From assembly GCA_038087875.1 (NCBI GenBank), contig CM075988.1, positions 9,364,001 to 9,428,000 on the forward strand: a stretch of 64,000 nucleotides of DNA, read 5' to 3'. Below are positions 1 through 64,000 of this stretch, piece by piece. The position numbers were made by a program, and so were the translations under genes. The notes under the pieces were generated by a model. The model saw only the letters and a program-made list of their open reading frames with translations, made no database searches and had not been told where the DNA came from. The stretch's first letter is position 1, and each line of letters begins with the position of its first letter. Source of the DNA: Malacoraja senta (Eukaryota).

Positions 1-19
1 AATGATGGTGATTATTGAA

Positions 20-386
20 ACGCTTCAAGGACAACATTTCAAGGACAACATCAAGAACAGTCTGAAGAAATTCCACGTCAGATCAAGCAACTGGGAGCAC
101 ATTGCACTGGACAGGCGCTCCTGGAGGAAATCCGTGCAGAAAGGAGCTGCAGTTCACGAAATGGATCTACGCCATGTCGCAGAGACAAAGGACAGCACCG
201 TAAAAAGAGAGAGAGGGGGCTCGACGACTACCAACCACCACCAGTCTCCACTGCCCACGTTGCACCAAGGTGTGTGGATCGCGGATTGGACTCTATAGAC
301 ATCTGCAGACCCACAAGTGGACGACCCTATGGCGAGGAAAGGACAGTCATACTCGTTTCGAGTGACCACTGATGATGATGATGATG
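20..386 (+). mobile_element. RTE-clade LINE 3' end (decayed)
   Basis: Translates as FKDNIKNSLKKF...WEHIALDRRSWRKSV, then a frameshifted C2H2 finger CPRCTKVCGSRIGLYRHLQTH (~253-315) and a (GAT)n tail at ~368-386. Confidence 0.75.
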
Positions 387-1146
387 TAAGAATTCTTTAG
401 TGCTTTGACAAACATACAAAATGATGATCAAAATATTTTTTTCATCAGCAGAAAAGCAGGAGTGAATTTAAATTCACTTCTCTGAACACTGGAAATATCC
501 CAGTTTTTCCACCTTCTCTCTTGCTCATGTTTCTCTGAGATTAACATGCCTAGCAGTTAGATTAACACAGTAACTAATGAATCTTCTTTTTTTTTAAAAA
601 CTCGATTGCCTCTTTGTGATCTTATTAGGTATGACAAACTGATGCATGTCCTGACAGTCACATCCCAAAACAATTCATCTCCAGGGTTGTAAGGTATACT
701 TATCTACTCCAAAATAATTACACTTCCTGTTAAAGGATTCATTCTTAACATTGGCTATCACATTGCCTATATTGTTGTAATGCCTCAAAAAAAGGTTAGT
801 ATTTAGATTGTGTCTTTCACAACCTTAGGACATCCCAAAGCAGCACAGTAGGACCTAGGACATCCTTAGGACATCTTTTGGAGATCCCAAACCACTAGTA
901 GAGTTGTTGCTTTACAGTGATCCGGGTTCAATTTTGACCTCCTATCAGTTTGGAGTTTGCAGGTTCTCCTTGTGACCACATAGATATTGCCCTGATATTC
1001 CAATTTCCACTCACATCCCAAAGACCCATGGATAATTAGATTAATTGATCATTGTAAACTGCCCAAATATGAACTGTAGGACATTTGTAGAAAGAAAAAA
1101 AACAGGAAAGGTTTGAAAATAAGATAAAATGGGATCAGTGTAAAAA

Positions 1147-1530
1147 AGATACAAAGTGTTGGAGTAACTCAACAGGTCAGATAGGATACCTGGAGAACAT
1201 GGATAGGTGACATTTTTGCTCGGGACCATTCTTCAGACCATGGAAGGAGTGACGGGAGGGTAGAAAGCTAGGATGGGGAGAATAAAGCGTAATAGGAAAT
1301 AGGTGAACACAGGTGAGGGGGAGGGTTTTGATAGATTTTAGGCCAAAGGCCAAAGATGAAAAGACAGAAGGTATGCGGCAAAAGGTTTGAAGAGTTGTGA
1401 ATTGTGAAGCCAGAGGAATGATTGCAGGGTAAAGGGGGAAGGGGACGGGAAAAATAGGTGCGAGCCCAAGTGACGCACATGGGAAGAGGGTGAGAAAGGG
1501 GACTGGGGATTGTTGAAGTTCTAAAAATCA
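1147..1530 (-). mobile_element. Penelope-like element 3' region/pseudo-LTR fragment
   Basis: Same pLTR sequence and adjacent purine-rich tract as the GIY-YIG-bearing copies at 38618-39015 and 59398-59715. Confidence 0.65.
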
Positions 1531-1619
1531 CAGGAAACTGGGTGCTTAACGGACAGCACACTCAGAGAGCTGAATAGCCTGATTCCTTGCTGCATCCTTT
1601 GAAAATTCAATAATTATAG

Positions 1620-2327
1620 CACCTGCATCGGCTATCTCCTCTGGCAGTTCATTCCATATATCCACTACCCTCTGAGTGAAAAAGTTGCCCCTCAGGTTCC
1701 TATTAAATCTTGCCCCTCTCGCCTTAAATCTATGTCATCTGGTTCTTGGTTCCGTTACTCTGGCCATAAGATTGTGCATTCAATGCTATTTATTCCCCTC
1801 TTGATTTTACACACCTCTCTATAAGATCACCTCTCAGTCTCATGCACTCCAAGGAATAAAGTCCAACTTCTCCCAAGAAACCCAGGGACTTGAGTTATGC
1901 AACATCCTCGTAAATCATCTCTGCACTTAGTTGAAGAATGAATGTTATGTTGGGCATGGTCTGCCATAAGGTCATAAGGCCATAAGTGATAGGAGCAGAA
2001 TTAGGCGATTTGGCCCATCAAGTCTACTCTGCCATTCAATCATAGCTGATCCATATCTTCCTCCCAACCCCATTCTCCTGCCTTCTCCCCACAACCCCTG
2101 ACATCAATACTAATCAAGAATCTATCTATCTCTGCCTTAATAATATCAATTGACTTAGCTTCCACAGCCTTTTGCGGCAAATAGTTCCACAGATTCACCA
2201 CCCTCTGACTAAAGAAATTCCTCCTGATCTCCTTCCTAAAGGAACGTCCTTTAATTCTGAGGGTTTTACCTCGAGTCCTAGACTCTCCCACTAGTGGAAA
2301 CATCTTCTCAACATCCACTCTATCCAA
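1620..2327 (-). mobile_element. CR1-clade LINE 3' fragments (two adjacent pieces)
   Basis: ORF 2040-2327 DRVDVEKMFPLVGESRTRG...FFSQRVVNLWNYLP is a typical CR1 ORF2 C-terminus; tandem tail near 1965-1990. Confidence 0.85.
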
Positions 2328-2935
2328 GCCATGGTCAACAGAAGTCTGCCATATATATATGCAAGTTGTCGTGGATCTTTAACTTTGTGCTGAAAGAAAG
2401 TATACAGTTATAGTTTATCTCCTTAAGCATGTTTGAGTTTGCAGCACCTGCTTAGAATTGTATGGAAATGCTCATCTTGATATTGTTCTTAAAGTTCTGT
2501 AATGACACTTGACTCCACAACCTCTAGAAAGGCACACTGCATATTTCTCATTAGTCATTTAATCTTACTCTCCCGATGTTCAGTTATATTTCTACATTTT
2601 GCATTATCTATTCCATTTAATATTTTCTGTACTTCAGTCAGTTCCCCTTTGATCCTCTGCTGCTTTTAAGGCTGAATAATCTTTCCTCAGTTCCTCTGGA
2701 ATCTGTTTTCCAGCCTTTCTCACACCCATTGTAACACAAAGGTAAGCATTGCTGTCACTAATAGATGCTTTGATAATCTTTTTGTTCTACTCATCAAACA
2801 ACTTTCTTTCATATCTCGCCAACTCATCCAGATATGTGATCGCCACGCTTATAGGAAGCATGCATAACAGATACGACTGTAAAATGTGCACTACCTCTTT
2901 GCTGGTCTATATTCCATTCCAGTTTGAATCCCTTC

Positions 2936-3241
2936 TTAGTTTAGTTTAGAGAAACAGTGCGGAAACAGGCCATTCAAGTCTGTGCTGACCAGCGATCACC
3001 CCAAACACTAACATTATCCTGCACGCTGGGAACAATTTACTTTTTTTTTTAAACCAAAGCCAATTAACCTACAAACCTGTATGTCTTTGGAGCTTGGGAG
3101 GAAACTGGAGCACCTGGAGAAAACTCAGGCGGTCACGGAGAGAACGTACAAACTCCGTACAGACAGCACCCGTAGTCAGAATCAAACCAGGGTTTCTGTC
3201 GCTGTAAGGCAACAATTCTACCGCTGAGCCACCGTGCCGCC
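2936..3241 (-). mobile_element. tRNA-derived V-SINE (HE1-like)
   Basis: tRNA-like head, V-domain (ggagtttgtacgttctcc...ctccagtttcctccca), CR1-like tail with (CTAAA)n. Confidence 0.85.
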
Positions 3242-4195
3242 ATCTGTAAATGTTGAACCTTAAGGTGCAATGATTCAAAAAATGTCCAACCCCATGTGTT
3301 CATTCATTATTTTCTCTCTAATTGCTCAAGGATAGTATTTCATTACATCTGCCTGTTCATGGCTCCGTCCTATTGCTGAACAATGAAATAAGACCAACAG
3401 TAGCTTGCATTTTAATAATGCTTTTAAACATAGTCAGACACTCCAAGGACTTTCACTGGACTATTTCTGAAGCAAATTGCTTGAATAAAATAAAATGCAA
3501 GTAGTTTTGATATGGCGTATGCTTTAGGACATGAAGACCTAGTATTGGGAGCCTGGGAGAAAATAATATAGCAAGCAGCACAACGTGATCCGACTCAGAT
3601 TCTGAAGCTGCACAACACACACCTTTAAAAAAAAATCACCTCTTTTGGTTTACAATGAATTGAGAGTGTACAGAAACAGATATACATATCTGTGACCATG
3701 AAGTTTATGTCTGAAGAAGGATCTCGACCAGAAACATCACCTATTCCTTTTCTCTAAAGATGCTCTCTGACCCGCTGAGTTACTCCAGCTATTTGTGTCT
3801 ATCTGTGATCACACAGCTAAGTAACCAGTCTAGTTTTGACCCATAAGGTAAGGGTATTTACAGGCAGAGATTATCATAGTCTGCTGGACAGAGAAGACAG
3901 AGACCCAATGAAGGTGAACTAAACACTCCCTCCAGGATATGCATGGATGCTGAAGGCAAGGGACTGGAGAATAGACTGAACGACCTGCCTGTGAAGGTGA
4001 CAGATCACTGGCTCGTGTTTGTTCATAGATAGGTTCACGGGAATATTTATTATAATAAATGGTCACATCTAAATAAAGTGAATTAAAAAGCATTGAGATA
4101 TTATACGAATAATGTTCAATTTCTTGGAAAATGTGGTCATTTAGCACCACCGGTTCTGAATGTGCTGGATTAGTGGTGTTTTGTGGTATTTCAGG

Positions 4196-4521
4196 GGCGG
4201 CAAGGTGGTCTAGCGGTAGGGCTGCTACCTTATACCACCAGAGTACCGGGTTCGATCCTGACTACGGTTGCTGTCTGTACGGAGTTTGTACGTTCTCCCC
4301 GTGACCTACGTGGGCTTTCTCCAGGTGCTCCAGTTTCTTCCCACACTCCGACGACATACAGGTGTGTAAGTTAATTGACTTTGGTAAATTTGTAAGTTGT
4401 CCCGAGTGTGTGTAGGATAGTGTTAGTGTGCGAGGAACGTTGGTCAGCGTGGATTCGTTGGGCCAAAGGGCCTGTTTCAGTGCTGTATCTATAAACTAAA
4501 CTAAAGTAAACTAAACTAAAC
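4196..4521 (+). mobile_element. tRNA-derived V-SINE (HE1-like), full length
   Basis: B-box ggttcgatcc, V-domain, gggcctgtttc..gctgtatct tail with (CTAAA)n. Confidence 0.9.
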
Positions 4522-5217
4522 TCTGGATTGTCTCTATGCTCCTCAGACAAATATTACATCTCCCGCAGGCACCGGTTGCAGCCTTTGATTCATTATGCCA
4601 ACTACACCCAATTTTCTAGAACAGTTCCCATGCGATTGAAATGACTGAGGGCTTTCTTATCCCATTTATCTGACTTACCAACAGAGTCCACTCATCGCTG
4701 TAAAAGCTGTCAGTCGTGCCCAAGATACTTGTGGAAACAGAGAACTGCAGGTTCTCTTTCCCAGTTCTGTCAAAGAGTTTTCAACTTGAAACATAAGTTC
4801 TGTTTTTCTTTCTGTAGCTGCTGCCTGATTTGCTGAGTGTTTTCAGCATGTTTTATGTTTTTAGTTCAGATTTCCATCATCTGCAGTGTGTTTTATAAAT
4901 GCAAATATGTTGTCAAACTGGAAAGCGTGGAGGGAAGATTAATGAGGATGGTGCCAGAACTTGAGGCCTGAGCTATCGAGAGAGATTGAGTAGGTTAGGA
5001 GCCAATTCCTAGAGTGCAGGAGTATGAGGGGGGATCCTATAGAGGTGAATGAAATCATGAGAGAAATAGATCAGGTACTATCGCAACATTTAAGAAACAT
5101 TTAGACAGGTACATGGACAGGACAGATTTAGAGAGATACTAGACTAAGTGGGACCCGTTGGGTCCCATGTTCACATGATTTATCTAAAATCAATATACAG
5201 TGCAAACAGGAAGTTGT

Positions 5218-5485
5218 CAAGTGCAGTTTCCTACCACTTCAAGCAAGGTGCAAGGCCACCAAACTCAAGTGCAGTTTCCTTCCACTTCAAGCAGGGTGCA
5301 GGGCCACCAAACTTAAGTGCAGTTTCCTGCCACTTCAAGCAGGGTGCAAGGCCACCAAACTCAAGTGCAGTTTCATGCCATTTCAAGCAGGGTGCAAGGC
5401 CACCAAATTCAAATGCAGTTTCATACCATTTCATGCAGGGTGCAAGGCCACCACATTCAAATGCAGTTTTTTACCAAGCAGGGTG
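5218..5485. repeat. 48-bp tandem repeat, ~5.5 copies, inside Helitron
   Basis: Unit caagtgcagtttcctaccacttcaagcaaggtgcaaggccaccaaact, no spacers. Confidence 0.95.
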
Positions 5486-5529
5486 AAACCAACATGAAAC
5501 CACCATAAAACCACACAAAACACCACATA

Positions 5530-8500
5530 AATAGTAAGATTAAACGAGACCTTACCAGTTTGAAGTTTGATCTTTATTTTATGAGGAGTTACGTTGGTGA
5601 TTACGTGAAGAAGACCCGTCAGGGCGCCTGCGCGTCAATCTTCAAAGCAGTGGTGTGAAATCACAAATAACAAGAACGAAGTAATATAGTAACATAATAA
5701 AACGAATAAATTAAGAACTTCCATCTGATCTTTATGAAAGAGGGTTGGGCCGTGGTGGGCACGTAATCACCAACGTACCTCCTCATAAAATAAAGATCAA
5801 ACTTCAAACTGGTAAGTTCTCGTTTAATTTTACTATTTTACTTCGGAGTCACGTGAGTGACTACGTGAAGATTTTAAAGCTTTGTGATTTCATGCCGCAG
5901 ATACAAATCCTGGCTTCTCACTGCATTGATTGTCTTGGAACGAGAAATAATCAATAATGCATTAATAATGACATTTGCATGACAAATGCAGTAATTCATT
6001 TATTTGAATAAAATAATTAACAGTATCCCCTTTAACCCAGGGAAATATAAGCAGAACTTAATATAGTATCTGCAAACAGCCCCGTATTGGCAATAGGCCG
6101 ATGGTAAAAGTGTTGAAACACCAACTTATTAGATCACCCGGCGGCTGCGAAAATATGGTCGACGGGACGTCCTTCGCCCTGGCCGCCAATGTTGCTGCTA
6201 AATCGAATGGGATGTAAAAATATCACTGTTCACACCTGCAGCAACCAAAACTTGTTTTAACCATCTTGAAATAGTCTGAACTGACACTATCTTGTATTGT
6301 TTTTTGTGAATGATAAACAATCTTGTTTTCATATTTCATAAGACCTTTGTAGCCTCAATGTATTGCAACAAATATGTCTTAACACATATACATGGATCCA
6401 TGGAATATGCTAATAAAACACTGTTGAATCCTGTCCCACCTGACCCTACTTCATTTGAGTAGGTCATAAAATGTAAAACATAACATAATCCTGAGGTATT
6501 TCCATCCTGTGTATCTGTAACTTTTGTAATGTCTGCACTCTCTGTGCTTGTTACAAGTGCCATAAGCATGACTACCTTCATGCTGAACTTAGCCAAATCA
6601 GAATCGTACCAAGAGTCCATTGATGAAGTAGCTTAAAACCACTCTATATTCCAGATTCCCATACCTAGGTTTAGAAGGTCTGGAATTAAAATTCCTTTCA
6701 TTAATCTGGAAATGAAAAAACGAGACTCAACAGGATGTCTTTCCGACCTTATCAATAAAAAATGAGGACATTGTACTTATGGCTGAATAAATCACACTAT
6801 AACTCAACCCCTCAAATAGAGTGTTGAGAAAACCCAAGACATTTGAGACATGTGCCGTACAACATTCCATATTTTTCCCCATTCTTTACATAATGGGAAA
6901 GCAGCATTTACAGTCATAACCTCAGATTCTCAAATGTACTGCTTTTGAGTGCTCTTCCGCCAGACTGCTGTAAGCATGTCCACAGTATGCCCAGGCAATC
7001 CTCTTTTTAAAACCTGCAAATTAACAGATCCATACAGGCATATAACGGATGTTACTCTCCAATTATCGGATACACCAGTAAATCCCTTCTTTTGGGAACC
7101 TTTATCAGAAACTGTGTCATTAATTCCAATATCAAAGGGAACCATGGCTGCGTAGACCAGTCCGGTACCACCAGTACCCCAGAGGCAGCATCCTGCTTCA
7201 TTTTAAGCAGACACCGGTTTATGAGACAGAATGCTGGAAAATGCATATAAAAACATACCACCCTAATGTAGCGAGAAAACATTAATCGCTACTGTCTCCC
7301 GATGTAGTTCCCATAACGCATATCTCTGTAAAGGCTGATTGAGTCTGGATGGAAACAAGTCGTATCTGGCTTCCCAAATCTGACTACTATATCATTAAAT
7401 TCTTAAGGTTCAACATCCATTCTTTGTTATCATGGAAAATCCCGTAACCTGGTGTCTGCTACTATATTGAATCTACCTGGTAGATAAAGAGCTGAAACGA
7501 AATATTTGTCAACACACCAAGTCCAGATTTGATTAGCCAATTTGTCACATGACACCAACTTAATTCCACCCATACAATTAATACATGCTATTGCTGTAGT
7601 GTTGTTAATTTGAAGCTAAACATGCAGATTAGTTGTATTAACAATAAGCTTGGAGCTCATAAGCCTTCCAATAGCTGTAAAACGTCAATTTTCCATGTCT
7701 GCAAAAAATAATACCTCTTCCATATTCCATCTGTCCACAGATGGATACCTTTTCAGTGGCACCAATCCTAGTGCACTGACATCAGTCTGTAAGACCATGG
7801 AAGGCTGTTCAATCAGTCTCTTGCTTGAACTTCTGGAGACATGTTAAATCCACCACTGCAAATCAGAAGCAGCATTTGTTGTTTAACTGCATGGCCTATC
7901 AAAAATGGCCACCATGCATCTTATTGCCTTTCTTTTTGCAGTCTGTAGCTGCTGGTAGTACAATGGCAGCATATTGTATTGCTGTAAATAACACTAATTT
8001 TCCTAGCAAGCTGGCCACCTGTCTTAATTGAAGATTGTTGCTTTTTCAACAGCTTAATGCAACCATCAATCAGCTCTACCCTTACCCTGGGTAAATTACT
8101 ACCCTGTCAATTGAATCAATTGTGAAATGAAAATAATCAATTGTTGTAAGTGGCGTTAACCTTAATTTCTCTCTGGATGAATTAAACCCAAACTTTCAAA
8201 AGTGGATTGAACAATTGAGAGAGATAACTCACTAATTCTCTTGTTCGTCCTAATTAGGACATCATCCAGTGAAGCCATCAACATCTGTCCTTGGACTCTA
8301 ATTAGCCCCAAAATTGGTTTTACCAATTTAGTGAAATTCTAGGAACTGAAGTTAACCCATTAGACAGAACTTTGAATTGCCATAATTGTTCATTCAGATA
8401 AATGTCAAATATTTTTATCTTACAAATGAACAGACACTAAGTAATATACATCTTTCAGATCTATAGGTGCCATATAACATCTTTTGAAATAAGTTGTTTG

Positions 8501-10306
8501 GCAGTCTCAAAGTCTCCATTTTGAAGTGTCTATACTTCACAAAATTTTAAAGACTTGTCAGATCTAAAAAACTCCTCACCTTTTTAGGTCGAGAAAATTT
8601 AAACACAATTTGGTGGTTTTGATAAACCAACCTTTCAATTACTTGTTTATAGACAAGTTTTCAAATTCAGCTTGAACCTCCATCACTTCTTTTTGTGAAA
8701 TTGGAGTGTTCTGCTAGGAACATGCTGGATGGCAAATCACTATTTGGATCGAATCAATTCCAAACCTTTGAATAATACTCAGAATAATAAATCTGAAGTA
8801 ATTTGCTTCCAATATTTGGCTGTTTTTGCCTTAATATGTTCCCATGAGAACCAAGTCCACCTACCTCTTTTGTCACCTGAGTGACCTGTGGTCCCTGGCT
8901 CCTGGCAGCAAAAACCCATGCTTTTTCGTGTTCCGGCTGCAGGACACCAACTGCGCCCCTGCTTCAATGGTCGACTTGTTCCTGGTGTAGGCCCAGGATT
9001 TTGTATGATGTCCGAAAGGATACCTCCTCTTCACAGACTTGCCGACCATTGATGTTTTGATCAACCTTGCTGTTTTTGCCTCATCATCCAACTCTTTCCC
9101 ACGTTTTGTGAGGATTTTTCTCTCAAGAGTAAGTTGAATGACTGCACATTGCTGGGCTTTACAGAGTTGCTGCAACTTGGGGTTGATGGTGGGCTGAATG
9201 GCATACTTCCTGAAACAATTCATCTCGAAGTGGGCGCTACATAGCAACCCTAGTGCCACTTGATGCATCTCCATTCCTGGCCTCCATCCATTGTTTTTGC
9301 AAAATTGCAGTTGTTCCTCAACCCAGCAGCTTCAATATTCTCTGCAGTTTACTTTTCTTAGGCTCACATGCCCACCCCATCTGACCCCTTATATCTTGGT
9401 CCACTGCTAGTACTTTCAGCAATATGCAGTTCCTTGGGGTCTCGTGCTTTTTTGGTATTTTCATCCATCGTAAGCTACTGGAGCTGATGGAAGACACAAT
9501 AGTTGATCGCAGAGGCCACTTCCTTTCCCAGTGGCTCTCCTGACTCTGACGGGGCAGCGAATCGTACTGCCAGGAGCAAAACATCTGGCAGCTACCGTCT
9601 TCGCTTGTATCGGCCTCACCGTCAGACTCAGGGTCAGAACTCTCACAGAGCAGCGAATCGTACTGCCAGAAATAGAACAAGCTGCCATCTTTGCTTGTAT
9701 CGGAAACTCTGCTGACCCTGTGCACGCGCCTCGTCAATGAGGGTGCTCTCAAACAGCCCTTTGCTAGGTGCTGCTGACCTGGCTTCTGGAGCCTGGCTTT
9801 GGCTACACTCTTCCCTGAGTGTGCTTTTCTCCAGTAACCTGTGTAACAGGCCTTCCATCTGAGAAATCCGCTCAAAAGCGGTATCCAGCCCTGGAGTCGC
9901 ATCCTCCTCATCGGACTCCTCCTCCGTGGGCCTCATGGACTTGACTTTAGCCTTGCGCCCCACAGGCGCTGACTGAGTTCTTTTCAACCCCAAGCCCACA
10001 GTCGCTACGCTCCCAGCCGGCGACTGTACAGGGGTCTGAGGCAGCTGTTCGCCGACCGCAATCTTGCGACTTTCCACCGGTTTTGCCGCTCGCCTCTTCC
10101 CCTTGCCCGTTTTTTCCATGGCGCCTGTAGAAAAAATCCCCACAGACCCACAGCAAACGGACCCGGAAACTATTGAAAAAGTTTTTACTTACCTTGTAGT
10201 TCACAACTACATTTCCACTAGAGGAGTGCTGCTCCTCACGTCCGTTCGCGCCAATGCATCTGACATAATGACGCGCAGGCGCCCTGACGGGTCTTCTTCA
10301 CGTAGT
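5530..10306 (-). mobile_element. DIRS1-like retrotransposon copy 1 (decayed; outer ~25 bp of left end missing)
   Basis: Perfect 36-bp ITR pair 5602-5637/10269-10304; ICR ~5760-5871; gag (ORF 9643-10143), RT motif decayed to SLDD (~8258-8278), MT-like VLVVPDWSTQPWFP, recombinase remnants. Confidence 0.95.
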
Positions 10307-10631
10307 TCAGTAGGCATTCAGTAGGCATTCAGTGTGTTCAGTTGATTTACAGTTCAGACAGTCGTGACCTCTCCCTCGCCCATCTTGCAGAGGTTTTATA
10401 ACCCCTCCCACCTCTCACCGGAAGGGGCATGGCCTTCATGGCATGATTGACAGGAGAGACATTCTCAACATTTTTTTAAACACTAATAACACTTTTACTT
10501 TTCAGTGATGGGAAGAATCCTCTGCACCTTATGAGCGGAGGGAGACTGAGTACGATGGCCAAAAATCACAGCCGTAAGTGGTAGCGTTTTATCTAAAATC
10601 AATATACAGTGCAAACAGGAAGTTGTCAAGT

Positions 10632-10923
10632 ACCAACCATTTGCTGTGCTTTAGTTCAAACCTCACACCACCAACCTTTTGCTGTGCTTTAGTTCAAACC
10701 TCACTCCACCAACCATTTGCTGTGCTTTAGTTCAAACCAATCACCACCAACCATTTGCTGTGCTTTAGTTCAAACCAACCACCACCAACCATTTGCTGTG
10801 CTTTAGTTCAAACTAACCACCACCAACCATTTGCCGTGCTTTAGTTCAAACCAACCACCACCAACCATTTGCTGTGCTTTAGTTCAAACCAACCATTTGC
10901 TGTGCTTTAGTTCAAACCAACCA
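10632..10923. repeat. 38-bp tandem repeat, ~8 copies, inside Helitron
   Basis: Unit accaaccatttgctgtgctttagttcaaaccaaccacc, period 38. Confidence 0.95.
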
Positions 10924-12535
10924 CATTTTCATTTTCAAACCACATTAAGGGCACTCAAGGTCAGTAAAACCGCACTCACAGTTTAGTAGACATGTGTTCA
11001 GTGTTATTCACAGCTCAAACTGAGAGACGTGACTCTCTCGCTTCCCCCATCTTGCAGAGACTGACTGAGGCACTGAACTCTTCCGGGTTTTATAGTGCCT
11101 CCAGAAGGGGCGTGGCCTTCAGGAGAGAGTAGCTCAACATTTTTTAAACACTAATAACTCTTTTATTTTCCATCGATGGGAAAAATCCTCTTGTCCTGCG
11201 CAGCGGATTGGGGCTCTGAGTAAGATGGCCAAAAATCACAGCCGTAAGTGGCAATAGTTTTTCTAAAATCAATATACATAAACAACAGGAAGTGGTCAAG
11301 ATCAAACTTTTAGTAATATAGATGGGCAAAACCCAGGCAGGTGGGACTATTGTAAATGGAACATGTCAGTCAGTGTGGGCAAGTTCGGCAAAGGGCCTGC
11401 TTCCATGCTGTTTGAATCTATGACTATGACTATGACTATGAAATAAAACAGGAAATCAAACACATATTAAGAAGGACAAGGTATCATTGGAGCTTAAGGT
11501 TTGAACTGACTTAACCTACATGTAAAATGACTTTCTCTTAACCTTCTCCTTATCACTGTTCTCCTCCACCTTCATTTCGAGCCTGATCAGAATCTCCTCA
11601 GAATGATTCCAACACAAAGGAGAATTTTAATGAATGCTAAATGTAATAATCTTCCATCTAATTAATTATTCTTGGCTTTATTAGCAGCTTCATTCCATTT
11701 TATTTAACATCAGAGGTGGGCGAATTGAGTATTGCAAACTCAGCAAAAAAAATCTTTGCCTGCTTTCTTCTGTTTAACCAGCATTCGATGTTAATAGCTT
11801 CAAAATGGAATAAAATCACCTTTTAGTTTAGGATTACTTTATTAGAGTGAGGATTATCAAATTTTACATTTGGTTCAATATTGATTGACATGTGAAATTA
11901 CATATTTTCATGGCAAAATTCTTTAGTTATATTTAATACCCTTGATTTCATAATCTTTCTCTAACCAGGACATTTCAGCTTAATTTTATATATAAATTGA
12001 CTTTTGTATGTAAATATGACACTTTGTTCATTAATTTATTGACCAAGAAAGATTTGCATGCGGCTGTGTGAATGTTCAAGTCAATTCATTGGTGGGAACG
12101 GTTCCTAATGTATCTATCCAGCTGAGCTCAATAAGAACACACCAGCTGATAATGTGCTTCTTATGATATTGTTATTTTTCTCTCCTTTCTTATTATTTAC
12201 ATCCCCATACTCGATATAAAGAACCCATGGGTAGGTGTAAAAGACACAGTTTAGTGAACATTTATATTTTATAAAACAGTTTCCACCGGAACGAAAATGT
12301 GAACCATTGTGTAGCCAGGTGGGAAGTGATTTTATATAAAACCCCACAGTGATAGCGGAGAGACACACCTTTACTGGCACAGTGGATATCTGAAGGTAGA
12401 TGTATCATTCAGGAATAACATGTCCTGAGTCCACTGAGGTAAGTAATTTTGACAATTGTGGCAATAGAGAACATAGAACAATATAGCACAGGAAGTGTCT
12501 CATTGGCCTACAATGTACTGGACATGATGCCTACT

Positions 12536-13022
12536 GATGGCACATTCTCCCTTCCCCCGCTTTTTCCTGCATATTTCAATGGATATTTGTTGTCAAATAT
12601 GCAATTAAATATTACATAGTGACATTTATTTTGCATATAATGCTGGCGGCGCCATGTTTAGATCCATTTGATCAAATTCACAGTTCCGGTCTTGCCAAGC
12701 ATAGCCATGGTGCACTTCGCCGCTGCTCCACGACTGTCCAGTCCATATGCTCGGCCTCTTGGATCGGTGCCCGGTCCAACAGAGCCCCAGGCTGTTGCGG
12801 GGCCTCCAGCGGCCCACTCCCCCATCGAGTCCCCATCCCACAGTTGATCCATCTACCGGCCCTCCATCCAACTCCTTCCACTCTAGGCGGGTGAGCCATG
12901 CCTTCCCAGGCGGCTTTCTGGTCTGCGGCGTGGGTCCTCGATCCACGGTGGGCGAGCTGGGCCTTCTGGGTGGGTCCTCCATTCCCGGCCCCGGTCTTCG
13001 GGCACACGGCTCCCTGGGGTAC
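12536..13022. other. Unclassified GC-rich insertion interrupting a minus-strand CR1 tail
   Basis: CR1 3' sequence on both sides (~12465-12535 and ~13025-13232); insert is CpG-rich and not recognised. Confidence 0.4.
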
Positions 13023-13234
13023 TTTATATGTCCATCTCAAAGCCACTTAAATGTCACTACCGTATCTGCCTCCACCACCACCCTGATAGCGCGATCCAGG
13101 CACCCACTACTCTCTGTGTAAAGCAAACTTGCCCTGCACATCTCCCTTTAACTTTCCCCTTTTGACCTTATAGCTATCATGTGTTTGACATTTCCACCCT
13201 GGGAAAAAGGTTCTAACTGCTTAACTTATCCACG

Positions 13235-13555
13235 ATATGATATGAAACAATACAATAGAACTTTATTTATCTCAGGAGGGAAATTGATCTGCCAACAGTC
13301 ATAAAAACACAAAATACATGAAACATGAAATTAAGGTGACTAGTGGAAAGGCTTGGAGGATGTGCAAAGATTGAGGAGGGGAGGGTGGGGCGGGAGGGGA
13401 GTCAGTCTCAGTCTCAGTCTACCCCATGACAGAAGGGGGAGGAGTTGTAACGTTTGATAGCCACAGGGATAACACATATTTTGTGTTTTAGGACTGTTGG
13501 CAGATCAATTTCCCTCCTGAGATAAATAAAGTTCTATTGTATCGTATCGTTTCAT
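13235..13555. mobile_element. Rex1/Babar-like LINE 3' end with inverted duplicate tail
   Basis: Minus strand FPVAIKRYNSS and tail; arms ~13250-13316 and ~13477-13541 are near-perfect reverse complements; same family as 40245-40452. Confidence 0.7.
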
Positions 13556-14478
13556 TTCATTATCGAAGTTGAGATTAGTTCAGACAAAAACAATGGGCCC
13601 ACCTGGGTAGTGCTGTGTGTGCATCTTCAGGAGGAGATAGAAGCAAGGTGTGTGTGGTCGTGGCAGTATCAGGATGTAGGCTGAGGAAGGGAGACCTGAT
13701 ACAATGAGATCTGTGATAGTATGGGAGTCAGATACTGACTCTGGTGATTCTTTGTGGGATCATGGTGTGAGGTTATCATGGGGTGGTGTCCATGAGCTGC
13801 CATCTCACATCAGCAAGGCAGAAGTCAGTCCACCAGACTACAGGTATTTAAATGATACACATTTGTGGACCCTCAAGACACTTTGTACTGCTAGTGTATC
13901 TATCATTTCCACATTTGGGAAGTACTGTTATCTTCTTATCAAAATATTCTTATGGATTATTTTGTAGTTTGCACCAGGGGACAAATGACTGAAATGAGTT
14001 TGCAGAACATGTGGCAACACAGTACAATTTACCCAGTCAAAATAACACACACACTCAAAAAAGCAACACAAAGTGTTGGAGTTACTCAGTGGGTCAGGCA
14101 GCAACTCTGGAGACATGGGTAGGTGATGTTTCGGGTCGAGACCCTTCTTCAAGTATTGATTAACCTTGTGATATTACCCTCAGTAAAATTTTGAGGTTAA
14201 AATGAAAGAATTTAACACTTGAACTTCTGAATTTTATTCCCTACAGTTTCTCCCCTTTGTTTAATCTATTGTCTTCCATCAAGTTTGCTCTCACCTTTCA
14301 CTAATCTTAAAATGTAATAATGTGGGAAGCTAGAGTCATTATTTCTGACACACTGTCCTGTTGGATGAATGTTTAATTAGCTGTGTAACCTGGTCTCCAG
14401 GCAGTTCACCGTTAGTCTGAGATTAACAACCGCAGTGCAACCTTAGAAATAGCTTAGCTTGAACCAGCAGTCGTATGT

Positions 14479-17211
14479 TATTTTACTTCGGAGTCACGTG
14501 AGTGACTACGTGAAGAACCCCGCCAGTGCCCCTGCGCGTCATTACGTCAGACGCCTTGACGCAAACGGACGTGAGGAGCAGAGCTCCTCCGGTGGTTTGT
14601 AGTTTTTACAACTACAAGGTAAGTAGAAACTTTTAAAAGTATTTCCAGGTCCGTTTTCTGTGGGTCTATGGGATTTTTTCACAGACGCCATGGAAAAAAC
14701 GGGCAGGGGGAAGAGGCGTGCGATTCAGCCGGCAGAAAGTCGGGAATCTCCGGGTACAAGCCAGCCACCTCTAACCCCAGTACAGTCACCAGCGGTGAGC
14801 ATAGCGACTGTGGACCTGGGACTGATGAAAACTCAGTCAGCGCCTGTCGAGCGAAATGCCAAGTTTAAATCCAGATGGCCCACGGAGGAGGAGTGCCAGG
14901 CAATGGAAGCTCCAGGGCTAGATACTGCCTTTGTGCGTATTAGCCAGATGGAAAGCCTTCTGCATAGGCTATTGGAGCAAAGTACACTCAGGGAGTGTAC
15001 TGAAATACAAGCTGCTGGAAGCAGCCTAACAGCACCTGGCACAGGGCTGATGGAATGCACCCTCCGAGATGAGGAGAGTGCTATGGGTCATGAGAGTTCA
15101 GACCCCGACTCTGACGGCGAGGCTATACAAGGTGAAGAACTGCAGATACCAGATATTCCACCACTGGCAGTATGCTTCGCTGCCCTGTCAGGGTCAGGAG
15201 AGCCACTAGGAGATGAGCTGGCCTCCTTAATAAATTACTTGGTTTCCCATCAGCTGGAACAGCAGGAGATGGATGATACTGCAAGAAAGCATGAGATCCC
15301 AAGCAACTGTGTGTTGCTGAAAGCACCAGCAGTGAATCAAATCATCTGGAATCAATTGAGTATGACTATGAGAACTCAAGAATTAAAATTGCAGAGAATA
15401 TTAAAGCTGCTGGGTTCTGGAATAACTGCTTTTGCCAGAATAGCAGATAAAAGCCAAGAGATGACGGAGTTGCATCAGAAAGCACTGGGGTTGCTATGCA
15501 GCACCCACTTCGAGATCAATTGTCCGAGAAAAGGTGCTATACGGCCTATTATGAATCCGAAATTCACAGCACTCTGCAAACCAAGTAATGTACAATTACC
15601 CAACTTACTCTTTGGAGAGGATCTCGAGAGATGTGTTAAAGAGTTGGAAGATGAAGCGAAAACAGGATTGATGAAAACATCAATGGTTGTAAAGTCTGTA
15701 AAGAGGAATATCCTTTCAGACGTCATATGGATCCTGGACAGGACCAAGTCGCTCATTAACGCAGGGACGTAGCTGGCGGCCTGCAGCGGGAGCAAGAACC
15801 AGTGAGGGTGCTTCTGGGAGAATCCAGGAATCTCAGAATACTCAAATGACTCAAGAGGTAGGTGGACCTGGTTCTCATGGGAACATACTAACTGGATTAA
15901 GTCCAAAAGTTGAAGGCAGATTATGTCTCTTCTATAAACAATTGGAAGATTACTTCAGATGTGGTAATTCTGAATAGTATACAAGGATTTCGAATTGAAT
16001 TCAATCCAAATTATGATTTGCCTGTCCAGCATGTTCCTAGCAGAATTCTCCGCTTCTTCGGCATGGACTTGAAAGGCCGAGATGGCCTGTTTTCCTGCTG
16101 TAATTGTCATATGATTTGCACAAAAAGAAGTGATGGAGGTTCAAGCTGCGTTTCAAACCCTATATATAAAAGATGTTATTGAAAATTCAGTCTACCAAAT
16201 TCACCAATTTGTGTTAAATATATTCCCTCGATCAAAAAAAGAACGTCCACTCCCAGAATATTCACAAAATTATTAAAACCAATTCTGGGGTTGCTAAGAA
16301 GCCAGGGGCATGTACTAATGGCATATTTTGGATGATGTCCTGATTAAAGGAAGGACAAAACTGTCAACAGAAGCATCTGTGGCAGTTGTGAAATCAACTT
16401 TTGAAAGTTTGGGGTTTCTAATTCATCCAAAGGAATCAAGGTTAACACCATGTACCTCGATTGATTATTTGGGGTTCACAATTGATTCAGTCCAAATGAA
16501 AATTACTTTGCCCAGTGAAAAAAGGGTGGAGTTGACTAAAGATTGCAGTAATCTGGTAAACGAGCAAAAACCCTCAATCAGACAGGTGGCTCGAGTACTG
16601 GGAAAATTAGTAGCAGCATTCCCAGCAGTCCAATTCGGACAATTACATTATCATCAGCTGAAGAGAGTTAAAGAACGGGCACTGAGAATGCATGTTGGTC
16701 ATTTTGATAGGACCATGCAACTGCCAACAAATGCTGTTTCTGATCTGCAGTGGTGGATTCTACATGTCTCAAGCAGTTCCAGCAGAGTGCTGATTGAACA
16801 AACCTTCCATAATATTACAAACAGATGCCAGTGCACTAGGATGGGGTGAAACTGACTTAGCATCTAGCTGCGGAGACAGATGGAATCAGGAAGAGTCATT
16901 GTTACTGCAGACATGGGCAGTTAACTATTTGGAGTTTTAGGATGTTTCTATGGACTCCAAGGTTATTGTTCTAACACAACTAAAAGGCATGTTCAAGTTC
17001 AGATTGATAAACACAACAGCAATTGCCTATATTAATGATATGGATGAAATCAAGTCAGGGTCATGTGACAAAATGGCTAATCAACTTTGGACTGGGTGTA
17101 TTGAAAAGAATATTTGGATTTCAGCTATATCTACCAGGTAGAATGAACACGATAGCAGACACCAGGTCACGAAAGTTCCATGATAATAAGAATGGATGTT
17201 GAATAGAGAGG
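14479..17211 (+). mobile_element. DIRS1-like copy 2 (5' half, interrupted by copy 3)
   Basis: Left terminus tattttacttcggagtcacgtgagtgactacgtgaag; long ORF1; RT/RNase H remnants (ORF 16328-16849). Confidence 0.95.
14690..15772 (+). pseudogene. DIRS ORF1 (gag-like), largely open; C-terminus frameshifted
   Basis: MEKTGRGKRR... open for ~360 aa; homologous to broken ORF1s in the other three copies; copy 3 continues KRKYPFRRH where this copy shifts frame. Confidence 0.8.
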
Positions 17212-18749
17212 TATTTTACTTCGGAGTCACGTGAGTGACTACATGAAGAACCCCGCCAGTGCGCCTGCGCGTCATTACGTCAGACGCCTTGACGCAAACG
17301 GACGTGAGGAGCAGAGCTCCTCCAGTGGATTTGTAGTTTTTCAACTACAAGGTAAGTAGAAACTTTTTTCATGTTTTCCAGGTACGTCTACTGTGGGTCT
17401 ATGGGGATTTTTTCCACAGACGCCATGGAAAAAACGGGCAGGGGGAAGAGGTGAGCGACACAGCCGACAGAAGTCGGGAAAGTCGGGAGTCTGCGGTTAG
17501 AGACCAACCGCCTCTAAACCCCGGTACAGTCACCAGCGGTGAGCATAGCGACTGTGGACCTGGGGCTGGTGAAAACACAGTCAGCGCCTGTCGGGCAAAA
17601 GACAAAGTTTAATTCCCAATGGCCCACGGAGGGAGTCCCAGGCAATGGAAGTAGCTCCAGGGCTAGATACTGCTTTCGAGCGTATTGCCCAAATAGAAAG
17701 CCTTTTACATAGGCTGTTCGAGCAAAGTTCACTCAGGGAGGAGTGTACTGAAAGCCAAGCTGCTGGAAGCAACTCAAACAGCTCCTGGTACAGGGCTAGA
17801 TACTGCTTTTGAGTGTATTGCCCAAATAGAAAGCCTTTTCCATAGGCTGTTGGAGCAAAGTTCACTCAGGAAGGAGTGTACTGTAATCCAAGCTGCAGGA
17901 AGCAGCTTAACAGCACCTGGCTCAGGGCTGATGGAATGCACCCTCAGGGATGAGGAGCGTGCTACGGGTCATGAGATTTCAGACCCCGACTCTGACGGTG
18001 AGGCTGTACAAGGCGATGAACGGCAGCTGCCAGATGTTCCACCCCTGGCAGTAGGATTCGCTGCCCCGTCGGGGTCAGGAGAGCCATTAGGAGAAGAGCT
18101 GGCCTCCTTAATAAATTACTTGGTTTACCATCAGCTGGAACAGCAGGAGATGGATGAGACTGCAAGAAAGCAGGAGACCCCAAGTAACTGTGGGTTGCTG
18201 AAAGCAGCAGCAGTGAACCAAATTATCTGGAATCAGTTGCAGAGAATATTAAAGCTGCTGGGTTCTGGAATAACTGCTTTTACCAGAATAGCAGGTAACA
18301 GCCAAGAGATGACGAAGTTGCATCAGGAAGCAATGGGGTTGCTATGCAGCACCCACTTCGAGATCAATTATCTGAGGAAAGTGCTATACGGCCTACTATG
18401 AATCCGAAATTCGCAGCACTCTGCAAACCAAGTAATATACAATTACCCAACTTACTCTTTGGAGAGGATCTCGGGAGACGTATTAAAGAGTTGGAAGATG
18501 AAGCGAAAACAGGATTGATAAAAACATCAATGGTTGCAAAGTCTGTAAAGAGGAAGTATCCTTTCAGACGTCATACGGATCCTAGACCAGGACCAAGTCG
18601 CTCATCAACGCAGGGACGTAGCTGGCGGCCTGCAGCGGGAGTAAGGACCAGTGGTGGTGCTTCCGGGAGAATCCAGGGATCTCAGAATACTCAAATGACT
18701 CAAGAGGTAGGTGGACCTGGTTCTCAGGGGAACATACTAACTGGATTAA

Positions 18750-20510
18750 GTCCAAAAGTTGGATGCAGATTACGTCTCTTCTATAAACATTGGAAGAAGA
18801 TTACTTCAGATGTGGTAATTCTGAATAATGTACAAGGATTTCGAATTGAATTCAATCCAAATTATGATTTGCCTGTCCAGCATGTTCCTAGCAGAACTCT
18901 CCACTTTGCGAAGTAATGGAGGTTCAAGTTGCGCTTCAAAACCCTATATATAAAAGGTGTTATTGAAGAATCAGTCTACCAAATTCACCAATTTGGGTCA
19001 AATATATTCCCTTGATCAAAAAAGGATGGAGGATGTAGGATTATTATAGACTTGACAAGTCTGAATCCTTTTGTTCAGTGTCTGTTCACTTGCAAGATAT
19101 GAAGTATCTTAAATTTACATGGATGAACCAATTAGGGCAGTTCAAAGCTCTGCCTAATGGGTTAACGTTCCCTCCCAGAATATTCATAAAATTGTTAAAA
19201 TCAATTCTGGGGTAGCTGAGAGCCAGGGGCATGTACTAATGACATACCTGGATGATGTCCTGATTATAGGAAGGACAAAACAGTCAACAGAAGCATCGGT
19301 TGCAGTTATAAAATCAAACTTTTGAAATTTTGGGTGTTTCTAAATTCATCCAAAGAAATCAAGGTTAAAAACATGTACCTCGATTGATTATTTGGGGTTC
19401 ACAATTGATTTAGCCCAAATGCAAATTACTTTGCCCAGTGAAAAAAGGGTGGAGTTGATTAAAGATTGCAGTAATCTGTTAAACGAGCAAAAACCTCTAA
19501 TCAGACAGGTGGCTCGAGTACTGGGAAAATTAGTAGATTCCCAGCAGTCCAGTAGGACCATTACATTATCAACAGCTGCAGAGAATCAAAGAACAGGCAC
19601 TGAGAGTAAATGCTGGTCATTTTGATAGAACCATGCAAGTAACAACAAATGCTGTTTCTAATCTGCAGTGGTGGATTCTACATGTCTCAAGCAGTTCAGG
19701 CAAAGTGCTGATTGAACAACCTTCCATGATATTTCAAACTGATGCCAGTGCACTAGGATGGGGTGCAACTGACTTAACATCGAGCTGCGGAGGCAGATGG
19801 AATCAGGAAAAGTTAGTGTTACTGCAGACATGGGGAATTACCTATTTGGAACTTTTAGGAGGTTTCTATGGACTCCAAGCTTATGGTTCTAACACAACTA
19901 AAAGGAAGGTTCAAGTTCAAATTAATAAACACAACAGTAGTTGCCTATATTAATGATATGGGTGGAATTAAGTCGGTGTCATGTGACAAAATGGTTAAAT
20001 CAACTTTGGTCTTGGTGTATTGAAAAGAACATTTGGATTTCAGCTATCTATCTACCAGGTAGAATGCACACGATAGCAGACACCAGGTCACGAAAGTTCC
20101 ATGATAATAAAGAATGGATGTTGAATCAAGAGGTATTCAATGATATAGTAATCAGATTTGGAATGACCGACATCGATTTGAATCATCAGCTATCGAGATA
20201 TGTCTCATGGAAACCAGATCCAGGAGCAGTGGCGGTTGATGCTTTCTCGCTACATTGGGGTGGTATGTTTTCATATATATTTCCACCTTTCTGCCTCATA
20301 AGCCAATGTTTGCTTAAAATCAGGCAAGATGCTGCTTCAAGGGTATTGGTAGTACCAGATTGGCCTACACAGCCATGGTATCCGTTGATATTAGAATTAA
20401 GAACACAAATGTTGATGAAAGTCCCAAAAAAGAGTAACTTATTGCTGCACCCTGTACAGGGGAACAACATCCATTATATGATCGTTTGGATTTGTTGATT
20501 TGCAGGTTTT
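18750..20510 (+). pseudogene. DIRS pol: RT, RNase H and adenine-methyltransferase-like domain (frameshifted)
   Basis: YLDDVL; FQTDASALGWGA; AIYLPGRMHTIADTRSR; DAFSLHW...YIFPPF...VLVVPDWPTQPWYP. Confidence 0.9.
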
Positions 20511-21479
20511 AAGAATGCCTTTTCTGGGACAAGGACTGTCTGAGCATACTGTGGACATGCTTACGGCAGCCTGGAGGAAGAGCACTCAAAAACAGTACCT
20601 TTCTTATATTAAGAAATGGGAAGAGTTCTGTGTAGAAAAGAATGAGCAATAAAGTACTGCAGATATTTCAAATGTTTAGAATTTCTGTCAAAACTTTATT
20701 ATGATGAAGGTCTGAGTTGTAGTGCAATTAATTCAGCCAGAAGTGCATTGTCCTCATATTTGGTTCTGGGTTCAGAAAGAAACCCAATTGGGTCACACCC
20801 AATTGTTTCCAGACTAATGAAAGGAATCTTTAATTCCAAACCACCGAAACCTAGGTACGTGACAATCTGGGATGTAAGTGTGGTACTGAAACTACTTCGT
20901 GAATTGGTCATCAAGTGTGTCTTTACCTTTGGTCAAGCTCAGTATGAAAGTATTCATGCTTATGGCATGAGTGACAGCACAACGAGTGCAAACACTTGGA
21001 AAATTACAAATAGACAGTATGGAAGTAACTGAAGACAAGGTTACATTCTATATCTATGACCTACTAAAGTAAATTAGCCCAGGTGTGACAGGATTTAAAA
21101 TTATGCTAGCAGCATATCCAAATGATCCATGTCTCTGTATTAAGACATATTTATTACAATACATTGAGGTCACAAAGAATTTGAGAATACGGAAACTGGG
21201 TTGTTGATCACACACAAGAAACCACACAAGAGAGTTTCAATACAGACTATTTCCAGATGGATAAAAGAAGTCTTAACAGGTGCTGGTATTAACACTTATG
21301 TTTTTACGTCTCACTCGCCTAGGGCAGCAGAAACGTCGGCGGCCAGGGCAAAAGACGTCACCGTCGACCATATCCTCGCAGCCGCCGGGTGGTCCAATGA
21401 GTTGATGTTTCAACATTTTTACCATCGGCCTATTGTTAATGCGGGGTTGTTTGCAGACACTATTTTAAGTTCTGTGTAA
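20510..21479 (+). pseudogene. DIRS tyrosine recombinase (frameshifted)
   Basis: TISRWIKEVL..AGI...HSPR...ILAAAGWS...FQHFY: HxxR, W and catalytic Y pattern. Confidence 0.9.
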
Positions 21480-23029
21480 ATTCCTCTGGTTTAAAGGGGA
21501 TCTGATTAATTTCATTATTGAAATGAATTACTGCATTTGTGGTACAAATGTTATTATGAATGCATGATTGATTATTCTCGTTCCGAGTCAATCTATGCAG
21601 TGAGAAGCCGGGATTGATCCACGGCATGAAATCACAAAGCTTTAAAATCTTCACGTAGTCACTCACGTGACTCCGAAGTAAAATAGTAAGATTAAACGAG
21701 AACTTATATAAGTTTGAAGTTTGATCTTTATTTTATGAGGAGTTACGTAGGTGATTACGTGCCCACCACGACCCTACCCTCTATCATAAAGGTCAGATGG
21801 AAGTTCTTGTATTACTCGTTTTATTATGAGACTATATTACTTCGGTTGTTGTTTTTTGTGATTTCACACCGCTGCTTTGAAGATTAGCGCATTGGCGGGG
21901 TTCTTCACGTAATCACCTACGTAACTCCTCATAAAATAAAGATCAAACTTCAAACTTAGGTAAGTTCTCGTTTAATCTTACTATTCACAGCTGGTGACCA
22001 CAAAGCTCGTCGAAGCATGGCTTCAGCCGTTATCATAGCACAGCAAACAAAATTCGTTCTCAACCATGTCTCCACAACTCGGAAGCATAGAATAGTTTAT
22101 CACCGAAAGCCAGCAATTATTCAGCCCCAGTGTAGTTTGAATTAGAGTCAACAAAATAATTTATTGTGCAGCATAAACCTTTTTTTTACAAACATATCAG
22201 ATAAAATAAACCCCATAATACATTGTCTATATTGTCATTACACCACAGTAGTCTGTCACTTTACATTATCAAATTAGCACATTGAGAAGAGGAAACAGCC
22301 CATTATTGTGCGAGTTATTTCTTTAATGAATGCATTCTTTGTAGATTAAATAAATCACATTTGGTACAGCTAGATCTGGAACTTGCTCACTGTCTCATCA
22401 ATTCAAATATCAAGACTAGACAAAACTATTTTGTCGTTTGCCCCAGGGGAACAATGACTGTAATGAGTTTGAGGAACATGTGGCAAGGGTACAAATTATC
22501 CAGTCAAAATAACTCACACACGCTCAACATTGATTAACCCTCTGAAGAGCTCGGTAATATTGCACTGCGTGTTAAAGAAAGACCTATTGCAGTGTACAGT
22601 CCAAACACTTTAATATAAAATGGCTATCTAACATTACCATGAAGATGTAAAAACTGAGCCTTGCATATCAAAGGCTCAATGTGTCCAGAGAGTGGATTAA
22701 CAAGGATTAATCGGGGCGCTTCACTGATCCAGGTCACCCTCCATTAACTCCTTAATGCTTCTTCTCAGCCGCATGCTTCCAATAATATAACAATTAACCA
22801 GTTGTTGCTGAGTCTCACACTTCATAATGTAGATTGTTGGAAAGTGTATTTGGGGAAAACACTTGTGTGATCCATCTCAGGAAGAAAGAAATAAAGCTTA
22901 AAAATTGCTCTTTGCTGCAAAGATGTGGGACATTCACAACGTGGGCATGTGGGGGGGGGGTCCAATTAATGTTCTACTTGTCTTGCTCGTACCCACCCCA
23001 AAGGCATCATGTGCTGTAGAACTTTAAAC

Positions 23030-23288
23030 TAGAGTTTAGAGATACAGTGTGGAAACAGGCCCTTTGGCCCATCGAGTCCACGCCGACCAGCAATCAACCT
23101 GTACACAAGCACTATCCAACACACTAGGGACAATTTACACTTTACAGAAGCCAATTAACCTACAAACCTGTAAGTCTTTGGAATGATGGAGAAAGTGAGA
23201 AGATACAAACTCCGTACAGACAGCACCCGTAGTCAGGATTGAACCCGCATCTCTGGCATTGTAAGGCAGCAACTCTACCGCTGCGCCG
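23030..23288 (-). mobile_element. V-SINE (internally deleted)
   Basis: Head and tail match the family; part of V-domain missing. Confidence 0.8.
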
Positions 23289-23646
23289 ACCCGATATATA
23301 ACGTATACATATTCTCCAGGGATGTTGCCTGACCCTTTAAGTTACTCCAGCACTTGGAATCATTATTTGTTACTATTTAATGCTGAATTGAATTCCATTG
23401 TATGAAATTTAATATTGATTCTTAAAATTAGTTCATGTGACAATGCCAGAGATATATAACTTGTATTGAAAGTCTGCATTAATAACACCAACTAATTTTC
23501 ATCTTCGCAGCTCGACTGGGAAAAAGATCTGCTGCAGGATTCACTGGAATTACAATCCATTGCTTTGACAATGATGCATGATCCACTCTGCCCGATGACT
23601 GTCCAGTCAATGAAGAGGGGAGTTTATTCTTCTCTACCTCTATGGG

Positions 23647-25000
23647 ATGGCACAGTGGAGCAGCTGTAAAATGTATGCCTCACAGTGCCAGAGACCCTGG
23701 TTTAATCCTGACCATGGGTGCAGTCTGCACGGAGTTTGTACATTCTCCCTGTGACTGTGTGGGTTTTCTCCAGGTGCTCCAGCTTCCTCCCACATTCCAA
23801 AGACGTGCAGGTTTAGAAGTTTATTGGCTTCCATAAATTATCCCTTGTGTGTAGGATAGAACTAGTGTTAGGTATGTTACAATACTTACCTTAAGCGGCG
23901 CTGCAATTCCGTCACTGCCCGTGTGCGCGACTTTGGCGCCGTTGAGAGGGGGGCGGGTTTAAAATGCGGTATTTCGGAAGCCTATTCAAATCGATCTTGA
24001 ACAGGCTAAATAGTTGATGAAGAAAAATCGCTTTGACTGCCATTCTCGGGAATTATTTTTAAACTGCGCTTACTAATATAATTACTGTAGTAAATTAAAA
24101 ATCATCTTCTAAAGCCGTGAACGCCGACAACGAGACGGACCTCACGTAGGGGACAAGGCAAGGTACAGTTTATTTTTTCATTAAAAAGTGCTTCTTAGGA
24201 TACCTTTAATCAAAATTTCACGTTGCGAGAAGGTGACTTATTCCCCATACGAACCGGCAGTATTTTTCCTGCCGACATGGGGTTTAAATTCACCGCATAC
24301 CGCAACGTTCCAATTGATCAAGTTCCAGAAAATTTCACTCGCAAGATGATTTAAATGGCCATTAATTTACGGGAATTAAACATTAAATTCCTTCCATTTG
24401 GCCTATAAAATTCATGACAATGAGATTTAAAAATCATGTTATATTGTGAATTCTTGTGTGAATGTTATTTGGACACTTAGGCTATTTAAAAAAGTAAGTT
24501 CATCTTTTCTTAAGAAATTGATAGATGTTTAGATCTAGTAATTGAATTTTGTAATTAGCTACAATTGGGTAACTAACTAATTATATGCTTTAATTTCAGG
24601 TCATCCAAGTAAGATTGTTTCATATTTGTTTCAGAATACTTCAATCTATAATAGCTGAACATTTCTTTCAGTTCTCTTAATTTTTAAGAAAGTTATGGGC
24701 TTTTGACTGTCCTTGATCACAGCTTTTGAGTTAAGGCAATGGAAAAGCAATAGGGAATAAGATGCTAATTTCCGAGTATGAAAATGGCCATAACTTTTTT
24801 AATACTGAAGATATGAAAGTGAATTAGGTGTCAAATTAAACTTATTTTTATGCTTTATCTGATGGGATAAATTGCAGACTTGATTTTTAAAATCTCAAAA
24901 GTTTGTAACATTGCTACTAGTGTACATGGTCTGGTCTGCATGGACTTGATGGGCTGCAGGGCCTGTTTCCACCCTGCATCTCGAAATTAAACTAAACTAA
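23647..25000 (+). mobile_element. V-SINE split by a DNA transposon
   Basis: Head and V-domain 23647-23868, tail 24917-25000. Confidence 0.85.
23869..24916. mobile_element. Non-autonomous hAT-like TIR transposon, 1048 bp
   Basis: Imperfect TIRs TAGGTATGTTACAA / TTGTAACATTGCTA; TSD CTAGTGT at 23862-23868 and 24917-24923; no ORF. Confidence 0.85.
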
Positions 25001-25534
25001 CCAGTACATTCAGATTGTCCTAACCAATCAAACAGCCACTCAAAGTCATATAAACAAATCATCAATTAAGGTTGAAAATTGAATTTTAGCTTCTACATTT
25101 GCACCAAATTGAATATTATCCTGATATATTATTATAAAAACCCGTGCCTTAGGGATAAAATTAGGAATTTCTCTCCCATTTAGTTTTTTTTTTGTTCTAT
25201 GACAGAAATAGTTTCAATAAACTGAAAGGCATTTACAAAAAAAGATTATAATTAAATCCTTGGTTACAAGCTGAGTGTGTAATTAAATGTAAACAATGAA
25301 ATGTGATTGAGTTGGGTTATACATTACTGACAGTTACATATTCAATTTGATTATTCTGATACTGAATACCAGGCAGTCTTAGAAAATCTCCTGCTATCAA
25401 AACACCATTTCTATTGGAACTAAGTATTCATCGTAACAACTGGTTAGAATAACCAGCCAGTTTAATGCTGAGAGAGAAAGAGAAGTTATGTAAACATTCA
25501 AGAAACAATTTAAATAAATTAACCTCAGTTAGTC

Positions 25535-25800
25535 TGCTTAGTTTATTGTCATGTGTACCGAGATACAGTGAAAAGCTTGTGTTGCATGCTATTCAGTCAG
25601 CACAAAGTTAATACATGATAATAATCGAGCCGTTTACAGTGTATAGATACATGATAAGGGAATAACGTGTAGTGCAAGGTAAAGCCAGCAAAGTCCGATC
25701 AAGGATAATCCAAGGGTTACCAAAGAGGTGGATAGCAGTTCAGCACTGCTCTCTGGTTGTGGTAGGATGATTCGGTAGCCTGATAACAGCTGGGAAGCAA
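25535..25800 (-). mobile_element. Rex1/Babar-like LINE 3' UTR
   Basis: Reverse complement of the 3' part of 26640-27225; further copies at ~39850, ~45330 and ~47490. Confidence 0.75.
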
Positions 25801-26574
25801 CTCCCAGCCGAACTCAATAGTGAGAAAGTCTTTAAACTGAATTTTCTTTACAGAATGTTTTCTAATTTATTAGCATTATTTTGTCCAGAAGAATATTTTG
25901 ATGAAAACATTATACTTATAGCAAGGAGCAGTGTGTTGTTCAAATTCTTTAAAGCCAAAAGTTGGGTCCCAAAGGTTTTGAGACAGCTCCCTTTGCAAAC
26001 AGCAATAGCCAAAACAGACAAACTTTCCCAACTTAACGTAGTCCAAAGAAAATAGAAAAATCCACAAAATGTAACAAAACATTTTATTTCAACTGGAAAA
26101 TAACCAATGTCATTGGCGGCACTGTGGCACAACGTTAGAGTTGGTGCCTTACAGCGGCAGAGACTGCGGGAGCTGTCTGTATGGAGATTGTACCTTCTCC
26201 CTGTGACTGCGTGGGTTTTCTCCGGGTGCTCCAGTTTCCTTCCATACTCCAAATATGTACAGATTGTAGGTTAATTGGCTTTGGTAAAATTGTAAAAGTG
26301 GTTCTTGTGTGTAGCGTAGTGTACGTGGTAATCGCTAAAGTTAGGAATAGGAAACTAAGACAATGTGCTGGAGTAAATTAGCAGGCCAGGCAGCATCTCT
26401 GGAGAACATAGATTGGTTTCGTTTTGGGACCATTTTTCAGACTGACTGTAGGTGGGGGGGGGGGGGATAAGACGCTTGAAAAAAGTGGGGGCAATCAGGG
26501 ATAGGAAGTTAGGTTAACAAATACCCCATTAGTAAAAGAATAAGATAAGTTTGGAACAAATATTTTTTATTTGA

Positions 26575-27590
26575 GAAAATAACTTGAATAGTTCAGTGGC
26601 CTTCATGACCTTGAGGTATCCAAAGCACTTTGCAAAGCATGATGTCCCCTACACTTCTCACCAACTTCTTCAGATGCACCATAGAAAGCATTTTATCAGG
26701 ATGCATCACAGCTTAGTTTTGGGGACAGCTCCATCCAAGACCGCAAGAAATTACAGCGAATTGTGGACCATCCCAGTCCATCACACAAACCAACCTCCCT
26801 TCTATTGACTCCTTTTATACTTCACGCTGCCTCAGCAAGGCCAGCAGCATAATCAAGGACGAGTCACACCTAGGCCATTCCCTCTTCTCCCCTCTTCCAT
26901 CAGGCAAAAGGTATAGAAGTGTGAAAATGCACACCTCCAGATTCAGGGACAGTTTCTTCCCAGCTGTTATCAGGCAACTGAAGCATCCAACCACAAGCAG
27001 AGAGCAGCGCTGAACTACTATCTACCTCTTTGGTGACCCTCGGGCTATCCTCGGACTTTGCTGGATTTTCCATGCACTAAACGTTATTCCCTTATCATGT
27101 GTATATATACACTGTAAATGGCTTGATTGTAATCATGTATTGTCTTTCTACTAACTGGACACAACAAAAGCTTTTCACTGTACCTCGGTTCATGTGACAA
27201 TAAACTAAACTGTAAACTGTAAACCATTTAAGTGCTTCGGAAGCTTTTGCACTGTAAGAAACACAACAATTAAAAGGCCAGAAATAGCATGTTAATATTT
27301 AGATAATCTGTTTGAGTGACGTTCCTTCAGGAATAAATTTCGGCCAAACACTGGGGAAAAACACTCCTCCTCTTCCCCCACATTGTGTCATGGCATCTTA
27401 AACATCCAACTAAGGGGGCAGACAAGGTCTCAGTTTAACAGTTCATACTAGTGACAAGACTCACTATCGTGCAGTGCCGAGATAGAACTCAAATGAAATG
27501 TCAGCCTGTTTTCTGCCCTCAAGTCCATGGAAAAGCCTCAACCTTCTGACTCTGAAGCAGATACATTACCAACTGAGGCACAGCTGATGC
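26575..27590 (-). mobile_element. Old DeuSINE (SacSINE1/AmnSINE-like) interrupted by a LINE
   Basis: Deu-domain-like catggcatcttaaacatcca..ggggcagacaaggtctcagtttaac and tRNA-like end aaccttctgactc..ccaactgaggcacagctga; tail piece at ~26585-26640. Confidence 0.6.
26640..27225 (+). mobile_element. Rex1/Babar-like LINE 3' end
   Basis: Decayed LTNFFRCTIESILSGCITA...LFSPLPSGKRYRS...RFRDSFFPAVIR; tail gtgacaataaactaaac. Confidence 0.85.
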
Positions 27591-27676
27591 CTTATCTTTT
27601 TCAAGACAGGTGATGATGATAGACTAAAGGAATTACTGTGTAGAATATTGAGGAAGTTGAACTGACAGCAGGAGAG

Positions 27677-27897
27677 ATAGACCCAAAATGCTGGAGTAAC
27701 TCAGCGGGACAGGCAGCGTCTCAGGAGAGAAGGAATGGGTGACGTTTCAGATCGAGATCCTACTGCAGACGGAAGAAGGATCTCGACCCATAACGTTACC
27801 CATCCCTTCTCTCCAGAGATGCTGCGTGTCCTGCTGAGTTACTCCAGCACTTAGTCTCTATCTTTGGTGTAACCAGCATCTGCAACCACTTCCTACA
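27677..27897. repeat. Inverted pair of Penelope pseudo-LTRs
   Basis: tgctggagtaactcagcgggac... followed by its reverse complement ...gtcctgctgagttactccagca. Confidence 0.75.
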
Positions 27898-28299
27898 CAG
27901 GAGGGATGTTGCCTGGTATGAAGAATATTTCTGATTATGCATTTTCTAGCAGGTATGCTAATTAACTTTAATTATACCATTGAGGCCAATGACTTTTTCA
28001 AGTGAACTTGTCAAATGAATGTGTTAGTTTGTTTGAGTTTTAGAACCATCAGTTGGAGTGCATGAGCCTGTGATTGTACAGTGAGGTCGAGCAATCGTAT
28101 TGCAAAGGGAAACAGCTCTCTGCACTATGAGATCAAAGGGAAATCCTTGCACAAGGTGTCAATTGCTGTTAATGTGAACGTCTTTGGTTCTGTTATAATA
28201 CAATACTGGCAATCCAGGATTTTAATTATAACATTTTGAACATTGAAACTGAATAAAGTGGATATTGAAAAACAGACATTTTAAGCAGAATGTCCCAAT

Positions 28300-29075
28300 G
28301 TCTTTTAAATGTTGTCATTGTACCAGCCTCAACCACTTCCTCTGGCAGTTCGTTCCACACTCTGTGTGGAAAAGGTTCTGGTTAAACCTTTCCCCTCTCA
28401 ATGTAAATCTATATCCTCTAGTTCTTGATTCTCTAGCCTTGGATAAAAGATTGGCATTCATCCTATCTATATACCTCATGGTTTTATACACATCTATAAG
28501 ATCACACTTCAGTCTCCTATGCTCCAGGTGGCGCCGACGGTGGCTGACTCGCCAACAGTCTCTCTCGTCTTTTTGCTTCTTTGTTGTTTTTAGTTTATTG
28601 TAAAATGTATGTTTTAGTGTACTTTTACTTTTGTATTATGTGGGATGTGGGAGGGGGGGGGGGGGGGAGGGGGTGTAGGGGAAACCACCTCTGGCATCGT
28701 ATTCCAGGCACCTTCTCTGCAAAAGCATGCCCTGCAAATCTCCTTTAAATTTTGCCTTTCTTACCTTAAAGCTATGCCCTCTAGTCTTTGACACTTTCAC
28801 GATGGGACTAGGTTTCTGACCTTATCTGCACCTCTCATTATTTTATTATCCTTCTATCAGCCTCTGATGCACCAGTGAAAACACTCAGTTTGTCCAACCA
28901 CTCCCTATAGCTTATACTGTCTAATCTCGGCAACATTCTGGTAAACCTCACCTGCACCCTTTCCAAAGCTTCCATATCCTTCCTGTAACAGGCCGATACT
29001 CTAATTGCTGCTGAACCAAAGTTCAATAAAGCTGCAACATGACTTCCTGTCTCTTGTACCTAATGCCCTGACTGA
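28300..29075 (-). mobile_element. CR1 LINE fragments with a short GC/T-rich insert (28528-28686)
   Basis: YRKDMEALERVQVRFTRMLPRL..ISYREWLDKL (ORF 28838-29026). Confidence 0.8.
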
Positions 29076-29096
29076 TGTAGGTAAGCAGATGGCAGA

Positions 29097-29380
29097 TTGG
29101 CGCAGCAGTAGAGTTGCTGTCTGACAGCTCCTGAGACCTGAGTTTGATTCTGACCATGGGTGTTGTATGTATTGGAGTTTGCACATTCTTTCATTGTCCA
29201 TGTGGGTTTTCCCCGGGTACTCCGTTTCCTCCCACGTTCCAAAGGCAAGAGGTTTTTAGGTTACATGGCTTCAGTTAATTGTCCCTATTATGTAGGATAG
29301 AACTGGTGTATGGCATATCGCTGGTCGATAAGGACAAGGTGGGCGGAAGGGCCTGTTTCCACGCTGTATCTCAAAACCAA
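29097..29380 (+). mobile_element. V-SINE
   Basis: Family head, V-domain and tail. Confidence 0.8.
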
Positions 29381-30309
29381 ACCATACACCTTCTTTTGGT
29401 GGGAAGGTCATAAAATCCTAATGAAGAGATGCTGTTCTCTGTTCTTCCATTGTACTTCATTAGAGTGCAGGAGGCAAAGCACAAAGAGTGGGACAAAGTT
29501 GGAGGTCTCTAGATTTCGGACAAAGGAGAATGGAGCGTGGACAGGCAAGTGTGCACGTGCAACACCTCACTATAGCCATCAGTGGTGGCTCTACCTTGCA
29601 TGGGGAGTGAGATTCTTGAAGAAATTGCCTGGGGTGTTTTTCAGTCGTTAATGACCAAACCTTACAATTACAATTTGCAAAGCAAAGTAGTTTTGTGCTC
29701 ATTTGTTTTTTTTAATAAACAAATTTCCTTTTAGCCTGAAGCAGATTTCATATAATGTTTTCTTGTGTGGATGAAATTATACTGAGTCAAATAGATTTCA
29801 GAAGAATCATGTGTTGTAATTTAAGCCTCATTGATTTTTTTTTAAACCAGACATGCATCATGCCATTTTGCTAACTTTCGCACATTTCAGCATAAAATGA
29901 TGCTGAAAGAAATTGATTTCCATATGAAGTTCAGGCAGCAAGTAGCGTGAAACATTAGTCCAGCCTTTACATTGCTTGTTAGAAATTGCTGGTTTAATTA
30001 CATTGCACGATTTTGCACATTGTTGAGAGGTAGCCAATTTTCTTGATGCATCTACAATGCGCAATGTATAGGAGCTGCAGACCTTTTTTTTTCAATTCAC
30101 TGATATCCCAGAAACCAGGTCAACATTTGTGCAAGGTAGACACAAAATGCTGGAGTAACTCAGCGGGCCAGGCAGCATCTCTGGAGAGATGGAATGGCTG
30201 ACGTTTTGGGTCGAGACCCTTATGCTCCATCTTGCCTCTGCATTTGAAAGAAATGGCTGTCGGAAAATATAGCACCACCATTTACTCATGAATGGAAACA
30301 TCGGGATGT

Positions 30310-30570
30310 ACCTTTAGAAAGGAGATGAGGAGGAATTTATTTTGCCAGATGGTGATGAACATTGGAACTCATTGCCCCAGGTGGCTGTGCAGTCCAAGGT
30401 ATTTTTTAAAAGGAGATTGACACATTCTTGATTAGTAAGGATGTCAAAGGTTGCGGGGAGAAGGCAGGAGAATGGGGTTGAGAGGGAGAGCTGGATCTGC
30501 CATGAAGGATTGGCGGATTAGACTCAATGGGTTGAATGGCCTAATTCTGCTCCTATGATTTATGGACTTC
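30310..30570 (+). mobile_element. CR1 3' end
   Basis: Reverse complement of the 1970-2250 CR1 end. Confidence 0.8.
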
Positions 30571-31644
30571 TACCAGCAAGGCGAAAAAGGCTGTATGCTT
30601 GTAAATGGGATTAGTGATTTTGACTTTGGGTGCTGTCTGCATGAAGTTTGGATGTTCTCCTTGTGACCACAAGGGTTTCTGCTGGGTGCTCTGCTTTCCT
30701 TCCACATCCCAAAGTCATATGTATTGGTGGTTCATTGGTCATTGTAAATTGGTGCTAATGAGTTGGTGAGTAATAGAGTTGGGGGTAGTTGGTGGGGAGA
30801 AAATAATGGGATTAACGTATGATTAATGTATAGGTGTTAATAGGTGTTTGATGGTTGTAGTGAACTTGGTTGGCAGAGAGCCTGTTTCTGTGCTGTATCT
30901 CTCTATGACTCTAAGACTCCTTGAAGGGATGATGGAAACAGTTATTAGCTAAATAGTTACTCTTTTAGATAGGAGAAATGAAACAGTTGCCTGGGTACAT
31001 ATGCACTAATTTAGTTTAGAGATACAGTGTGGAAACAGGCTCTTTGGCCCACCATGTCTGCACCAACCAACGATCACCTGTACAATAGTTCTATCCTTAC
31101 TATGAACAATTTACAGAAGCCAATTAACCTACACACCTGCAGGTCTTTGGTGTGCGGGAGGAAACTGGCGCACCCTGAGAAAACACACACAGTTACAGGG
31201 AGAACGTACTGTGATTTTTGGCGGACTGTGTGGGGTGGGAGGACCTGTTGCTCCTCCCGTGCAGCAGGTGGTGCTGCACAGGACAAAGGGAGATGTTTTG
31301 TATATAGTTTATCCTGCCTGTATACAGTGTGTGTGTGCTGCCATTTTGAGTTGTCTTGCTGCCAGCATTGGGTAAAGCATTAAAGACTTTTGTTGTAAAT
31401 TGAAGACTCTCAAATTTTGTGCAGACCTAGAAAATGAACATGAAAGTGGTGTCAGGACTGGGATACTTCGGATTGCATCCAAAGACCCAGATACGAGCCT
31501 AATTTACGATTTTTTTAATATATAAATTTTTTTTGAGTTCTGTAGTGTACTGAAACTAACGTGTCTCGGCAATTTGATCGTTTCGATCCCGAGCGAGAAA
31601 GGTGGTCGCCGTATTTAATGCGCGCTGAGTTTTAATTTGAAAGT

Positions 31645-32418
31645 ATGGCAATTGAGACTGACCAGAGGAAGAAGGCTCTCTTGTGTTCATCAATGTCTCC
31701 AGAAACTTTTGCACTGCTTCAAAATTTACTTACAGAAGAAGTAACTGAAGCCTCATATGCTGAAATCACGACGACTTTGCAGCTGCATTTCGAAGAAAGT
31801 CAAAATTTCTTCACAGCTCGCCTTGATTTCTACAGGATGGTGCAACAGGAAGGGCAATCGATTATGGAATTTCTTGCCGAACTTCACACCAAGGCAAAGG
31901 CATGTAATTTTAAAACTGAATGCTGTGAAAAGTGCCAAGACAATGCGGTGTGGGATAGACTGGCCATGGGCAGCAGGCACGCATTCATCCAGCAGGCGAT
32001 TCTCAAGGAATTGGATGCCTCATTGAAGAATGTGCTGCAGTGTGCAAAGATGGCCAAGGAGCTGAGTAAAGAACTGCACAAAATGGCCAGCGAAACAGCG
32101 TTGAAGCTCCCTCAGGAGGTGCATACAGTTTGTCAGACTCGTCTGCAACGCCAGAAACGAGTTGATCGACCCAGAGCAAATCGGGAGAAGGAGGGACAGT
32201 TTCAGAAGAGCCGTTCCCCTGTGGGGGGAGGATCGAAACCCAGCTACCGGTGCGGCTCGACTGCTCATCATCACCGTGAGTGCCCGTATATCAAGTCCGT
32301 TTGTTATGCCTGTTACCCAAAAGGTCATCTCCAGGCAGTGTGTCAATCTGTAGGAAAGCTGAGAAAGGGCAAGGAAGTGCAAAACAGTCGACCAATTCAC
32401 GGAGACCATTCCTATTGA
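31645..32418 (+). pseudogene. Gypsy gag with two CCHC-type knuckles
   Basis: (S)YRCGSTAHHHREC and CYACYPKGHLQAVC; the frame continues upstream through a stop. Confidence 0.85.
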
Positions 32419-32419
32419 A

Positions 32420-33080
32420 GTGCTCGGTGTGTCTATCATCACCGACAAGCCGAGGATTTCGCTGCCGGTCTCAAACGTCGATCTACAGTTTCAGGTGGAC
32501 ACTGGTGCGGCTGTGTCGCTAGTGGGTCAGGACATCTGGGAGAGGATCGGATCGCCGAAACTGAAACCGGCCAACATCCGATTTTCAGATACGGACGACA
32601 GTCCATTCCCACGAAAGGCAAATGCACTGTCGCCGTTTCCTGTAATGGTATGACACAGATGTTGCCGCTGATCGTCGTTGGTAAAGAAGGTACATCCCTG
32701 TGTGTCATCGACTGGATCCATGCTTTCAAGCTTGACATGAACGCCTTGATCTATGATGGATCAACTATGGTATTGTCATGTACCACGGATTGCAACATGA
32801 TCAGCAAGTGCAAGAATAACCTACGATAATAGGACGTCTAATGGCACTGGTCCAAAGAGTGTGACCATGCATTCACCAGGTTGAAGGAGATGCTCGCCCA
32901 GAAGACGCGTTTGGTCCACTATGACCCATCGAAGCCGATCTCGCTGGCCGCCGATGCATCACCATATGGTCATGGAGCTGTAATCTCACAAACGGCGCCG
33001 AACAGCAAGGAAGAACCAATTGCGTTCGCATCCAAAACACTGAAGACCGCCGAGAAAAACTACACCCAAGTGGAGAAAGA
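32420..33080 (+). pseudogene. Gypsy pol remnants: aspartic protease and RNase H-like; RT core and integrase deleted
   Basis: FQVDTGAAVSLV; LVHYDPSKPISLAADASPYG.GAVI...PIAFASKTL..AEKNYTQVEKE. Confidence 0.88.
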
Positions 33081-34540
33081 ACAGCATACAGATAAAGCAA
33101 ATACTGATATCTATTCAAAAGGGAACACTGAGGAAAACTTTGTTGATTCTGAGCCTTTAGCAAGAGTTGTGAAATGCAAAAAAGGCTGGAAAAAAAGAGT
33201 GAAGCTTGGTCCAGCTAAATGGAGACGTTCAAACTGGAAAGGGGGAATGCGATGTTTGGTGGACTGTGTGGGGTGGTCCCGTGCAGCATGTGGGGCTGCA
33301 CAGGACAAAGGGAGATGTTTTGTATATAGTTTATCCTGCCTGTAGACAGTGTGTGTGTGTGCAGCCATTTTGAGCTGCCTTGCTGCCAGCATTGTGTAAA
33401 GCATTAAAGACTTCTGTTGTAAATTGAAGACTCTCAAGTTTTGTGCAGACCTAGAAAGCGTACGTACAAGATCTGTAGAGCCAGCAGTCTTAGTCAGAGA
33501 AAGATGTAAAGAGAAGAACAGAATGCATGGGGAGGGTGAGGTCTGGATCCATTTGTGTGGTATCTATCTCCTTTAGCAAGGTAGGGGTGATTTCCTATTG
33601 AAAACCAACCATTGCAAAATTAAACCTTCCATCTCCAGGAGCAGTTCACTAGAGTACAGCTGTTACTTTCTCAGTCATTCATGCATGCAATGACATTATC
33701 AATGTGCACAGCCCTTATTTCTGCCTTACCACAGACATTAGATGAATAATGTGCATACTAGTATCTGTGTGTCCATGCCGAACATGATGCCAAGTTAGGA
33801 CACAGCGTGCTGAAGCAATTCCGTGGGTGAGGCAGCATCTCCGTAGAACATGGATCTAGGTGACATTTCAGGTCAGGATATTTCTTCAGGCAGGTTAAAC
33901 CATTCTCCCATTCCTGCATGTGATCCATATCCCTCCATTCCCTGCATATCCATGTGCTTAGCCAAAAGCTTGGTAAATGTCACTATTGTATCTGTTTCCA
34001 CCACCACCCCTTGATTATCTGATGAGGTTTTATCCAAATGGGTACGTGACAAATTCAACGTGAGGAGTCCGATTATGTTCTTTTTTAATTTGCATTGTAA
34101 AATATCACCACGATTTCAAAATGTATCTATCACGCCATGCAACTCAATTTCAACATCACAAAATCAGACATCATTCACTCAGTAAGAGTATTCCAAACTC
34201 ACTGGAATAAAAAAAACACATTTAACTTTGTTTCCTGGCCAGTTATTGCGACCCTTTATTCTTCTGCTATGGACCCTACAGTCAATAAAAATGGTTTCTT
34301 CTTATTTCACAAAACCAATCATCTTGAACACTATTAAATCGGCCTATAATCTTCTTTACCCTAATCCTATGTGAACATAAAGTCAATGCTCCCAGCCTCT
34401 GGTTTATTGACCAAATGCCCCATTTATAAGCAGTTATCTGATACATAAAGCGATATTAATTAATAACTGGATTTTGTAACTTTATGTGTCCCAAGCTAGA
34501 CTGTGGAAGATTGTGAAAATTCTTGAAAATAATTAATATG

Positions 34541-34846
34541 GGCGGTACAGTGGCACAGTGGTGGAGTTGCTGCCATACAACACCAGAGACTCGGATTTGA
34601 TCCAAACTATGGGGGCTGTCTGTACGCAGTTAGACACACACTTAGCGGGTGAGGCAACATCTATGGAGAGAAGGAATAGGCGACGTGACCTGTGTGGGTT
34701 TTCTTCATGAGCTTCTAACATGGCGATATAATTTTAAATTGTCCCAAATGTGTGTAGGATAGTGTTAGTGTGCAGGGATCGCTGGTTGACGTGGACTCGG
34801 TGGGCCGAAGGCCCTGTTTCTGTGCTGTACCTATAAACTAAACTAA
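34541..34846 (+). mobile_element. V-SINE containing a short Penelope-pLTR patch (~34632-34686)
   Basis: SINE head and tail flank agacacacacttagcgggtgaggcaacatctatggagag. Confidence 0.75.
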
Positions 34847-35344
34847 AAAAAATAAAATTTAGCGGACAGTATTTCCAAAGTGAACAACATGCATAAAATA
34901 AAGAACATGCTGGATGATTCTTCAACACTTGAATGACAAGCTGTATCAGTAATGTTTATTTTCATGTTTGAATATTTTAGCAGTGAGATGCATTCGCTAA
35001 ATATTTACAATCACATCTTGCATTTTGTCCTCACATAATGTAATGTTTCTTGTATTTTTTCCACAAGTTTGATTTTCAGAAGTTTGAAAACCTTTTTTTT
35101 TGTTTTCGACTCAACTGCAAAATAATTATACAGAGCAAGTAGCAATGTTTATCTTTGGGATCTATGATGATTTCCTTCAGGGGACCACTCCAATTGAAGA
35201 GGGTGGAATGCTGTTGTAAAGTGGAGGTGAATTGAGCCCTCTTTTAAATGTAGATAGATATACAATGCTGGAGTGACTCAGCGGGACAAGTAGCATCTCT
35301 GGAGAGGTTTGGGTGACATTTTGGGTCGAGGCCCTCCTTCAGAC

Positions 35345-38617
<3,273 letters not shown>

Positions 38618-40803
38618 TTCAGACTGATGTCAGGGGAGAAGGAAATAAATAGATAGGAAGTGTAAGGTGTGAAAACAGGACAAAGGGGTGGAGATCAAGG
38701 ACAATATAGAATAGATCATTGTTAGCTGGGAGAAGGTAACAACAAAGCAAACAGAGATAAAATGTAGTCAGAGACAGTCAGATTGGTCAGAGATCTGGGA
38801 AGGGGGAGTGAAGGAGAGAGATGGAAATCAAGGGTTACTTGAAGTTAAAGAAGTCAATGTTCATACTGCTGAGGTGTAAGCTGCCCAAGTGAAATATAAG
38901 GTTCTTCCTTCAATTTTCACTGGGCCTCACTCTGACAATGGATGTCAGTGTGGGAATGGGAGGGGGAGTTAAAGTGTTTAGCAAACAGGAGATCAGGTAG
39001 ATTTATGTGGATTGAGCTTAACCCTTTTAAATGTGCTATCTTTCAACAGAATAAACCTTCATCTTTTGCTTTCTGAGAAGTTCAGATGGAATGAATATGT
39101 GGTAGTATATAAAAAAAGTGTTTTGTCATCTGCTGAATGGGTAGTCCAGTGATTATAAAGTTGGGCTCCTACTACAGACATCTTGGGCTAAGATGACACC
39201 AAGGAGAATGCCATTGGCAACCAGCTCCTTTACTAGAAACAAGGAACTGCAGATGCTGATTTACAAAACAAGACACTAAGCACTGGTATAACTTAGCATG
39301 TCAGCCAGCATCCCTGGAGAACATGGATAGGGAGCGTTTTGGGTTGGGATCCTCCTTCAGACTGATTGTATGGAGTTGGGGGGGAAGATCTCTAGAAGAA
39401 AGGAAGGGCAGGACAAAGCGTGACAGTTAATAGGTGAACAAAGGCGAGGAGGTGTGTGAAATAATTTCCAGGTACCAGTCTATGATATCTTTGTTCAGTC
39501 TGATATGTAACTCCAATCCAGTTCAATCTTATAGAGTCAAGGGGTTGTACAGGGCAGATACAGACCCTTCAGCCCACCATGTCAATGCTGACCTTTGTAT
39601 TTAGTAATACCAAACCCATTTACCTGCATTTGGTTCATGGCCTTTCATGCATTGGTGAACCAAATGCTTTTTATAAACTACTAGAGAGGTACTGCATGAT
39701 TATTAGGGATGAGTAATAAAACACTGTCCTGGCAGTATTACCTGAATCTGTGAAAAATAATATCAAATTGTCACACCCCATAGAGTGTATCGTCTTCCTT
39801 ACAGGAGTTTGGGTAATGGGCATTCACTCATCACCTACAACACTAAAATCGAACTTAACTGGACTTTATCTTGCACTAAACGTTATTCCCTATATCCTGT
39901 ATCTGTACACTGGACAGCTTGATTGTACCCTCCATTCTCTATGCATAAGAACTTGCTCCGCACATTTCCTTTAAACTTTCACCCACTCACCTTAAAGCTA
40001 TGCTCCCTAGTATTTGACATTTCCAAATGTCAAAAGTTTTATGGTAATAAATTCTATATTTATACCCAAATAAATTCCATAATAAACACAATCTAATTTT
40101 ACCCTTTCTTTGTTGCACAAATATCTCATATCGTTGTCTTATGGTTTTTGGCCGATCTATAAGGGAACCTTCTCTATTCTACACATATATTAAAACCTGT
40201 CATTATGCACACCAGAGGAAATCACCCCCGAATCTCCAATCACCCCCAAACTGTACAACTCCTCCCCCGTCTGTCGAGGGGTAGGCTGAGACTGACTCTC
40301 CTCCCTCATCCCTCTCCGATCTTTGCACATCCCCAATCCTTTCCACTCCTCACTTCAATTTCAGGTTTCATGTATTTTGTGTTTTTATGACTGTTGGCTG
40401 ATCAATTTCCCTCCTGGGATAAATAAAGTTCTATCATATCGTATCATATCGTAATCTTTTCCTGCACGAAAGAAAACTTCTCTTGTCTCTCCATATTCTG
40501 AAGTCCTTTCCTCCCCTGCCACATTCCGGTAAATCTTCTCTGCAATGCTCTCTTGATAATCCTTCATTAGGTATGGTGCCAGCGCTGGATAAAACGCTCC
40601 AGCTGTGTTTAACCAGCATTTAACATTAACTTCCATTTTCTGATGTCTCTCAAGTATCATGTTGAAAAAGTAGTTTCCAGGCCTAATGATATTATCTTGC
40701 ACGGTTGCACAGAGGATGACATTTAATTAAATATGTGCATGGCATACCGCTGTCATTTTGGCCGTGTAGATCTAATTATGGTGCCCCACTGTATATCCAA
40801 CTC

Positions 40804-41083
40804 ATAAGTACTGCACATTAAAACTAAAGAACAGAACTAGCCATAAAGAATAGGTACCCTCCATAAAATGCACATGAATGTTGTGCTCAAACCTCAAACA
40901 AAAGACATGCATTTCTGTATTGAATATTCACTTGGAGGATTATAAGTACTGCACATTAAAACTGAAGAACTGAACTAACTATGAAGAATAGATACCCTCT
41001 CCATAATCCACATGAATGCAGCACTCAAACGTCGAAGAAAAGACATGCATTTCTGTATCGAATATTTACTTGGAGGATTATAA
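40804..41083. repeat. Diverged ~138-bp tandem duplication
   Basis: ataagtactgcacattaaaact...cttggaggatt starting at 40804 and 40942. Confidence 0.9.
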
Positions 41084-41424
41084 ATTTCTTCATTGGTTTT
41101 CCTGAAGGTATCTGTAATTTCTTCTCCTTTGCATCTCTGTTACAAATGATAATTTTCTGCACAGTCGAAGAAGTCTTGGCAGATAGACCCTGGAGGATTA
41201 CAGACTGCTGCTTGCCTCAACCTGCTGTCTTCATGGATTAAATTCTAATGATTTCAGGATGTCATTCTGAAAGGCATCCTGAATAAAATCTAAAGTTGAA
41301 ACTAGGTCACAAGTAAAATGCTATCAAACTGATACATAATATGAATAAAGAGGAGACGGAGGGAACTGCAGATGCTGGAGTCTTGAGCAACACACAAAGT
41401 GCAAGAGGGACAATGTGCTACAAT

Positions 41425-41700
41425 GGCGGCACAGTGGCACAGCAGTAGAGTTGCTGCCATCGAGACCCGGGTTCGATCTTGACTATGTGTGCTCTCTGTA
41501 AAAAGTTTGCACATTCTCCTTGTGTCCACATGGGTTTTCTCCAGGTGCTCTGGTTTCCTCCCACACTCCAAAGACGTATAGGTTAATTGGCTTCTGTAAG
41601 TTGTCCCTAATGTGTTGGATAGTGCTGGTGTACGGGGTGATGGCTGGTTGGGGTGGACTCGGTGGGCCAATGGGCCTGTTTCCATGCTTTATCTCTAAAA
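41425..41700 (+). mobile_element. V-SINE
   Basis: Family head, B-box, V-domain and tail. Confidence 0.85.
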
Positions 41701-41774
41701 ACTCAGCCTGGTCAGGCAGCATCTGTGGAGGAAATGGACAGAAGGTATTTTGAGTCGGGATCCAAACCATATAC

Positions 41775-41910
41775 ACGTCCCCAACCCTGCACTGCATGTT
41801 TCTATCTCCTTCTCAAAATCCACAAGCAGGACTGCCTTGGCAGACCCATTGTTCCAGTCACTCTTAACCCATTTCCAAACACCTCGATTCTAGCTTGTCC
41901 CCTCTTGTTC
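41775..41910 (+). pseudogene. Penelope reverse-transcriptase fragment
   Basis: PQPCTACFYLLLKIHKQDCLGRPIV matches the PLE FY.LPKIHK...RPIV motif. Confidence 0.8.
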
Positions 41911-41911
41911 A

Positions 41912-42690
41912 TACAAACAAGTAAAAAGAACCAAGACACAACACAATTTACACAAACATCCATCACAGCGAATCTCCTCCTCGCTGTGATGGAAGGCAAA
42001 GTCTTATCTCTCCCCTGCACTCCCCAATCTCCTCCCGATGTCAGAGTCAGAGGCCCCGGCGGGCGATGGAAAATAAGTCCCGCGGCCATTAAAGCTGCGC
42101 CGGGCGATGCAAGGCCGCGCTTCGGGTCTTGATGTTGGAGCCCCCGGTAGCGCTAGCAGGTCCCGCGGCCATTAAAGCCGCGCCAGGCGATGTTAGACCC
42201 AGCTCCAGGTCATCTTCAACCCCGCAACTCGGGCGGGAGAAGTTGCCGTTGCGGGAGCCCCGAAAAGCGGTCTCCCACCAGGGACCCGCGAGCTCCCGAT
42301 GTTACCGTCCACCAGACCCGCGGCTGGAGCCACCGAATCTCCGGGGTCATGTCACAGCCGCGCGTCACCGCAGCTCTCCACGCTCCGAACTCGGCCAGCT
42401 CCACGATGGTGAGTAGTCCGCAGGCTCCGCGACTGGAGCCCCAGGCCGTTCCGGTTGGAGGCCGCTCCACGGTGCTAGGCCCCAACGACAACGGAGACCC
42501 GACAGAGAAAGGTCGGGTCCTCCATACAGGGAAGAGATTTTTTTAAGTTTCCCCCTCCCCCCCCCACATATACACAGTTAAAAACAATATTAAAAAAACA
42601 CAAACAACTACATTTAACTAGACAAAAATAAAAAAAAGACAGACGGACTGCAGTCGAGCCGCTGCCGTTAGGCACCGCCACTTCCGGAAT
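41912..42690 (-). mobile_element. GC-rich non-coding retroposon (unclassified family)
   Basis: Shared architecture with 53915-54635, 28528-28686 and 56458-56618: GC head, T-rich tract, G-run, hairpins. Confidence 0.6.
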
Positions 42691-42842
42691 TATCCCTAAG
42701 CAGCTCACAGATTTGAATGGTCTCGACCCGAAACGTCACCTATTCCTTCGCTCCATAGATGCTGCCTCACCCGTTGAGTTTCTCCAGCATTTTTGTCTAC
42801 CACAGATTTCATTAGATCAGAAAACCTCCCTCAAATTTAGTT

Positions 42843-43142
42843 GTTAGTCTAGTTTAGAGATGCAACGTGGAAACAGACCCTTTGGCCCACCAAGCAGTGA
42901 TCCCCGCACACTAACTCTCACTAGGGACAATATTACATTTACTGTATACCGAGCCAATTAACCGACAAATCTAAATGTCTTTGTGGGAGTAAAGTGTGTG
43001 GGAATAAACCGAAGATCTCGGAAAAAACCCACGCAGGTCATGGTAAGAATGTACAAACTCCGTAATGACAGCACCCATAGTCGGAATCAGACCCGTCTCT
43101 GGCACTATAAGGCAGTAGCTCTACCTCTGTGCCACCGTGCCA
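42843..43142 (-). mobile_element. V-SINE
   Basis: Family match on minus strand. Confidence 0.8.
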
Positions 43143-43496
43143 CACTTCTTACCTTTGTTTTGAATTTTTCTTCATTGTTTCAATTCACAAGTATTTGTCC
43201 TCTTTTCCTGTTATTTTACCTCATACTTGAGTATGGACTCACCAGTAAGCATCTGATACTTACCCTGGAAGGACAGCGTTAACTTAGTCCCTCTGTGTGG
43301 TCTTGAATCCGTCAGTTCCTGCTGCCAAACAGTGCCATATGAAGTCTTCGGTATGTATTTGTGAGGCCATTCTTCAAGACCTTCTTCTTGAGCAGGGCAG
43401 TCAATATTTATTTCACCCCATGTTTCGTGCGAACCTTGCAACAGTGGGTGCGGAAACTCTGGATTGTTCTAATACACCTGCGACTCATCATCCAAC

Positions 43497-43547
<51 letters not shown>

Positions 43548-44080
43548 CTTTATTGATCCCCACAGGGAAATTCAGATGTCACGAAGCCCCCAACCAACAA
43601 ACCCACACATTCAAAATGAACGCAGACAGAACATACATAAAATACAACGTGGACATTACCTGAGAGCAACAAATACTTAAAAAGACCAATAATTAACAAT
43701 TTAAAAAAAAAATGCAATGTAAAAAATGCAAAAAATGCAAAAACGCATCCTCCTACAGCCTATAAAAAAACGTATTATAAAATCTAATGGCTGCAGGGGT
43801 GAAGGATCTCCTGAACCGCTCCGTTCTACAGCGCAGGGAGAGGAGCCGGTTGTTGTTCCGAGTGCTCTTTTGACTCTCCAGAATTACATGGAGGAGATGC
43901 CCGGGGTTTTCCAGGATGACCTGCACCTTGCGCCTCATACGCCTCTCAAGCACATCCATCCCAGAGTCCACTCTCCCCTCCAGCACTGAGCTAGCCCGTT
44001 TTACCAGTTTGTCCAGCTTCTTGTTGTTTTTCGCACTGATGCTGTTGCCCCAGCAGACAACAGCGCAAGAAATGACATTG
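43497..44080 (-). mobile_element. Rex1/Babar LINE 3' end with (ATT)n tail
   Basis: ILENPGHLLH...LRCRTERFRRSFTPAAIRFYN; tail ggatcaataaagtattt(att)n. Confidence 0.85.
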
Positions 44081-45604
44081 CAGGCTTCTTCTTCATTGAA
44101 CAGTGACTCATCTACAGATTACAACATAAAAGAAGGTTATTCAACCTGTCAAGTCTCTGTTTGCTTCCAGCAAAGCAACAGTATTCCCCTCTCCTTTTAT
44201 CCTTGCTCCTTATTCTTTCTCAGATGCTCATCAACTTTCCTTTAATTACTTTGCTAATTAGCTCCACCAACAGATAATTTACAGTAGACAATTAAATCAC
44301 CAACATATGGTGATTACATTTAAATTTTGGGATATGCAAGGAAACCAAAAGTGTGCATCAGAAATCTACATGATCACAGGGAGAATGTGCAAATTCTAAA
44401 CAGACTGCAGCCAAGGTCAAAATCAAACCTAGGGCCCTATAGTTGTGAGGCAGTAGCACTCCACCTGATATTTTTTCCACCCAAGTTTCATACTGCTCTG
44501 TATCCTGCTTTATCATTTGACAACCTTCCTCAATATCCACATTTCTGCCAATTTTTGGGATGTCTGTAAACTCACTAATCAGACGACCGACATTTTCATC
44601 CTAATCATTACAAACACCAGAAGTCCCAGCATTGATCTTTGCAGAATTGCACTGATTATGGACCTTCAGTCAGAAAAACACACTCCACCACCACCTCTGT
44701 GTTCTATGACCAAGCCAATTTTGTATTCAACTTTATAATGCATCATGGATCCTTGTGACTTCATCTTCTGACTCAACCTAACGTGTGGGATTTGGTCAAA
44801 TACTTGTAGATGACGTCACCTCTGGAGCCTCCTGTTTCCACCCACACTCCAAAGATGTACAGGATGGTAGGTTAATCGGCTTGGTATAATTGTATATTGT
44901 CCCTTCGTGTGTAGGACTTGTGTTATTGTGTGGGGATTGCAGATAAGATGGGCCGAAGGGCCTGTTTCCGCGCTATATCTCTAAACTAAACTAAACTAAA
45001 CTAAACTAAACAAGCCATCCCTATCATGTTCAATCATCTGTGTCTCCTCAAACAATTCAATCAAATTTGAGAGACAGGATATCCATGCTGGTTATTCATA
45101 ATTAGTCTATCTTTACTCAATCCAAGTAAATCGTTTCCCTAACATATTCACCAGTAATTTCCATACCGGTGATTTAAGACTCACTGGCCTATAATTTTCT
45201 GGATCATCACTGCTGTCCTTTGTTGGAGGGAGTTTTGTATTTAACCTGTACCCTGACTCGTCCATGATACTGCTGGTGGCCTTCCCAAAGCAGAGTGAAG
45301 TGTAAGTGTAGGTAGATCAAAGAGGTACTTTCTACCTCGTCGATGACCCTCAGACTATCCTTGATCGGACTTTGCTGTCTTTACCTTGCACTAAACAGTA
45401 TTCCCTTATCATGTATAGTATCTATACACTGTAAATAGATGGATTGTAATTGTGTATTGTCGTTCTGCTGAGTGGTTAGCACGCAACAAAAGCTTTTCAC
45501 TGTACCTCGGTACACGTGGCAACAAACTAAATGGAGTCAATGGAAGGGAGGTTGGTTTGGTGCTGGTAAGATGTGACAGACCCATCCAGTCCCTGAACAT
45601 ACAT

Positions 45605-46040
45605 CATAGAAAGATAGAAACATTTAAAATTGGTGCAGGAGTAGGCCATTCGGCCCTTCGAGCCAGCACCCCCACTCTATATGATCATGGCTAATCTGCA
45701 AAATCTGTACCGCGTTCCTGCTTTTTCCCCATATCCCTTGATTCTGTTAGCCCTAAGAGCTAAATCTTACACAGTCTTGAAAACATCCTGTGAATTGGCC
45801 TCCACTGCCTTCTTTGGCAGAGAATTCCACAGATTCACAACTCTCTGGGTGAAAACGTTTTTCCTCATCTCAGTCCTAAATGGCCTACCTGTTATTCTTA
45901 AACTGTGACCCCTGGTTCTGGACTTCCACAACATGGGGACCATTTTTCCTGCATCTAGCCTGTCCAATCCCTAAAGAATTGTATATGTTTCTATAAGATA
46001 CCCTCTTATCCTTCTAAATTCCAGTGAATACAAGCCAAAC
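45605..46040 (-). mobile_element. CR1 3' end
   Basis: GLYSLEFRRIRGYLIETY...SRTRGHSLRI...FTQRVVNLWNSLP. Confidence 0.9.
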
Positions 46041-47248
46041 CGTATTAGTGGAGCACTTGGCTGTTTAACCAGCAAGGATAAACCAGTGGCGAACAAAATT
46101 CTCTTAACATGGAAATTGGAAGTGTAGTTATGTATTTGTCGACTTGTTAATTTATTTGTGACCTCTTGCAGTTGGCAACTCAAAACTTGTTTGCTCATTC
46201 AGCATCAGCAGCAGCCAAACAATTACTGCCAGGCACCAGCAAATCAAGCCTCGTTACAGAGACTGTGGCTGGCTGCAGGGGAAAGATAGATGGCAGGCGA
46301 TAACGTGGCAAAAAGTGAATTAAGTTTCCCCCTTTCAGAGACCCGTCTTGTCAGTGAACTAGAGGAGATAGAACAGAACCATCATAGATAAGTATCTAGC
46401 TGGAAGATAACCATTTGGGATTGTGTTTTGCGTGTGGCACAGTCTCTGGGTGACTCACTGCTCTGATAACGAGGAAATAAAACGTCCAGGCAGCACTGAC
46501 TACACATCAGCAGTTGATTTGTACATTGCATATCACATCCATCCTCGTCCACTTGCTGCACGCTCCGAGTGTATCTCATTTGTGCACCCTGTGTATTTAG
46601 TGATCAAAAAACACTCTGTGCAGTAAATAGCTTTGTAAATTTTACATTAACTTTGATGTCTTGTATACTTCACAATCAACCAGAAATAACACAGCTTATC
46701 TCCAAATGGAGTCCAGATCCTAATAGGATTGGGAGGAGATAGCGCCATTTATAAGCATGAAACACCGGGAACTCAGCGTCCAGATGCATGTCTTCCTCTA
46801 TTCTTTAATCTTCCTTGTATGAACGGGGAATGGAGGGCTATGAATCCAATGTAAGCAGATGAAGTTAGTTTATCTTGGCATTTATCTTGGCATTATATTC
46901 AGCACCAACATTGTGGGCCAAAGGGCCTTTTCCTGTGCTGTACTGTTCCATGTTCAATAAACAGAGTTTGTTCAATTTGTGAGGTTTCACTAATGTTTTG
47001 ACACCCCACAGACTGCATGTCTAATTTAACTAAAGGAGAATGCCATTGGCAATCAGCTCCTTTACTATAAACAAGGAACTGCAGACTCTGGTTTTCAAAA
47101 CAAACACGCAAAGTGCTGGAGTAACTCCATGGGCTAGGTGGCATCTCCGAAGAACATGGATAGGTCACATTTCAAGACCTTTCTTCTGCTCAATGTCACC
47201 TACAGTATGCATGTTCTCCAGGGATGCTGCCTGACCCGCTGAGTTACT

Positions 47249-47448
47249 NNNNNNNNNNNNNNNNNNNNNNNNNNNNNNNNNNNNNNNNNNNNNNNNNNNN
47301 NNNNNNNNNNNNNNNNNNNNNNNNNNNNNNNNNNNNNNNNNNNNNNNNNNNNNNNNNNNNNNNNNNNNNNNNNNNNNNNNNNNNNNNNNNNNNNNNNNNN
47401 NNNNNNNNNNNNNNNNNNNNNNNNNNNNNNNNNNNNNNNNNNNNNNNN
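47249..47448. other. Assembly gap (200 N)
   Basis: Run of N. Confidence 1.
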
Positions 47449-47791
47449 GATCAACTGAGCACCACAATCACCTCAGGGTTACTGAAAAATAATCTTTCAT
47501 CGACCAGAGAGCAGTGCTGAACTACTATCTACCTCTTTGATGACCCTCAGACTATCCTTGATCGGACTTTGCTGATCTTACTTGCACTAAACGTACGTTA
47601 TTTCCTTATCATGTATCTATACACATGTAAGTGGATCAATTGTATTCATGTATTGTCTTTCTGCTGACTGGTCAGCATGCAACAAAAGCTTATCCGTGTA
47701 CCTCGGTACATGTGACAATAAACTGATTCAATTACTGAGAGCCACAAGTTCTTTATAATTGAAACATTCATATGGCATCCCACCACTTCTG

Positions 47792-48095
47792 TTTTAGTTT
47801 AGAGATACAGCGCAGAATCAGGCCCTTCGGCCCACCGAGTCCGCACTGACCAGCGATCCCCTACATTAACACTATCCTACACACACTAGGGACAATTTAC
47901 ATTTATACCAAACCAATTAACCTACAAACCTGTACGTCTTTGGAGTGTGGGAGGAAACCGAAGATGTCGGTGAAAAGACATGTAGGTCAAGGGGAGAACA
48001 TATAAATTCCGTAAAGACAAGCACCCAGTCAGGATCGAACCGGGGTCCCTGGTGCTGTAAAGCAGCAACTCTACCACTGTGCCACCACGCTGCCC
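47792..48095 (-). mobile_element. V-SINE, full length
   Basis: Family match on minus strand. Confidence 0.88.
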
Positions 48096-48319
48096 CTTCA
48101 CCACCCTTCACAGCCTCCTCTGCTTGAAATGTTGAGCCAATTTATGCATCTCATGTTAGTTTCCTAATTCTTTTTGTTTGCAAAGTCTGTCCATCTGCAC
48201 CTTGCCTTAAGATCTTAATTATTATTCATTGGAATTTATAGCCTAATCTTCAATGTTAGTTCATTTGTACCGTCTACTTCCACCCACTTCATGGATCTGG
48301 GCATTTTGATTGTCCTGAT

Positions 48320-48458
48320 CTTCTTCTTCTTTCATGTGGCGTGCACAGCCTAAAGTTGTTGGACAACTTGTTCTAATTGATCTTCCATTTGTGCACGTCA
48401 AGTTGATTGCATTAGTCGATATGGGACGGACCACGTGAAGGTTGCAATCTTCCACCCC
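48320..48458 (-). mobile_element. 139-bp non-autonomous retroposon with (GAA)n tail and 11-bp TSD
   Basis: TSD ATTGTCCTGAT at 48309-48319 and 48459-48469; tail gaaagaagaagaag. Confidence 0.9.
48405..48458 (-). ncRNA. Minimal HDV/CPEB3-like self-cleaving ribozyme motif
   Basis: GGGGUGG-AA-GAUUGCA-ACC-UUCACGU-GGU-CCGUCCC-AUAUCGA-CUAA-UGCAAUC parses as P1-J1/2-P2-P3-L3-P3'-P1'-(no P4)-J4/2-P2'. Confidence 0.8.
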
Positions 48459-48481
48459 ATTGTCCTGATGAAATATTTCTA

Positions 48482-51400
48482 ATTTTACTTCAGAGTCACG
48501 TGAGTAACTACGTGAAGAAGACCCGTCAGGGCGCATGCTCGTCATTACGTCGGACGCATTGGCGCACGGACCAGCGGGAGGACAGAGCTCCTCCTGTGGT
48601 AAGTACTTTTGAAGTACTTTTAAAGTAGTTTTAAAACTCCAGCTAAGTGGGAAACTTAGCTGGAGTGAAAAGTTCCTTTGCTGTGGTGCCGTGCTCTGTG
48701 TTTTTTGTTACAGGCAGCACCATGGTGAAGACGAGCAGGGGGAGGGGAGCTGCAGGTAAAGCATAGGAGAGCCGCGGGAATGCGGTCAGTGAGCGGCTGC
48801 CTCGTACCCCTGCACAGTCGCCGACCGGGAGCGGGGCTACTTCAGACTTAGTGCTAAAAAGCACCAAAGCCAACGCCAGTCGGGCGTAAGGCACGGGGAA
48901 GTCTGGGAGGCCCTCGGATTCAACTGAGTCGGGCCACAACGAGCCTGTACGGGGCTGGAGACGTTTTTTAAACGGTTCTCCCAAATGGAGCACCTCATTC
49001 AGAGGTTGCTCCAGAAACGCCCACTCCGGGGGAGTAGTTGTGTGGGCGGTAGGCTGCAGAAAGGCCATGCCGGCAGCACCTGGTAGAGGGCTGCTTAAAG
49101 CACCCTCATGCGTGAGGTAAGTGCAGAGGGTCAGCTACGTTCTGACCCGAACTCTGACGGAGACTTGGAATTTAGTGAAGAATGGCCGTTGTCAGAGGTC
49201 CATTCTCTGGCAACACGATTCGCTGTCCCGTCAGAGTATGGAGTGCCACTGGGAGAAGAGCTGGCCTCCCTCCACAATATAGAGGCTGCTGGATAGTACC
49301 CTCATTGAAAAGGCGCTTGCAGAGGGTCAGCTCAGTTCTGACCCGACTCTGACGGAGACTTTGTTGACTAGCGAAGAACGGCCGTTGTCAGAGGTCCATT
49401 CTCTAGCAGCACAATTCGCTGTCCCGTCAGAGTATGGAGTGCCACTGGGAAAGCGAAGACGGCCGTTGTCAGAGTTCCCATCTCTGGCAGTACGATTCGC
49501 TGTCCAGTCAGAGTCTGGAATCACCATGAAACAGGAGACCGGGGTAACTGCGAGTTGCTGAAAGTGCCAGCAGTGAACCGGGTGATATGGAGCCAGATGG
49601 ACGTGGGCGTGCAGTGCCCAGGAGATGAAGCTGCAGAGAATCCTGAAATACTTGGCTCAGGAATCACAGCGTTCGTAAGAACGGTGGATGGAGGGCATGT
49701 GTCGGAGATGCAGCAAGAGGTACAAGGGTTGCTTTGTAGCACCCATTTTGAGATAAATTGTCTCAGGGAAAGTGCCATTCGGCCCACCATTAATTCCAAG
49801 ATTGCAGTATTTTTCCAGCCCAGCAACATACAGCCGGCCAACCTACTCTTCGGAGAGGACCTCGCCAAGAGTGTCAAGGATATGGATGACGAGGCAAAGA
49901 CGGTGGGCTTGATCAAGCCACCGTCAGTCGGCAAGTTTCCAAAAAAGAAAGTACCACTACAAACGAGGCTTGACCAGGAACAAGTCGGCCGGCAATGCAG
50001 ATGCGCAGGTGCATTCTGCTGCGGGAACATGGTCAAACATCGTATTTCCCGCCAGGAGCCGGGGACAACGTCATCCACCAGGCACCAAGGAGGTAGGTGG
50101 GCCTGGTTCTCAGGTGCACATATCAAATGTGACACAACATAAATCTGGGGTACATTACATCAGTTCTGGGATGAATGGAAGCAAATTACCTCAGCTCTGT
50201 TTATACAGAGTGTTATTCAAAGGTTTCGAATGGAGTTCAATCCAAATTGTGATTTGCACATTCAGCTTGTTCCTGGGAGAACTATTCAGTTTTCATTAAC
50301 AGAACAGATGGATGTTTAGACTGCGCTTGGAAGCTAAGGTGATAAAGGTGTAATTGTAAAGTTGGTTCACCAACCCCATCAATTTGTGTCTAATATTTTC
50401 CCAGGCCAAAAAAGGATGGGGGATGTAGTATAGACATTGTAAGATGGAATTGTCACTGCCAAGCAACTGGGTCAAGAGGATGCTATATGGCTACTATAGA
50501 GCTTAAAGATGCGCATTACTCAATGTCTGTTTATTTGCAGGATAAGGATTTGAAATTCACCTGGATGGACCAACTATGGCAACAAAATTGTTAAAACCTA
50601 TAATAGGCATGCTGAGAGGCCAGGGTCAGGTGCTCATGGCTTATCTCGATGATATCTTGATTACAGGGGTATCCAAGAGAACAGCTGAAGTAACCGGTGG
50701 TAGTTGTTACATCTAATTTTCAAAGATTGAGCATTATTCATCCAGTGAAATCCAAATTAACACCTGACTATTTGGGTTACAATTGATTCAATTAAGTGAC
50801 TCTGCCCAGGGTAAAAGGGTAGAGCTAATTGACAGCTGTATCAAGCTAATGGAGGCATTATGGATACATTTGGGTCACTATAATAGACCCATGCATTTAT
50901 CAGCAAAGGCTGTTTCTGATTTGCAATGGTGGCTTCACCATGTGTCCTGGAGTTATAGCAAGGTAATGCTTGACCAGCCTTCCATGATTTTGCAGATGAA
51001 TGTCAGTGCACTCGGGTGGGGTGTCATGGATATGAGTTTCAGCTGTGGAGGCAGATGGACTGAGCAAGAGTCATCGCTTCTGCAGACATGGGCAATTAAC
51101 TATTAAGAGGTTTTTATGGATAAGGCTTATTGCTCTAACAAATGTAATCTGCATGTTCAGTTTCAGATTGACAATACTACACAAGTGGCATATATATTAA
51201 TCACATCGGTGGAATCAAGTCGGTATTTTGTGACAGATTGGCTAATCAAATTTGGGCCTGGTGCATTGAAAAATATATTTCAGCTATTTATCTACCAGGT
51301 AGATTCTACATAGTAGCAGATGCCAAGTCACGAAAGTTCCATGACAACACAGATTGGATGTTGAACCAGGAGGTGTTCAATAATATAGTACTTATATATG

Positions 51401-53246
51401 AATGCCAGATATCGATTTGTTTTGCATCAAGGTTCAACCATCAGCAGCCTAAATAGGTTTCATGGGAACCAGACCAGGTGGCAGTTGCAATTGATACTTT
51501 GTCGTTACATTGGGGTGGTATGTTTTATATATTTTCCTACCATTTTGCCTAATAGGTCAGAGTCTGCAAGAAATCAAGCAGGATGCTGCTTTGGGGGTGC
51601 TTGTAATACCTAATTGGCCGAATCAAGCATGGTTCCCTTTAATGTTACAGTTAGGGATCCAACCTCTTTTTGGTGGTTCCCAAGCATAGGAACTTAATGG
51701 AGCATCCGCTAACATGGGAAAGTCATCCGTTATGTGATCGTATTGACTTGTTAATTTGCAGGTTTTAAGAAGGCCATACCTGGGGCAAGGACTGTCTGGA
51801 CGGTGGACATGCTCACTGTAGCCTGGAGAAAGAGTACTCAAAAGGGGTATATTACTTATGTAAAAAAATGGGAGCAATATTGTGTATAAAATAATATTGA
51901 CTATAGTACTGCAGGTATTGTGGATATTTTAGAATTCCTGTTGACACTCTACGATGATGAGGGGCTCAGTTATAGCACCATTAATACAGCTTTAAGTGCT
52001 TTGTCCTCGTATGGTTTTGATGGGGTCAGGAAAGATCCTATTGGGTTTCATCATATCATAGCTGGATTGATGAAAGGAATTTCAACTCTAAACCTCCTAA
52101 ACCCAGGTATATGGCGATCTGGGATGTAAGTGTGGTCCACAAGATGCTTCGACAGTAGGTTCCTGTCACGTCTCTGAATTTGCCAAACTAATCATGAAAG
52201 TGGTTATGCTCATGGCATTGGTTCAGCATAGCAAGTGCAGATTTTGCAAAAGCTTCTGCTAGACAGGATGGAAGTTGATGAAGAGAATGTTATGTTATAT
52301 ATTTGCGTCCTGCTCAAACAGAGCAGGCCAGGTGTCACAGGTTTGTTAAAATTGTGTTTTAGCATAACCTACTGATCCATGTTTATGTGTAATGGCACAT
52401 TTATTTTCATTATATTGAAGCTACAAAGTCCTTAAGATATGTGGAAACAGCATTGTTTATCAGTTACATGAAGCCACACAGGAGAATGTCAGTGCAGACT
52501 ATCTCAAGGTGGTTTAAAGCAAATGTTGATTCAGGCAGGTATTAACACTGAAGTATATATATCCTTTTCCACTAGTGCAGCAGCAATGTCGTCAGCTAGG
52601 GCGATGGATGTTCACATCGGCCATATTCTTACAGGTGCCGGGTGGTCAAATGAATTGTTTAAATTTTTTTTTACCATTGGCTGATGGCAAATCGGCGAGA
52701 GGCTGTTTGCAAATTCAGGATTAAGTCCTGTTTAGGTTCCCCTGGGATAGAGGGGTTACTGTTTGTTTTGATTATTCAAATCAATTGTTATTGCATGATA
52801 TTAAAACTTCATGTTTAATGCATTATTGATTGTTTCTCATCGAAAGTCAATCAATGCAGTGAGAAGCCGGGATTTGGATCTGCGGCATAAAATCACAGAG
52901 CTTTGAACCCTTCACGTAGTCACTCACGTGACTCCGAAGTAAAATAGTAAGATTAAACGAGAACTTACCAGTTTGAAGTTTGATCTTTATTTTATGAGGA
53001 GTTACGTTGGTGATTATGTGCCCACCACGCCCAACCCTCTCTCATAAAAATGTCATATGGTAGTTCTCATGTTGCTCATCTTATTATGTTACTTCAAATA
53101 TTGTGTTACCTGTGATTTCAAACCGCTGCTTTGAAGATTGACGCGCATGCGCCCTGACGGGTCTTCTTCACGTAATCACCAACGTAACTCCTCATAAAAT
53201 AAAGATCAAACTTCAAACTGGTAAGTTCTCGTTTAATCTTATTATT
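48482..53246 (+). mobile_element. DIRS1-like copy 4, both termini present, heavily decayed
   Basis: Left ITR 48482, ICR ~52910-53020, right end cttattatt 53246; YLDD at 50642-50653; gag, RNase H, MT-like and recombinase remnants. Confidence 0.96.
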
Positions 53247-53588
53247 ATATTCTCATGATCATATCAGTTTTCATCATTAATTACTATTCCTAATGTTCTT
53301 CTCTTTATTGACCCTGTCCTCAGAAGGGTCTCGAACCGAAACGTCACCCATTTGTTCTCTCCAGAGATGCTGCCTGTCCCGCTGAGTTACTCCAGCTTTT
53401 TGTGTCTATCTTCGGTTTAAACCAGCATCTGCAGTTCCTTCTTATACATTTAATACACATTCAAGAACGCAATACCTCCATGAACGCACATATACTACTA
53501 CATACGTGTGCTTGTGCACACACACACACTCATTAACACATACACATTAGCACTTACACATGACACATGCACATACTACACACGCACC

Positions 53589-53619
<31 letters not shown>

Positions 53620-53914
53620 CTCTAGACACACTCATACGCAATAACATTCTCATCAAAACACACAGACACACACATACATGCACACAACTCCAGACAGATA
53701 TTTGGCCACATATATTTATTCACATCCTCAAATACATACACACCTTCCCAAATACATACATTTTCATACACAAAGAGCATGGATCTATTGGGCAGAATGA
53801 TCTGTTTCTGCATTGTAAATATATGTATGGTGTTGTTTGGAGCGTGACTGTAGTCAGTTTTAAGAGGTTGGGAAGATCATGAAACTCAACATAATCTCTA
53901 ATGTTAACTGAGAA

Positions 53915-54635
53915 ACTATTTTTCTCAGTCCCTACCTGGTCGGAGATGCGTCTTTCCTCTGAGCCGCATCTTCGCCCTCACCTCGCGGTCTACCCCCTGG
54001 ACTGGAGCGGCGTTTCCTGCCGGGACCAGCCAGAATCTTCAGCTTCGGCGGAGGCGCAGCGCTGAAGCACCATCGCGGAGCGGGCGATGGCTTACCGAGG
54101 GCCGCCGTGTGGTAAGCTCTGGAGTGCTGAGACTGCCGACTCCAACATCGTGCAGCTGTGGGGTCTGCGGAGTGTCCATCCGCGGCAGTGCTGATTTTAA
54201 ACACTGCAGAGCCTGGGATCTTTCGCCGAGATCGCCAGTGTTGGAGCTCCGACCAGCGCGGCCGGTGGACTTCGGGAGCTGCGGTCTCCGGTAGGAAGCA
54301 GCCGTTCCAGACACTCCAAGCCGCTGAAGAGTGTTCTTCCGACGCCGGAGCTCCATCATCCAGTGAGAGGGCCTGAAACATCGGGCCGCCATTGCGGCGA
54401 CTGCAGAGGCCTCAAATAGGCCCCGACCACGGGTGAACACAGAGGAAGAGGACTGGACTTTGCTGCCTTCCCTCACAGTGGGAACCATTGTGGGGGGATG
54501 TTTTTATGTTTAATGTTAAATTCTTCTTTATTGTTGTGTTTTATATTTATTTGTGTGCTGCAATGGCTACTCAAATTTTACCACACCAATTGGTGTATGT
54601 GACAATAAACGTCCTTTGTCCTTTGTCCTTGTCCT
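53915..54635 (+). mobile_element. GC-rich non-coding retroposon with Rex-like tail
   Basis: CpG-rich body; ends gtgacaataaacgtcctttgtcctttgtcc. Confidence 0.6.
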
Positions 54636-55705
54636 TCCTTTTTTGACCATTTGCATTAGCTTCTCAAGCCAGCTCTTGGTTTAAGAAAATGATTCTGCTT
54701 CTTCCAATTGCACTCCTGCCAGTCCCATCCTTTGCATCCTGTGGGGCACATTGCCGCTACCTTTAGCTTTGCACTCTTATCCCTTTGATTCTCCACTGCC
54801 TTCTACCCTCTGTCATATCTTTCCTCCATTTGAAGAACCCAAAAACTGCAGATGCTGGTGAATGTAGAAAATGGCACAAAGTGCTGGAGTAACTAAGCAT
54901 GTTAGGCAGCATCTCTGGAGAATATGGACACATGCCATTCACACTATGTCCTACACATTAGGGGCAATTTACAGAAGCCAATTAACATACAAACCTGTAC
55001 ATCTTTGGAATGTGGGGGGATACCGGAGCACCCGAAGAAAACCAATGCGGTCACAGGCAATATGTACAAACTCCATACGGGCTGCATCCACAGCTTGGAT
55101 CAAACTCGGGTATCTAGCTCTGTAAGGCAGCATCTTTACTGCTGTGCCACTGCCCAAGCCAACATTTTGGGACTGAACTTGGGTCAAAAATTGGAAAAAT
55201 CCTCTTTTGCCAATGTGAGCCACTTATCCAATATTCTGTCAAAATGTGTCCTTTTGCGAACATAGCATTGTGTCACACATTGGCATTTCATCACATTTCC
55301 AAAATGTTTTCAATATCTCTCTTTGCAGTAAGCATGTTCTAATGTCAGTATTGATTGCAATGCCGATATTTTTCTCTTTGATTAATTTACTTCAGATAAT
55401 GTTTGCCAGTACGTTAAAGTAATGTTTTCCCTTGCTATGTGTTGAGTTATCAGACGTTTATCCCAGGCAAGACAAATGGTCTCATTAGAGTAAGAAAATA
55501 AGACTCGATCCCCTCCAAGATTTGCCATTGAAAAGTTTGTGTTAAGAATTACACGATTGTGGTTTCCCACTGAAGATGTTCTCTGTAAACTGACAACACC
55601 AATAAAACAGCCTGAAGCACAAAAGTATCAATCAGATCTCAAGGATAGACACAAAATGCTGGATTAGCTCAGCGGGTCAAGCAGCAACTCTGGATAAAAT
55701 GGATA

Positions 55706-55738
55706 GGCGATGTTTCGGGTCGGGACCCTTCTTCAGAC
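55706..55738 (-). ncRNA. Minimal type I hammerhead-like motif in Penelope pLTR (representative copy)
   Basis: gtCTGAAGAa-GGGTC-cc-GACCC-GAAAC-ATC; other copies have GAAACGTC. Confidence 0.6.
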
Positions 55739-56180
55739 CTCTCCTTAATCTCTGATAACATGTGCTAATAGAATAATGAGTGTTGCACCGGTTATTATTA
55801 TTGGATATTAGATCTTCGTGGATGCATATGGTGCTACAAGAAACAGAGAGAGCAACTAAGGGGAGATGGTGGAATGGCAGAGCTGCTATTCAGAAAGACC
55901 AATGCTTCAACACTTAACATCATGTACAGAACTCCCTATGTTCATCAGTAAAAGGAGCACCTGGATAACTTTTAATCTAAAGTAATACTCCTTACTTAAG
56001 TCTAAGGGTAGTTTAAAAAATAAGCATGCTGTCCATTTATCTAACTCCCTGCTTGACATGCTGTGTATAAACAATCTGCTGGATGAATTATACTGTATAA
56101 TGATGGCTACACTTAAATTGTTTGTAAAGTGTTTCAGAATATCCTGACATTCTAAAAGCCAATGAATAATGAAAAAAGTA

Positions 56181-56385
56181 AGGTAGACAAAAATGCTGGA
56201 GAAACTTAACGGGTGAGGCAGCATCTATAGAGCGAAGGAACTAGGCAACGTTTCGGGCCGAAATGCTTCTTCAGGCCCGAAACGTTGCCTATTTCCTTCG
56301 CTCCATAGACCCTGCCTCACCCGCTGAGTTTCTCCAGCATTTTTGTTTACCTTTGATTTTCCAGCATCTGCAGTTCCTTCTTAAA
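56181..56385. repeat. Inverted pair of Penelope pseudo-LTRs
   Basis: aggtagacaaaaatgctggagaaac...gtttctccagcatttttgtttacct. Confidence 0.8.
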
Positions 56386-56617
56386 CATTAATAATAAAAA
56401 AGTTCCTGCTTTTTTTCCTCCAGCAGCTTGTGAGCTGTTTAGTAATTCTTCGAATCACCGGGTAGCGCCAGCAATGGCTGCCTCGCCAACAGTCTGTCTG
56501 ACAATTTCTTCTTCGTTGTTTTTTTTAGTGTGTGTTAATTTTTGTTTTTAGTGTTCTTTAGCTTGTTTTATGTGGGGGGGTGGGGGAGGGGGTTGGGGGA
56601 AACTTTTTCTAATCTCG

Positions 56618-56784
56618 CCAGGGGTCGCCTGTATGGTCGTGAGAGGTCTATGGTCGTGAGAGGTCTCCAAAGAGTCGTAGCATCTTTCTGATCACCGCTG
56701 AATTTTCAACACGTTGAAAAATTTGGCGACCTATGACGGGTGCTGGCAGTCGCCTGTAAAGGTCACATAAATGGGACAGGCCCT
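56618..56784. mobile_element. PIF/Harbinger-like MITE end fragment
   Basis: Ends TGGGACAGGCCCT followed by TAA; partner end not found. Confidence 0.5.
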
Positions 56785-57254
56785 TAATTGGTACATGTGG
56801 CAATAAAAGACCTTTGAAACCTTTGAAATCACCCAACACTTGTTGATCCCAACTATGAAGTGTTTACTGCTGTTGGAAAAGACTGATTCCGTGGGTTAGG
56901 CTGCTTGTGATGAGTGACCATTTTTACACTGAGAATTTGATGATCATGCTTAACAGAATCTTGTTTCTGGGAGATATCTTGGAACATTGAATCAATTGTC
57001 ACAAACACTGGTTGAAACAGGGGCCATTGTATTTTAATATCAGGGAAGAACGTATGTTCCCTTCGAACCTCTGGATGTGCATTCCTGCTCATTCTGGCTG
57101 CCAAAAAAAAATAAAAATAAAACTAGCTCACTCTTCTGTGCTTTCTGTCCTTTTCCTGCACAACTCTCTGGTTAAAATTTCACACAACCAGTTTGTTGTA
57201 TTATCGTGTTCTGAAACTATGTTGTTGAGCACAGGATGTACTGATGTCTTGTGA

Positions 57255-57765
57255 CCATACGTTCTAGGAGCAGAATTAGGCCATTTGGCCCATCGTCCAC
57301 TTTGCCATACTATCATGGCTGATCTATCTTTCCTTCTCAACCCCATTCTCCTGCCTTCTCTCCATAACCCCTGACACCCGTACTAATCAAGAATCTATCG
57401 ATCTCCGCAAAAAAAATATCCATTGACTTGGTCTCCTGTGGCAATAAATTTTGTAGATTCACCACCCTCTGACTAAAGAAATTCCTCCTCATCTCCTTTG
57501 TAAAGGTACGTCCTTTTATTCTGAGGCTATGGCCTCTGCTCCTGAACTCTCCACTAGTGGAAACATCCTCTCCACATCCACTCTATCCAGGCCTTTCACT
57601 ATTAGGTAAGTTTTTCTCTTCATCCTTGTAAACTCCAGTGAGTACGTCCAATGCCGTCAAACGCTCATCGTATGTTAACCCAATCATTCCTGGGATCTTT
57701 CTCGTAAACCTCCTCTGGACTCTCTCCAATGTTAGCACAATCATCAGATATGGGGCCCATAACTG
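57255..57765 (-). mobile_element. CR1 3' end
   Basis: QLWAPYL...LERVQRRFTRKIPGMIGLTYDERLTAL. Confidence 0.9.
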
Positions 57766-57779
57766 AAAGTAGAGGTGTT

Positions 57780-58115
57780 GGGGTGGGGTGGGGGGATGGG
57801 GTGAGGGTGAATAAACTGGAGGCAAGAAAAGAGCAGAACAAATTGGGGCCGGCAACAGATGACCTCAGGAAGGGTGGAGCCTTTAATGGCCCATTGTTGG
57901 CTGGGTAAGGTGTGATAACAAGAGGGATGCCAGCAGAACTAGTAGGATGACTATGGTGGGGGGAAAGGGGGAGAGAAGGAATGCAGGAGTTCTTGAATTT
58001 AGTGAAATAAACTTTCATACCGCTGGGTTGTAAGGTCCCCTAGCGAAATATGAGGTGCCATTAATCTAATTTGTGTATGGCCTCACTGTGACAATGGAAA
58101 AGGCCCAGGATAGAA
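57780..58115 (-). mobile_element. Penelope GIY-YIG C-terminus and 3' region
   Basis: SILGLFHCHSEAIHKL...HLIFR*GTLQPSGM. Confidence 0.75.
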
Positions 58116-59186
58116 TGGTCAGAGGGATAGGATGCTGTGGCCATTTTAACTGCCCACCTGCCCAGATTTTAGCAGTTATTGTGGGTTAAAATTTGGTCTT
58201 TACTTTGCATTGATAAATGTGAAGTATACCTTGCATCAAACCCTTTACTGAATGTTTTTGGCACTTCTCTCATGCTCAGTGGACCCTTGCAAATTAGGCC
58301 ATATATTTTTCTTCCGTTTGCTTAGCTGTTGTTGTACATGGAATTGTTGATAGTGTAATAAGATTATCACTGGTGTGACCTTCAAAGGACAGTCATTCAA
58401 AGTGAATACAAATGGATCATAACTGATTCAAGATTCCAGTTCAGAAGGCAATACTGGGTTTAATGAGGGGGAAGATTATGCATGACTATGAAGAAATATG
58501 GCAAAGAAATTGAGGCAGCTCAACAAACTACTGCATCTATAACAGTGTGAAGTCTAAAAGCTCATTGTTGCAGTTAATTAACTAGATGGGGAGACATCTC
58601 ATTGCACGATAGATAATTCCCAATGACTTAGCCCAACTCGTCTGAATTGAAATAGTTATTAAAATTTCTTTTGAAACTATACTAATCTTGTTACTACACT
58701 GTGAAATGTTTCTACTACTAATTCTAAGGAACCCATAATCCAGAGAATACTATCTTGTGCAGTAAAACAACTCCCAAATCAATTACCGATTCTCAATTAA
58801 AGTGATTTTCAGAATTTAGGTTGTTACTGATGTAGGGATTTAAGAAGTCAGTTCAACCTCCCCAAGATACTAATGTTCAACTGGAATTTATTTGATGCCA
58901 CTTTCAAAACTCACTTTAATAACCCTTCTGCATACTTATAGAAGAAGCAGTCTTAAAGCAACAAGGATCTTTCCATAACCAATGCAAGCGGAGACTGATC
59001 CCATTGACCTAATTTCTCGGTAAATGTCAGTGCTGCTTGCTTGTGGTTATAGGAATGGGAAGATAGGTCTGATGAGCGTGTGGCTGAAGAGATGGTGCAG
59101 GAGGGAGGACTTTAGATTTATGGGGAATGGTGCATCTGAAAAGAACAAGAGGATTGCACTTAAGCTAGAATCCTTATGGGGGAATG

Positions 59187-59715
59187 TTTAAGAAGGAACT
59201 GCAGATGCTGGAAATTCGAAGGTAGCCAAAAATGCTGGAGAAACTCCAGCGGGTGAGGCAGGATCAATGTCTGAATTTAGTCTGAAGAAGGGTTTTCGAC
59301 CCGAAACATTGCATATTTCCTTCGCTCCATCGATGCTGCCTCACCCGCTGAGTTTCTCCAGCATTTTTGTCTACCTTCCTTATGGGGGATGTTGGGATTC
59401 GCTTGGGTAGTTTACACCCCAGGGATTCGCTTGAGTAGTTTACACCCCAGCGGTATGAACATTGACTTCTCTAAATTTAGATAGCTCTTGCCTTCTCCCA
59501 CCTTCTCCCTCCCCCTTCCCACTTCTCACACGTCCTACCCTCTCCGCCTACTTCCTTTCTTTTTCCTGCGCCCCCCCCACAACATCAGTCTGAAGAAGGG
59601 TCTCGACCCAAAACATCGCCAATTCCTTCTCTCCATAGATGCTGCCTCACCCTCTGAGTTTCTCCAGCATTGTTCGTCTACCTTCGATTTTTCCAGCACC
59701 TGCAATTCCTTCTTA
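59187..59715 (+). mobile_element. Penelope fragments: inverted pLTR pair (59187-59378), then GIY-YIG end and pLTR
   Basis: SLHPSGMNIDFSKFR* followed by pyrimidine tract and cagtctgaagaagggtctcgaccc. Confidence 0.8.
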
Positions 59716-59874
59716 AGCATCTTTATGGGGTTGTTTGCTCATGCTGTTGTGGAATGTTTAAACTAATTTAGCTGGGGAATGGTGTGCAGTAGCAGAACAG
59801 CAAGGGATGAGAAACAGACAAGATAGAAGGAAACTAAGTCACACCAGTAGGTGGAGCCAGATTGAATTACATAC

Positions 59875-60180
59875 GGCATGGTGGCACAGCGGTAGAGTTG
59901 CTGCCTTACAGCACGTGCAGCGCTGGAGACCCGGGTTCGATCCCCACTTCGGGTGCTGTCTGTATGGAGTTTGTATGTTTCTCCCCACGACCTGCGTGGG
60001 GTTTCTCCGAGATCTTCGCTTTCCTCCCACACTCCAAGGTTTGTGGGTAAATTGGCCTGGTAAATGTAAAAATTGTCCCTAGTGTGTGTAGGATTGTGTT
60101 AATGTGCAGGGATCGCAGGTCGGCGCGGACTCGGTGGGCCGAAGGTCCTGTTTCCGCGCTGTATCTCGAAACTAACCTAA
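59875..60180 (+). mobile_element. V-SINE, CpG-rich (probably young)
   Basis: Head tggcacagcggtagagttgctgcc, B-box ggttcgatcc, V-domain and tail. Confidence 0.9.
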
Positions 60181-60849
60181 TTTATTTTAATGCGAGGAGA
60201 TGACAAGTAAGTGCATTTTGAAATATCATTTTCTTACTCTCACAGAGATGTGATTAGATGATAGGTCGGATTGCAACTCATTATTCTATTACATCGTGTG
60301 CAGGCATGACAAGAAGAAGTGGAGGAGGAAAAACCCAAGATTCAAGAGTCAAAGTGTCAAGAGGATCCAGAGTGTTTAATTGCCATACGTCCCAGGAAAG
60401 GAGCAATGATATTCTTGCTTGCCGCAGCTTTTGCAGGCTCATTAACACAAATATTATTCAATTGAAATATGATTCATATTGAACAGTTATTCAATATTGA
60501 GATATAAGGAACTACTGATGCTTGTTTTCAAAAAAACACGGTGCTGGAATTATTCAGCGGATCTGAAGAAGGGACCTGACCCAAAGTGTCACTATCCATG
60601 TCCTCCAGAGATGCTGCCTGACTCGCTGAGTTACTCCAGCCCTTTGCATTTTTTAATTCAATATTACTGCAGTAAGGAAGTATAATATCAAAGAAGATTC
60701 CCAAATTAGGCCATATAGTTGGGGCTTTGTTGTTCCCTTTGATCACTTAGTTGATGATATATTGCCATGTACCAAATAGTCAGCAGGGATGTAAGAGCAA
60801 ACATGGAGGTAAAATATACAGGGAGATGTAAAATAATAGGGTAACAGTG

Positions 60850-61172
60850 GGCCATACAGTGGCGCAGCAGGTAGAATTGCTGCCTCGCAGCACCAATGAC
60901 CCGGGTTCAAACCTGACCTCGGGTGCTGCCTGTGTGGAATTTATACGTTCTCCCATGACTGTGCGGGTTCCCCCCGGATACTATAGTTTCCTCTCACATC
61001 CCAAAGACGTGCGGGTTTGTAGGTTAATTGGGCTGTAAATTAAGCCCAAGTGTGGAAGAAGTGGATGCAAAAGTGGGATAACATAGAACTAGTGTGAATG
61101 GGTGATCAATGGCCGGTGTGAACTCGATGGGCTGAAGAGCCTGTTTCCATGCTGTATCTCTAAACTAAACTA
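60850..61172 (+). mobile_element. V-SINE
   Basis: Family match. Confidence 0.85.
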
Positions 61173-62429
61173 AGTAGGAGGGGATTTCACACCATCCCAA
61201 TATTAACTGTGATCACCTTGAAGGGGACAGGATTTTTAAAGAGTCTTCAGGAAATTTTTTAGAGTCAGTGCAATCCCGACCTGAAACATTACCTATCCTT
61301 TCCCTCCACAGATGTTGCCTGACTCGTGAAGTTCCCCCAGCAATTTGTGTTTTGGTTAGAGATGGCCCCACTTCAAAAGAGACAGTATTGCATTGATAGT
61401 TTGGCAATGTGGCCACATAAATCGATCGCGTGTCGCTGGGAAAGCATTTTAAAGATACTGGGAATTAATTGCCACAGAAGGCTGTGGAGACCAAATTAAT
61501 GGATATTTCTAAGGTGGATATTGACAGATTCTTGATTGGTACAGGTGTCAGGGATTATGGGGAGAAGGCAGGAGATTAGGGTTGAGAGGGAAAGATAGAT
61601 TAGCCATAAATGAATGGGGAAGTAGACTTGATGGCCTAATTTTGCTCCTCTAACTTATGAACATGAACTTGTGAAGATAGTGAAGATTGTATTTCCATGT
61701 TTTAAAGTTATCATGGAGAAGAACAAGGATAAGCTGGAAATTAAAGGAGCAACATGGGGCAAATGATTTCAATATAAGATAAGACTAGGTAAAAGTAAAT
61801 TAGGAGCAGCTTCTTGCCAGGTAGGTAAGATCAGTGGGACATTATTGGAAAAATTCTGAAGGACAAAATGCATTTGCACTTAGGGGAATTAATCAGGGAA
61901 ATTTATCATGACTTTTAATGGGAAGTTCATGTATGATTAATGTGAGTGAATCTTTCAAGGAGGTGTAACAGTATGCTGAAGAGGATAATGGATTTTAGAA
62001 AAGTGTTTTGGAAGTTGTGGCATGGAAAACTGGCATGAAAGTTAAGAGTTCATGTGTTCCAGGGCAATTTGATGAATTGGATCTGAAAGGGACTTGGTGA
62101 AGGATGGCAGATGAGAGCCAGGAGCAGAGTTTAATCTTGCAAACTTACTCAGAAACAAGAATTTGAACTAAACCAAGTCAAGAGTTTGTTTTAAGAAAAG
62201 CTCCTGATAGTGTAGGTCCTATGTGAGGCATGGTATGTGTAAGAAGGAACTGCAGATGCTGATTTAAACTGAAGATAGACACAAAAAGCTGGACAATTCT
62301 TCTTTGTGGGTTATGATTTTGAAGTAATTTGGAAAGCAGCTTCCTTATAGCTTGTCATGTCAAATAATGACCTAATATGTGTTCTTGTGATGTGGGCTAT
62401 ATAAAGTCTCTGCATATTCAAACACTAGG

Positions 62430-62720
62430 GGGCGGCACAGTGGCGCAGCAGGAGAGTTGCTGCCTTACAGCGCCAGAAACCCAGGTTCGATCCTGACTAC
62501 AGGCACTCTCTGTCTGGAGTTAGTACATTCTCCCTGTGATCACATGGGTTTTCTCTGGGTGCTACGTTTTCCTCCCACACTCCGAAGACGTACAGGTTTG
62601 TAGATTAATTGGTTTCTGTAAAATTGTCCCTAGTGTGTAGGGTAGTGCTAGTGTATGAGGTGATCACTGGTTAGCATGGACTCAGTGGGCCGAAGGGCCT
62701 ATTTCCACATTGTATCTCTG
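62430..62720 (+). mobile_element. V-SINE
   Basis: Family match. Confidence 0.88.
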
Positions 62721-63138
62721 AAGTCGAAAGCCTAAAGAGTTAAAGGGATAAGCTCCTATGAAATATTCAGATTTAAAATACATTGCAAATTAACTTCGTC
62801 CCTTGAGGAACTCTGCACCTTGAGGTTTTCCCTCATACATTATGGTTAGTTTAGTTATTATGAATAAGAAGTGATTTGCATCAAATCACTTGGACAAGGT
62901 TTGTTGTTAATTGTGATTTATGATGAAGCGTTACAAAAAGCATTGGGACACAATATGAATTTGCTCGGATTAAACTAAAAATATTCATTAATCTATAGTA
63001 AATTGTTAAGGACCCTTCCTCATTAATTTTGCTCACTTCATACATAAAGAAGGCATTTTACAAATCAGATTACTGATATGGTATCTATTCAGACACACAA
63101 ACCATTAAGTGCATTGATCCTAAGTTTTGTTTTGGAAG

Positions 63139-63259
63139 ACAATGTATTGACGGCGAGTCTGAGCTGTCAATACTGAAAAGATCCAGTATTCAGTCCCCGC
63201 ACTGCAATGGAATTTTTGATCCCATTGTGAGCGGCAGTAAGGAGCCTTCAGCGATGGAG
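63139..63259 (+). CDS. Possible internal coding exon of an unidentified host gene
   Basis: ag|...|gt boundaries, one open frame QCIDGESELSILKRSSIQSPHCNGIFDPIVSGSKEPSAME, non-repetitive; weak acceptor and no recognised homology. Confidence 0.3.
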
Positions 63260-63299
63260 GTAAAAATATTACTTTTCACTTCAGATCGTAATAAATAAC

Positions 63300-63485
63300 G
63301 TGTAACTGTGTGTGTGTCAATGTGTGCGTGTATGTGCGTTTGCGTGTATGTGCACGTATGTGTGCTTATATGTTAGTGTGCGTAAGTGTATGTATATGTG
63401 TGTGCATATGTGTGTGTGTATATGTGAGTGTGCGTATATGAGTGTGTGGGTTCATGTGTGCATATGTGTGTGTGTGTGTGTGTTT
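63300..63485. repeat. Degenerate (TG)n microsatellite
   Basis: Directly visible. Confidence 0.9.
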
Positions 63486-63659
63486 ATGAAAATGGATGTG
63501 TGGATATGCATGGATGTGCACCTGTGTTGGTGCGCAGAAGTGGACACCGACCGGGGAGTGCAGGGATGTGCATGCTGGATAGATGTGAGACCATTTGTGT
63601 ACTGTATGCGTGTGTTTTGGTGTGGTGATGTTGCCTGGACAGTGCATGCACTCTTTGAT

Positions 63660-64000
63660 GTTCACAAGTTCACAAGTTATAGGAGTAGAATTAAGCTATT
63701 CGACCCATCGAGTCTACTCCACCATTCATTCATGGCTGATCTCTGCCTCCTAATTCCATTTTCCTGCCTTCTCCCCATAACCCTTGACACCCGTTCTAAT
63801 CAAAAATTTGTCTATCTCTGCCTTAAAAAATATCCAATGACTTGGGCTCCACATCACTCTGTGGCAATGAGTTCCACAGATTAACTACCATTCTGAAAAA
63901 AGAAGTCCCTCCTCACCTCCTAAAAGAGCACCCTTTAATTCCGAGGCTATGACCTATGGTCCTAGACTCTACCACCAGTGGAAACATCCTTTCCACACCC
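63660..64000 (-). mobile_element. CR1 3' end running off the window
   Basis: Same sequence as 1970-2327 and 57255-57590. Confidence 0.88.

What the first reader, a model, noticed from the sequence alone, without database searches (positions are those of the whole stretch)
48309..48469. 139-bp retroposon headed by a minimal HDV/CPEB3-like ribozyme
Seen: an 11-bp TSD (ATTGTCCTGAT) brackets a 139-bp minus-strand element with a (GAA)n tail and no tRNA head. Its first 54 nt parse in HDV order: P1 GGGGUGG/CCGUCCC (5 G-C, 2 G-U), perfect 7-bp P2 GAUUGCA/UGCAAUC, P3 ACC/GGU, L3 UUCACGU, J4/2 CUAA, with P4 replaced by 7 nt. The predicted cleavage site (5' of G1) coincides exactly with the element boundary at the TSD. 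Known: UUCACGU is the CPEB3 ribozyme L3; HDV-like ribozymes define 5' ends of R2, RTE and L1Tc elements. Inference: a promoterless SINE-like family that cuts itself out of read-through transcripts and uses an RTE-type LINE. Caveat: the P1.1 partner position is A, not G (possible CpG decay), so this copy may be inactive.
Basis: partly seen in the sequence, partly recalled or inferred. Interest (0 to 1): 0.9.

Follow-up and report, generated by a model that had tools for sequence, protein, structure and literature searches.

The report
Ribozyme-headed short retroposon, CPEB3 type
This is one worn copy of a roughly 9,000-copy short mobile element whose first 54 bases look like a stripped-down self-cutting RNA of the same type as the mammalian CPEB3 ribozyme, and related full-size mobile elements in the same genome carry the complete version, which hints at where the mammalian ribozyme came from.

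Summary
Window 48320-48458 (-) is a 139-bp retroposon with an 11-bp target-site duplication (TSD) and a (GAA)n tail.

It belongs to a real family: 8,895 genome matches to the head and 9,071 to the body, against 0 for the controls. Copies start at the predicted cleavage-site G and have their own TSDs.

Most copies fit the ribozyme better than the window copy does. They have the G1.U wobble and a 'GU' P1.1 strand as in CPEB3. The window copy is mutated at both sites and is probably dead.

The same genome holds at least five LINE families whose 5' ends pass Rfam's threshold for the mammalian CPEB3 ribozyme (39 of 59 scored candidates, best 64 bits). Aligned with the short element, they give 94% pairing and compensatory changes in 16 of 24 pairs.

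A rare LINE shares bases 1-71 with the short element and then runs into an endonuclease reading frame. The short element is therefore probably an internally deleted, non-autonomous derivative of an RTE-like LINE.

Self-cleavage is inferred, not shown. PolyA RNA reads cross the 5' junction and show no pile-up of starts at G1.

This is a known kind of system in a new, P4-less, vertebrate form. A possible link to the origin of the CPEB3 ribozyme is the boldest reading.

The parts
48459..48469 (.). Target-site duplication, copy upstream of the element's 5' end (ATCAGGACAAT on the element's strand)
   Evidence: identical 11-mer at 48309-48319.
48405..48458 (-). 54-nt minimal (P4-less) HDV/CPEB3-type ribozyme head, degenerate in this copy. 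P1 48458-48452 with 48429-48423; J1/2 48451-48450; P2 48449-48443 with 48411-48405; P3 48442-48440 with 48432-48430; L3 48439-48433; linker 48422-48416 (P1.1 strand plus P4 substitute); J4/2 CUAA 48415-48412.
   Evidence: The sequence was read. The only Rfam match is HDV-F-prausnitzii at 17.1 bits, covering the full model on exactly 48405-48458. Covariation across families is shown. Copies with the commonest head form score 29.1 bits with a model built without this family, but this copy does not reach E<=1. It has G1-C instead of G1.U, and A instead of G at position 37.
48388..48404 (-). Element positions 55-71, the rest of the stretch shared with the autonomous 'LINE A'
   Evidence: L091/L116 and L078/L117 align to the element only up to position 71, then continue into a LINE reading frame.
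48334..48387 (-). Element positions 72-125, body specific to the short element; origin not established
   Evidence: 9,071 genome matches to positions 86-115, control 0; no separate LINE 3' end with this body in the 362 kb held.
48320..48333 (-). 3' tail GAAAG(AAG)3, a microsatellite-like end
   Evidence: The terminal ACAYGAAAGAAGAAG is shared with the 3' end of LINE B.
48309..48319 (.). Target-site duplication, copy downstream of the tail

Best explanation
Window 48320-48458 (-) is a decayed copy of a roughly 9,000-copy non-autonomous non-LTR retroposon, called family A here.

The family consists of three parts:
- the first 71 nt of a rare RTE-like LINE ('LINE A')
- a 54-nt body
- a CACGAAAG(AAG)n tail

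Its first 54 nt are a P4-less member of the HDV-like ribozyme fold, of the CPEB3 sequence type.

Proposed mechanism:
1. The element has no promoter of its own and is transcribed as part of longer host or read-through transcripts (inferred).
2. The ribozyme folds and cuts 5' of G1, which makes the element's exact RNA 5' end (inferred from fold, homology and the genomic 5' ends; not shown).
3. A LINE-encoded endonuclease/reverse transcriptase acts on the microsatellite-like tail and copies the RNA to its very 5' end by target-primed reverse transcription. TSDs of about 7-15 bp and full-length copies are shown; which LINE does this is inferred.
4. Each new copy therefore carries a complete ribozyme and can be released again wherever it is transcribed.

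The window copy itself has lost the G1.U wobble and the P1.1 G, and is probably inactive.
For: **A real family with exact ends**
- Own-genome BLAST gave 720 first-look candidates. 40 were scored, and all 40 were 94-100% identical over positions 1-3 to 135-139.
- The head (positions 1-30, up to 3 mismatches) has 8,895 matches and the body (positions 86-115) has 9,071; both controls gave 0. There is therefore no excess of 5'-truncated copies.
- 29 of 30 top copies start GGGG at base 1. By eye, at least 26 of 30 have a TSD.
- In 40 copies taken in coordinate order, 35 align from base 1, and my script found an exact TSD of 6 nt or more in 24.
- Contigs from three other coded organisms also break at 281/282, which is the element's base 1.

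**Ribozyme**
- The commonest head form is GGGGUGG AA GAUUGCA ACC UUCACGU GGU CCGCCCU GU UUCGA CUAA UGCAAUC. It is found in 20 of the 82 ribozyme instances parsed.
- It has G1.U36, C22-G37, U38 and L3 A23CGU26, the features listed for CPEB3 in the passages read.
- The best two of 4,227 Rfam families for such a copy are CPEB3_ribozyme (19.5 bits, E 0.0026) and HDV-F-prausnitzii (16 bits). Both place G1 at element base 1.
- 39 of 59 scored genome candidates pass the CPEB3 gathering score, the best at 64.2 bits. They fall into at least 5 LINE-head families.
- On 15 aligned ribozymes, 94.3% of cells pair, against 36-46% when the partners are slid. 16 of 24 pairs change on both sides. 0 of 500 shuffles reach the covariation score.
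- A covariance model built from families B, C, D and F only hits 52 of 60 family-A loci at E<=1. The model always spans positions 1-73, equal to element positions 1-54.
- The old and young subfamilies differ at only 2 head positions, and both changes are neutral for the structure: J1/2, and U5-A to U5.G.
- P4-less HDV-like ribozymes are active in vitro (PMC10879173, passages).

**Partner LINE**
- L116/L117 share positions 1-71 and then encode ..NVEGMS..DVLLVQEMH.
- A family C copy has an open frame of 496 aa starting right after the ribozyme, with Exo_endo_phos domains. Its relatives are 900-1,050-aa endonuclease+RT proteins on contigs of about 3.0-3.4 kb.
- One LINE B copy spans 3.1 kb from ribozyme to (GAA)n tail.
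Against: **No direct sign of cleavage**
- In the one raw RNA run laid (polyA, coded X24), 786 of 796 reads lie only partly on the locus.
- 92 and 86 reads carry unrelated sequence just before positions 281 and 282, meaning they cross the 5' junction.
- The tool lists no place where many molecules begin or end.
- The test has low power. The library is polyA-selected, the 151-nt reads are longer than the 139-nt element, many copies are decayed, and the run's organism is coded and may be a relative.

**Weak scores**
- Family A does not reach any Rfam gathering score: 17.1-19.5 bits against thresholds of 35-44.
- The window copy is not found by my model at E<=1.
- Nested-fold energies are no better than shuffles, with z from -0.04 to +0.71 for family A heads. 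Pseudoknots are not modelled.

**Gaps and biases**
- The 3' end of LINE A was not recovered, so it is unshown that the body and tail come from it. Only 15-16 nt of tail are shared with LINE B.
- The alignment rows for covariation were chosen by me: 15 of 48 distinct sequences, intact ones preferred. Rows within a family are not independent.
Confidence: 0.72

Rival explanations
1. The head is homologous to HDV/CPEB3-type ribozymes but the P4-less version no longer cuts, or cuts negligibly, in vivo. It would persist as a reverse-transcriptase or ribonucleoprotein binding structure, a translation element, or an internal promoter. The sharp 5' end would then reflect a transcription start at G1.
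For: RNA reads cross the 5' junction and show no pile-up of starts at G1. There is no thermodynamic excess. Family A is below the Rfam thresholds. [quoted passage not shown]
Against: All positions that matter for catalysis are kept in the commonest form across about 9,000 copies and two subfamilies: G1.U36, C22-G37, U20/G25, the J4/2 C and AA. A second P4-less family (F) keeps the same architecture and passes the CPEB3 threshold at 36-44 bits. P4-less HDV-like ribozymes cleave in vitro. RTE-type elements are described as promoterless (review passage).
Confidence: 0.2
2. The element is an ordinary 5'-truncated LINE 3' end, or an ordinary pol III SINE. Under this reading the HDV-like parse is a chance resemblance.
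For: Any 54-mer rich in G and C can be forced into some helices. The window copy alone gives only a 17-bit Rfam match with E 0.81.
Against: Head and body counts are equal (8,895 against 9,071), and copies do not extend upstream or truncate. There is no tRNA and no Rfam pol III RNA. A model built without this family finds it in 52 of 60 loci, in exact register. Compensatory changes occur in 16 of 24 pairs.
Confidence: 0.03

Closest known systems
HDV-like ribozymes at the 5' ends of RTE and other non-LTR retrotransposons (Ruminski et al. 2011). I did not see the paper itself; I know it through review passages in PMC6765202 and PMC8256844.
   Same: The ribozyme sits at the extreme 5' end of a promoterless endonuclease+RT LINE of about 3 kb with a microsatellite-like tail. 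It is thought to release the element from read-through transcripts. The review states that some non-autonomous SINEs also use such ribozymes.
   Different: Here the host is an unnamed 1.94-Gb animal genome with open vitellogenin exons. The ribozymes are of the CPEB3 sequence type. The short derivative has about 9,000 copies and lacks P4.
R2 SIDEs (short internally deleted elements; PMC3414825, abstract seen in the listing; review passage) and NARTc of L1Tc
   Same: They are non-autonomous derivatives that keep the LINE's 5' ribozyme and a 3' end, lose the ORF, and are mobilised in trans.
   Different: R2 SIDEs insert site-specifically in rDNA and are few. Family A is dispersed, with variable TSDs and thousands of copies. 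Its 3' half has not been traced to the LINE.
Mammalian CPEB3 intronic ribozyme (Rfam RF00622)
   Same: Family A has the same L3 UUCACGU, G1.U, 'GU' P1.1 strand, absence of J1.1/4, and C-purine-A-A type J4/2. LINE families B-F pass its gathering score. By eye, family D also shares most of its P1, P2 and P4 sequences with the Rfam consensus.
   Different: The CPEB3 ribozyme is a single conserved copy in an intron of one gene and is reported only from mammals (PMC8233481, passage). Here the ribozymes are multi-copy retrotransposon heads. Family A itself scores only 19.5 bits, lacks P4 and has different helix sequences.
Minimal (P4-less) HDV-like ribozymes and theta ribozymes (PMC10879173, passages)
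   Same: They have no P4 domain and a core of about 50-55 nt with a catalytic C in J4/2.
   Different: Those are almost all in gut bacteriophages (about 99%), often next to tRNAs. Family A and family F are in animal retroposons.
Rex3, the RTE-related LINE of teleost fish (PMC6274825, passages)
   Same: It is an endonuclease+RT LINE with TSDs whose tail begins with GAA repeats.
   Different: The Rex3 tail is (GAA)2(GATG)n. No ribozyme is mentioned in the passages I read. Kinship to the LINEs here was not tested.

Membership tests
HDV-like (delta-like) self-cleaving ribozyme fold | Strand order P1-P2-P3-L3-P3'-P1'-P1.1-(P4)-J4/2-P2', forming a nested double pseudoknot | tested here: met
   Read directly from the sequence. 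The columns align with ribozymes that pass the Rfam threshold.
HDV-like (delta-like) self-cleaving ribozyme fold | Helices supported by compensatory change | tested here: met
   94.3% of cells pair, against 36-46% when slid. 16 of 24 pairs change on both sides: P1 3 of 7, P2 6 of 7, P3 2 of 3, P4 5 of 6. The rows were chosen by me and are related within families.
HDV-like (delta-like) self-cleaving ribozyme fold | Catalytic cytosine at the start of J4/2, followed by two A | tested here: met
   CUAA is present in the window copy. In the alignment, C44 is at least 90% conserved and A46 and A47 are invariant.
HDV-like (delta-like) self-cleaving ribozyme fold | G.U wobble at the cleavage site and the P1.1 pair (L3 C with the G after P1) | tested here: inconclusive
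   Met in the commonest form: G1.U36, and C22-G37 in 15 of 15 rows. Not met in the window copy, which has G1-C36 and A37.
HDV-like (delta-like) self-cleaving ribozyme fold | Site-specific, divalent-ion-dependent self-cleavage 5' of G1 | not testable with these tools
   Indirect only. Genomic 5' ends lie at G1. RNA reads gave no sign of cleavage.
Rfam RF00622, CPEB3 ribozyme | Covariance-model score at or above the gathering score of 35 bits | tested here: not met
   The window copy has no CPEB3 hit at E<=10. A copy with the commonest head form scores 19.5 bits. The LINE heads of families B-F do meet the threshold, 39 of 59 scored.
Classical SINE (pol III head) | Head derived from tRNA, 7SL or 5S | tested here: not met
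   ARAGORN finds none. No Rfam family reaches its gathering score anywhere in the window.
Internally deleted non-autonomous LINE derivative (SIDE-like) | 5' end shared with an autonomous LINE | tested here: met
   Positions 1-71 are shared with L116/L117, which continue into an endonuclease reading frame. A weak Exo_endo_phos_2 hit is seen. The LINE-specific 5' region has 33 candidates genome-wide.
Internally deleted non-autonomous LINE derivative (SIDE-like) | 3' end shared with the same LINE | tested here: inconclusive
   The 3' end of LINE A was not recovered. Only the last 15-16 nt match the tail of LINE B.
RTE-clade LINE as partner | Single ORF of about 1,000 aa with AP-endonuclease and RT, element of about 3.2 kb, microsatellite-like tail, and placement in the RTE clade on an RT tree | tested here: inconclusive
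   Architecture, size and tail fit. No tree was built and no source names the relatives as RTE.

The most novel reading that the evidence does not exclude
The mammalian CPEB3 intronic ribozyme, for which no outgroup has been reported, may be the domesticated 5' head of this lineage of RTE-like LINEs. The lineage still lives in this egg-yolk-gene-bearing animal genome as at least five families that pass the CPEB3 covariance model. One of them (family D) matches the mammalian consensus in P1, P2 and P4 as well as in the core.

Within that lineage, the 54-nt P4-less form (families A and F) would be the smallest natural eukaryotic HDV-like ribozyme. It would have driven a burst of about 9,000 copies of a promoterless retroposon.
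Probability: 0.45. Interest if true: 0.85.

Novelty: new variant of a known kind. Interest (0 to 1): 0.72.

Why it matters
Ribozyme-headed LINEs and their deleted derivatives are already known. If this reading is right, three things would be new.

- **A minimal ribozyme in an animal.** A P4-less HDV-like ribozyme would be working in an animal genome at a scale of thousands of copies. Such minimal forms have been reported almost only from gut phages.
- **Where CPEB3-type ribozymes occur.** They would be found outside the CPEB3 gene and, it seems, outside mammals, as retrotransposon heads. [quoted passage not shown] These LINE heads could supply that outgroup and make the ribozyme's origin directly testable.
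- **A natural mutational series.** Families A-G give a series of the CPEB3-type core with very different helices and with or without P4, ready for cleavage assays.

Tried and rejected
- **Rfam.** On the window copy alone, Rfam gave only a sub-threshold HDV-F-prausnitzii match. The whole window at gathering scores gave nothing.
- **Earlier findings of this scan.** Searches by sequence and by place returned nothing.
- **3' end of LINE A.** BLAST of the element against all 362 kb held found no separate LINE tail. L116 and L117 contain only the first ~1.3 kb of the LINE, interrupted by other insertions. The internal-deletion origin of positions 72-139 therefore stays open.
- **Sequencing runs.** No RNA holder was listed.
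- **Host gene and organism.** I scanned 157 of the window's 175 open frames of at least 75 aa against Pfam (12, 145). The only credible hit was an LTR-retrotransposon RNase H domain (a borderline TnpW hit at 5148-5483 is taken as spurious), so the copy's gene context is unknown. The vitellogenin search argues only against a therian mammal.
- **Thermodynamics.** Nested MFE z-scores give no support.
- **Papers not held.** Ruminski 2011, Webb 2009 and Webb & Luptak 2011. They may already describe vertebrate RTE ribozymes or discuss a retrotransposon origin for CPEB3.
- **Literature searches that found no such statement.**
- **Chance resemblance and a truncated LINE tail.** Both were considered and rejected (see rival explanations).

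Full report
**1. The observation**

Reading both strands confirms the reported anatomy. ATTGTCCTGAT lies at 48309-48319 and again at 48459-48469. On the minus strand these repeats bracket a 139-nt element that begins GGGGTGGAAG and ends GAAAGAAGAAGAAG.

The first 54 nt parse exactly as reported:
- P1 GGGGUGG/CCGUCCC
- P2 GAUUGCA/UGCAAUC
- P3 ACC/GGU
- L3 UUCACGU
- a 7-nt linker
- J4/2 CUAA

ARAGORN finds no tRNA, and no Rfam family reaches its gathering score anywhere in the window. A permissive Rfam scan of 48200-48600 gave a single match, HDV-F-prausnitzii at 17.1 bits (E 0.81). It covers the whole model on exactly 48405-48458. That is weak but in the right register.

**2. It is a large family with exact ends**

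The window is part of an unnamed 1.94-Gb assembly.

- *Copy number.* BLAST of the element against the assembly gave 720 first-look candidates. All 40 that were scored are 94-100% identical over essentially the full length. The head (positions 1-30, up to 3 mismatches) occurs 8,895 times and the body (positions 86-115) 9,071 times. The reversed controls gave 0. There are therefore about 9,000 copies and no excess of 5'-truncated ones. One caveat is that the two segments need not decay at the same rate.
- *5' ends, best-matching copies.* In the 30 best copies, 29 start GGGG at base 1. By eye, at least 26 have their own TSD of about 7-15 bp after the (GAA)n tail. L015/L024 and L016/L017 are duplicates of one insertion each.
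- *5' ends, less biased sample.* I took the first 40 family-A places, in coordinate order, from a core-pattern search that found 1,786 matches against 39 for the control. Of these 40 copies, 35 align from base 1 and 39 from within 3 nt of it, and none continues upstream. My simple script found an exact TSD of 6 nt or more in 24.
- *Subfamilies.* A young subfamily reads ..GGAAG..CCGCCCU.. and an old one ..GGGAG..CCACCCU... Their majority states differ at 2 positions in the 54-nt head and at 6 in positions 55-125. Both head changes are harmless to the fold: one is in J1/2, the other changes U5-A to U5.G.
- *Divergence within the old subfamily.* Old copies differ from their majority at 2.5% of head positions outside the selection pattern, against 10.3% of body positions. 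This suggests master genes that kept the head while the body drifted. The sample was chosen by an exact core match, so I treat this as suggestive only.

**3. The head is a CPEB3-type HDV-like ribozyme, judged by homology and covariation**

- *Most copies fit better than the window copy.* The commonest head form has G1.U36 and 'GU' after P1. The window copy has G1-C36 and 'AU'. With L3 UUCACGU and no J1.1/4, these are the features given for the CPEB3 ribozyme in the structure preprint: a P1.1 of one G-C and one U-U pair, G37 U38, and A23CGU26 (passages). For such a copy, the two best of 4,227 Rfam families are CPEB3_ribozyme (19.5 bits, E 0.0026, below the gathering score of 35) and HDV-F-prausnitzii (16 bits). 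Both place G1 on element base 1.
- *A complete CPEB3-type ribozyme elsewhere in the genome.* One odd hit of the core pattern led to a sequence with a full P4 that scores 54.5 bits on the CPEB3 model. Searching the genome with that Rfam family gave 59 scored candidates, of which 39 pass the gathering score, the best at 64.2 bits.
- *Several families.* The 30 loci returned fall into at least five families (B-F) with different P1, P2, P3 and P4 sequences. Family F also lacks P4. A seventh type (G), with an HDV-like L3 UCCUCGU and a long P4, turned up later.
- *Covariation.* I aligned 15 ribozymes: 5 of family A, 2 B, 2 C, 2 D, 1 E and 3 F. They were chosen as intact or commonest forms from the 48 distinct sequences; degenerate copies were left out. 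I then counted the full pseudoknotted structure.
  - 94.3% of cells pair, against 36-46% when the partners are slid by 1-3 columns.
  - 16 of 24 pairs show changes on both sides.
  - 74 cells show a double change, against a shuffled mean of 23.9 (0 of 500 shuffles reach it).
  - The single E row is shifted by one column in P1, and rows within a family are not independent.
- *Independent model.* A covariance model built from 11 ribozymes of families B, C, D and F, with no family A row, was run over 67 of the 118 sources held (L021-L041 and L046-L075 were not given). It found 52 of 60 family-A loci at E<=1, and copies with the commonest head form score 29.1 bits (E 4.6e-5). The model always spans positions 1-73, equal to element positions 1-54. 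The window copy and seven other variant copies were missed.
- *Thermodynamics.* Nested MFE folding recovers P1+P3, but its energy is no better than that of shuffles. That is neutral, since the pseudoknot is not modelled.

**4. The autonomous relatives**

- *LINE A.* Two of the 40 sampled copies (L078 and L091, extended as L117 and L116) match the element only to position 71. They then continue into a reading frame..YQLNVEGMSRPK..DVLLVQEMH, typical of the start of an AP-endonuclease domain. There is a weak Exo_endo_phos_2 hit further on. This 'LINE A' 5' region has only 33 candidates genome-wide.
- *Family C.* Copies L047 and L056 have frames of about 500 aa that are open from just after the ribozyme to the end of the locus. 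The L047 frame has Exo_endo_phos domains. Its relatives are 900-1,050-aa endonuclease+RT proteins, mostly on contigs of about 3.0-3.4 kb, from a fish, amphioxus, sea urchins, insects, crabs and a lizard.
- *LINE B.* One copy runs 3.1 kb from ribozyme to a ..GGACACGAAAGAAGAAG tail, with an RVT_1 hit. A second locus holds a head-plus-tail derivative of about 270 bp of the same LINE.
- *5' ends of family C.* Family C copies also begin at the ribozyme's first G, with unrelated upstream DNA: 8 of the 12 seen.
- *Clade.* Size, single ORF, domain order and microsatellite-like tail fit the RTE type, and Rex3 of fish has a (GAA)2(GATG)n tail (passages). But I built no tree, and no source names the relatives as RTE.
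The origin of positions 72-139 is therefore open.

**5. RNA**

No indexed run that holds the stretch is on record as RNA. I laid one raw polyA RNA-seq run (coded X24, listed as from the same study as a holder) and three contig sets on a near-majority copy, L103.

- In X24, 796 reads lie on the locus, on both strands, and 786 of them only partly.
- 92 and 86 reads carry unrelated sequence just before positions 281 and 282, so they cross the 5' junction of their copies.
- The tool reports no place where many molecules begin or end.

So there is no RNA evidence for cleavage, and many element-bearing transcripts are uncut. The test is weak for four reasons. Cut RNAs lose either cap or tail. Reads are longer than the element. 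Many copies are decayed. The run's organism is coded.

The contig sets of three other coded organisms also break at 281/282. The family and its 5' boundary therefore exist beyond this assembly.

**6. Most likely mechanism**

The element is a promoterless, non-autonomous derivative of a ribozyme-headed RTE-like LINE.

1. It is transcribed inside longer RNAs.
2. The 54-nt ribozyme cuts 5' of G1.
3. A LINE protein primes reverse transcription on the CACGAAAG(AAG)n tail at a nicked target.
4. Copying to the RNA's end recreates a complete ribozyme in each new copy.

What is shown: the family, its exact genomic 5' ends, its TSDs, the shared LINE head, and comparative support for the fold. What is inferred: cleavage itself, the identity of the mobilising LINE, and how the 3' end is chosen.

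The window copy has lost two core features and is probably inert.

**7. Relation to what is known, and novelty**

Reviews state that RTE and baggins elements carry HDV-like ribozymes and lack promoters. They also say that some non-autonomous SINEs use such ribozymes, and that R2 has internally deleted parasites called SIDEs (passages; abstracts). The kind of system is therefore known.

Three points look new:
- the P4-less core in an animal retroposon; minimal HDV-like ribozymes are reported almost only from phages
- the scale, about 9,000 copies
- the CPEB3 sequence type

[quoted passage not shown] This genome has open vitellogenin exons, so it is unlikely to be a therian mammal. Its CPEB3-type ribozymes are multi-copy LINE heads. 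By eye, family D shares most of P1, P2, P4 and the core with the Rfam consensus, including a compensated A-U to G-C change in P2. That points to common descent, and therefore to a retrotransposon origin of the mammalian ribozyme.

My searches found no such statement. However, three key papers were not held, so this may already be in print.

**8. Verdict**

Catalysis is untested.
- This is a new variant of a known kind, with a bolder and testable reading about the origin of the CPEB3 ribozyme.

Noticed in passing
G000 loci L046-L075 (for example L048:1501-1573 -, L059:1501-1568 -, L060:1512-1574 +, L066:1501-1554 -): At least five LINE-head families (B-F) pass the Rfam 'mammalian CPEB3 ribozyme' gathering score: 39 of 59 scored candidates, best 64.2 bits. 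Family D resembles the mammalian consensus in its helices as well as in the core.
   Followed up: partly
L066, L068, L072-L075 (family F): In 6 of 6 family F copies the base at the predicted position 1 is T or A, not G, and the four Gs follow. Either P1 is 6 bp and the U opposite is unpaired, or the first base is lost at insertion. Unexplained.
   Followed up: no
L045:6347-6433 (-): A further ribozyme type (G): GGGGAUC../..GAUCCCC, L3 UCCUCGU (HDV-like rather than CPEB3-like), 'GG' after P1, and a long P4. It scores 39.1 bits with my model.
   Followed up: no
L043:1001-1275 (+): A ~270-bp copy made of the LINE B head (5'-truncated ribozyme plus the start of the ORF) joined directly to the last ~68 bp of LINE B. 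This is an independent internal-deletion derivative, seen once.
   Followed up: partly
G000:C8:937615-937735 (L056): Two CPEB3-model matches lie about 10 bp apart, one full and one partial. This suggests a partial tandem duplication of the family C ribozyme head.
   Followed up: no
window 48470-48610: Directly beside the element lies a G+C-rich stretch (48001-50000 is 51% GC against about 42% around it). It has two CACGTG motifs and a splice-donor-like CTGTG|GTAAGT, and may be a promoter and first exon on the + strand. The element lies antisense just upstream.
   Followed up: no
window 32842-33345 (+): An open frame has RT_RNaseH_2 and RT_RNaseH domains (E 9e-26), so it is a fragment of an LTR retrotransposon.
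   Followed up: no
window 14627-15772 (+): A 381-aa open frame has no Pfam match. Its nature is unknown.
   Followed up: no
L103:356: 55 RNA reads and several contigs share a consensus that departs from the reference just before position 356. This points to a subfamily with a short deletion or replacement in the body (around element positions 60-75).
   Followed up: no
TSDs of L001-L030: Many TSDs begin with A or AA, or overlap the AAG repeat. This would fit priming by microhomology between the nicked target and the (GAA)n tail, as proposed for RTE-related retroposons (abstract of PMC6007223). I did not count this.
   Followed up: no
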